From the NCBI RefSeq assembly GCF_004010195.1, contig NC_057757.1, forward strand, positions 5,286,103 through 5,337,781: a stretch of 51,679 bases of DNA, written 5' to 3'. Source of the stretch: Chiloscyllium plagiosum. Taxonomy: Eukaryota. The translations under genes and the position numbers were made by a program. Below the pieces are notes generated by a model that was not told where the DNA came from, did not search any database, and saw only the letters and a program-made list of their open reading frames with translations. Positions 1 to 51,679 of this stretch are shown here, piece after piece. Position 1 is the first letter of the stretch; each line of letters begins with the position of its first letter.

Positions 1-122
1 TCTCCACGCTTCAGGCACTCTGCCTTTATTCCTGATGAAGGGCTTTTGCCCGAAACGTCGATTTTGCCTGTCCTCGGATGCTGCCTGAATTGCTGTGCTC
101 TTCCAGCACCACTGATCCAGAA
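1..122 (+). mobile_element. Penelope-like element 3' end (pLTR) with hammerhead core at 32-59
   Basis: CTGATGA-A-GGGC-TTTT-GCCC-GAAAC-GTC. The same terminus is attached to Penelope coding sequence at 22015-22845. Confidence 0.8.
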
Positions 123-932
123 AATGATACTGAATACTTTGGTTGCTGAAGAATTCTGACTTTAACATTACAGAAGGGGTGACTAATAACTGCCAAGTGG
201 TGGTGTTTTAAGATTTTCTGACAGCATTGCCCTACTACCTCTATCCCCATCCCTGCCAATTCCAAGTGTTATTTCATTCTTCAGTTTATTTCAGTGACCC
301 TGCTTTATCCCTTTCCAATAAAGGGCTTGTTTTTTCCCATTGATGCCTGCAGTTGAACCCAGCAGCAACCTTCAAATATTGACACTGGAGAAAAGATAGG
401 GGAATAAATAAAAAATAATGAGCCTCACTCCTGCTTTCTGTCACGTAACCCTTCCTGTCACTTACTCATTCCCCAAGCCTGGGGCCACAGGATATTAGCC
501 TTGGGATACAACCAACAATTTATTGGATGGTGAGCAGCTTTCATGTATAGGATTAGCCTTCCTGAAAAAGGATTGCTGGAATGCTGGGTATAGGTTGGAA
601 AGCTCAAGCACACTTCCATCTTCAGTTTCAAACTTTATTAATTAATAAAACATGAATGATATTATCATGTGTACATCTCAACATGTACTCTATATATATA
701 TATAAAATGCCTCTTTTCAATCGTACCAGTCTCTTTTTATTTCTCCTCCTCCCCTTCTCAACTTAGAGCATGGCCCCTTCTGTAGCACCCTCCCCTCGGG
801 ATCAAATGTTTGTGAGTTCATGCAGTTTGTTTATTTAGCGAATGCAACTCTCCAAAACCAATCAATTTCCTGTTCATGTGCTACATTATCTGTGTCTCTC
901 CACATGACCATGTGAGGCTTGTACCGAGGCTA

Positions 933-1670
933 GTTTCATCACCATACTAGGTAACATCATCAGTGAGCCTCCGGTGAAGTGCTGGTGTTACACCCCACTT
1001 TCTATTTATCTGTTTAGGTTCCCTTGGGTTGGTGATGTCATTTCCTGTTCTTTTCCTTAGAGGGTGGTAGATGGGGTCCAAATCAACTTTTTTTCTGATA
1101 GAATTCCAGTTGGAGTGCCATCCTTCTAGGAATTCTCATGCATGTCTCTGTTTGGCTTGTTCTAGGATGGATGTGTTGTCCCAGTCAAAGTGGTGTCCTT
1201 CCTCATCTGTATGTAAAGATACTAGTGAGAGAGAGTCATACTGTTTTGTGGCTAGTTGATGTTCATGTATCCTGGCGGTTATTTTTCTGCCTGTTTGTCC
1301 AATGTAGTGTTTGTTACAGTTCTTGCACAGTATTTTGAAGATGACATCAGTTTTGCTTGTTGTTTATATAGGGTCTTTTAAGTTCATTAGTTGCTGTTTT
1401 CGTGTGTTCGTGGGTTTGCAAGCTACCATGTTGCCAAACAGTCTGAGTAGTCTGGCAGCCATTTCCAAGATGTCGTTGATGTAGGGGAGAGTGGCTCGGG
1501 TTTCTGGACGCATTGTGTTTGTTTGAGTTTGTTGTTGAGAAATCGGCGGATTGTGTTCATTGAGTACCTGTTCTTTTTGAATAGGCTGCATAGGTGGTTT
1601 TCCTCTGCACTTCGTAGTTCCTCTGTGCTGCAGTGTGTGGAGGCTCGTTGAAATAGAGTTTGGCTACCCA
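933..1670 (-). mobile_element. Penelope-like retroelement fragment (RT C-terminus/linker, decayed GIY-YIG, pLTR with hammerhead core at 963-933)
   Basis: Minus-strand peptides TLFQRASTHCSTEELRSAEENHL...KNRY and ATLPYINDILEM are typical of the PLE ORF; the element ends in CTGATGA-stem-GAAAC. Confidence 0.8.
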
Positions 1671-3337
1671 AAAGCCCCTGATGTATCTTATTTAGTAAGA
1701 GTCTAGTATTAAGGGGTTTGAGTTTCAGGTTTCCAGTGTGGTACCACATTGTAAAAGGTATTGATCTATTTTGGTTGAGAAGTTAAACAGAATACTAGTT
1801 CCTGGCAGGATGGTAGAGAGCCCTTAAGCATATTCAGTGAGGATCGACACATTGTTCTGATCGCCGATCACCTTCCCTTCAAACAGAACCATTAAGGGAG
1901 GAATTGGACATACAAACAGTAAGACAACTGTCTCTGCCAACGATTACGATGTTTTGTGTGAAGTGCTTGGGCATGTCCAGTGTTATGGACGTGGTGCTAA
2001 TCATTGCAGATAAAGTAAACAAAAGGATGAAGAAAACCAGTTTAAAGTGAAGATTTTGGGCTTAAAGTTCAGGTTAAGAGGAGATCTGAATCTGATTGGT
2101 GATTTTTCAAACAGCAAAAATGAAAACAAATGAATGTGCATTAATAAAATACTGCAGTAAAACAAAGACAGAAAGTGCTGGAGAGTCTCAGCGGGTCTGG
2201 CAGCATCTGTGGAGAGAGAAGCAAATAATGCTTCACATCCAATTTGACTCTTCTTCAGAACTGAAAGGGATTGGAAGTTGTTTTATTATTTTGTTATATT
2301 ATAGATGGTGTAGCGGCCCTGTGCAAAAGACAGAGGGTTTGTTAATGGTGGTAAAAGAGAAAAAGGCCTTTCTGTCCTGGATCTGTTACAATGTTCTAAT
2401 GAAGCACAACAAAAGTTTGAGGAACAACTCCTTATTTTCCACTTCAGCATTTTACAGCCTCTAAGACTCAACATCAAAACTTGAATGTTCTCTATTTTAC
2501 TTAGATTCTATCTCCACCAACCCCCAGTTTTGACTGGTTTACTTTTCTCTCTTTAAAAAAAAGCCTTTCTCTCCCTTTCATACATTAATTTAACATGACC
2601 TCCCAACAGTGTGACCGTCTCCACAATAGGTTAGGTGCTCACTGGTAGGTTTCAACTTCACCCCAACAGAATGGGATTGAAACTCTATGATGTCAGCATC
2701 AATCTGATCTACACCAGTCATCCAGTCAACTGAGCAATCAACTATCCCATCCCTAATGTGGCTAGAGCAGCATACATTGTAACCCAGACCAGTTGGTAAT
2801 ACTGGTAGAGGCTGCAATTATTTTAGCTCCTACACATGGCTGACCAGTAATCTCTCCTCATCCTACTGCATACGATTTGCATGTGTTGCAAAGATTGATA
2901 CATGACCCGTTTGGCCAAGTTAGGAATGCATCTTCATTGCCTGTCCAGTCCTGGTGTCGATCCTGAACCCACAGCCACCACCTTAGAGGCAGGGATACTA
3001 CTACTTCCAAGACTCCCTTAAACAATAATCAGCAGGACATTCCATCATGGAGTTCAGGTCTAATCCTCTTGTAACTCTTGCATCTGAATATGTATACATT
3101 TAGTTGGGAATCACTGGGAAATTTTCTGGCCTTTTTTTTACTGACTAGGCTTTTGACACCAATTGTAGCATTCTTGTTTGTTTCCTTCAGTAAATGCTGA
3201 AGTAAAGCATTGTTGTGATCCCATTGTACTGAGCTATCTAGTATTGGAGAACAGAACTGGAAGCCAATATTGATACCTTGTGTTCCTGACTCACAATGTT
3301 GTGCAATAAAGGGTGGGGGTGGCGGGGGAGTGATAGT

Positions 3338-3510
3338 CATAGAGCCATAGACTGGTACTGCATGGAAATAGACCCTTCAGTCCAATTCATCCATACCAAC
3401 CAGATTTCCTAAATTAATCTAGTCCCATTTGCCAGCATTTGGCCCATAACCCTCTAAATCCTTTCTATTCATGTACCCATCCTGATGCCTTTTAAATGTT
3501 GTTATTGTAT
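3338..3510 (-). mobile_element. CR1 3' end
   Basis: Reverse complement of the tail at 4840-5010. Confidence 0.85.
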
Positions 3511-3511
3511 C

Positions 3512-3858
3512 GAGTCATACAGTTGGTAGAATCTCTGCAGTATGGAAGCAGACCATTTGGTCCTTTCAGTCCACATTGACCCTCATGAATGACATGCCAT
3601 TCAGACCTACCCTGCTACCTTATTCCCTGTAACCCTACTTTCCCATGGCTAACCCACCTAGTCTGCACATCCCTGCACACTATGACAATTTGGCGTGGCC
3701 AGTCCACCTGCACATCTTTGGAATGTGGGAGGAAACCAGAGCACATGGAGGAAACCCATGCTGACATGGGGAGAATGTGCAAACTCCACACATACAGTGG
3801 CCTGAGGGTGGAATCCAAACTGGGTCCCTAGCACTGTGAGGCAGCAGTGCTAACCATT
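3512..3858 (-). mobile_element. HE1-type tRNA-derived SINE
   Basis: Reverse complement of TGGTTAGCACTGCTGCCTCACAG head, TGTGGAGTTTGCACATTCTCCC body, CR1-like tail. Confidence 0.9.
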
Positions 3859-4359
3859 TAGGATAAGTTCCTTCTCGCATCCATGCTTCACAAACTCTGC
3901 ATCCCTGCCAAATTCAGCACATCTCTAAGAAACATCCCATATATTATGTTTAGAATTAACTCCACTGCAAGGCCTTTGTTGTTATGTGATGTGTCTTTGT
4001 TCTTTGTACATGACCAAGTCCCACAGTAACAATTTGAGATCATGGCAGAAGGTGATGCTACAGGGCCTGGGACAGGAAAATACATCAGAATCCAATAACC
4101 ATGGTTCTGGATCTACAGCGTTTGCAGTGTTCAGGTCATGGACCTGGTGCCATCGTGGTAATGATACTGCATTAGTAAGCCAGAGGCCTAGCCAGTGCTC
4201 AAATTCTGCCATAATAGCTGGTGGGATTTAAATCCAATTAATACGTCTGGAATTGAAAGCTTGTTGCAGTGGGAACTATGAATGAGATTCTTGTAAATAT
4301 CCACCTGGATATTTATAAGAAGTTGCAAAGTTGAAAGCCTAAAAATTTGGCTATGAAGA

Positions 4360-5015
4360 TTCATTCATTGCTTTCTTTTGTTGGTCAGAGTATTGAGTAC
4401 AGGAGTTGGGACGTCATGTTACGGCTGTACAGAACATTGGTTAGGCCACTGTTGGAATATTGCGTGAAATTCTGGTCTCCCTCCTATCGGAAGGATGTTG
4501 TAAAACTTGAAAGGGTTCAGAAAAGATTTACAAGGATGTTGCCAGGGTTGGAGGGTTTGAGCTATAGGGAGAGGCTGAATAGGTTGGGGCTATATTCCCT
4601 GGAGCGTCGGAGGCTGAGGGGTAACCTCATAGAGGTTTATAAAATCATGAGGCACATGGATAGGATAAATAGACAAAGTCTTTTCCCTGGGGTGGGGGAG
4701 TCCAGAACTAGAGGGCATAGGTTTAGGGTGAGAGGGGAAAGATTTAAAAGGGACCACGCAGAGGGTGGTGCCTGTATGAAATAAGCTGGTAGTGGAGGAG
4801 CAAACGAAATGAGAGGAGGTAGTGGAAGCTCGTACAATTACAGCGTTTAAAAGGGACCAGGATAGCTACATGAATAAGAAGGATTTCGAGGGATATGGGC
4901 CAAGTGTTGGCAAATGTGACTAGATTAGGTTGGGATATCTGGTCAGCATGGACAAGTTGGACCGAAGTGTCTGTTTCCGTGCTGTATATCTCTGACTCTG
5001 ATTCTGACTCTGATT
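4360..5015 (+). mobile_element. CR1 LINE 3' fragment
   Basis: LYRTLVRPLLEYCVKFWSP...LERVQKRFTRM; (CTCTGA)n tail. Confidence 0.93.
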
Positions 5016-6007
5016 GTAGGTCAGATCTGTCTTTGGACAGGGACCTGAAGAAAAAGAACGATTCTTTAGCAGCACCTTGAAATAATGGCGAAGTGGAGTA
5101 AGTGCTTTTAGAACTGTCAGCTCATCATGAAAAATAACTTTCAGAAAGGGGGGAAACATAAAAGATTTTGTTTTAGGGAAGCAAGAGGGTTTGTCTCTTA
5201 TACTGGCTTAACCCGCTTATGCTATGCGCTAACAGTCTAGTTGAGTGAAAAAATACACCACCCCAAAATCTAACTGGTGAAAATGTAATCTCTGTTGTTG
5301 ATTGCACATCTGAATGGCAAAATTGTGGAACTGATGCAAGAAGTGAGATGTACAAAACCACAAAATGAGGTTTACACAGACAATCTAACATGTTTGTTAC
5401 ACAGGTTTGCAACTAATCTCCTCAGTTGAAGGGTCAATGATAAAGGGACATACTTTTAAATGAAACACAGGAGGTTTACAGGAGATTTGAGGAAACATTT
5501 TTTCACCCAGAGGATGATGGGAATCTGGAATACATTGCCTGAGAGGGTGTTTGAGGTGGGAAACCTCACAGCCTTTAAAAATAATGTGGATGAGTAGTTG
5601 AAATGACATAATATTCAAGGTTATGGGCCAAGAGCTGGATAGTGCGTTTAATGTAGCTTTTGAGTATCTTTGAAGGTGGAGACTCATTGAATAATAGAAT
5701 CATACAGTACCTTTAACCCAAAGGTCACATCTGTACATGTCAGGGTTACTTAAAAAAAATCCTGTTTATCAGTGACCACTGCTCTTTTATGTTTTGAGTA
5801 TTTGTATTGCAGTGTTTATCCTCAAGAACAGAGAAAGAAGTTCATAGCCCCTCTGTTTCAATATAAAGTTTGCACCCATTTTTTAGTCCAGGATGGTCAG
5901 CTCCTTTTCTGATGGTTCAATTAGGCCCTAGCACCCATTAAGAACCAACTTTGTTATCATTGACAGTTTATTTTGAGCTAATCGATCTCAGACAAGATAA
6001 TAGTTGA

Positions 6008-6350
6008 GGGTGGCACAGCGGCTCAGTGGTTAGCTTGCTGCCTCATAGTGCCAGGGACGTGGGTTTGCACAGGGCCTCGGGCAACTGTCTGTGTGGAGCT
6101 TGCACATTCTTTCCATGTCTGTGTGGGTTTTCTCCGGGTGCTCTGGTTTCCTCCCATGATCCAAAGCTGTGCAGGCCAGCTGAATTGGCCATGCTAAATT
6201 GCCCATCATGTTCAAGGATGTGTAGATCAGGTGCTTTATTCAGGGGTTAATATAGGGTAAGAGAATGGGTCTGCGTGGGTTACTCTTCGGAGGGTCTGTG
6301 TGGACTTGTTGAGCTGAAGGGCCTGATTCCAAACTGTAGGGATTCTATGG
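6008..6350 (+). mobile_element. HE1-type SINE
   Basis: A-box GGCTCAGTGG head, conserved body and tail. Confidence 0.9.
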
Positions 6351-6545
6351 ATCATATGAATAGTTGGAAAGATAGAACTGGCAACTAATTTAAAGGATCA
6401 GCTTAGTGGACCCTCATTGGACAGTTTGCAATCAGTGAACCTCTTCTGTATGTCAGTACAGTGATGAGAAATGTAGAGTTAATGATTGGAATAGATAGAG
6501 AACAAATGTGTTTGCTCATGGTGTAAATTATTCAGAAGTTAGTAC

Positions 6546-7197
6546 AGTTATGGACCTCAAAATATATAGAGAAGATAGTCTAGACTCTTAACTTTTTCTT
6601 ATTTTAAAGGTAAATGTAAGGTGTTGTGTTCCAGATGCAATTCGATTGGTCAGACCTCTTGATGTTAAGCATACCACATTTTATTTTTACCCCACATTTA
6701 AATTCAGACAAAAAAAGAATTGGTTTAACTGTAACTCTATCTCACTGCTTAACAAAATAATAGATATATTAACTACTACTAATTAACTGTTCCAATGTTC
6801 CAGTTTAGTAACATCCCATAAACACACCCTTGGCAAAAGGCAAAATTCAGTAAAATAGATTGTCTCACAGACAATTCTCTAGTCCAGGAGGAAAAACATC
6901 AAGAGAAAACTCAGAGAGAGAGTAGCAGGGAGAGATGTACTGCAGCTTCTAAACCCAGCTTCAAGACCCCAGCAACAACTGTATTTGAAAAACTAAAAAC
7001 CCTGTTTCTATAGGAGCTTGACCCCACTATTCAGGCTGCTTCTGTTGTTCCAGTCTTAGGAAACAAAAAATCATAATGCCTCACAAGCTGTTTATTTTAT
7101 GAGCTTTGAAGCACACCGATCATCACCTCTTATCTCAATCTTTCTTCATTTTAAAAAAAGGACTAAGTACACCTCTTAAAGCCATGGTATTGTCACA
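6546..7197. mobile_element. Probable solo LTR (Gypsy-like)
   Basis: 652-bp segment with ends AGTTA.../...TGTCACA and a 4-bp duplication GTAC at 6542-6545 and 7198-7201; non-coding. Confidence 0.6.
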
Positions 7198-8325
7198 GTA
7201 CTGAGATGTACAATGGCAATTTTCAGTTATAACTCCATTCAGATGCTTGACATGGCTCGAGAATGGGCACTGAGCAACAAAGGAAATAATTGAACAGAGT
7301 GAAAGGTTTTAAAGAACGTTATAGAGGAGGAAGGAGAGGTAGAAAGATTCAGGCAGGGAATTCCAGAGGTCTAAGCCAAAATGTCTGAAGACACAGCCAC
7401 TAACAGTGAGGATGAAGGAAGTAGGTGAATGCATATCTCAGGCAAGATTGGAATTTTTCCACAAGATTTGAGCGCCACTGATATTTGTTTGTTATTCCTA
7501 ACTGCCCTTGAATTGAGTGTTTTGCTTTCCCATATTAGAGGACTGTTTCCAGTTAGTCACATTGCTGTGGGTCTGGAGTCACATAAAGGCCAGGGGAGAG
7601 TCGTGGCTTTTTACAGCATCCCAGTAGCCTCAGTCACTGTGACTGATATTAGCTTTTTATTCCAGATTTATTTAATTCATTAAACATACATTGCCCAAGC
7701 TGTCAAGGTAAGGTTTGAATTCATGTCTCAGTATCATTAGTCCAAGCCACTGAATTATCATCCTTACAGGGCTCAACAGAGTAGATGCAGGAAGGATGTT
7801 TCCCATGGCTGAAGGGCCCAGAACAGGAGACACACTCAAAGATTAAGGGACAGGTCATTTCACACTAAGAAATGTCTTCACTCAGATAATGGCAAACTCA
7901 GAGAGCTGTGGAGGCTTAGTTATTGAATATGTGCAAGAGAGAGATCGTTAGATTGATAGATATTTAAAGGTGTCAAGGATTTTGGGAATAGTGCGCAAAA
8001 ATGGCTTTGAGGCAGATGATTTTGTTGAAAGGTAGAGTGGGTCAGAGGGGCCAAACACCCCACTCCCAGTCTTAAGTCCATAATTCCCTATGTAACACAG
8101 GCACTTTAATATCACTGTTTAGGAATATAGGAACACAGATGTAGGCCATTCAGCCCATCAAGCCTGCCCCACTATTAAATATGATCTTGGCTGATCAAAC
8201 ACTTTAAATGGCCTTTTCCTCCCGCTATCCACACAACACTATATGCCAATCTAAAGTAGAAATCTACCTATCTCTCATAGGTCACATGAGCAGTCACCTC
8301 ATTCTTTGAAACTCTTGTGAATTCA

Positions 8326-10240
8326 AGAACATTAGAACATAGAACATTACATTACAGTGCAGTACAGGCCCTTTGGCCCTCGATGTTGCACCGCCCTAAT
8401 CTGAAGCCCATCCCACCTACACTATTCCATGTACGTCCATATGCCTGTCCAATGACGACTTAAATGCACTTAAACTTGGCGAATCTACTACCGTTGCAGG
8501 CAAAGCATTCCATACCCTTACTACTCTCTGAGTAAAGAAACTACCTCTGACATCTGTCTTATACCTATCTCCCCTCACTTTAAAGTTGTGTCCCCTCGTG
8601 TTTGCCATCCCCATACTTGGAAAAAAGGCTCTCCCTATCCACCCTATCTAACCCTCTGATTATCTTGTATGTCTCTATTAAGTCACCTCTCAACTTTCTT
8701 CTCTCTAAAGAGAACAGCCTCAAGGCCCTCAGCTTTTCTTCGTAAAACATTCCTTCCATACCAGGCAACATCCTAGTAAATCTCCTCTGCACCCTTTCCA
8801 AAGTTTCCACATCCTTCTTATAATACGGTGACCAGAACTGTACACAATACTCCAAGTGCGGCCGTACCAGAGCTTTGTACAACTGCAGCATAACCTCCTG
8901 GTTCTGGAACTCAATTCCTCTATTAATAAAGGCCAAAACACTGTATGCCTTCTTAACAACTCTGTCAATCTGGGTGGCAACTTTCAGGGATCTGTGTACA
9001 GGGACACCGAGATCTCTCTGTTCATCTGCATTCCCAAGAAACTTACCATTAGCCCAGTACTTTACATTACTCCGTCCAAAGTGTATCACCTCACACTTGT
9101 CCACATTAAACTTCATTTGCCACCTCTCAGCCCAGCCCTGCATACTATCTATATCTCTCTGCAACCTACTACATCCTTCGTCACTATCCACAACTCCACC
9201 GACCTTAGTGTCGTCCGCAAATTTACTAACCCACCCTTCTAAGCCCTCATCCAGGTCATTTATAAAAATGACGAATAGCAGTGGACCCAACTCCGACCCT
9301 TGCGGTACGCCGCTAGTAACTGGACACCAAGATGAACATGTTCCATCAACTACAACCCTCTGTTTTCTTTCAGCAAGCCAATTACTGATCCAAACTGCTA
9401 TGTCTCCCACAATCCCATTCCTCCGCATTTTGTATAATAGCCTACTGTGGGGAACCTTATCGAACGCCTTGCTGAAATCCATATACACCACATCAACCTG
9501 TTTACTCTCATCTACCTGTTTGGTCACTTTGTCAAAAAACTCAATAAGACTCGTTAGGCACGACCTACCCTTCACAAAACCGTGCTGACTGTCCCTGATC
9601 AGATTATTCTTTTCTAGCTGGTTATAAATCCTAACTCTTATAATCTTTTCCAACACTTTACCAACAACTGAAGTGAGACTCACTGGTCTGTAATTACCAG
9701 GGTTGTCTCTGTTACCCTTTTTGAACAAGGGAACCACATTTGCTATCCTCCAGTCCTCAGGCACTATTCTTGTAGACAACGATGATTTGAAGATCAATGC
9801 CAAAGGCTCGGCAATCTCTTCCCTTGCATCCCTGAAGATCCTAGGATAGATCCCATCCGGCCCAGGGGACTTATCTATTTTCACACTCTGCAGTATTTCT
9901 AATACCTCTTCCTTGTGAACCTCAATCTCTTCTAGTCTAGATGCAAGTATCTCTGTATCTTCCTCACCAACATTTTCATTTTCTATAGTGAACACTGTCG
10001 AAAAATAGTTATTTAGTGCTTCCCCTATCTCCTCTGACTCCACACACAACTTCCCACTATTATCCTTGATTGGCCCTAACTTAACTCTCGTCATTCTTTT
10101 ATTCCTGACATACCTATGAAAAACCTTAGGGTTAACCCAGATCCTATCTGCCAACAACTTCTCATGTCTCCTCCTGGCTCTTCTGAGCTCTTCTTTTAGG
10201 TCTTTCCTGACTTCCTCGTAACCCTCAACCGCCCTAACTC
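8326..10240 (-). mobile_element. Young 5'-truncated CR1 (HER1-type) LINE with a near-intact RT domain, antisense in the last EPO intron
   Basis: 525-aa ORF with KSPGPDG, NYRPVSLTS, QHGF, DFSKAFD, PQGS, FADD. One frameshift in an A-run near 8620 separates the C-terminus (ORF 8417-8614); (AGAACAT)n tail. Confidence 0.97.
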
Positions 10241-10764
10241 TGGCCGAGTTTGCTCAATTACTCTTTGTAGGGCACTCCCCATCGATTTGGGAACAAGTCT
10301 GGTGAATCTTCATCACATTTCCTCTGTAGCAAAAATATCTTTCCTGAGACAAGGAGACCAAAACTGCTCACAGCACTACAAGGTGCAGTCTGACCAATTC
10401 AATGGAAGTAAGACTTTATTACTCCTGTACTCAAATCCTCCTTCAATAAAGGCTGACATTTCATTAGCCCTCCTAAGTTTTGAAAGGCAGGTTCTTACTG
10501 TGGGTCTGTGTGTACAGGAGCTAGATTAAGACTACTCAAAGTGTAATTGCTGCGGACATTTAGCTGAAATTCAGGGGAGAGATAGGTTTATCCCACTGAT
10601 AGAGTGATAGCCCCGAGTGGTCTTTTCCCTAGGTCTCAGTATGGGTCAGGTTTGAATCTAGTTCATTGAGATAAGAGGTTCCCCAGTGCATACCTACAGT
10701 GCTTTCTTTTCCTGCTGGTTGGTTTTGTTACATCTCAAACAAGTCGTCTTTTGCTTTTGTGCAG

Positions 10765-10911
10765 GATATCCTAAATCGGGAACGGGAGCTGCAGACCACT
10801 TTTAACACGAGAACACTGAGAACCATTTTTCACGCATATTTAAATTTCCTACAAGGTAAAGTCAGACTGTTTTTCCTGGACACAGAAGCTTGCAATCTGG
10901 CGACAAGCTGA
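10765..10911 (+). CDS. EPO: Erythropoietin-like gene, terminal coding exon (helix D): DILNRERELQTTFNTRTLRTIFHAYLNFLQGKVRLFFLDTEACNLATS*
   Basis: Acceptor tcttttgcttttgtgcag|GAT, phase 0 like the last EPO intron. The peptide aligns with the human EPO C-terminus TFRKLFRVYSNFLRGKLKLYTGEAC (F..Y.NFL.GK...EAC). The stop follows the last Cys closely (EPO-like, no THPO tail). A POP7 remnant lies nearby. Upstream exons were not found in 1-10764. Confidence 0.88.
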   Translation, partial: DILNRERELQTTFNTRTLRTIFHAYLNFLQGKVRLFFLDTEACNLATS

Positions 10912-11560
10912 CAGCCCCAGCTGAACACCAGCAGACTCTCAAAGAGCTTCCGAAACAGATTATAAGCTGTAACCTTTGCATTCTAAGCACAACACTGTAT
11001 AGCACCAAAAAGGAGCGTAGAGGGAAGGAACAAAGATAATAGGGAAAAGAAGAAGATGGTCTGGTTCATTTGGAATATAATGTTCGGAAGAGGAGCTGAA
11101 TATCCAATGGTATACTGCCTGGATAACTCAGCCATGGAGACTGTGGTAATCGGGATAGAAGCACTCACAAATTTTTGAACTCGAGAGAGAGAGAAAGAGA
11201 AAATACGACACCTAAGGAGCCATTTTGAGTATGACAGATCTACAGCAGAAAGTGTCTTTTTATTGATGGTGTCGCTCGCTGTTGACGGCATTGTTTTATA
11301 GAGTTCTGTGCAGACTGGACACGCAGGTTTCATGTCTTTTGTACCTTTTAAGCTCTATTACGCCTCAGATCTTTGTTATTGCTTAACCTGTGGACTTAAG
11401 TTCACTGGTAACCTGTAAAAATGATGAGAATTTAATTGAATGTTTCATTGAATTGTGTGTGTGAAGGAGGAGACAGAAAGGGTTAATACTATTGCTGAGT
11501 CATTGTAGATCAGCTCGATGTTTATTAAAATATTATATCTATTTAAACATATTTATTTGT
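10912..11560 (+). other. Probable EPO 3' UTR with ATTAAA (11524-11529) and ATTTA elements (11541, 11551)
   Basis: Repeat-free unique sequence after the stop; the motifs are seen directly, but the true 3' end is unknown. Confidence 0.45.
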
Positions 11561-12093
11561 CATGTACAGCCTGTCAGCCTGAGTTCAAACAGTATAACTT
11601 CCATTGTGAGCATGCATTTTGTCCCCCATCCTTCTGCGCCTATCATTAGTGTTCTGGTTCCCACAATCAAATTCTTTCAAAATCTGAAACTTGATTGTGG
11701 TGTTCAGCTACTCCTTTAAGATCATTGCCCCAGCTTTTGTTGTATGGACAAAATCGGCATATCCAGTTGAGGATAATGGGTAGTTCAAACAGGAAAGGTT
11801 GAAAGAACATAGCAGGTCAGGCAGCATCAAAGCTTTATCTGTTTTCAGTTCATATTTCCACCATTTGCGATACTGTTAATTTTTCACTGAGGCTAATAGC
11901 TGTTTTCTCAGCGGCACCTGGGTCACTTGACTCTGAGAGTTGTGATTTCATAGCCCCACTCCAATGCTGGAGCACCTCAGCCAGGCTGGCATTCAGTGCC
12001 ATCTATTGTTTGACTGCCAACGCTGAGGTTTTGATTGCTTTGACAGGTGGACACAAAAAAAAATTCCTAATTACTCTTGAAGTGCGTGGTTTT

Positions 12094-12261
12094 CTGGTCA
12101 TTTCAGAGGGTAGTTAAGAGTTAACCTAATTGCTGTGGATCTGAAGTTGCTGGTCATTTCAGACGGTAGTTGAGAGTTTATTTAATGGCTGTGGGTCTGG
12201 GGTTGTTCGTCATTTCAGAGGGTAGTTAAGAGTTAACTTAATTGCTATGGGTTTGGAGTCA
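12094..12261. repeat. Three diverged copies of a 56-bp unit
   Basis: GTCATTTCAGAGGGTAGTTAAGAG... units start at 12094, 12150 and 12206; the unit resembles an interspersed-repeat segment also seen near 29260. Confidence 0.85.
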
Positions 12262-12289
12262 GGTGATTGTTGAAAGTGATAGGACAGAT

Positions 12290-13440
12290 TGAGAGTGCAG
12301 TTAACATTGACAGAGGTTTGGCTGACTAATAAGAAACAGAGTTGGGATAAGAGATGCATTTTTGGGATGGCAACCTGTAATTCGTAGACTGCCATAGAGA
12401 TTAGTGCTGGGGCCATAATTATTTACAATTTATATTAATGATTTGGATGAAGGAAGTGAACGTGCTGTAGCCAGGTTTGTAGATGACACCAAAATAGGTG
12501 GAAAGGCAAGTGCTGAAGAGTTTGCAGAGAGATACAGACAGGTTAAGCAAGTGGGAAAAATCTTGGCAAACAGAATATAACATGGGAAAATGTGAGGTTA
12601 TAAACTTCAGCAGGAAGAACAGAGGAGCCGAATATTATTTAAATAGAGAAAGACTACAGCATGGAGGCACTTGGGAATCCTCATGCATAAATTTAAAAAG
12701 CTAGCATACAAGTTCAGCAGATCAGAGGAAGGGAAATGGAATGTTGGCTTTATTTCAAAGGGAATCAAGTATAAAATTAGGGAAGTCTTCCTGAAAATAT
12801 ACAAGGCACTAATAGTTAGACCATACTTGGAATACCATCAATCTATCTAAGAAAATACATACTGCCATTGGAGGCAGTCAGAGAAGGTTCACTAGATTGA
12901 TCTCAGAGATGGAGAGACTAACCTATGAGGAGAGATTGAGCAAGGTGGGCCTATGTCCTATGGAGTTTATAAGAATGAGAGGCAACCTTATTGAAACATA
13001 TGAGATTCTTGACAAAGTAAACGCTGTGAGGATATTTCTCCCAGTGGGAGAGTCTAGGACCAGAGGCATAATCTCAGAATAAGGACAGAAGATGTAAAAA
13101 CTTGAGGGTTCCGGACAGAGCAGATCTGGAGAGACTCTTCTCACTGCGGAATAACCCTAGAGTTAGAGGGAACAGATTTCAGGTAAATGTCAAAAGAAAT
13201 AAAGGCAATTTGAGGTAAACTCTTCTCATGAAGTGTGTCATTAGGATCTGGAATGCGCTGCCTGAAAGTATGGCACAAGACGGTTTAATCAAAGCTTTTA
13301 ATGGGACTAGAATTATTGTCCCAAAGAAAAAATTTGCAGGGCTACAGGAAGAAGGTGAGGGAGTATCTCTAAGTGAGTTGTCCTTTCAAAGAGCTAGTGT
13401 GTGCTCAACAAGCCAAATGGCCTCCCTTTGCACTAATCCA
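12290..13440 (+). mobile_element. Old decayed CR1 fragments
   Basis: LQRDTDRLSKW...KCEVINF, YEERLSK, RIWNALP remnants. Confidence 0.85.
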
Positions 13441-14529
13441 TGTTTTTAAAAATAACGCATCAAAGGCCATGCTGCACTAATTCAATGACATAAAGTGTTG
13501 ACTATCCTCTTGACTCTAGCCACGTGTTTTCTCTTTTAAGGAACAGGTCAGGTTTGCTCAGACTGAGAATGCGCTGAACATTATGGGCAGTAATGAACAG
13601 AGTGAGCTGATCAGAATGGGCAGCGCCTCTAGAGAATAGGCCAGGCTTTCTGGGTTTGACTGGCATACAGTGTCTCCCTACACATACAATTCTGGATTCA
13701 GGATTAGTTATGATTTTAGCTATACTTGCTATGTTGTGTGAATGCCATCTCTTTTGGAAAGCTATCACAAAGCAACCACTGCCCATGGAACTGTGTACAG
13801 TGACAAAAATGGTACTAGCAATGACATCCATTTTATGTTTGTCATAAGTCAAAGTTACCACAATGTCCCAAATCCTGCTGCCTCGCTTCAGTATATTTTA
13901 TTCTTGGATATTTGCCTTTCCTGAATTTTAATCTGCACCTATTGCACTGGCACTAGAAAGATCCACTGCTTGGCAAACTGGCACAGGCTAGCACTAGAAT
14001 GCCAATCTAACACCATTTCAAAATGCTTTCAAACATAAATTAATAAATAAATCTATATCCACTGTTAGAATTGTTTTTGACCCTGTGTCTTTTTATCCAA
14101 TAGTTGGGCAATTTGTGGCCTTTGCACTGTAGGTCGTTGTAGCCCTGGCAATGTTTGTTCAGTGTGTCAGCTTCATTTGAATTTCAATTCAAGGCTGAAT
14201 TAGACCATTTGGTTGGCAAGGGTGTTACGGGTTATGGGGTACAGGCTGGAAAGAGGAGTTAAGGTCACATCAGATCAGCCATGATCTAACTAAACAGTGG
14301 AGCAGTCTCAGTGGGCCTCATAGTCTACTGTGCCTATTTTTACATTCCATAGAAAGCCCATTGCCATTAACCCCTTTCCCCTATTACTCAATGGGTGGGT
14401 TTGACACATGGTATGGCTTGGAGCCAGCTCAGTATGCCACTGGTACGAATAACATTTGTTGCCAATCCCTAAATTACCTGAGTTGCTCCTAGGCCATTTC
14501 AGCAGGCAGCTAAGAATCGACTACATTTA

Positions 14530-15118
14530 ATATAGGAGTTGGGAGGTCATGTTGCGACTGTACAAGACATTGGTTAGGCCACTTCTGGAATATTGCGTGC
14601 AGTTCTGGTCTCCTTCCTATTGGAAGGATGTTGTGAAACTTGAAAGGGTTCAGAAAAGATTTACAAAGATGTTGCCAGGGTTGGAGAATTTGAGCTACAG
14701 GGGGAGGCTGTTTTCCCTGGAGTGCCGGAAGCTGAGGGATGACCTTATAGAGGTTTATAAAATCTTGATTGGCATGGACAGGGTAAACAGAAACAGTCTT
14801 TTTCCTGGAATGGGGGAGCCCAGAACTAGAATGCACAGGTTTAGGATGAGAGGGGAAAGATATAAAAGGGACCTAAGGCACAACACTTTCACACAGAGGG
14901 TGGTGCGAATATGGAATGAGCTGCCGGAAGAAGTGGTGGAGGCTGTTACAAGAACAGCATTTAAAAAGCAAGTGGATGGGTATATTATTAGAAATGGCTG
15001 GGGGGATATGGGCCAAATGCTGGCAAATGGGACTAGATTAGATTAGGATATCTGGTCAGCATAGACGAGTTGGACTGAAGGGTCTGTTTCCATGCTGTAC
15101 ATCTCTATAATTCTATAA
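14530..15118 (+). mobile_element. CR1 LINE 3' fragment
   Basis: 165-aa ORF LYKTLVRPLLEYC...FTQRVVRIWNELP. Confidence 0.93.
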
Positions 15119-16483
15119 TTGGGAGTTATATATTGGTGAGACTGGTAAGGATGGCAGATTTCTTTTCCTATTCAATATTTGTGAGGTTTTTACAACAATG
15201 AATGATCTCTGTTACTGAAACTAGCTTTCAATTCCAGATTTAAGTTCCATCATCTGCCAAAGCCCTGTCCTTGGACAGTCAGGGTCTCTGGACTACTAGT
15301 CCAGCAACGTTGCCACTACGTCATCATCCCCTCTCTCTCGCAGTACAACGTACAAACAATCTTCAGTTCCAGCAGGACAATCCCATTTTGGTCATTCCCC
15401 TGTTGCTAATCTCTGCAATTCAGAGGTGGAATTCACATGTCCGACAAAGTCCAATCAGAACATTTTGTGCCATTGACTTAGGTGACCTTAATTAGCAAAC
15501 CAGCGCTATAGAATATTGTTGCAAAGTTTGTGTGTGTGTGGGCTGTGTTGAGAAAGCTAGGAAAACTGTTCAGCCCCTCACTGTAAATAAAAGATTAACT
15601 AGTCGTTGAATGTTACTGGAAATGAGACCCCAGTTTACTATTTCTGTGGATGTCAAATAATGATGAAGTAGGTGGATTGGTAACGAGCCAACAGACAAAA
15701 GCTAAGGATAATCTCATAATTTGGACTGAAGCACTTAAATTGAGGATGTTCAAACTATGACCTGCTGATCTCTCATAGCATTTCAGATCTATTTATACTT
15801 TTGTTGCTTAACTGATGATTTTCCTGTTTGTAATTAATGTGGCTTTTTTGTTCATTCATGAGAGATGGGTGTCACTGGCAAGGCCAATGTTTATCACGCA
15901 TTCCTAATTGCTCTTTGTGAAGGTGATGGTGTTTTCTTGAAGAACTGCAGTCTGTGCAGTGTAGGTACATCCAGCAGTACTGCCAGGGGGGTAGTCACAA
16001 AATTTTAACCCAGCAACAACAAAGAAATAGTAATATAGTTCCAAGTCAGGTTGGTGAGTGTATCAGAGGTGGTGGTGTTTCCATGTATCTGCTACTCTTG
16101 TCCTTCTAGATGGTAATGGTTGTGGGTTTGGAAGATGTTGTTGAAAGAGCCTTGTGAGTTGTAGTGCATCTAGGAAATGGTACAGTGACCAGGGACTTGA
16201 TTTAGCTTGGATGGCTGGTTTGTAATGTACAGTGATACCAATTGCATGGGTTCAGTTCCTGGCTGAGATTACCATAAAGGATTCCTCTTCTCAACCTCTC
16301 CCCTGGCCTGAGACATTGTGACTCTTAAGTCTCTCTCTAATGACAGCAGCTCTACGGTGCAGTATGGTAACTTTATATTTTAGATGGTACACATTGTTGG
16401 CAATTTGCCTCAAAGGTGAAGAGAGTGAATGCTTAAGGTATTGGATTGGTGATGTCAAGCTTCTTGAATATTATTAGAACTGC

Positions 16484-16523
16484 AGTGATCCAGACTGGCA
16501 GATAGTGATCCAGACTGGCAGAT
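16484..16523. repeat. Perfect 20-bp tandem duplication AGTGATCCAGACTGGCAGAT
   Basis: Seen directly. Confidence 0.9.
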
Positions 16524-16774
16524 AGTATTCCCTCACACTCTGATCCTTAAATATTGGACAGGCTTTGGGAGCCAGAAACTAAGTTACTTACCTCAGAGTT
16601 CTCAGCCTCTGACCTGTTCTTGTAGCTATGATACGTATATTGTTGATCGGTTCAGTTTCAGGTCAATGGTAATTCCCCATGGGGATTCAGTGACACTAAT
16701 GGCGATCCGAACAGCAATATAATAAATAATACTGTAAGAAGATTTTGAAGTTGTTTATGTGGTGTGTTCTCAGA

Positions 16775-17035
16775 GGTTGTTGCAGTATTTAAACTGCAGG
16801 TTACCCTCAAGTTTAAAATTATTTATGACAAAACTGAATTCAAGGCACAGAGTCTCATGGTGCAATTACTTGAGTGTTGTGGATCTGCACTTATCTGGGC
16901 AAGTGATTATATCCTTGGCTTGTGTTTGGGGACAGAAGACTGGAGCTTTGGAAAGTTATCTTCCAAGTATTACTGCCGCAGTGGTAGACAAATCCTGAGA
17001 CCATAACCCTAAGATCTGATAATAAAAACATCTTG
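16775..17035 (+). pseudogene. POP7: Degraded POP7 (Rpp20, RNase P/MRP subunit) pseudogene with frameshifts and deletions
   Basis: Colinear motifs across frames versus human POP7: RLPSSL~RLPSRL, IYDKTEFKAQ~IYVNMKTDFKAQ, LLECCG~LLDGG, SDYILGLCL~SEIYIHGLGL, SFGKL~SFGSL, VVDK/PET~LVDELEPET. Confidence 0.75.
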
Positions 17036-17762
17036 AAAAAGATAGTTATTAAGGGGAACAACAATGCCTTAATATAATTAAACATTCAAAGGCACTTCTC
17101 AGGAGCCTTATACAGTAAAATACACGCTAAGATACATAAGTTGATATCAGGTCAATGTCAATGGACTGAATATCACGTCAGGACAAAAGACCAGGTCCTC
17201 TTACTCAACACTCCAATGACCACTGTTCAATGGGAGGGTAACGAAAATACTCTGAAGCTTTCACTGAAGTGTGACAGCTTGGCATTAATGCCTGGGAAGA
17301 GACTGAATCATTCAAAATGGCAACAACTTGTTCATTAAACAGTGTCACATTTTGATTCACAAAGTCTTAATGAGGAGGCAGCGTGGAGGCAGAGAAGGAA
17401 AGAAAGGGAAATAAATCCTGCTGTCCGGACCCCACGACCTGTGAGACATCCTGCTCCATGTGCCCAAAGATCCACATGTCGAAAATTAGTCCGCTTAGTT
17501 ACATGAAGACCCGAGACAGAAACTGATGACCCTGAATTGATGTCATGGGACGGTTAGCAACAATATTAGGGCAGATGACCAGAAGTCTGGTCAAAGAAGT
17601 AAGACATAAGGTGAAACAAAGAATTGTGGCTGCTGAAGATCTGAAACAAAACAGAAATTGCTGGCAGCATCTGTGGAGAAAAAGTAGAGTTAATGTTTTG
17701 AATCCAGTGACCCTTCAGAACACCCAGATTTAAGATTTAAGGAGTGTCTTGAAGATAGAAAA

Positions 17763-19749
17763 CAAGTGTCAGTGGGGGAGCACTTTGGGGCCAGCGACCA
17801 TAATTCTATTTGTTTTAAAATAGTGATGGAAAAAGATAGACCAGATCTAAAAGTTAAAGTTCTAAATTGGAGAAAGGCCAATTTTGACGATATTAGGCAA
17901 GGACTTTCGAAAGCTGATTGGAGGCAGATGTTTGCAGGTAAAGGGACGGCTGGAAAATGGGAAGGCTTCAGAAATGAGATAACAAGAATCCAGAGAAAGT
18001 ATATTCCTGTCAAGGTGAAAGGGAAGGCTGGTAGGTATAGGGAATGCTGGATGACTAAAGAAATTGAGGGTTTGGTTAAGAAAAAGAAGGAAGCATATGT
18101 CAGGTATAGACAGGACAGATCGAGTGAATACTTAGAAGAGTATAAAGGCAGTAGGAGTATACTTAAGAGGGAAATCAGGAGAGCAAAAAGGGGACATTCG
18201 ATAGTTTTGGCAAATAGAATTAAGGAGAATCCAAAGAGTTTTACAAATATATTAAGGACAAAAGGGTAACTAGAGAGAAATAGGGCCCCTCAAAGATCAG
18301 CAAGGCAGCCTTTGTGTGGAGCCACAGAGAATAGGGGAGATACTAAATATTTTGCATCAGTATTTACTGTGGAAAAGGATATGGAAGATATAGACTGTAG
18401 GGAAATAGATGATGACATCTTGCAAATGTCCAGATTACAGAGGAGGAAGTGCTGGATGTCTTGAAACAGTTAAAGGTGGATAAATCCCCAGGACCTGATC
18501 AGGTGTACCCGAGAACTCTGTGGGAAGCTAGAGAAGTGACTGCATGCCTCTTGCTGAGATAGTTGTATCATCGATAGTCACAGGTGAGGTGCCGGAAGAC
18601 TGGAGGTTGGCAAACGTGGTGCCACTGTTTAAGAAGGGCGGTAAAGACAAGCCAGGGAACTATAGACCAGTGAGCCTGACCTCAGTGGTGGGCAAGTTGT
18701 TGGAGGGAATCCTGAGGGACAGGATATGCATGTATTTGGAAAGACAAGGACTAATTCGGGATAGTCAACATGGCTTTGTGCATGGGAAATCATGTCTCAC
18801 AAACTTGATTGAGCTTTTTGAAGAAGTAACAAAGAAGATTAATGAGGGCAGAGCAGTAGATGTGATCTATATGGACTTCAGTAAGGCATTCGACAAGGTT
18901 CCCCATGGGAGANNNNNNNNNNNNNNNNNNNNNNNNNNNNNNNNNNNNNNNNNNNNNNNNNNNNNNNNNNNNNNNNNNNNNNNNNNNNNNNNNNNNNNNN
19001 NNNNNNNNNNNNNNNNNNNNNNNNNNNNNNNNNNNNNNNNNNNNNNNNNNNNNNNNNNNNNNNNNGGAGTGCAGGTTCATAGCTCCTAGAAAGTGGAGTC
19101 ACAGGTAGATAGGATAGTGAAGAAGGCGTTTGGTATGCTTTCCTTTGTTGGTCAGAGCATTGAGTACAGGAGTTGAGAGATCATGTGTGGCTGTACAGGA
19201 CATTGGTTAGGCCACTGTTGGAATATTGCATGCAATTCTGGTCTCCTTCCTATCGGAAAGATGTTGTGAAACTTGAAAGGGTTCAGAAAAGATTTACAAG
19301 GATGTTGCCAGGGTTGGAGGATTTGAGCTACAGGGAGAGGCTGAATAGACTGGGGCTGTTTTCCCTCATGCGTCGGAGGCTGAGGGGTGACCTTATAGAG
19401 GTTTACAAAATTATGAGGGGCATGGATAGGATGAATAGACAAGGTCGGGGAGTCCAGAACTAGAGGGCATAGGTTTAGAGTGAGGGGAAAGATATAAAAG
19501 AGACATAAGGGGCAACTTTTTCACGCAGCGGATGGTATGTGTATGGAATGAGCTGCCAGGGGATGTGGTGGAGGCTGGTACAACTGCAACATTTAAGAGG
19601 CATTTGGATGGGAATATGAATAGAAAGGGTTTGGAGGGATGTGGGTTGGGTGCTGGCAGATGGGACTAGATTGGGTTGGGATATCTGGTCGGTATGGACA
19701 GGTTTGACCGAAGAGTCTGTTTCCATGCTGTATATCTCTAAGACTCTAA
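17763..19749 (+). mobile_element. CR1 LINE ORF2 fragment (end of endonuclease through RT and 3' tail), frameshifted, spanning an N gap
   Basis: ASDHNSI, NWRKANF, NYRPVSLTS, DFSKAFD, LVRPLLEYC; flanked by ATAGAAAA on both sides. Confidence 0.95.
18913..19065. other. Assembly gap (N run)
   Basis: Run of n inside a CR1. Confidence 1.
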
Positions 19750-20444
19750 ATAGAAAATGAGAATAGCACTTTGAAAGCTCAGGGCCTAGACAACTGAAGA
19801 CATGGCTACCAACAGTGATGAATTAAAGTGGGGATGTAGTGCAGAATTCTAAATTATAGATGCACAGATATATTAGAGTTTCAGACTGGAATGGGTAATG
19901 GCAACAGGGAAAGTTGAGGATCCCCTGCTTTAAGTTTTCATCCAAAATTTGAACCTGTAACAATTTAGTTTAGCCTTGAGTGGGTGGTACATCACTGGAC
20001 GGGGCTGTTCTCTAGATTAATCATGCAACCAAGGCCTAATAGAAGACTGAAAAAGAACAGTGAGATCCCAGTCACCTTCCCTCTGAAGCAGTGAACACAA
20101 AGGAAGACAGATTAGTTGTCAATCTTATGATTGGCTATATAAAAAGATCTATGGGTGGGACATTTTGATACATTGTAACAAACATAAGGCTCCTTATACA
20201 TTTATATATCAAAGAATGAGTTATTGAGATATTTCTCTCGACAAACCCCTGGAATGGCTTCACATGAACAATGTGCATTCACATAGTGCCTTTCAACTCC
20301 TCAAAACAAACAATGAAATAAATGGCCAGACCATCTGTTTCAGATGCCAGCTAAGGGTTGAACACTAGCCCAGAGTCCAGGTTAAAAATAGCAGTATGAG
20401 ATATATGGGGTTGTTTGCTAAAATCTGATCGGAAACACAGAGCT

Positions 20445-20675
20445 GCATGGTGGCACAGTGGTTTGCACTGCTGCCTCACAGCCCCAGGGACCTAGGTTTC
20501 ATTCCTTGGGTGACTGTGTAAATGTTTCTGCTGGGTGCTCTGGTTTCTTCCTCCAGTCCAAAGATGTGCAGCTTAGGTGGATTAGATATGGTAAATGTGG
20601 GTCTGGGTGCCCTTCAAAGGGTTGCTGATGGGCTGAATGGCCTCTATCTGCACTGTATGGATTCTATGATTCTAC
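20445..20675 (+). mobile_element. HE1-type SINE, internally deleted
   Basis: Head and CAGTCCAAAGATGTGCAG body present. Confidence 0.8.
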
Positions 20676-20837
20676 AACAGTGCCTCCAACTGTACACTTC
20701 TGGTACTGTTAGTGTCAGCTGGGATTATGGACAGAGTTTTCCCATATATTTCCTAAATGTAGGTCGTGAGTGTGTCAGGTGATGGTTAACATGCTGCCCC
20801 AATGGTCAGATAGCTCACCAAACAGTTCATTAAAGAT

Positions 20838-21535
20838 TGAACATAGAACATTTCAGCGCAGTACAAGCCCTTTGGCCCTTGATGTTTTGCCGACCAGTAA
20901 AACCAATCTGAAGCCCATCTAACCTACACTATTCTATTTTCGTCCATATGTCTATCCAATGACCATTTAAATGCCCTTAAAGTTGGCGAGTCTACGACTG
21001 TTACAGGCAGTGCACACCCCTACTACTCTGAGTAAATAAACTACCTCTGACATCTGTCCTATATCTTTCACCCCTCAATTTAAAGCTATGCCCCCTTGTG
21101 CTAGCCATTACCATCCGAGGAAAAAGGCTCTCACTGTCCACCCTATCGAACCCTCTGATTATCTTATATGTTTCTATTAAGTCACCTCTCAACCTTCTTC
21201 TCTCCAACGAAAACAGCCTCAAGTCTCTCAGCCTTTCTTCGTAAGACCTTCCTTCCATATCAGGCAACATCCAAGTAAATCTCCTCTGAACCCTTTCCAA
21301 AGCTTCCACATCCTTCCTGTAATGCGCTGACCAGAATTGTACGCAATACTGCAAGTACGGCCGTACCTGAGTTCTGTACAGCTGCAGCATGACTTCAGGT
21401 TCCAAAACTCAATCCCTCTATTAATAAAAGCTAACACACTGTATGCCTTTTAACAACCCTATCAACCGAGATGACAACCTTTAGGGATCTATGCACATGA
21501 ACACCGAGATCTCTCTGCTCATATACACTACCAAG
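20838..21535 (-). mobile_element. CR1 LINE 3' fragment, same subfamily as 8326-10240
   Basis: ORF 21001-21405; AACATAGAACAT tail. Confidence 0.93.
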
Positions 21536-22014
21536 ATCCTAAGGTCAGTAGCTGCTAGCCAATCAGATGCCAGCAACTACTGGGGTCCGAATGGTCACCG
21601 CAAACCGCCTATTCCTTAGGGGATCCAAGAATGAGAATATAAGTCTTTTTACTGCTTCTCATGGGGTGAGGGTCATGGGGATAAGGTGGTCAGCTGGGAA
21701 CTGCTTAATGATGTAATTGTTGACAAGTCAAGGAAGTGTCCAATGACCTTGAACAGCATTTAATTGCAGAGGCAGTGTGGAGCTGTTGCGTTTCTACCCA
21801 GAACGAATTCATCCTGCTACTTCCCCTCTCGCCATCTCTCACACCACCTCCACGGAAGGGAAGGGAAGAGAAAATCATGCCCTATATGCTGGCATCTCTG
21901 AAGCAGTCTTCAGTTCACAGCCTCATAATGCAATGCCACGCAGTTATACCCATTGAGCTAATCCAAGACTGACACCTTGCAAAAATGATGGAAAGCAGAC
22001 AAAAAGTTAACTGA

Positions 22015-22845
22015 GTAAAAACAATGACTGCAGATGCTGGAAACCAGATTTTGGATTAGTGGTGCTGGAAGAGCACAGCAGTTCAGGCAGCATCCGAGGA
22101 GCAGCAAAATCGACGTTTCGGGCAAAAGACCTTCATCAGGAATAAAGGCAGTGAGCCTGAAGCGTGGAGAGATAAGCTAGAGGAGGGTGGGNNNNNNNNN
22201 NNNNNNNNNNNNNNNNNNNNNNNNNNNNNNNNNNNNNNNNNNNNNNNNNNNNNNNNNNNNNNNNNNNNNNNNNNNNNNNNNNNNNNNNNNNNNNNNNNNN
22301 NNNNNNNNNNNNNNNNNNNNNNNNNNNNNNNNNNNNNNNNNNNNNNNNNNNNNNNNNNNNNNNNNNNNNNNNNNNNNNNNNNNNNNNNNNNNNNNNNNNN
22401 NNNNNNNNNNNNNNNNNNNNNNNNNNNNNNNNNNNNNNNNNNNNNNNNNNNNNNNNNNNNNNNNNNNNNNNNNNNNNNNNNNNNNNNNNNNNNNNNNNNN
22501 NNNNNNNNNNNNNNNNNNNNNNNNNNNNNNNNNNNNNNNNNNNNNNNNNNNNNNNNNNNNNNNNNNNNNNNNNNNNNNNNNNNNNNNNNNNNNNNNNNNN
22601 NNNNNNNNNNNNNNNNNNNNNNNNNNNNNNNNNNNNNNNNNNNNNNNNNNNNNNNNNNNNNNNNNNNNNNNNNNNNNNNNNNNNNNNNGTTACGGTTGGA
22701 GGGGTGGGGTCTGAGGGCGGAGGTGCGGGATGTGGACGAGATGCGTTGTAGGGCATCTTTAACCACGTGGGAAGGGAAATTGCGGTCTCTAAAGGAGGAG
22801 GCCATCTGGTGTGTTCTGTGGTGGAACTGGTCCTCCTGGGAGCAC
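22015..22845 (-). mobile_element. Penelope-like element spanning an assembly gap
   Basis: Peptide CSQEDQFHHRTHQMASSFRDRNFPSHVVKDAL; pLTR with hammerhead core at 22111-22140. Confidence 0.8.
22192..22688. other. Assembly gap (N run)
   Basis: Run of n inside a Penelope-like element. Confidence 1.
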
Positions 22846-23329
22846 CAACGTAAATGTGCAAATGGTCGGCTTTCTTTGGTGCTGGCACAGTTTGGAAATT
22901 TTAAAGGTAATAAGATCAATATCCCAACACCTGATACTTCAATGTGATTTTGTAGATGTAATGCAACACTGACATTTCACATGAATGAGATCAGTTTTGA
23001 TGTAGAGGATAATTCAGTCAAAGAATTTTCTGTGGCAAGGTTTATAAAACTGATGACAGCACCATCTACAGGAGAACCTGACAGACTTTGAAATCACAGG
23101 AAGCACAATCAAAATGTCAATTTTACCAGTCTGCAGTCAAAATAAAAATTTACAAAGCATTTTTCTCAACCACAGGATGTCTCAAAATACTTCACAGCCA
23201 ATGAAGTGTGTTTGGATTGTAGCCATGTTTGTAACAGACACAGTCAAATTGATTACAGTGAGATCCGATAAACAGTACTGGGATAAGCACCTCAGAGAAG
23301 GTTCACTTGACTCATCCCTCATGAAGAAA

Positions 23330-23487
23330 TAATTTGGAGGTGCCGATGTTGGACTGGGGACAAAATTAAAAATCACACAACACCAGGTTATAGTCCAACA
23401 GGTTTAATTGGAACAGATTTTGGAGAGAAAGCTAGTGCTTCCAATTGAACCTGTTGGACTATAACCTGGTGTTGTGTGATTTTTAAT
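23330..23487. mobile_element. Short fold-back insertion (49-bp inverted arms) with 12-bp target duplication CTCATGAAGAAA
   Basis: Arms at 23365-23413 and 23439-23487; duplication at 23318-23329 and 23488-23499. Confidence 0.85.
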
Positions 23488-23999
23488 CTCATGAAGAAAG
23501 GTTGAACAGATTTGGTCTTTTCCCATGGAATTTTGAGGAATGAGAAGCAATCTATTTTAAGCAGGTACAATCCCAAAAGGACTGGATAGAGTGTGTACAT
23601 TGAGGAAATTCGGGAACTTGAGAACAAAGGGACACATTTTAAAAATAAGAAATCTTTTTAAAGCAGAGGTGAGGAGAATTGCTTTTTTCTCTCAAAAGAA
23701 CATTGATCTGTGGAATTCTCTTCTCCAGAAAGAGGTTGAGTCATTGAATTTATTCATGGCTGAATTCTGGAGGGATTTTTTACAGAAAAAGGAGCCGTGT
23801 TTTATAGGGGCAGGGACGAATATGGAGTTGAGAACACAGTAAGATCAGTCACAATCTTATTGAATGGTGAAGCAGGTTCATAGGGTCAAAAGTCGAGAGT
23901 GTGGTGTGGAAAAGCACAGCAGGTCAGGCAGCATCCATAGGGTCGAAAGACCTGCCTGCTATTAAGACCTATGTCCCCACATAATAACCAGATATTCAA

Positions 24000-24250
24000 C
24001 CATTATGAGATTGAATGAGGGACGAGTGTTGGCGAGGACATCAGGGTGAACTCCCTTTGCAATAATGTCATGGGATCTTTAACATTCACAGGCAAACCAG
24101 GCCATGATTTTATGTCTTATCAGATAAACAGTATCTCCAACAGTGCACTGTCTCTCAGTACTGCCCCGGAGTGTCAGCATTGATTTCTGCGCTTGTGCTC
24201 TGGAGTAGGATTTGAACCTTGTGGCTCAGAGATTGCAGTGTTATGAACTA
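24000..24250 (-). mobile_element. Old SINE, DeuSINE/SacSINE-like (related pieces near 11910-12080 and 40700-40940)
   Basis: CATGGGATCTTT...ACAGTGCA...CAGTACTGC...GGAGTGTCAGC...GGATTTGAACC pattern, recalled from memory. Confidence 0.5.
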
Positions 24251-24258
24251 AACAACTA

Positions 24259-24473
24259 AGGTCGTTCTGCTATAACACGCATTTCATTAACGCAAGTTCA
24301 CTGTAACACAACTGATGAATTGGGGACACTGTTTCTAAAGTGCAAACTTTTAAAACGTGTGTTGGCTGTAATGCCAACACTTGCCAACACTTAAGCGCTG
24401 TTTCTAAAGTGCGATTTTTCTACAATGCAGGTTGCACAAGAATGCAACCATCATGATATAGAAGAACGACCTG
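24259..24473. mobile_element. Non-autonomous Tc1/mariner (Tigger/pogo-like) MITE
   Basis: TA|AGGTCGTTCTGCTATA ... TATAGAAGAACGACCTG|TA inverted ends with TA flanks. Confidence 0.7.
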
Positions 24474-24672
24474 TAAATTGATCTCGGTCTGGGCCTGAGT
24501 TGTGTCACTAAAGTAGGTCTGAATCCCTCCTTGCATAGGTCAAATACCAGCCAGGGTCCTGGTTCTTGGCCTCCTGCTGAAAGAAATTTACAGTGTGACA
24601 AGACTTCCTTATTTTTAAACTCTAACCACTTTGAAATAAAGGCCAAAATTCCATTTGGCTCTTTAACGATGG

Positions 24673-24900
24673 TGAAAGTAACTTCACAAAGGCCGGTAAC
24701 CCGTATCAAGTCACCCTTCATTTACATGTGCATACTACGTGACAGCTAACATAGAGCTGGCTCCTGGAGTGAGCAGAACCTCTGACACTCCTGTTTATAT
24801 CTGTCATCCAGGGCTCCTTGTTTGGACCAGGTTAACAGATCCAATCAAGGAACTCATATTCTATGAGAACCACCTGGCTGACCTCGTTCCAATCACTACA
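24673..24900 (-). mobile_element. Possible short solo LTR
   Basis: TG...CA ends (minus strand TGTAGTGATTGG...TTTCA) with CCAAT- and TATA-like motifs; no clean TSD. Confidence 0.4.
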
Positions 24901-25494
24901 GTGATGAGATCAGTTTGCGTACCTAGTCAGCATGGACAGGTTGGACCAAAGGGACTGTTTCCATGCCATATGACTCTATATCTTTATGAGAGACAGATAC
25001 TTGGTGACAACTTATTAAATGTTTCACAGGAACTGGCTTGCTTTTGGGCACAAATCAAAGGGTTAGCATGTAAGTGCCACATCTGCAGAAATATGTACAG
25101 TTTTGATCTCTGTGTGTTAAGAGCAAAATACTTAGAAAGAGTTCATTGAAGATTCATTAGATTGATTCTTAACATTTGGAGGGTTATGAAGGTAGATTGA
25201 GTAGTAGAGACCTTACTTAATTACTTAAGAGTCTGTTACTTAAGAATCTGTACCTAGGTACCTTTGTACCTAAGATGGTGCCGTAAGTAGCGATATATAA
25301 ACTTTTCACTGTACCCATTTGAGTACATGTAACAATAAAGTTAATTCTAATTCTAGACCTATCTTCCCTGGAGTTTAGAAAGTTGATTCTTTTAAAATAA
25401 TATAAGAATCTGTGATGGCTTTACAGGATAGACGCTGAGACATTGTATCCCCTGTCTGAAGAGTCTAGAGCTTAGAGCATCATCATGAGTAGAA

Positions 25495-25574
25495 AGTTAA
25501 AAATCACACAACACCAGGTTATAGTTGTGTGATTTTTAACTTTGTACACCCCAGTCCAACACCGGCATCTCCGA
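25495..25574. mobile_element. Short fold-back insertion of the same family with 13-bp duplication ATCATGAGTAGAA
   Basis: Hairpin AAAGTTAAAAATCACACAAC...GTTGTGTGATTTTTAACTTT; duplication at 25482-25494 and 25575-25587. Confidence 0.85.
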
Positions 25575-25589
25575 ATCATGAGTAGAATT

Positions 25590-26090
25590 ATAGAGTCATA
25601 GAGATTTACAGCACAGAAACATACCCTCATGGGATTCACAGTTATAGAGTCACTGTCATAGATATGTACAGCACAGAAACAAACCCTTAGGTCCAACTCG
25701 TCCATTCCAACCAGATTTCCAAAAGTAATCTCGTCCCATTTGCCAGCATTTGGCCCATATCCCTCCAAACTTTTCCTATTCATATACCCATCCAGATGCC
25801 TTTTAAATGTTGTCATTGTACCAGCCTCCACCACTTCCTCTGGCAGCTCATTCCATCCATGCACCACCCTTTGCGTGAAGAGTTGCCCCTTAGGTCTCTT
25901 TTATATCTTTCCCCTCTCACCCTAAACCTATGCCCTCCAGTTCTGGAATCCCCCAGCCCCAGGGAAAAGACCTTGTCGATTTACCCTATCCATTCCCCTC
26001 ATGATTTTATAAACCTCTATAAGGTCACCCCTCAGCCTCCGACATTCCAGAAAAACTGCCCCAGCCTATTCAGCCTCGCCGTGTAGCTCC
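25590..26090 (-). mobile_element. CR1 LINE 3' fragment with duplicated tail
   Basis: WNELPEEVVEAGTMTTFKRHLD; repeated tail at 25590-25680. Confidence 0.9.
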
Positions 26091-26809
26091 CATGGATGTT
26101 CAATCGCTGAGCATATTCAGAACTGAGATCGATGGATGTTTAAACAAATCAAGATATTTGGGATTCAGATATCAAAATAGGAGTCACAGTCATTTTATTG
26201 AAAGAGAAGAGCATATCGAGGCCATGAATACAAGATCATCAATAAGCAAGAGGGTATTCAGAAAAGAATGGTGGGAATGAAATCACTACTACAAGGGGTG
26301 ATTGAGGAAAATAGTATTGATGCATTTAAGAAGAAAGACCATAATTATAGGGAGAAGGGAATAGTGGTTACAATGGTAGATTTAGGGCTTGAGAAAAGAT
26401 GGAAGGATGCCTGAGTGGGAGAATACACAGGATTTGTTGGGTCATACGGCATGTTTCTATGCTATATGTTCTTTTGCTTTATTCTTAATGGGATGTAGGT
26501 GTCACTGGCATAGTCAACAGATCCCTAATTGCCTTTCAACTAAGTGGCTTGATATGCTGTTGCAGAGGACAATTAACATTGCTATGGATCTGGAGTCACA
26601 CATACGTTAGTGTGGTTAAAGTTGGTAAAGTGAATCAGGTGGGTTTTTACACCAATCAGTAACAATTTCATGATCATCATGGACTAACGTGATATTCTAG
26701 CTTTTATAATTCATGTTTGAATTCATGCTATCATAGTGTGATCAGGAACTGATGCATTTAGAGAATTAACCTGGGGGTCTGGACTATACTCATCCAGTGC
26801 CCTTTTTTT

Positions 26810-29220
26810 AATTCATTTGTGGGAGCATTGCTGGCTGGACAACATTTATTGCCATCCCATTGTGATTGACCCACAATACCCTTTGGGAGAGAATTGTAGG
26901 AATTTGACCCCGTGACAATGAAGGAATGGCGATATATTTCCAGGTCAGAACACAGAGTGTCCTGGAGAAGAATGTGCAGGTATGTTCTCATGTACCTTCT
27001 ATCCTTGTTCTTCTCGATGACAGTGGTCATGGGTTTGGACGTACTGTCTGAGGAACTTTGTTGAATTTTGGCAGTGCACCTTGTAAGTAGTACACACTGC
27101 TGCTACTGACCATTGATGGTGGACGAAGTGTATGTTTGTAGATGTCGTGCCAGTCAAGAAGGCTGCTTTGTCCTGGATGGGGTTGGAGTGTTGTTGGAGC
27201 TTCACCCATCCAAGCAAGTGGAGGGTATTCCATCCCCCTCATGACTTTACTTTGTAGATGATGGACAGACTTTGGGAGTCAAGAGGTGAAAAACTTGCCA
27301 CAGTATTCCTAGCCTCTAACCTGCTCTTGTAGCCACTGTGTTTATGGGGCAAATCTAGTTGAGTTTCTGGTCAATGGTAACCCAAGGATATTGATAGTGG
27401 GGTATTTCAGTGATGGTAACCAATGACTGGAGGTTATATTGTCTCTTATTAGAGATGATCATTCCCTGGCATTGTGAGCTTGAATGTTACTTGTCCCTTG
27501 TCACTGCAAGCCATGATATTGTCCAGGTCTTGCTTCAATATCTGAGGAATTGTGAATGGTGCTGAACATTGTGCAATCATCAGTGGACATCCCCACTCCT
27601 GACCTTATGTTGGACAGAAGTAAAAATTGATGGAGCAGCTGAAGATGGTTGAGCCTAGAACACTACCTTGAGGAATTCCTGCAAAAATGTCCTGGAGCTG
27701 AGATAACTGATTTCCAATAACCACAGCCATCTTCCTAGGTGTCAGGTAGAACTCCAATGTGAAGTGTTTGTCCTCTGATACTCATTGATTGCAGTTTTGC
27801 TATGAGTCCTTGATGCCACAGTCGGTTAAATAAGGCCTTTATGTCAGGGGCAGGTCTTCATATCAGAGGCTGTCATTCTCACCTCATCTCTGCAACTTCT
27901 AATGAGGTTAGAAGCTAAGTGGCTCTGGTGGAACCCAAACTGGACATCACTGAGCAGGTTATCGCTGAGCAGGTGCTGCTTGATAGCACTGTTGATGACA
28001 CCTTCCATCACCAAACTGATAATCAAGAGTTAACTGATGGGGTGCTAATTAGTCGGGTTAGATTTATCCTGCTTTTTGCGTACAGGACATAGCTAGGCGA
28101 TTTTCCAATATTTGTGGAACCTCCTCCTCCAGTGAGTTGTTTAATTAACCATCATTCATGACTGGTTGAAGCAGGACTACAGAGATTAAATCTGATCCTT
28201 TGGTTGTGAGATCGCTTTGCTCTTTCTATCACTAGCTGCTTTAGCTGTCTGGCAGGCAAGTAATCCTGTTTGGTAACTTCACCAAGTTGACACCTTATTT
28301 TTAAGTATTCCTGGTGCTGCTCCTGGTATGCCCTCCCACACTCTCCATTGAACCAAGGTTGATTCCTTGTCTTGATGATAATGGTTGAGTGGGGCATATA
28401 CCTGACCATGAGGGTGGAGTACAATTCTGTTGTTACTTATAGCTCACATCACCTCATGGATGCCTAAGCTTGTGCTGCTAGATCTGTTTGAAGTCTGTCC
28501 CATTTAGCATAGTGACAGTGCCACATGACACGATGGAGGGTATTCTCAATGTGAAGGTGAGAATTTGTCCTGGATAGATGCATCTGCAGCCAGCAGATTG
28601 GTAAGGATGAGGTCAAGTATGTTTTTCTGTTTTGCTGGTTCCCTCACTATCTGTTGTAGACCCAGTGTAGCAGCTATGTCCTTCAGAAGCTGACCAGCGA
28701 TCAGTAGAGCTGCTGCCAAGCCACTCATGGTGGTTGGCATTGAAATCCTCCACCCAGAGCACATTTTATGCTCTTGCCACCCTCAGTGCTTCCTCCGAGT
28801 GTTGCTCAATGTGAAAGAGTATTGATTCATCTGCGAAAGGATGGGATGTATGTGGTAATCAGCAAGTTTCTTTGCCCTGAAGTCATGAAACTTCATGGGG
28901 TGCAAAGTCAGTGTTGAGGACGACCAACTGTATACCACTGTGCTGCCACCTCTGCTAGGTCTGTCCTGCCAATGGGACAGGATTTTACAGGGTGGTGACG
29001 ATGGTGTCTGGGACATTGTCTGTAAGGTATACTTTCGTGACTATGACTATGTCTGGCTGTTGCTTGACTAGTCTGTGGGACAGCACTCCCAATTTTGGCA
29101 CTAGCTCCCAGATGTTAGTACAGAGGACTTTGCAGTGTGGACGGGGTTGATTCTGCCATTGTCTTTTCAGTGGCTAGGTCAATGCCAGATGGTCGGTCCA
29201 GTTTCATTGCTTAGTTGAGA
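26810..29220 (-). mobile_element. Long, old CR1-clade LINE remnant including the AP-endonuclease region
   Basis: Decayed motifs QIVREP..KNILDLILTN, NQPWFNGEC, HLLSDNLLSDVQFGF. A related fragment lies at about 15840-16700. Confidence 0.8.
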
Positions 29221-30776
29221 CTTTGCAGTAGTTGATATAACCAAGTGGCTTGCTGGACCATTTCAAAGGGCAGTTGAGAGTCAATCTCATTACTATGGGT
29301 CTGGAGTCACGTGGAGGCCTGACCAGGTTAGGATGACAGATTTCCTTTCCTGAAGGACATTAGTGAGCCAGATCGGTTTTTTTCAACAAACGACAGTGGT
29401 TTCACAGTCATCAGTAAATTCTTAATTACAGATATATTTTAATTGAATTCAAATTTGACCATCTGCCATGGAGGGACCCTGGGTCCCCAGGACATTAGCT
29501 GAGGTGTCTGGATTAATGGGTTAGCGATGATATCACTAGGCCATCCCCTCCCTGTTTATCTATTACCACTACCCCAGCACCTTTGCCCCCACATCCTACC
29601 TACATTACAATGGCAGCAGCGGAGTAGAGGTGTCCAAGCCATGATCTTGTCCATTCTGTCTGCTTTTCCTTTTTCCTTATTCTTTACTTGTTTTTTTTCC
29701 TCTTTTTAAAGTTTTTTTTACACACCTTCTGGAGGGAGCTTGGTCCTGGAGGCAGCAGCATAGCGTTGCAGCAGCTGGAGCCCTGTGTGAGCCCAGATGC
29801 TGGTCAGTGGCAGTGCGGCAGTCAGCAGCAAAGCAGCTGGCAAGCCCGAGTGGAACCAGCATGGATGAAAGCGTGCCCAAAGTGGGTGAAAGAATGCCCT
29901 GCACAGGTGAAAGTGTGCCCAGCATCTCAGATGCTACCTGACCTGCTATGCTTTTCCAGCATCACACTTTTTGACTCTGACTCTCCAGCACGTGCAGTTC
30001 TCACCTCCAACTATTCGGTGAAAGAGGGGTCAACGTGGGGGAGAGCGAGCCCTTGTGGGGAAAGCCCAGCATGGAGTGCCTGCAGGCCCGTGGCCTAGGA
30101 ACAGGCAGTAATGTTAAACTTTTAACTTTATTTCTTTATTTTTGTACTTTATACTACAAAAAACTGTGTTAATGAACCTTCCAACTTATTTGTTTATTCT
30201 TTTCTATTTCTGCACCTAGATACCTTTGTACCTAAGATGGCGCCCAGAACGGCGACATTGCACATGTGACAATAAAACCTAATTCTAAATCTACTTAATC
30301 CCAGGGATAGCGGGTCAGTTCATGATCAAGAACCAAGTGGCATCCTCCTGCTACATTTATTTCCAGATTTTGTAGTTTTTTTTTTAACCTAACGAGCTTT
30401 CTGTGCTTTAATCATTTAGTTTGCATTGGGTATACTAGGGTGCCAAAAACTACGGTTAATGGCTCTTGGTAAGTGGCAGTATGTGCCAACTGGCACACCT
30501 CCACAGATGGTATCCAGCTTACTAGCAGGGAGTGGTTATTTTGTTAATATTTTAATTTTGTTATTATTGTATTATTTAATACTGTTCGTGAGTTTGTGTC
30601 CCTTTATGTATAAATAAAGTTGGTGGTGGGGGAGAAATGGACGTTTTAGGCCTCCCACCGCAGGGGGCGCAGTCCTATCCTCGGCTGGAACCCGAAACAA
30701 AGGCTTAGTAACCCGTTTATAAAATCTTCAACACAATCACCAAAGGAAATCATAGCAGCAGGAAAAGAGGCCTTAC

Positions 30777-30870
30777 CTCCTCCTCCTCCCTGGACCCGCA
30801 AAGCAAATACAGGCGAGCGGTGTGCCTTCGGATTCCGTCTTGTACCTCCCGCACAAAGATGGCGCTGAGG
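30777..30870 (-). ncRNA. Candidate non-coding first exon of a divergent transcript (5' boundary approximate)
   Basis: The minus strand reads GCGCCATCTTTG...GAGGAGGAG|GTAAGG, a strong donor at the island edge with no ATG in the segment. Confidence 0.5.
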
Positions 30871-31103
30871 GGCGCCCAACGGTCGGAGGGGAAAATGGCC
30901 GGCCTCCAGCGTCGCCCGTCGCCCCTAACAAAGATGGAGCCCCGTACCCAGCGGAAACGGAGCGGTGATCGGCGCCCGCCTGCCCCTAACAAAGATGGCG
31001 CAGCGGGTCACGTCCGTTAGTGGTGGAACCGGTTTACTTCTGACCCTTGACCTGGGGTTGTTTGAGAAGAGAAGCGGAGCCTTTAGTCGCCTGGATGAAG
31101 AAG

Positions 31104-31106
31104 ATG
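31104..31106 (+). CDS. Unidentified gene X, exon 1 coding part (ATG only; an in-frame weaker ATG at 31095 would add MKK)
   Basis: aagATG|gtgagt is a consensus donor directly after the ATG, inside the CpG island. Splicing to 34556 gives strong Kozak context AAGATGG. Confidence 0.75.
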
Positions 31107-31584
31107 GTGAGTGAGCGAGAGATGGTACATGCTCAGGTTGTGGTTCTGTTACCACCGCCTCGGGTAGTTTCTCTTTAAAAGACTGATAGCCGCGCACTTT
31201 GCGCCAATTGGCGATGTGACCGAGCTTCCTGATGTGCCACAAAAGGGACGTTGAGAGAGGTTTGCATTGAGATAGCACCATTCATATCCCTGCATTCTCA
31301 CTTTGAAGAGGTGATAAAGTTGATTGATGGGGGAAGGGCTGGAGATGTCACATGCATGGACTTCAGGAAGGCTCCCCATGGTAGGCTAATGGAGAAAGTG
31401 AAGTTGCATGGGGTCCAGGGTGTAGTAACTAGATGGATAGAAAACTGGCTTGGCAAAGGAGACAGAGAGTAGTAGTGGAAGGGAGTTTCTTGAAATATAG
31501 AACTGTGACCAGTGGTGTTCCACAGGGATCCGTGCTGGGACCACTTGTTCGTAATCTGGAGGCAGCTGGCCTGATTAGCAAATT

Positions 31585-31915
31585 TAGATTAGATTAGATT
31601 ACTTAGTGTGGAAACAGGCCCTTCGGCTCAACAAGTCCACACCGACCCGCCGAAGCGCAGCCCACCCAGACCCACTCCCCTACATTTATCCCTTCACCTA
31701 ACACTATAGGACAATTTAATATGGCCAATTCACCTGACCTGCACATCTTTGGACTGTGGGAGGAAACCGGAGCACCTAGAGGAAACCCACACAGACACTG
31801 GGAGAATGTGCAAACTCCACACAGTTGGTTGCCTGAGGTGGGAATTGAATCCGGGTCTCTGACGCTGTGAGGCAGCAGTGCTAACCACTGTGCTGCCCAT
31901 CTGTGCCACCATGCC
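31585..31915 (-). mobile_element. HE1-type SINE
   Basis: Full head, body and (TAGAT)n tail. Confidence 0.92.
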
Positions 31916-32221
31916 ACCCAGCTGACACGAAGATTGATTAGGTAAAAACAAGGACTGCAGATGCAGGAAACCAGAGTCTAGATTAGAGTGGTAAACCGGA
32001 GCACCTAGAGGAAACCCACACAGACACTGGGAGAATGTGCAAACTCCACACAGTTGGTTGCCTGAGGTGGGAATTGAATCCGGGTCTCTGACGCTGTGAG
32101 GCAGCAGTGCTAACCACTGTGCTGCCCATCTGTGCCACCATGCCACCCAGCTGACACGAAGATTGATTAGGTAAAAACAAGGACTGCAGATACAGGAAAC
32201 CAGAGTCTAGATTAGAGTGGT
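31764..32221. repeat. 229-bp tandem duplication (31764-31992 / 31993-32221)
   Basis: The copies differ at one base (cagatgcagg vs cagatacagg); the unit is a SINE 5' half plus a Penelope terminus. Confidence 0.9.
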
Positions 32222-32388
32222 GCTGGAAAAGCACAGCAGGTCAGGCAGCATCTGAGGAGCAGGAAAATCGATGTTTCGGGCAAAAGCCCTTCATCAGGAA
32301 TAGAGATCTTGCCCGAAACATTGATTTTCCTGCTCCTCAGATGCTGCCTGACCTGCTGTGCTTTTCCAGCACCACTCTAATCTAGACT
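32204..32388. repeat. Penelope-terminus fold-back: 80-bp inverted arms (32204-32283 / 32309-32388), one mismatch
   Basis: Arms compared directly; the left arm plus spacer holds a minus-strand hammerhead-like core. Confidence 0.9.
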
Positions 32389-33699
32389 AAGATTGATTGA
32401 TTTGATTTGATTAGATTAGATTAGATTCTCTACAGTGTGGAAACAGGCCCTTCGGCCCAACAAGTCCATACTGACCCTCCGAAGAGTAACCAACCCAGAC
32501 CCAATTCCCTCTGACTAACGCACCTAACACTTTGGGCAATTTAGCACAGCCAATTCACCTGACCTGCACATCTTTGGTGGAATAGCAGATAGTGAAGGGG
32601 ACTGTCAGAGTATGCAGCAGAATATAGATAGATAGATTGGAGAGTTGGGCGGAGAAATGGCAGATGGAGTTCAAACAAGGCAAATGTGAGGTGATGCATT
32701 TTGGAAGATCCAATTCTAGAACGAACTATGTTAAATGGAAAGAGTATTAGAAAGACGGAGGTTGAGGGGGGACCTGATTGAGGTCCAGAAAATCATGAGA
32801 GGTATAGATAGGGTGGATAGCAAGAAGCTTTCTCCCAGAGTAGGGGACTCAATTACTAGGGGTCATGAGTTCAAGGTGAGAGGGGAAAGGTTTAAGGGAA
32901 ATATGCATGGAAAGTTCTTTATGCAGAGGGTGGTGGTTAGGGAATGCAATGCCAACGGAGGTGGACATGATAGTTCATTTAAGATGTATCAAGACAGAAA
33001 CATGAATGGGCAGGGAGCAGAGGGATAAAGATCCTTGGAAAATAGGCGATAGGTTTAGGCAGAGGATCTGGATCGGTGCAGGCTTGGAGGGCAGAAGGGC
33101 TGTTCATGTGCTGTAATGTTCTTTGTTCTGTTCTGGAGTACTGCGTGTAGTCTGGTCACCCTGCTGTAGGAAGGGTATTATTAAAACTGGAGGGGGTTCA
33201 GAAAAGATTTACCAGGGTGCTGCCCGGAGTTTGAGATATAAAAATACACTGGAAAGGTTGGGACCTTTTTTTCACTCGTGCGTCGGAGGTTGCTGGGGTG
33301 ACCTATTTGATGTTTATAAAAATCATGAAAGGTACAGATAAGGGCAAGGGACTTTTCCTGAGAGTGGGGGAGTTCAAAACAAGGGATTTATTTTTAAGGT
33401 GCAAGGTGAAAGATTTGAAAAGGATACAAGGGACAACGTTTTTAACTGTGTGTGGAGTGAACTGTCAAAGGAGGTGAGGGATGCAGGTACAGTGAAAACA
33501 CTTAATAGACACGGTTTGTGTAAAGATTTGTAGCTTGGGTGCCAGTTGTGGGTATGTTCGCCGAGCTGGGATGTTGATTTGCAGATGTTTCATCCCTTGG
33601 TCTAGGTGACCTTTTCAGTGCTCTGGAGTCTCCTGTGAAGCGCTGCTCTACTGTGTCTTCTGGAATTTATTTAGTTCCATTTCTGCTGCTTTCGGTTGG

Positions 33700-34165
33700 G
33701 TAGAAAGGGAGTGGTGGTGGAGGAGGCCCAGGACCTGCATGTCCTCAGCAAAATGGGAGGGGGAAAGCCTGTGCCCACAACTCTCCCCCCGCCCCAGCCC
33801 CCCACCTCTGTCCAAGGCCTCAAAGGAGCCTCACATCCATAAAAGTTTCACCTGCCATGTCATTTACTGTATCCGTTGCTCCCGATGCAGTCTCCTCTAC
33901 ATTGGGGATTCAGGACGCCTACTCACAGATGGCTTCAGAGAACATCTCTGGGATACCCACACCAACCAACTTCACTGCCCCGTGGTCGAACACTTCAACT
34001 CCCCCTCCCATACTGCCAAGGACATGCAGGTCCTGGGCCTCCTCCATTGCCACTCCCTTTCCACCCAAAGCCTGGATGAAGAATGCCTCATCTTCTGCCT
34101 CGGAACACTCCCCCCACCTTATCCCAGTTCCAACCTTCCAGCTCAGCACCGTCCTCATGACCTGT
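33700..34165 (+). mobile_element. Penelope-like GIY-YIG endonuclease fragment
   Basis: FTCHVIYCIRCSRCSLLYIGDSGR...FREH...EHFN: VIY/YIG motifs with CxxC. Confidence 0.85.
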
Positions 34166-34166
34166 C

Positions 34167-34393
34167 ACATTCTCCCCATGTCTGCGTGGGTTTCCTCCGG
34201 GTGCTCCGGTTTCTTCCCACAGTCCAAAGATGTGCAGGTCAGGTGAACTGGCCGTGCTAAATTGCCCGTAGTGTTCGATACATTCGTCAGGGGTAAATGT
34301 CAGGGAATACGTCTGGGCAGGTTGCTCTTTGGAGGGTCGGTGTAAACTTGTCGGGCCGAAGGGCCTGCTTCCATACCGTAGGACATCTAATCT
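34167..34393 (+). mobile_element. HE1-type SINE 3' part
   Basis: Body and tail motifs. Confidence 0.88.
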
Positions 34394-34555
34394 AAAATAT
34401 GCTATCTAAATATGGGTTGTTGTTAGGGAAGCCAATCTCGAGTGCATTACCTCCTTTAGCCAGGAGAGAGATTGGATTCTAAGCCACCGTTTTGAGTTTC
34501 ACCTCTTCAGGTGCTTTGCTTGATTTGACACTAAATTCCGTGAATTTCCGTGCAG

Positions 34556-34657
34556 GCCAGCAGAAGGAAGACGTTGCGGAGCAGGGTTTCTCTGAGCTCA
34601 TCGGAACAGGAGGCACAGCTGGACAAAGAGCCAAAAACTCAGCCAAAGTCACAGCAG
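34556..34657 (+). CDS. Gene X exon 2 (ASRRKTLRSRVSLSSSEQEAQLDKEPKTQPKSQQ), phase 0-0
   Basis: tttccgtgcag| ... CAG|gtaaat; 102 nt, open, in unique sequence. Confidence 0.75.
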
Positions 34658-35139
34658 GTAAATTTGAGGCCCACTCTGGCTATACCCTCTGCTACGCTGC
34701 ATGGCGTTGCGCAGCTTTGTACTGGTTCCTGATGGTTCAGCTGTATGGTGAGTCTGGAAACGGCTTGTTGGTTTTTAGACTGAATCATGGCCCTTTAAAC
34801 TGCACACTCAGTCTGCCTGTTGCAGACAGGCTGAGAGTGACCTGGTGTTTGGTCAGTGAGCAATCCAAGAATGAGATTTACAAAAGTGGTTCACTGAGGG
34901 ATCAGAGATAGGTGGATGGACCAGAGAAGCTGTTAATATTTCCTTTAAAGCAGAGGAGACTAAGAACCGATTTGTTATAGATCTTTAAAATCTTCAAGGG
35001 TTTGACAGAGTAAGTAAAGAGAAACTATTACGTGAAGGATTAATGACAAGAAATTGTAGTCACTTGATCACAGAATTATTACATTGCAGAAGGAGACCAT
35101 TGTACTAGCATGGGTGTATTCTTCTCTACCACAAACTTG

Positions 35140-35590
35140 GGGTATGTTTTCCTGAGCATCTCAGCCGGGCCCGCAGGGGCCAACCTGACCTCCCAATCAC
35201 TGCCCATTTCAACTCCCCGTCTCATTCCCTCTCTGACATGACCATCCTTAGCCTCCTCCATTGCCACAGCGAATCAGACCTTAATTTCGAGGAACAACAC
35301 TTCATCTTCCGCCTGGGCAGCCTAAGCCTAGAACACTCAACATTGAGTTCTCCAACTTCAAATCACCTCCCTTCCCGTTCCCCGGCTCCCATTCCACCCC
35401 ACCATGCCGCCTCCCTTCCATTCCTCTGACCGACCCTTCCTTGCAGCTACCAACCAGAACCCCCCTCCCAACCTTTATCTGTAGCTCCCCTACATGCAGC
35501 CCTCTTTCTGAAGATGGATTACACCCAAAACATTGACTCCTCCACCTCCTGATGCTGCCTGGCTCTTCCGGCCTCCTGCCTGTCTAACGT
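35140..35590 (+). mobile_element. Penelope-like element 3' fragment
   Basis: TILSLLHCHSE..EEQHFIFRLGSL parallels the end of the GIY-YIG fragment at 33700-34165; a decayed pLTR follows. Confidence 0.7.
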
Positions 35591-35639
35591 GAGTGAACTG
35601 GCTCTCAATGAGCATCATCATTTGGCCTTCCCCATAACC

Positions 35640-36080
35640 TTCAACATTGTTACTTAATTTTAAGACTCTTATTATTTTTTACAGATCCACCATAGAAAGC
35701 ATTCTATCCGGATGCAATTGCTCTGCCCAGGACCATAAGAAACTGCAGAGAGTTGTGAACACAGTCCAGTCCATCACAAAAGCCAACCTTCCATCTATTG
35801 GCTTCCATCTGTTGCCTCAGATAGGCAGCCAATGTCATCAAAGACCCCTCCCACCCTGATTATAATTCCTTCCAACCTCTTCATTGAGCAGAAGATATAA
35901 AAGCTCAAACACTCATATCAACGGATTCAAGAACAGCTACTTTCCCACTGTTATTAGACTTCTGAATGGACCTCTCAAATTTTAAATTTAATGTTGATCT
36001 CACTCTTTGTACACCTTCTCTACAGCCATAACATTGTATTCTTCGCTCTGTTATCCTAATACCTTGCCCTTGATCCATTT
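35640..36080 (+). mobile_element. Rex1/Babar-type LINE 3' fragment
   Basis: FYRSTIESILSGC...CSAQDHKKLQRVVNT..SIT resembles the Rex1 RT C-terminus. Confidence 0.75.
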
Positions 36081-36535
36081 GTGAGCAGGAACAGTTTCTC
36101 TTGATCAACAATGTCCAGACCTCTCATGATTTTGAAAGCTTCAGTCAGATTTCCTCTCGGCCTTCTCTCCAAGGAAAGGAGCCCCAACTGAGGTTTCTCA
36201 GCTCTGGCACTATTCTCAGCTCTTCTGCACTGCCCCAGGTGATTGGAGAAAGAAGCAGAATGAAAACTTCTTTGCTAATCAGTTGGACAGGATTTGCAAT
36301 GCACTGTCTGATAGGGCAATGGATGCAGTTTCTATAGTAACTTTCTAAAGGGAATTTGATAAATACTCGAAAGAGGAAGGATATTGGAGAAAGTTAGGTT
36401 AGGATTCCAAAAGAGCTAACCCAGACTCCTTGGGCTGAATAGCCTCCTTTTGAGCTGTTCTGTTCAATTGTGTTTTTTTTATCATGCTGTGTATTATTCT
36501 CCTGTTTTAATCCAAGCTCCATCTCACTTTCATAG

Positions 36536-36836
36536 ATTCATAGAATCCCTACAGTGTGGCACTAGACAATTCAGCCCACTGAGTCCACACTGACCCTCTG
36601 AAGAGCATCACACTCAGACCCAATACCTACCCTGTCCCTGAAACCCTGCATTTCCCATGGCCAATCCATCTAACCTGCACATCTTTGGTCTGTGGGAGGA
36701 AACTGGAGCAACCAGAGGAAACCCACGCCGACACGGGAAGAATGTGTAAACGCCACATGGACAGTCACCTAAGACCAGGATCAATCCCAGGTCCCTGGCA
36801 CTGAGGCAGCAGTGCTTACCACTGAGCCACTGTGCC
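36536..36836 (-). mobile_element. HE1-type SINE
   Basis: Head, body and tail motifs. Confidence 0.9.
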
Positions 36837-37289
36837 TGCCTTTCGATGAATGATTTCAGTCCTCCTCCTCCTCCTCCTCCTCCTCAACTCTAGAGAATAA
36901 AAAAATGGTCTATTTAATCTTTCCTCTGACTTCAAGCCCTCCATCCCAGGAATTAGGTGAACCTTTGGTGCACTCCCTCAATGGCAAGTATGTTCTTCCT
37001 TGGGTATGGAGACTGACATACAATACCCTAGGTACAGTGTCACCAAGCCTCTGTCTAATTGCAGTTAGACATCTCACCCTCTTATATCTAAGGCACATAT
37101 AGACCAGATCAGGTAAGGGTAGCAGATTTCCTTCCCTGATGATCACCATCACCGAGGCTAGCTTGTTTATTCTGCATTTATTCAATGGACTGAGTTTAGA
37201 GCCTCACAGTGTTTTTTTTATTCATTCATGGGATGAGGGTGTCACTGGCTGAGCCATCATTTATTGCCTATCCCTTATTGCCCGTCCCG

Positions 37290-37620
37290 GGGCAGCACAG
37301 TGGCTCAATGGTTAGCACTGTTGCCTCACAGTGCCAGGGACGTGGGTGTGATTCCCGCCTCAGGCACTATCTGTGTGGAGTTTGCACATTCTTCCCGTGT
37401 CTGCTTGGGCTTCCTCTGGGCACTTCTGTTTGCTTCCACATTCCAAAGATGTGCAGGTCAGGTGAATTGGCCTTGCTGAATTGCCCCTGGTGTTAGGTGC
37501 ATTAGCCAGGGATAAATATAAGTTAGGGGAATGGGTCTGGGTGGGTTACTCTTCGGAGGGTTGGTGTGAACTTGTTGAGCCAAATGGCCTGTTTCCACAC
37601 TGTAGATAATCTAATCTAAT
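37290..37620 (+). mobile_element. HE1-type SINE
   Basis: Head, body, (ATCTA)n tail. Confidence 0.9.
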
Positions 37621-38313
37621 TGCCCAGAGGGCAGTGGAGAGTCGACCATATTGCTTTGGACCTGCAGTCCCATGTGGGACAGACCAGGTAAGGATGGCAG
37701 TAAGACATTAGTGACACAGATGGGATTTTTCTGACAATTGACAATGGATTCATGGTCATCATTGGATTCCTAATTCCTGATTTTTTTTATTCAAGTGATT
37801 CAAACTCCCTAGAATATTCCCTGGGTCTTTGGATTAACAGTCCAGTGTTAGTACCGCTAGGCCATCACTTCCCCAAAAACCAGCAGCGCCCTCCAGTGTC
37901 AGTGGTGAGTTTGAAATATTTGGTCTTGCAGTGACATCTCTTGTACTGTTGAAAGTGAAGCCATGTACAGACCAGACCTTAGCTGTCCCATGGGTGTCAT
38001 GTTTGGTGTTGTTGCCTCTGGCTGCGGCGTTGTCACTCCTAAATTATCTTGATCCCATCCAACAGGTGTGCATGAACACAGCGGCATTGGGTCACACTAA
38101 ATCCAGGCTTACCTAGATAAATCCGGTGATGCCTACCGTGGGCAAACAGCTGCCCTGCAATGCAAGGCAGTAGTCTGGTGTGAAGAGGGTGTTACCAGTG
38201 TCGGGGACTGGAAAGAATTGACGAATTGATACTTTTGGGAAAACAGAGAATGCATTGCTTGAAAGAAATGTGTTGTGCACTTTGTACTTAGCAAAAGCCT
38301 GTTTTGTTTTCAG

Positions 38314-38376
38314 CCTCGTATCGACTCCTTGCGAAGATTTCCACTCAGGCAGAGTACGTCCAAGAAAGTGGAAGAG
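38314..38376 (+). CDS. Gene X exon 3 (PRIDSLRRFPLRQSTSKKVEE), phase 0-0
   Basis: gttttgttttcag| ... GAG|gtcagt; 63 nt, retains CpGs. Confidence 0.72.
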
Positions 38377-38761
38377 GTCAGTCATCCATGAAACTCATGA
38401 ATCCTTTCAGAAACAAACCATTCAGCCCATCTGGTCCATGTTTATGCTGCAAATCATTTGCTTCTCAGAGTACTTCCTCTTGCTCCGTCATAACTTCCTG
38501 TTCCTTTCTGCCCTCCAACCTCCTGTTAATTACATCTATATTATTCACCTCCACTCAGTCCCTGTGTCCCTCAGTCATTTCCACATTCTCGCCACCCTCT
38601 GAGTGAAGATGTTTCATCTGAGTTCCCCTTCTTGATTTATCATAGAATTATACATCGCTGAAAAGGCCCTTTAGCCATCAAGCCAATGCCAACTAAAGAA
38701 TGACTCTAAGTCTACACTAGTCCCACGATTCAGCACCTGGCCCATACCTTAGCATGTTTAA

Positions 38762-39090
38762 ATTAGATTAGATTAGATTACTTACAGTGTGGAAACAGGC
38801 CCTTCGGCCCAATAAGCCCTCCGAAGAACAACCCATCCAGACCCATTCCCCAACATTTACCCTTTCACCTAACACTATGGGCAATTTAGCATGGCCAATT
38901 CACCTAACCTGCACATCTTTGGACTGTGGGAGGAAACCGGAGCACCCGGAGGAAACCCACTTAGACACTGGGCGAACATGCAAACTCCAAACAGACAGTT
39001 GCCCAAGGTGGGAATTGAACCCGGGTCTCTGACGCTGTGAGGCAGCAGTGCTGACACTGTGAGGCAGCAGTGCTAACTGCTGTGCTACCG
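38762..39090 (-). mobile_element. HE1-type SINE with an internal duplication of about 21 bp in the head
   Basis: CTGTGAGGCAGCAGTGCT occurs twice at about 39035-39077. Confidence 0.9.
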
Positions 39091-39104
39091 TGTTATGGCA
39101 TTTT

Positions 39105-39595
39105 AAGTGCTCATCCGAGTACTTTCAAAAGGTTTAGAGATTTCCCGCCCTCGAATACCCTCCAGACAGTGCATTCCCGACCCCCACCAGCCACTAGGTG
39201 AAAAATATTTTTCTGAAATCCTCTTTAAACCGCCTGGTAATCTTATACCTCTATCAGATCCCCTCTCAGCCTTTTCTGCTGTAGGGAAACAATCTGAGCT
39301 TATCCAGCCTCTCCTCATTGGAGAGGCAACATCCTGGGTGAATCTCCTTTGCAATATCTTCAATGTGATCATATCCTTCCCATGGTGTGGGGGCCAGAAC
39401 TGCAGACAGTACTCCAGCCGTGGCCTATACAGCTGCAACATTACCTCCCTCCTCTTCTCATCTGTGCCACGGCTGTGATAAAAAGACAAGTGTCCCCTAT
39501 GCCTTCTTAACCACCCTATTATCCTGTCCTGCCACCTTCACGGATCTGAGGACAAGCTCCCCGAGATTCCATTGTTCCTCCGAGCTTCATAGTAT
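39105..39595 (-). mobile_element. Decayed CR1 fragment
   Basis: EVMLQLYRPRLEYCLQFWPP. Confidence 0.85.
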
Positions 39596-40010
39596 TAAAT
39601 GCTACAGGTTAATCAGACCACAATGAAAGCAAAATATTGTAAATTGTTGATGAATGTCTAGGACTTGTCGTTCTGCCGCCAACCCCCCCCCCCCCCAACA
39701 CCTCCACACATGGAAACACAAGCCCTATGTCTGCACTTTTGCAATCTTATAGACGCTTACCAGGTATGTCTTTTTCTGTGAAAAGACACTGTCACTGTTC
39801 AGCATTTCTTGATGGGTCTAACCTTTCAGCTTCTGCAGTATTCGAGTAAATATTCTTTTTTTTTTCACTTTCTGCATCCTTTTTACAACATCAGAGAAAT
39901 GTTGCAACTCTGAAATTTGGTCCATCCTGTTTGCACCAAGCAATTTACTTTGTGGCATTTTTCCTGCCGTCTCCCTGTAACCCTACATGTTTGTCCTCTT
40001 TAGAAAGGAT

Positions 40011-40362
40011 GGGTGGCATGGTGGCTCAGTGGTTAGCACTGCTGCCTCATAGCGCCAGGGACCCAAATTCAATCCCAGCCTCGGGCGACTGTCTGTGTGG
40101 AGTTTACACATTCCCCCCCTGTCTGCGTGGGTTTCCTCTGGATGCTCCAGTTTCTTCCCACAGTCCAAAGATGTGCAGGTTAGGATGGATTGGCCATGCT
40201 AAATTGCCCATAGTGTTCAGCGATGTGTAGGTTAGGTGCATCAGTCAGGGGTAAATGTAAGGAAACAGGGTAGGGGAATGGGTCTGGGTGGGTAATTCTT
40301 CGGAGGGTCGGTGTGGACTTGTTGGGCCTAAGGGTCTGTTTCCACACTGTAGGGATTCTATG
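40011..40362 (+). mobile_element. HE1-type SINE, full length
   Basis: GTGGCTCAGTGGTTAGC A-box, B-box-like TTCAATCCC, body, tail. Confidence 0.92.
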
Positions 40363-41763
40363 AAAGCAATTCCCTTTAGAATGCTTCAGTTGGGGACGCT
40401 GCACTCACACACTGTGGGGGTTGGGGGGGGGAAGGGATGATGAATCTAAGACATTCAAAGATGGTCACAGGATCAGCCCAGAGAATATAGAGCTGTGCTG
40501 TTGTCACTCTGCATCTCAAAGTAGACACTGAACCGGAGAAAATAAAGTCTCTAAAGATTTGCAGTGGACTGGTCTGGCTTACTCTGAGCAATGTATTTGT
40601 GGTCTCAGCACTTGAAAAGGGAATTAGTTGACAAAGTTGGGAAAGAGCAGGGGTGGTATCAAGTGTAAATGTAACTGATTGCAAAGTAGTTTAACAACCG
40701 ATGTTCACTTTTGTAGGAAATGTGGCAGCCAATTCACATAAAGAGAACTCTCTCAGCAATATGATAATGACCAGATTATCTATTTTTGTGATGTTGATTG
40801 AGGGCTAAATATTGTCCTGGCTGCTTGGGAGAATTCCCCTGCTGTTCCTCAAACATGGGATCTTGCGCATCCCACCTGAGCAGATAGGGGGTTTAACAAT
40901 TTTTGCAAAAGATGGCATCTACAACAGTGCAGAGCTCCGTAAGAACTAAGGAGATGTGAGGGGTAGGTTTTTTAAACAGTCTGTGGAATGTGCTGCCAGA
41001 GGAGGAGGTGGAAGCAGATATGATAGCGACATTAAAGGGGCATCTTGACAGACACCTGAATAGGCAAGGAACAGAGGGAAATGGACTGTGTAGGGGCAAA
41101 AGAGAGGTAACATATGTAGCCACAGGCTTGGTGGGCCGAAGGGCCTGTGCTGTACTGGCCTTTGTTCTTAAGGCATGATTCCAAGCGGTATCACTCTGTC
41201 AAGCTATTGCTTGACTAGTCTGTGAAACAGCTCTTTCAGTTTCAGCACTAAGCCCCAGATATTATTAAGGAGGAACTCGTAAGGTTGATAGGGCTGTGTT
41301 CGTTGTTGTCGTTGCCAGTGCCTTAGTTGATGTCAGGTAGTCTGTCAATTTCATTCCTTTTATTTTTATTTTTAGCAGTTGATTTCAGAGATCAGTTAAG
41401 AGTTAAGGTCTGGAGTCGTGTGTATGCCAGCTGGGGAAAGGACAGAAGTTTTCTTTCCGAAATGCCATTCGTTGGCTTTTTACAATAATCGCCCATCATT
41501 TCATTGTTAGACTTGTGTTTCCAGATTTTAACTCAGTTCAGTATCCACCATCTGCTGTGATGGGATTTGAACCTGGATCTCTGGATTATTAATCCGTTGA
41601 CAATACTATGAGGCCTCCCCTTAATTGTTAGAGGTTGTGGGTTTGGAGGTTCTGTCAAGGAAGCCTCGTTGATACCGGTGGGTGGTGGAAGGAGAGAGAA
41701 TGAAATATTGTCACCCTGTTTGTTGATTAACAGATGTCTAATCTCATTGAATAGTTTCTTCAG

Positions 41764-41841
41764 TGTCTTCAGACTCCCAGCCAACCAGCAAGGCGCAGTA
41801 ATCAAGTTCCAATGTCGTCGTCAGCTTCGAAAATGCGAGAG
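41764..41841 (+). CDS. Gene X exon 4 ((CLQ)TPSQPARRSNQVPMSSSASKMRE), phase 0-0; alternative in-frame acceptor at 41773
   Basis: gtttcttcag|TGTCTTCAG|ACT ... GAG|gtatga; 78 or 69 nt. Confidence 0.68.
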
Positions 41842-42254
41842 GTATGATAGAGTTGAGGAAATATGTTACGTTACTGTGGTACACCTGGTGCTCAGTCGGG
41901 TGGCTGCTTCAGTGGCTACACTGGTGTTGGGAAGAGCTGCAGAGGTCCTGGGTTTCTCGCGCTGTGTTCTGAATTTGTTGGAATGTTGGGGGAACACTAC
42001 TGAGTGTTCCCCCTACTTACTGGGCCTCGCAAGACATGAGTCAGCCACACGGTATTCTGAATTGTCTGAATCTCTCTGGTTCCCCTTCTGGAACGTGCTT
42101 ACGTGGAGTGAGGCGGTGATGCATTCTGTGGTTCTGCCATCTGTTGCTGCCAGGGGAACCTAGCAGCCAAGTGCTGTACAGTGGTCGGTGATCATGGAGC
42201 TATTCCAGCTCAGATTTCGGGGAAAGGTTCCGGAGTGTTAACAAAAGATGGAGA

Positions 42255-42625
42255 AGCCTACAATAATGTAACGGGACTGGACAGGGTAAACACAGAAGGC
42301 ATGTTCCCAACGACTGGGGAGTCCAGAACTCAGGGGTCACAGTCTAAGGATACAGGGTAGGCCATGTAGGACTGAGATGAGGAGAGATGTCTTCACCCAG
42401 AGAGTGGGGAGCATGTGGAATTCTCTGCCGCAGAAAGCGATTAAGGCCAAAACATTGAATGTTTTCAAAAGAGCTTAGCTATAGTTCTTGGGGCTAAAGG
42501 GATTAAAGAGTTTGGGAGGAAGCAGGTGCAGGGTAACGTGTTGGATGATCAGCCGCGATCACATTGAATGGCGGAGCGGGCTCGAAGGGCCAAATGGCCT
42601 ACTCCTGCTCCTATTTCCTATGTTT
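42255..42625 (+). mobile_element. CR1 3' end (different subfamily)
   Basis: TTCACCCAGAGAGTGG...TGGAATTCTCTGCC and ctcctgctcctatttcctatgtttc tail. Confidence 0.8.
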
Positions 42626-43363
42626 CTGTTTGTAAGCACTTATAATGGTGCCTGAACTAGAAATCCAGAGTACCAGGCTCATAATCTGGTGATATGGGTG
42701 CAGGCAGCTGGTGGAATTTAAGATCAGTTTCTTTAAAAAAAAATCTGGATTTGAAAATTATTCTCTAATGATGTCCTTGAAACTGTAAGAACTCCAGGGA
42801 TGGTCAACAAATTCTGGCCTGGCCACCGATGCCCTCTTCCCTTGAAAAAGAAAACATGCAGTGAAGGTCATTGCATTGAGTATAGGAGTTGGGAGGTCAT
42901 GTGGATGTACGGGACATTGGTTAGGCCACCTTTGGAATACTGCATTCAATTCTGGTCTCCCTGCTATAGGAAAGACGTTGTGAAACTTGTAAAGGTTCAG
43001 AAAAGATCTACCAGGATGTTGCTGGGGTTGGAGGGTATGAGCTATAGGGAGAGGCTGTACAGACTGGGGCTGTTTTCCCTGGAGAGTGGGAGGTTGAGTG
43101 GTGACCTTATGGAAGTTGATAAAATCATGAGGGACATGGATAGGGTAAATAGACAAGGTCTTTTCCCAGGGTAGGGGAGTGCAAAACTAGTGGGCATAGG
43201 TTTAAGTTGACAAAGGAAAGATTTAAAAGGGACTCGAGGGGCCACTCGAGGTGGTGCGTATATGGAATGAGCTGCCAGTGGAAGTGGTGGAGGCTGGTAC
43301 AACAATAACATTTAAAAGGCATCTGGATGGGTACATGAATAGGAAGGGGTTAAAGGGATATGC

Positions 43364-43488
43364 GAAAGTGAGGATTGCAGATGCTGGAGATTAGACTTGT
43401 GAGTGTGGTGCTGGAAAAGCACAACAGGTCAGGCAGTATCTGAGGAACAGGAGAATCGACATTTCAGGCAAAAGCCCTTCATCAGGAA
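43364..43488 (-). mobile_element. Solo Penelope terminus inserted in a CR1, with a 14-bp duplication (one mismatch)
   Basis: TTAAAGGGATATGC and TTAGAGGGATATGC flank the insert; hammerhead-like core at about 43457-43486. Confidence 0.75.
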
Positions 43489-43546
43489 TTAGAGGGATAT
43501 GCATCAAACGCCGGCAAATGGGACTAGATTAGATTAGGAAACCTGG

Positions 43547-44329
43547 TGTTATGGTCACTTAGAGATGGAGCAACTGTCATCGATCAGTGGTAAACAAGCA
43601 GGAGGCCGGAAGAACACAGTGAGCCAGGCGGCATCAGGGGGTGGAGAAGTCAACATTTCAGGTGTAACCGTTCGTTATATAATGTTTTGTCGGGGGTGGC
43701 ATGGTGGCTCAGTGGTTAGCACTGCTGCCACACACGGTGCCAGGACCCAGGCTCGATTCCAGCCTCGGGCGACTGTCTGTGTGGAGTTTGCACGTTCTCC
43801 CCGTGTCTGTGTGGGTTTCCTCCGGGTGCTCCGGTCTCCTGCTACAGTCACAAAGATATGCAGGTTTGGGTGGATTGGATGCACCTAACTCAATGGGCAA
43901 TTTAGCAGCCAATCCACCTGACCTGCACATCTTTGGATTGTGGGAGGAAATCCGATCATCCGGACGAAACCCATGCAGACACTGGGAGAATGTGCCAACT
44001 CCACAAAGACAGTCACCCGAGGCTGGAATCGAACCCGGGTCCCTGGTACTGTGAGGTAGCAGTGCTAACCACTGTGCCACTGTGCTGCCCCGATTTTTAC
44101 AGAGTTGGGGTTAGATAATAAGTAGTTAAGAGAAAGGGGGCTTGGATTTGTGTGCATAGCTGTTGTTTAGTGTTCACTATTAGAGTTAAGAAAGTAAATT
44201 GTTATTTTTCTTAAATAGTGGAATTTAGGAGTTTTCTGTCACTCACATTTGTACAGATTACGAGGCGAGGTGAGCTTTTCTGGGTGTTCGGTTTAATTTA
44301 CAGAGAGGTTTGACCTCTGCGTTGTAACA
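43547..44329 (+). mobile_element. Probable LTR remnant inserted in a CR1 tail, itself holding a Penelope piece and two SINEs
   Basis: TGTTAT...GTAACA termini; flanks CTGG/CAGG; the CR1 tail joins across the insert. Confidence 0.55.
43693..44090. mobile_element. Two HE1-type SINE 5' halves joined tail-to-tail (inverted pair)
   Basis: + copy at 43693-43880, - copy at 43880-44090. Confidence 0.85.
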
Positions 44330-44760
44330 CAGGTCGGCATGGATGAGTTGGACCAAAGGGTCTATTTCCATGCTGTACAACCCTGTGACTCTATAAGGGC
44401 AGATGAGAGTTGTGCATGTTTATCTTGTCTTTGTGACCCAAGAGTTCTGTCATTAAACCTGTTGAAGACAGAGATCGTCAGGTTTTAGATATAAAATGGG
44501 AGAACTGTGGATGCTGTGAATCCGAAACGAAAACAGAAATCACTGGAAATGCTCAGCAGGCCTGGCAGCACCATTGGAGAGAAATCAGAGTCAATGTTTC
44601 AGGTCGAGTGACCCTCCCTCAGAACTTGTGACAGAGTTTAGATTCCAGTGAGATCATGGGATATGGGGTTGGCATTGAAAAGGAAAATAGCATGTATTTG
44701 AGTAGCCGAGATCTGAAATGGCAGAGCAGGTTCAGGGGGCTGAAAAGCCTAGACTGAGTA

Positions 44761-45339
44761 CAGAGGAACCTCGATTGTCCGAATATCAATTGTCCGAATT
44801 TCGGATTATCCGAAGAAGATCTCAAGGTGCCGATAGAAACATTACATCAAAGAGGTGTTTCAATACTGATCATATCCTTTGTTTGCAATGATTAAAAATG
44901 AACCCAGCTTACTGAAATGCTGCTGAGGGTGGGGGCGGGTTGGGAGGGAAGATTGGGGGGGAGGGCGGGGGAAGATTGGGTGGGGGCAGACGGGGAGTCA
45001 GGGTCTCTCATGTAGTGTGTTGCTGCCTAATCTCCTGAATGGGGAGTGGACTTAGCAAGTGCTCGCTGTGTCAATCCCATTGAACTGATGGGGTGGGGGG
45101 GGGGGGGGGGGAGAGGCTTCAGCAATGCTACAGGTCCCTTGCACATAAGTGTGTCTCTGCTCAGAAACAAACCCTGAAACAGAGGGAGAGAGAGAGCAAG
45201 GCAGGCAGAGCGAGGAGAAAAGAAACTTCAGAAAACCCCAAGCCCCGGAGGAGAGGCATTAAATCAATTAACCCAAATAATCAATTATCCGAACGAAATA
45301 GTGCCCGCCCATTTCATTCGGATAATCAAGGTTCCTCCG
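44761..45339. mobile_element. Non-autonomous Tigger/pogo-like DNA transposon
   Basis: TA|CAGAGGAACCTCGATTGTCCGAA ... TTCGGATAATCAAGGTTCCTCCG|TA (20/23 match); subterminal ATT(G/A)TCCGAA repeats. Confidence 0.85.
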
Positions 45340-45829
45340 TATCAAATTTCCATCTTTCAGGTTTGGGTGGAAGGATTATTAAAGCCAGATTGGGGAATCG
45401 CAGGCGACCTTCAGTTGCTCAGCAGGTGGCAGGAGGGGGAGATGGAACATGGTGGAAAGCCTGTAAGCTGCAAATGTTTTTGTAAAAACCACCCACCTTT
45501 TCATGTTTCAGTTTCACAACAGCAATCAGACCTTGGAAATATGCCCAATGGGCTACACGCACCCCCCCCCCCCCTTGAGAAAAAAGTTATCTGTGAGGAT
45601 TTGCAGGAGCCTTGCACTTAGGGCCCTCTCTGTGGCTGCCTCTTGTACTCACTGCGTCAAAATCTCACAGGGTGACCCCACTGGGGTGGTCACTACGCCC
45701 ATTTCGGGAAACCTGAGGGTTAAAAAAAACTTTCATCAGCTGCATTAACTGTAAGATTAAGAGTTTGGTTCAGTTTGTGTTTTACGCGGGCAGAAGACGA
45801 AGCACTTTTATTACTTGTTGACTTTATAG

Positions 45830-45926
45830 GTCTCGTCAGACAAATGTCAGAGGGTTTCACCAGAAGTCAGAATTACACAGGTCGTCGACTGGAAGGATTT
45901 CATTTGCAAAAGGCTGTTCCGGGGAG
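45830..45926 (+). CDS. Gene X exon 5 (VSSDKCQRVSPEVRITQVVDWKDFICKRLFRG), phase 0-1
   Basis: ttgttgactttatag| ... GAG|gtaagg; 97 nt. All three frames are open; the frame was chosen by phase compatibility with exons 4 and 6. Confidence 0.72.
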
Positions 45927-45977
45927 GTAAGGGGCTCTGCTGTGTTCAGGAAGGGCTTGAATGGGAGCAACGTTTGG

Positions 45978-46342
45978 AAGTTTACAAAATCATGAGGGAC
46001 ATGGATAGGGTAAACAGGCAAGGTCTTTTCTCCAGAGTTGGGGAATCCAAAACTAGAGGACATAAGCTTAAGGTGAGAGGGGAAAAGATTTGAAAGGGAC
46101 CTGAGGGGTAACTTTTTTTCACACAAAGTGGTGGGTGTATGGAAAGAGCTGCCAGAGGAAGTGGTGGAGGCTGGTGCAATTACAACATTTAAAAGGCATC
46201 TGGATGGGTATATGAATAGGAAGGGTTTAGAGGGATATGGGTCAAATGCTGGCAAGTGGGACTAGATTAATTTAGGATATCTGGTCAGCATGAATGAGTT
46301 GGACTGAAGGGTCTGTTTCCGTGCTGTACATCTCTATGACTG
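45978..46342 (+). mobile_element. CR1 3' end
   Basis: Near-identical to the tails at 14750-15118 and 19400-19749. Confidence 0.9.
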
Positions 46343-46431
46343 TAAAAATGCAAACTTTCCGAGAGCATCCCTGGGCTGTGGATGTTTCGCATACCTAATT
46401 GACCATTTCTTGATTAACATTGCTTTCTTTA

Positions 46432-46908
46432 TAGAATCCCGACAGTGCGGAAGCAGGCCATTCGGCTCATTGAGTCCATACTGACCCTCCGTGCATTATC
46501 CCATTCAGACCCACCAGCCTACCCTATAACAGTCAGCTCACACTTCCCTTGGTTAATCCATCTAGCCTGTACCCAACTGCCTAATTGACTGAGCATCTAG
46601 TTACCTGTCAGTTAACACACCACAGTGTTCCCTGGCCGGGCTTTCTGTACCGATTTTTAATCATTTGTATGAATGACTTGGATGTGAATATAGGAGGTAT
46701 AGTTGTAAGTTACACCATGGGCAACTTAACATGGCCAATCCACCGAACCCGCACATTTGTGGACTGTTGGTGGAGACTGGAGCACCCGGAGGAAACCCAT
46801 GCAGACATGGCGAAGTATGTGCAAACTCCATGTAGTCAGTCATCCAAGGCCAGAATCAAACCTGGGTCCCTGGCACTGTGAGGCAATAGTGCTGACCACT
46901 GAGCCACT
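46432..46908 (-). mobile_element. HE1-type SINE split into two pieces (46432-46570, 46712-46908)
   Basis: Tail and head halves are separated by a CR1-like fragment. Confidence 0.75.
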
Positions 46909-47043
46909 GCAAGTCAGGTGGGGTTACAGGACAAAGGCGGGTAACTTGAGAAAAGATAGGCATGATCTGATTGAGTGACAGGATAGGCTCGAAGGGGGTG
47001 TGGCCTATTCCTGTTGTTCTTCTTTTTCCCCACCTTACTCAAG

Positions 47044-47165
47044 TTGAACTGTTCTATCTCTCCGAAGAAGAGAATGAGGATGAAAACCCAGAACCAAAGG
47101 AACATGAAGGACTCTCTGAGGTTCGGCCTGATAAAACCCTGAGTACCGAATCTGGGGCGGTGAAG
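47044..47165 (+). CDS. Gene X exon 6 (VELFYLSEEENEDENPEPKEHEGLSEVRPDKTLSTESGAVK), phase 1-0
   Basis: ctttttccccaccttactcaag| ... AAG|gtaatg; 122 nt; only one frame is open. Confidence 0.75.
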
Positions 47166-47979
47166 GTAATGTGTGTAAAGCAGTCTTCATCATTGCTGAA
47201 TGAATAGGACTGCAAAATTATCATGAACTATTTGGAATGATTTGAGTGCTCGGCTTCTAAGGGCAAATATATGATCAGAAGAAATTAAAGGAGGCCATTC
47301 AGCCCCCTCAGTCCAAGAGATGAAATAAACTTGGTGTTGTATTCCTTGGAATGGAGAAGGCTAAAGGGGCGCCTGATTGAGATGTACAGAATTGAGGGGC
47401 ATAGATAGGACAGATAGGAATAAACCTTTCCCATTACTAGAAGGGTGGGAGCACAGATTTAACCTCAGGGACATTCCAGTTCCTAAGGATTCCCAGCTTA
47501 AAATAGGCCTCCCTCATGTCACCCATCTCAAATCTATGCCTCTGGTTCTTAATCCTTCCACCGTTAGGAGCAACACATCAATCAAATCTCTCTTAGCCTT
47601 CTCTTCTCTAAGTAAGGTAGTCCAAAGTTCTCTTCTCTATCTACACCACAGAAGTTCTTCATCCTGGGAAACACACTTTATGCCAACCTCACACATGCTT
47701 TCACGTCCTTTCGTAAAGACTTGGACACTGAGAATACTCCCGTTGAGATCAACTCAGTGCTCAGTCCCCAGCCTAATTGACTGTTTCTTTAGCCTGGTCG
47801 GTCATGACCGTGATGACTGCACATAATTCCCAGGTTCCTATGCGTAGACAGACCCTTGAATGTATATACTATTTAATGTGCACTGTGGGGTGTTCGATCA
47901 CAGTCTACCATCCATATTTGCCAGGTGTTTTATTTTGCTTGTTAGAATGGGTATTGTGCACATAGGCTGTATTACTGTT

Positions 47980-48585
47980 ATAGAGTCATACAGCATGGAA
48001 ACAGACCCTTCGGTCCAACAAGTCTATGCCGACCACAATCCCAAACTAAAGCAGTCCCACCTGCCTTCTCCTAGCCCACATCCCTCCAAACCTTTCCTAT
48101 TCGTGGACTTAGCCAAATGTCTGTTAAACGTTGTAACTGTAGCCATGTCCACCACTTCCTCAGGAAGTTCATGCCACGCACGAACCACCCTCTGTGTAAA
48201 CAATTTGCCCCTCGTCTTTTTAAATCTCTCTCCTCTCACCTTAAAAATGTGCCCTCTCGTTTTAAAATCCCTGTTCTAGGGGAAAAGATAACTACAATTA
48301 ACCCTGTTTATGCCCCTCATTATATAAAGTCGCCTTTCAAGCTGCTAAGTTCCAGTGAAAAGAAAGTTCACTATCCAGCCTTTCTTTATAACTCAAACCT
48401 TCCACATCTTCCTGAACCCCCTCCAGCTTAATAATACCCTTCCTAGAACTGGGGCACGGTACTTACGCCACACTGTCCAGTATAACCTCAACATGCCAAC
48501 TCAAAGGTCTGAGCACTGCAGGAAAGCGTGCTAAACATCTTTTTAACCATCCTGTCAGTATGTGATGCAAACTTCAAAGAATTAT
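47980..48585 (-). mobile_element. CR1 3' fragment
   Basis: FTQRVVRAWHELPEEVVD; gagtcatacagcatggaaac tail. Confidence 0.88.
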
Positions 48586-48898
48586 GTTCTACTGTAAAGT
48601 TTATTGTTTAATCAAAACAGTGGATTTTTAAGGCCCTTTTTTAGACTCTGGGTCCCACACTTTGTCTGGTCACTGGCCTCTAGCCAGATCTTAACTTAAA
48701 CTCTTTGGATGAAGTTACCATTTCAGAGAGCAGTTAAGAATCAACCACATTGCTCTGGCCTCTTGACTTTCCACAAAGGGATGAACAGCAGGATTCCACT
48801 AAAAAGCACCTATTGGAAAAACAAAATGGTAGTTTGCTTTTCTTTTCTTTCTGTTAATCGAAGGAAGCACGTTTTGTTTTTTTTTTATATTTTTTAAG

Positions 48899-49025
48899 GT
48901 CTCCGAGAAGACAAGTCTGAGGAAGTCCCAACCTGACACAGGATCAGTGAAAACGCCACAGAGGAGAGACAGTAGTGGTCGCTGGCTGCCGAAGGTTACC
49001 TCTGCCAAAGCTTCGTCCACGAAAG
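48899..49025 (+). CDS. Gene X exon 7 (VSEKTSLRKSQPDTGSVKTPQRRDSSGRWLPKVTSAKASSTK), phase 0-1
   Basis: Long poly-T tract then aag| ... AAG|gtaggg; 127 nt; only the phase-0 frame is open. Confidence 0.78.
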
Positions 49026-49161
49026 GTAGGGGCTCTGCTGGAGCTGTGATGCGGTGCGTAGAGTCTCATAGCTTTGAAAGTCTGGCCAACGAGTGACATG
49101 AAGTTGGATTATATTTGGGAAATCATAATCCGGTTCCTCAGCCTATCTGAAATGCCCAGAC

Positions 49162-49180
49162 TGGCCACCAGAGGGCAGGC
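49162..49180 (+). promoter_or_regulatory. CTCF-like motif in gene X intron 7
   Basis: TGGCCACCAGAGGGCAGGC closely matches the CTCF core. Weaker candidates lie near 30655-30672 and 37881-37900 (-). Confidence 0.45.
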
Positions 49181-49704
49181 AGGATCAGAGAAGAACTCAG
49201 TGCCGGCAGAGAGGCCATTCTGTCCATCATGGTGGGATAGCTCTTTGGAAGAGACGGCAATCAAATCTTGTTGAATTCCAGAACAGCCCCAAAGAGCCAA
49301 ATGGCCTAGTCCTGATTCCAAGCTGTCCAAATAATTCCACTTCTTTTTTCCCCTGCCAATGCCATCCCGTCAATCATTTATCCAATTCCCTTTCGCAAAG
49401 GGATTCTCAGTGGTTCAGTCGAGAGCAATCTTTAGAACGTGTTTTTTTTTTTAATGTTTGTGGGATGTGGGCCCTGTTAGTTGGATGGCATTTGTTGTCC
49501 ATCAGTAATTGTTCTGGTGAAGATGGGAGTGAGCTTCTTTCTTGTAGTCTGAGAGATGTAGCAACGTCTACAGTGGAAGGGAGTTCCAGAATATTGAACC
49601 AGCAATGTAACTCTGCATCTTAAAACCCACTCTTGGGAAGTGTGACAAATGCATGTGACGTATGAACTGAAGCACATTCATGCAAATTCCCTTTCCTACC
49701 CTTG

Positions 49705-50067
49705 GGGTGGCATGCTGACTCAGTGGTTAGCACTGCTGCCTCACAGCACCAGGGACCCGAGTTCGATTCCAGCCTCAGGCAACTGTCGGTGTGGAGTTTT
49801 TCAAAATTTTCCCAGTGTCTGTACGGGTTTCTTCGGGGTGCTCCGGTATCCTCCCACAGTCCAAAGATGTGCAGGTTAAGTGCTTTGGCAACGCTAAATT
49901 GCCCCATAGTGTCCAGGGATGTGCAGACTTGGTGGATTAGGCGTGGGAATTGCGGGGTTACAGGGATGGGGGGAAGGAAGGTGCAATGCTGTTTGGAGAG
50001 TCAGTGTGGACTTGATGAGCCAAATGACCAGCTTCCACACTGTAGAGATTCTGTGATGATTCTATGA
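49705..50067 (+). mobile_element. HE1-type SINE
   Basis: Head with GAGTTCGATTCC B-box, body, tail. Confidence 0.9.
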
Positions 50068-50242
50068 TACTCCATAAGCTGTGGATTAACTAGGGGGCTT
50101 TCAAAAGAGAATTGGATAAATGCTTGAGGGAGGGAAAAGCTTGCAGAGCTACAGGGAAAAGACAGGAGACTGGTGCTAACTGAACTTTTCTTTGATAGAA
50201 GCTGGTAAAGACTGGCTGGACTAAGTGGTGACTTATTCTTAT

Positions 50243-50576
50243 GGATGGCTCAGTGGTTAGTGCTGCTGCCTCACGAAGCCAGGAACCTGGGCTCGATTCC
50301 ACCCTCAGGCAGTTTGCATATTCTCACGCGTGTCTGTATGGGTTTCCTCCAGGTGCTCCGGTTTCCTCCCACAGTCCAAACATATGCAGGTTAAGGGTAG
50401 ATTGGCCAAGCTAAATTGTCCCACAGTGTCTAGGGATGTGCAGGGTAAGTGGCTTGGCCATGGGAAATGTAGGGTTACAGGGATGGGGTGGGTCTGGGTG
50501 GGATGGTCTTCGGAGGGGTGGTGTGGACTCGATGGGCCAAATGGTCTGCTTCCACGCTGTAGGGATTCTGTGATTC
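50243..50576 (+). mobile_element. HE1-type SINE
   Basis: Head, body, tail. Confidence 0.9.
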
Positions 50577-50721
50577 TGGTTATTTTTCTTTATCAATGTT
50601 TTTGCATTGCTTGAAGTAATAGTCCGGTTTTACTATTCTGTTGCAATTTACTGTTATGCACGGACTTGGTTGAAGAGTGCCCAATTCTTATGTTTCCCGA
50701 TTTCTGTTTAATATTTTGAAG

Positions 50722-50831
50722 GTGAAAGGGATAGAAATCCCAAAGGCAGTGATGTGAAGTGCAAGGTGAATGAAAAGAGCTCATTAGTAAAGCAAACTGA
50801 AGAGCCAGATACAGAATTAAAAAGGATGAAG
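50722..50831 (+). CDS. Gene X exon 8 (GERDRNPKGSDVKCKVNEKSSLVKQTEEPDTELKRMK), phase 1-0; gene presumably continues past the window
   Basis: tttctgtttaatattttgaag| ... AAG|gtattt; 110 nt, purine-rich, phase matches exon 7. Confidence 0.72.
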
Positions 50832-51456
50832 GTATTTCTTCCAAAGTAGTTTTTTCCCCTTGTTTGCGATGTGTTTTCTTTTTTGGTTGTATGAATCAGA
50901 ACTGGACTAGAAATCCTGTCTCATCCTGAGCCATGTGTACACACAGTACTTCGAACAGGGCAGGTTTGGAGGAGTTTGCTATTCTGAAGTATTAATGAAA
51001 TAGAGAGAGACTGCAGAATGTTTTCAGGAATCTGGCTGTCCTTGTACATAAATCATGAAACAAAAGGTGAGTAATGGGAAGGCCAATGGAATGTTGGCCT
51101 TTGTTAAAAAGGGATTGCAGTTTAAAACCTGGTTACTACTGTCGGGTGCATTGGCAAGATTGCAGCTAGAGCAGTGTGTGCAGTTTTGGTCTCTTACTGC
51201 AGGCGGGATACACTTACAGTGGAGACAGTTCACAAAAGGTTCCTTCAGCTGATTTTTGACATGTGTGGGTTTGTTTTCTGAGGGAAGGTGGGCCTATATT
51301 CATTGGGAGAATGACAGGTGATCTTATTGAAAAACTTCAGCTTCTAAGGGGACTTGGTCGGGCAGATGATTAGGGAATTTATGCGTGGAGCCAGAGGAAA
51401 TGGGTGAGGTACATAATGAATACCCCAGACAGTTGATGCATTTGGGAGATCAAATG

Positions 51457-51679
51457 GAGTCCTAGAGATGTACAGCACAGAAACAGACGCGTCGGTCCAA
51501 TTATCCATGCCAACCAAGTTATTGTAACCTAATCTAGTCCCGTTTGCCAGAACTTGGCCCATATCCCTCCGAACCCTTCCTATTCATATAGCCACCCAGA
51601 TGCCTCTTAAATGCTGTAATTATACCAGCCTCCACCACTTCCTCTGGCAGCTCATTCCATACACGCTTCACCCTCTGTG
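51457..51679 (-). mobile_element. CR1 3' end (runs off the window)
   Basis: Matches the other CR1 tails. Confidence 0.88.

Follow-up and report, generated by a model that had tools for sequence, protein, structure and literature searches.

Why would a residue that causes anaemia in man be the normal one in a shark? This question is raised by a stretch of DNA from Chiloscyllium plagiosum (GCF_004010195.1, NC_057757.1, positions 5,286,103-5,337,781 of the forward strand; 51,679 nt), which in its whole length is referred to here as the window. An exon in it codes for Gln at the position of Arg150 of human erythropoietin (EPO), which is the same residue at the same aligned position as in the human variant p.R150Q (c.530G>A, p.R177Q) that causes a severe inherited Diamond-Blackfan-like anaemia. 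The original prediction had stated that this anaemia is due to altered receptor binding kinetics, and reviews and a case report uphold this: R150Q lowers the affinity about threefold, makes both the on-rate and the off-rate faster, impairs dimerisation and causes a selective loss of signalling (PMC7503180, PMC12572591, PMC5760853). Table 3 of PMC4405594 lists F93, H114, N116, E117, P203 and S204 of the EPO receptor (EPOR) as the neighbours of human Arg150, and in a simulation R150Q loses the interaction with E117 while the other contacts stay (PMC6197206).

The Gln codon and the exon that carries it

The coding part of the last EPO exon lies at 10765..10911 of the window on the plus strand and consists of 48 codons and a TGA stop, 147 bases in phase 0, as shown by the Pfam family EPO_TPO and by exon joining. 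It is preceded on the same strand by an AG splice acceptor at 10763..10764 and by the 3' part of the last intron (1..10764), which from the family search of the genome and exon joining measures about 15.9 kb overall. Translation of 10843..10860 (+) bears out the reading NFLQGK, which corresponds to human residues 147-152, with the Gln codon CAA at 10852..10854. In the alignment to human EPO 132-162, which is free of gaps around the site, this Gln is opposite Arg150 in helix D, in receptor site 1; N147, F148, L149, G151 and K152 of human EPO are kept and the shark differs by Gln150. The other exons that were located lie upstream of the window, namely exon 2 (G000:C48:5247606-5247736), exon 3 (G000:C48:5265281-5265367) and exon 4 (G000:C48:5280819-5280983). 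Exons 2 to 5 measure 131, 87, 165 and 147 bases, have GT-AG ends, are separated by introns of 15-17 kb and join in one frame that is identical over 175 residues to P0192, named Chiloscyllium plagiosum erythropoietin by its source; exon 1 was not located. Annotated EPO isoforms that skip the 87-base exon 3 are found repeatedly, namely in sharks, a ray, gar, a caecilian and a turtle (P0001, P0005, P0008, P0014, P0027, P0040, P0044), and they resemble the human EV-3 splice variant, which lacks exon 3. A stretch of 22 residues before the usual signal-peptide Met is conserved among elasmobranchs, reedfish and gar (P0003, P0021, P0027).

Eight public runs were compared with the window over 10700-11300. 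The codon is covered by seven of them, from seven studies and three organism codes, and none of the seven differs from CAA, so that the suspicion of an assembly error at 10853 that had turned CGA into CAA is not borne out; these seven are contigs, which drop rare variants, and the sole raw RNA run gave one read, which lies off the codon. Exon 5 is spliced because four of the eight runs (X3, X7, X17 and X20) have contigs that join position 10765 directly to the 3' terminus of exon 4. The same spliced contigs extend the 3' UTR (10912..11300, +) at least to 11300, the edge of the region compared. In organism C the coding part has no differences as against 13 other letters and two indels in the adjoining 3' UTR.

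Further along, an AU-rich stretch is found at 11430-11555, with ATTTA at 11430, 11541 and 11551 and an ATTAAA at 11524 that could mark the 3' end. The hypoxia element TACGTGC has no match on either strand of the window. Among the 210 open frames of at least 62 codons in 10912-51679 no neighbouring protein-coding gene came to light, and a Pfam scan of 212 open frames (these 210 downstream of the exon and two upstream) gave above cut-off only two reverse-transcriptase pieces. Both are LINE-like RVT_1 frames: one at 8583-10253 on the minus strand (E 8.5e-35), open for 557 codons and located inside the last EPO intron, and the other at 18532-18912 on the plus strand (E 1.4e-11). Assembly gaps are present at 18913-19065 and 22192-22688.

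The gene is EPO and not THPO

EPO and thrombopoietin (THPO) belong to one family, and an exon of the latter could be mistaken for one of the former. The exon alone scores 27.4 bits with Pfam EPO_TPO against a curated cut-off of 25, and a search of the whole genome for this family gave six matches on two contigs, four of them in order on C48. In a tree of 53 rows from which the column of residue 150 was omitted, the gene falls inside the EPO clade (33 of the 53 rows) with an SH-aLRT value of 99 by a quick method. The predicted fold of P0192 (pLDDT 77.7) has EPO at ranks 1, 2 and 4 and TPO at rank 3, the margin over TPO being small, and its best Foldseek matches are 1cn4_C and 1eer_A with 34-35% identity. 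POP7 (Rpp20) is located 53 kb upstream of EPO exon 2, and the second family gene, on C13, is about 195 kb from CHRD and 3 Mb from POLR2H. These neighbours are read against the human gene orders, in which EPO lies by POP7 and THPO by CHRD, and the C13 gene is thus THPO by position. The view that the exon belongs to EPO is therefore confirmed by the clade, the closest fold and the POP7 neighbour, and a THPO exon is ruled out since the gene lies outside the THPO clade and the THPO-type gene sits beside CHRD. With the spliced contigs added, 10765-10911 is the last exon of a true EPO, which shares its fold, clade, POP7 neighbour and, as far as exons 2 to 5 go, exon layout with vertebrate erythropoietin (PF00758; human EPO, PDB 1EER and 1CN4).

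The C13 gene (G000:C13:47066583-47092107, minus strand, loci L026-L028) is short, has His at the 150 site and is unusually EPO-like for a gene at the THPO locus: it is identical to human EPO at 9 of 16 site-2 residues and lies between both clades in the tree. The chimaera counterpart, P0039, carries both names in its annotation, erythropoietin and thrombopoietin, and its residue at the 150 site is Gln.

Distribution of Gln150 among vertebrates

All 42 elasmobranch EPO records that contain the last exon have Gln150 (45 were examined and three without this exon were left out), as do all 20 named species of sharks, skates and rays, and Gln is hence the reference allele here, as had been proposed. 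The first search was seeded from this exon and could favour Gln, but no Arg was met in any elasmobranch brought in by the alignment search, the representative search or the cluster lists. Across the 20 species the pentapeptide FLQGK is invariant, and Gln150 is among the 71 of 158 mature EPO positions that do not vary. An assembly error or a private allele is ruled out by the comparison of runs and by the presence of Gln across these records, and that the finding is an artefact in any form, including a THPO exon taken for EPO, has next to no probability, as the tree, the POP7 and CHRD neighbours and the fold contradict it as well and nothing speaks in its favour. The remark that CAA is one transition away from CGA is true but has no bearing on the matter because Gln is fixed across the clade.

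In bony vertebrates Arg150 is found in 18 of 21 EPO rows (23 rows less axolotl, which has no last exon, and reedfish, whose model ends abnormally), and the exceptions are two ranid frogs with Gln and the budgerigar with His. The latter model, P0058, has an odd composition and may be poor. The statement that teleost EPOs retain Arg is correct for the teleost rows in this set; zebrafish EPO, which is outside the set, should have Arg150 too. The ranid frogs are Lithobates pipiens and Aquarana catesbeiana (P0048, P0146-P0150), whose EPO keeps 3 of the 22 human site-1 residues. Since Discoglossus and Xenopus EPO keep Arg150, the simplest account is that Gln arose separately in the ranids. The 20 THPO-type rows are mixed at this site, with Gln in eight, Arg in seven, Lys in two, and Ser, Val and His in one each. 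The adjacent Gly151, which is otherwise conserved, is Trp in two caecilian genera (P0026, P0155-P0158). No EPO orthologue of chimaera, lungfish or coelacanth was recognised among the named matches of the homologue and representative searches, and the one chimaera protein that bears the name erythropoietin clusters with the C13 gene. The extension of the finding to "cartilaginous fish" thus stands for sharks and rays and is otherwise wider than the data.

The receptor surface that faces residue 150

The original prediction had called for a comparison of the site-1 contact residues of EPOR. Among 25 receptor matches in this genome there is one EPOR, at G000:C8:98.31 Mb, with one cytokine-binding module followed by transmembrane and Box1 exons, and one MPL, at C11:24.83 Mb, each with the expected structure. 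Compared to human EPOR the shark receptor has Asn at E117, in a gap-free alignment, and Tyr at 114, and it keeps F93, N116 and S204. In elasmobranch EPORs (17 records, reduced to 14 species by exclusion of one fragment without the region and two second isoforms) residues 114-116 are invariably Y-I-N, and 117 is Asn in five species, His in seven and Tyr in two but never acidic; position 117 would thus be free to vary between invariant neighbours. The receptor surface therefore does differ, and it differs exactly at the spot where Arg150 binds, with no acid at 116 or 117 in any of the 14 species. No bony-vertebrate EPOR was recognised among the named matches of the homologue and representative searches.

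An acid is present at EPOR 117 in human, mouse and Xenopus and at 116 in zebrafish. In Table 3 of PMC4405594 Xenopus EPO R140 pairs with EPOR E108, which are the equivalents of R150 and E117, and supplementary file 4 of PMC1963337 gives the zebrafish sequence as N114-V115-E116-N117, without Glu117. The idea that loss of E117 is unique to sharks was dropped on account of this zebrafish N117/E116 (PMC1963337, same file). E117 alone is not diagnostic because zebrafish has Asn117, and the elasmobranch peculiarity is therefore that there is no acid at either 116 or 117. Receptors of Arg150-type ligands (human, mouse, zebrafish and Xenopus) thus appear to carry an acid at 116 or 117, a rule that was framed after the zebrafish Asn117 had emerged and is post hoc and based on one clade. 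MPL has an acid at 116 in human, mouse and zebrafish and in 11 of 12 MPL-type records, and Ser at 117. In this paralogous pair the acid at 116 stands beside His or Gln in the chondrichthyan ligand and, because of this, the link between acid and Arg is at best one-way. As judged from these alignments, an old Gln would fit the Gln or His in both chondrichthyan ligands and the non-acidic 117 in MPL and zebrafish, and a joint loss in elasmobranchs would fit the acid at 116 in MPL and zebrafish.

In shark EPOR the ligand-binding loop 199-205 (L022:4967-5119) is strongly unlike the human one and resembles those of zebrafish EPOR and MPL; it seems to be the mammals that have the deviant form. G202/V203 as the compensating change in sharks is ruled out since it is common to zebrafish EPOR and partly to MPL. 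The likeness of the loop to that of MPL, together with the EPO-like site 2 of the C13 ligand (9 of 16 residues) and the place of that ligand between both clades, could be taken to mean that receptors and ligands are paired differently in elasmobranchs, with EPO acting partly via MPL or the EPO-like ligand of the THPO locus serving EPOR, so that site 1 is relaxed. We regard this as very improbable because the 25 matches contain just one EPOR and one MPL with the expected structures, the MPL-like loop is also found in zebrafish EPOR, and Gln150 and its surroundings are invariant and not relaxed.

The interface as a whole

The EPO of this shark is identical to human EPO at 8 of 22 residues in site 1 and at 9 of 16 in site 2. 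It keeps three of the nine basic site-1 residues of human EPO, having lost those at 45, 52, 131, 140 and 143, and it has gained Arg at 17 and 49. On the receptor side, human EPOR has eight acidic site-1 contacts, four of which are occupied by non-acidic residues in the shark, as judged by eye and with the register at 60-62 adjoining an insertion. It follows, as far as aligned residues can tell, that Gln150 sits in what appears to be a broadly rebuilt and less charged interface because both basic EPO and acidic EPOR site-1 residues have changed. The loss of E117 is also not improbable by itself since half of these acidic contacts (4/8) are non-acidic. The surprise implied by the original prediction was overstated: site 1 stands at 8/22, the zebrafish receptor also lacks Glu117, Gln is present in ranid EPO and in 8 of 20 THPO-type rows, and deviations of this kind are common.

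These results raise the question whether there is a single compensating site at all. Site 1 could have been rebuilt piecemeal over about 450 million years, with 150 being no hot spot and the missing acid at 116/117 being one of many unrelated changes. This is a serious possibility, if one that we would not bet on: site-1 identity to human is equally low, 7-8 of 22, in elasmobranchs and in four teleost rows, the THPO-type rows show Gln, Lys, Ser, Val and His at the 150 site, and about half of the acidic receptor contacts have changed. Yet 18 of 21 bony-vertebrate rows have kept Arg150 through an equal divergence, and all 20 elasmobranch species have Gln although only 71 of 158 mature positions are invariant in them, which suggests that the position still matters.

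It is also conceivable, albeit unlikely, that Gln150 is tolerated and not compensated, that is, that shark EPO dissociates from its receptor faster, in the manner of human R150Q, and that this is enough for elasmobranch erythropoiesis. A lower body temperature, a slower turnover of red cells or a salt- and urea-rich plasma that weakens charge pairs may allow such tolerance. The shark ligand retains just three of the nine basic site-1 residues of human EPO, and the drop in affinity of human R150Q as given in the available accounts is only about threefold, its effect coming through kinetics. However, teleost EPOs are as poor in basic site-1 residues (4-6 of 22) and have kept Arg150, and ranid frogs, which do not have a urea-rich marine plasma, have Gln150. 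The readings of piecemeal rebuilding, tolerance and altered pairing can overlap.

Explanation and significance

Gln150 is likely to be harmless in sharks and rays, which its fixation in 20 species and the conserved exon suggest, and it is likely to be so because the two facing positions of EPOR, 116 and 117, are not acidic. The explanation that we favour, with confidence a little better than even, is that ligand and receptor each lack their half of the charge pair and that Gln is engaged in uncharged contacts; Gln150 would then be a compensated pathogenic deviation for which the receptor supplies the compensation. As elasmobranch EPOR has no acid at 116-117, there would be no partner for the salt bridge that R150Q breaks in patients. 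What Gln150 would form instead are hydrogen bonds without charge to the patch of Y114, N116 and residue 117, contacts that are taken over from the human complex, inside a site 1 that has also changed by the loss of basic residues and the gain of Arg17 and Arg49. This presumes a shark complex in the same register as the human one, a neutral Gln, and the missing acid as the reason for this neutrality. In R150Q patients Gln faces an intact E117 in an otherwise human interface, whereas the Gln of sharks, which is their fixed wild type, faces Asn, His or Tyr at 117 and lies in an interface that has been rebuilt. What speaks against compensation in the receptor is that the case for it comes from a single evolutionary event.

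Residues that are pathogenic in man and wild type elsewhere are known as compensated pathogenic deviations, a term of Kondrashov's cited in PMC6606640. They are common: that paper counts 122 against 849 for factor VIII and 47 against 344 for factor IX (~12%), and PMC3542581 puts irreversible substitutions in mammals at ~10%. Shark Gln150 is likewise pathogenic in human, wild type elsewhere and accompanied by a candidate second change close in space. Unlike such cases, it has its candidate compensation in another protein, the receptor, and residue 150 contacts that receptor directly; it is less ordinary because such deviations are said to avoid binding residues (PMC6606640, citing Baresic et al.). 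The EPO-EPOR pair of Xenopus laevis is likewise a divergent non-mammalian pair on the same contact table; there R150 and E117 are both kept and EPO activates human EPOR (PMC4405594, Table 3 and accompanying text), while the shark keeps neither residue. Thrombopoietin and MPL have the homologous helix D motif, in which Gln is wild type in THPO-type rows of turtle, newt, snake and frog, with an acid at 116 and Ser at 117 of the receptor; the gene in the window, in contrast, is EPO and not THPO. In the literature searched, including the accessible text of PMC6306437 and PMC4628722, we found no mention of Gln150 in shark or frog EPO and no assay of shark EPO; figures and most subscription journals were outside the scope of this search, and a published alignment may show the residue, which is visible in public protein records.

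Shark Gln150 opens no new kind of system. It carries a warning for variant interpretation, in that R150Q would pass as benign in a deep alignment that contained sharks, ranid frogs or THPO. A bolder idea, which we put forward as rather doubtful, is that the charge pair of EPO150 and EPOR116/117 is a switch for dwell time on the receptor that was turned off at least twice, in elasmobranchs and in ranid frogs. If this were true, red-cell formation in these lineages would rely either on a fast off-rate as in patients or on a substitute contact without charge, and the lineages would be natural reagents for the question whether a long dwell time is needed in erythropoiesis. If Gln were also the older state, the human disease allele would be a forbidden reversion, created by the gain of the acid in the receptor. 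Among human cytokine mutations R150Q is the textbook example of one whose effect comes from binding kinetics and not from affinity, and Gln150 together with a receptor that has no partner acid may serve as a natural double mutant for the role of this contact in dwell time and signalling bias.
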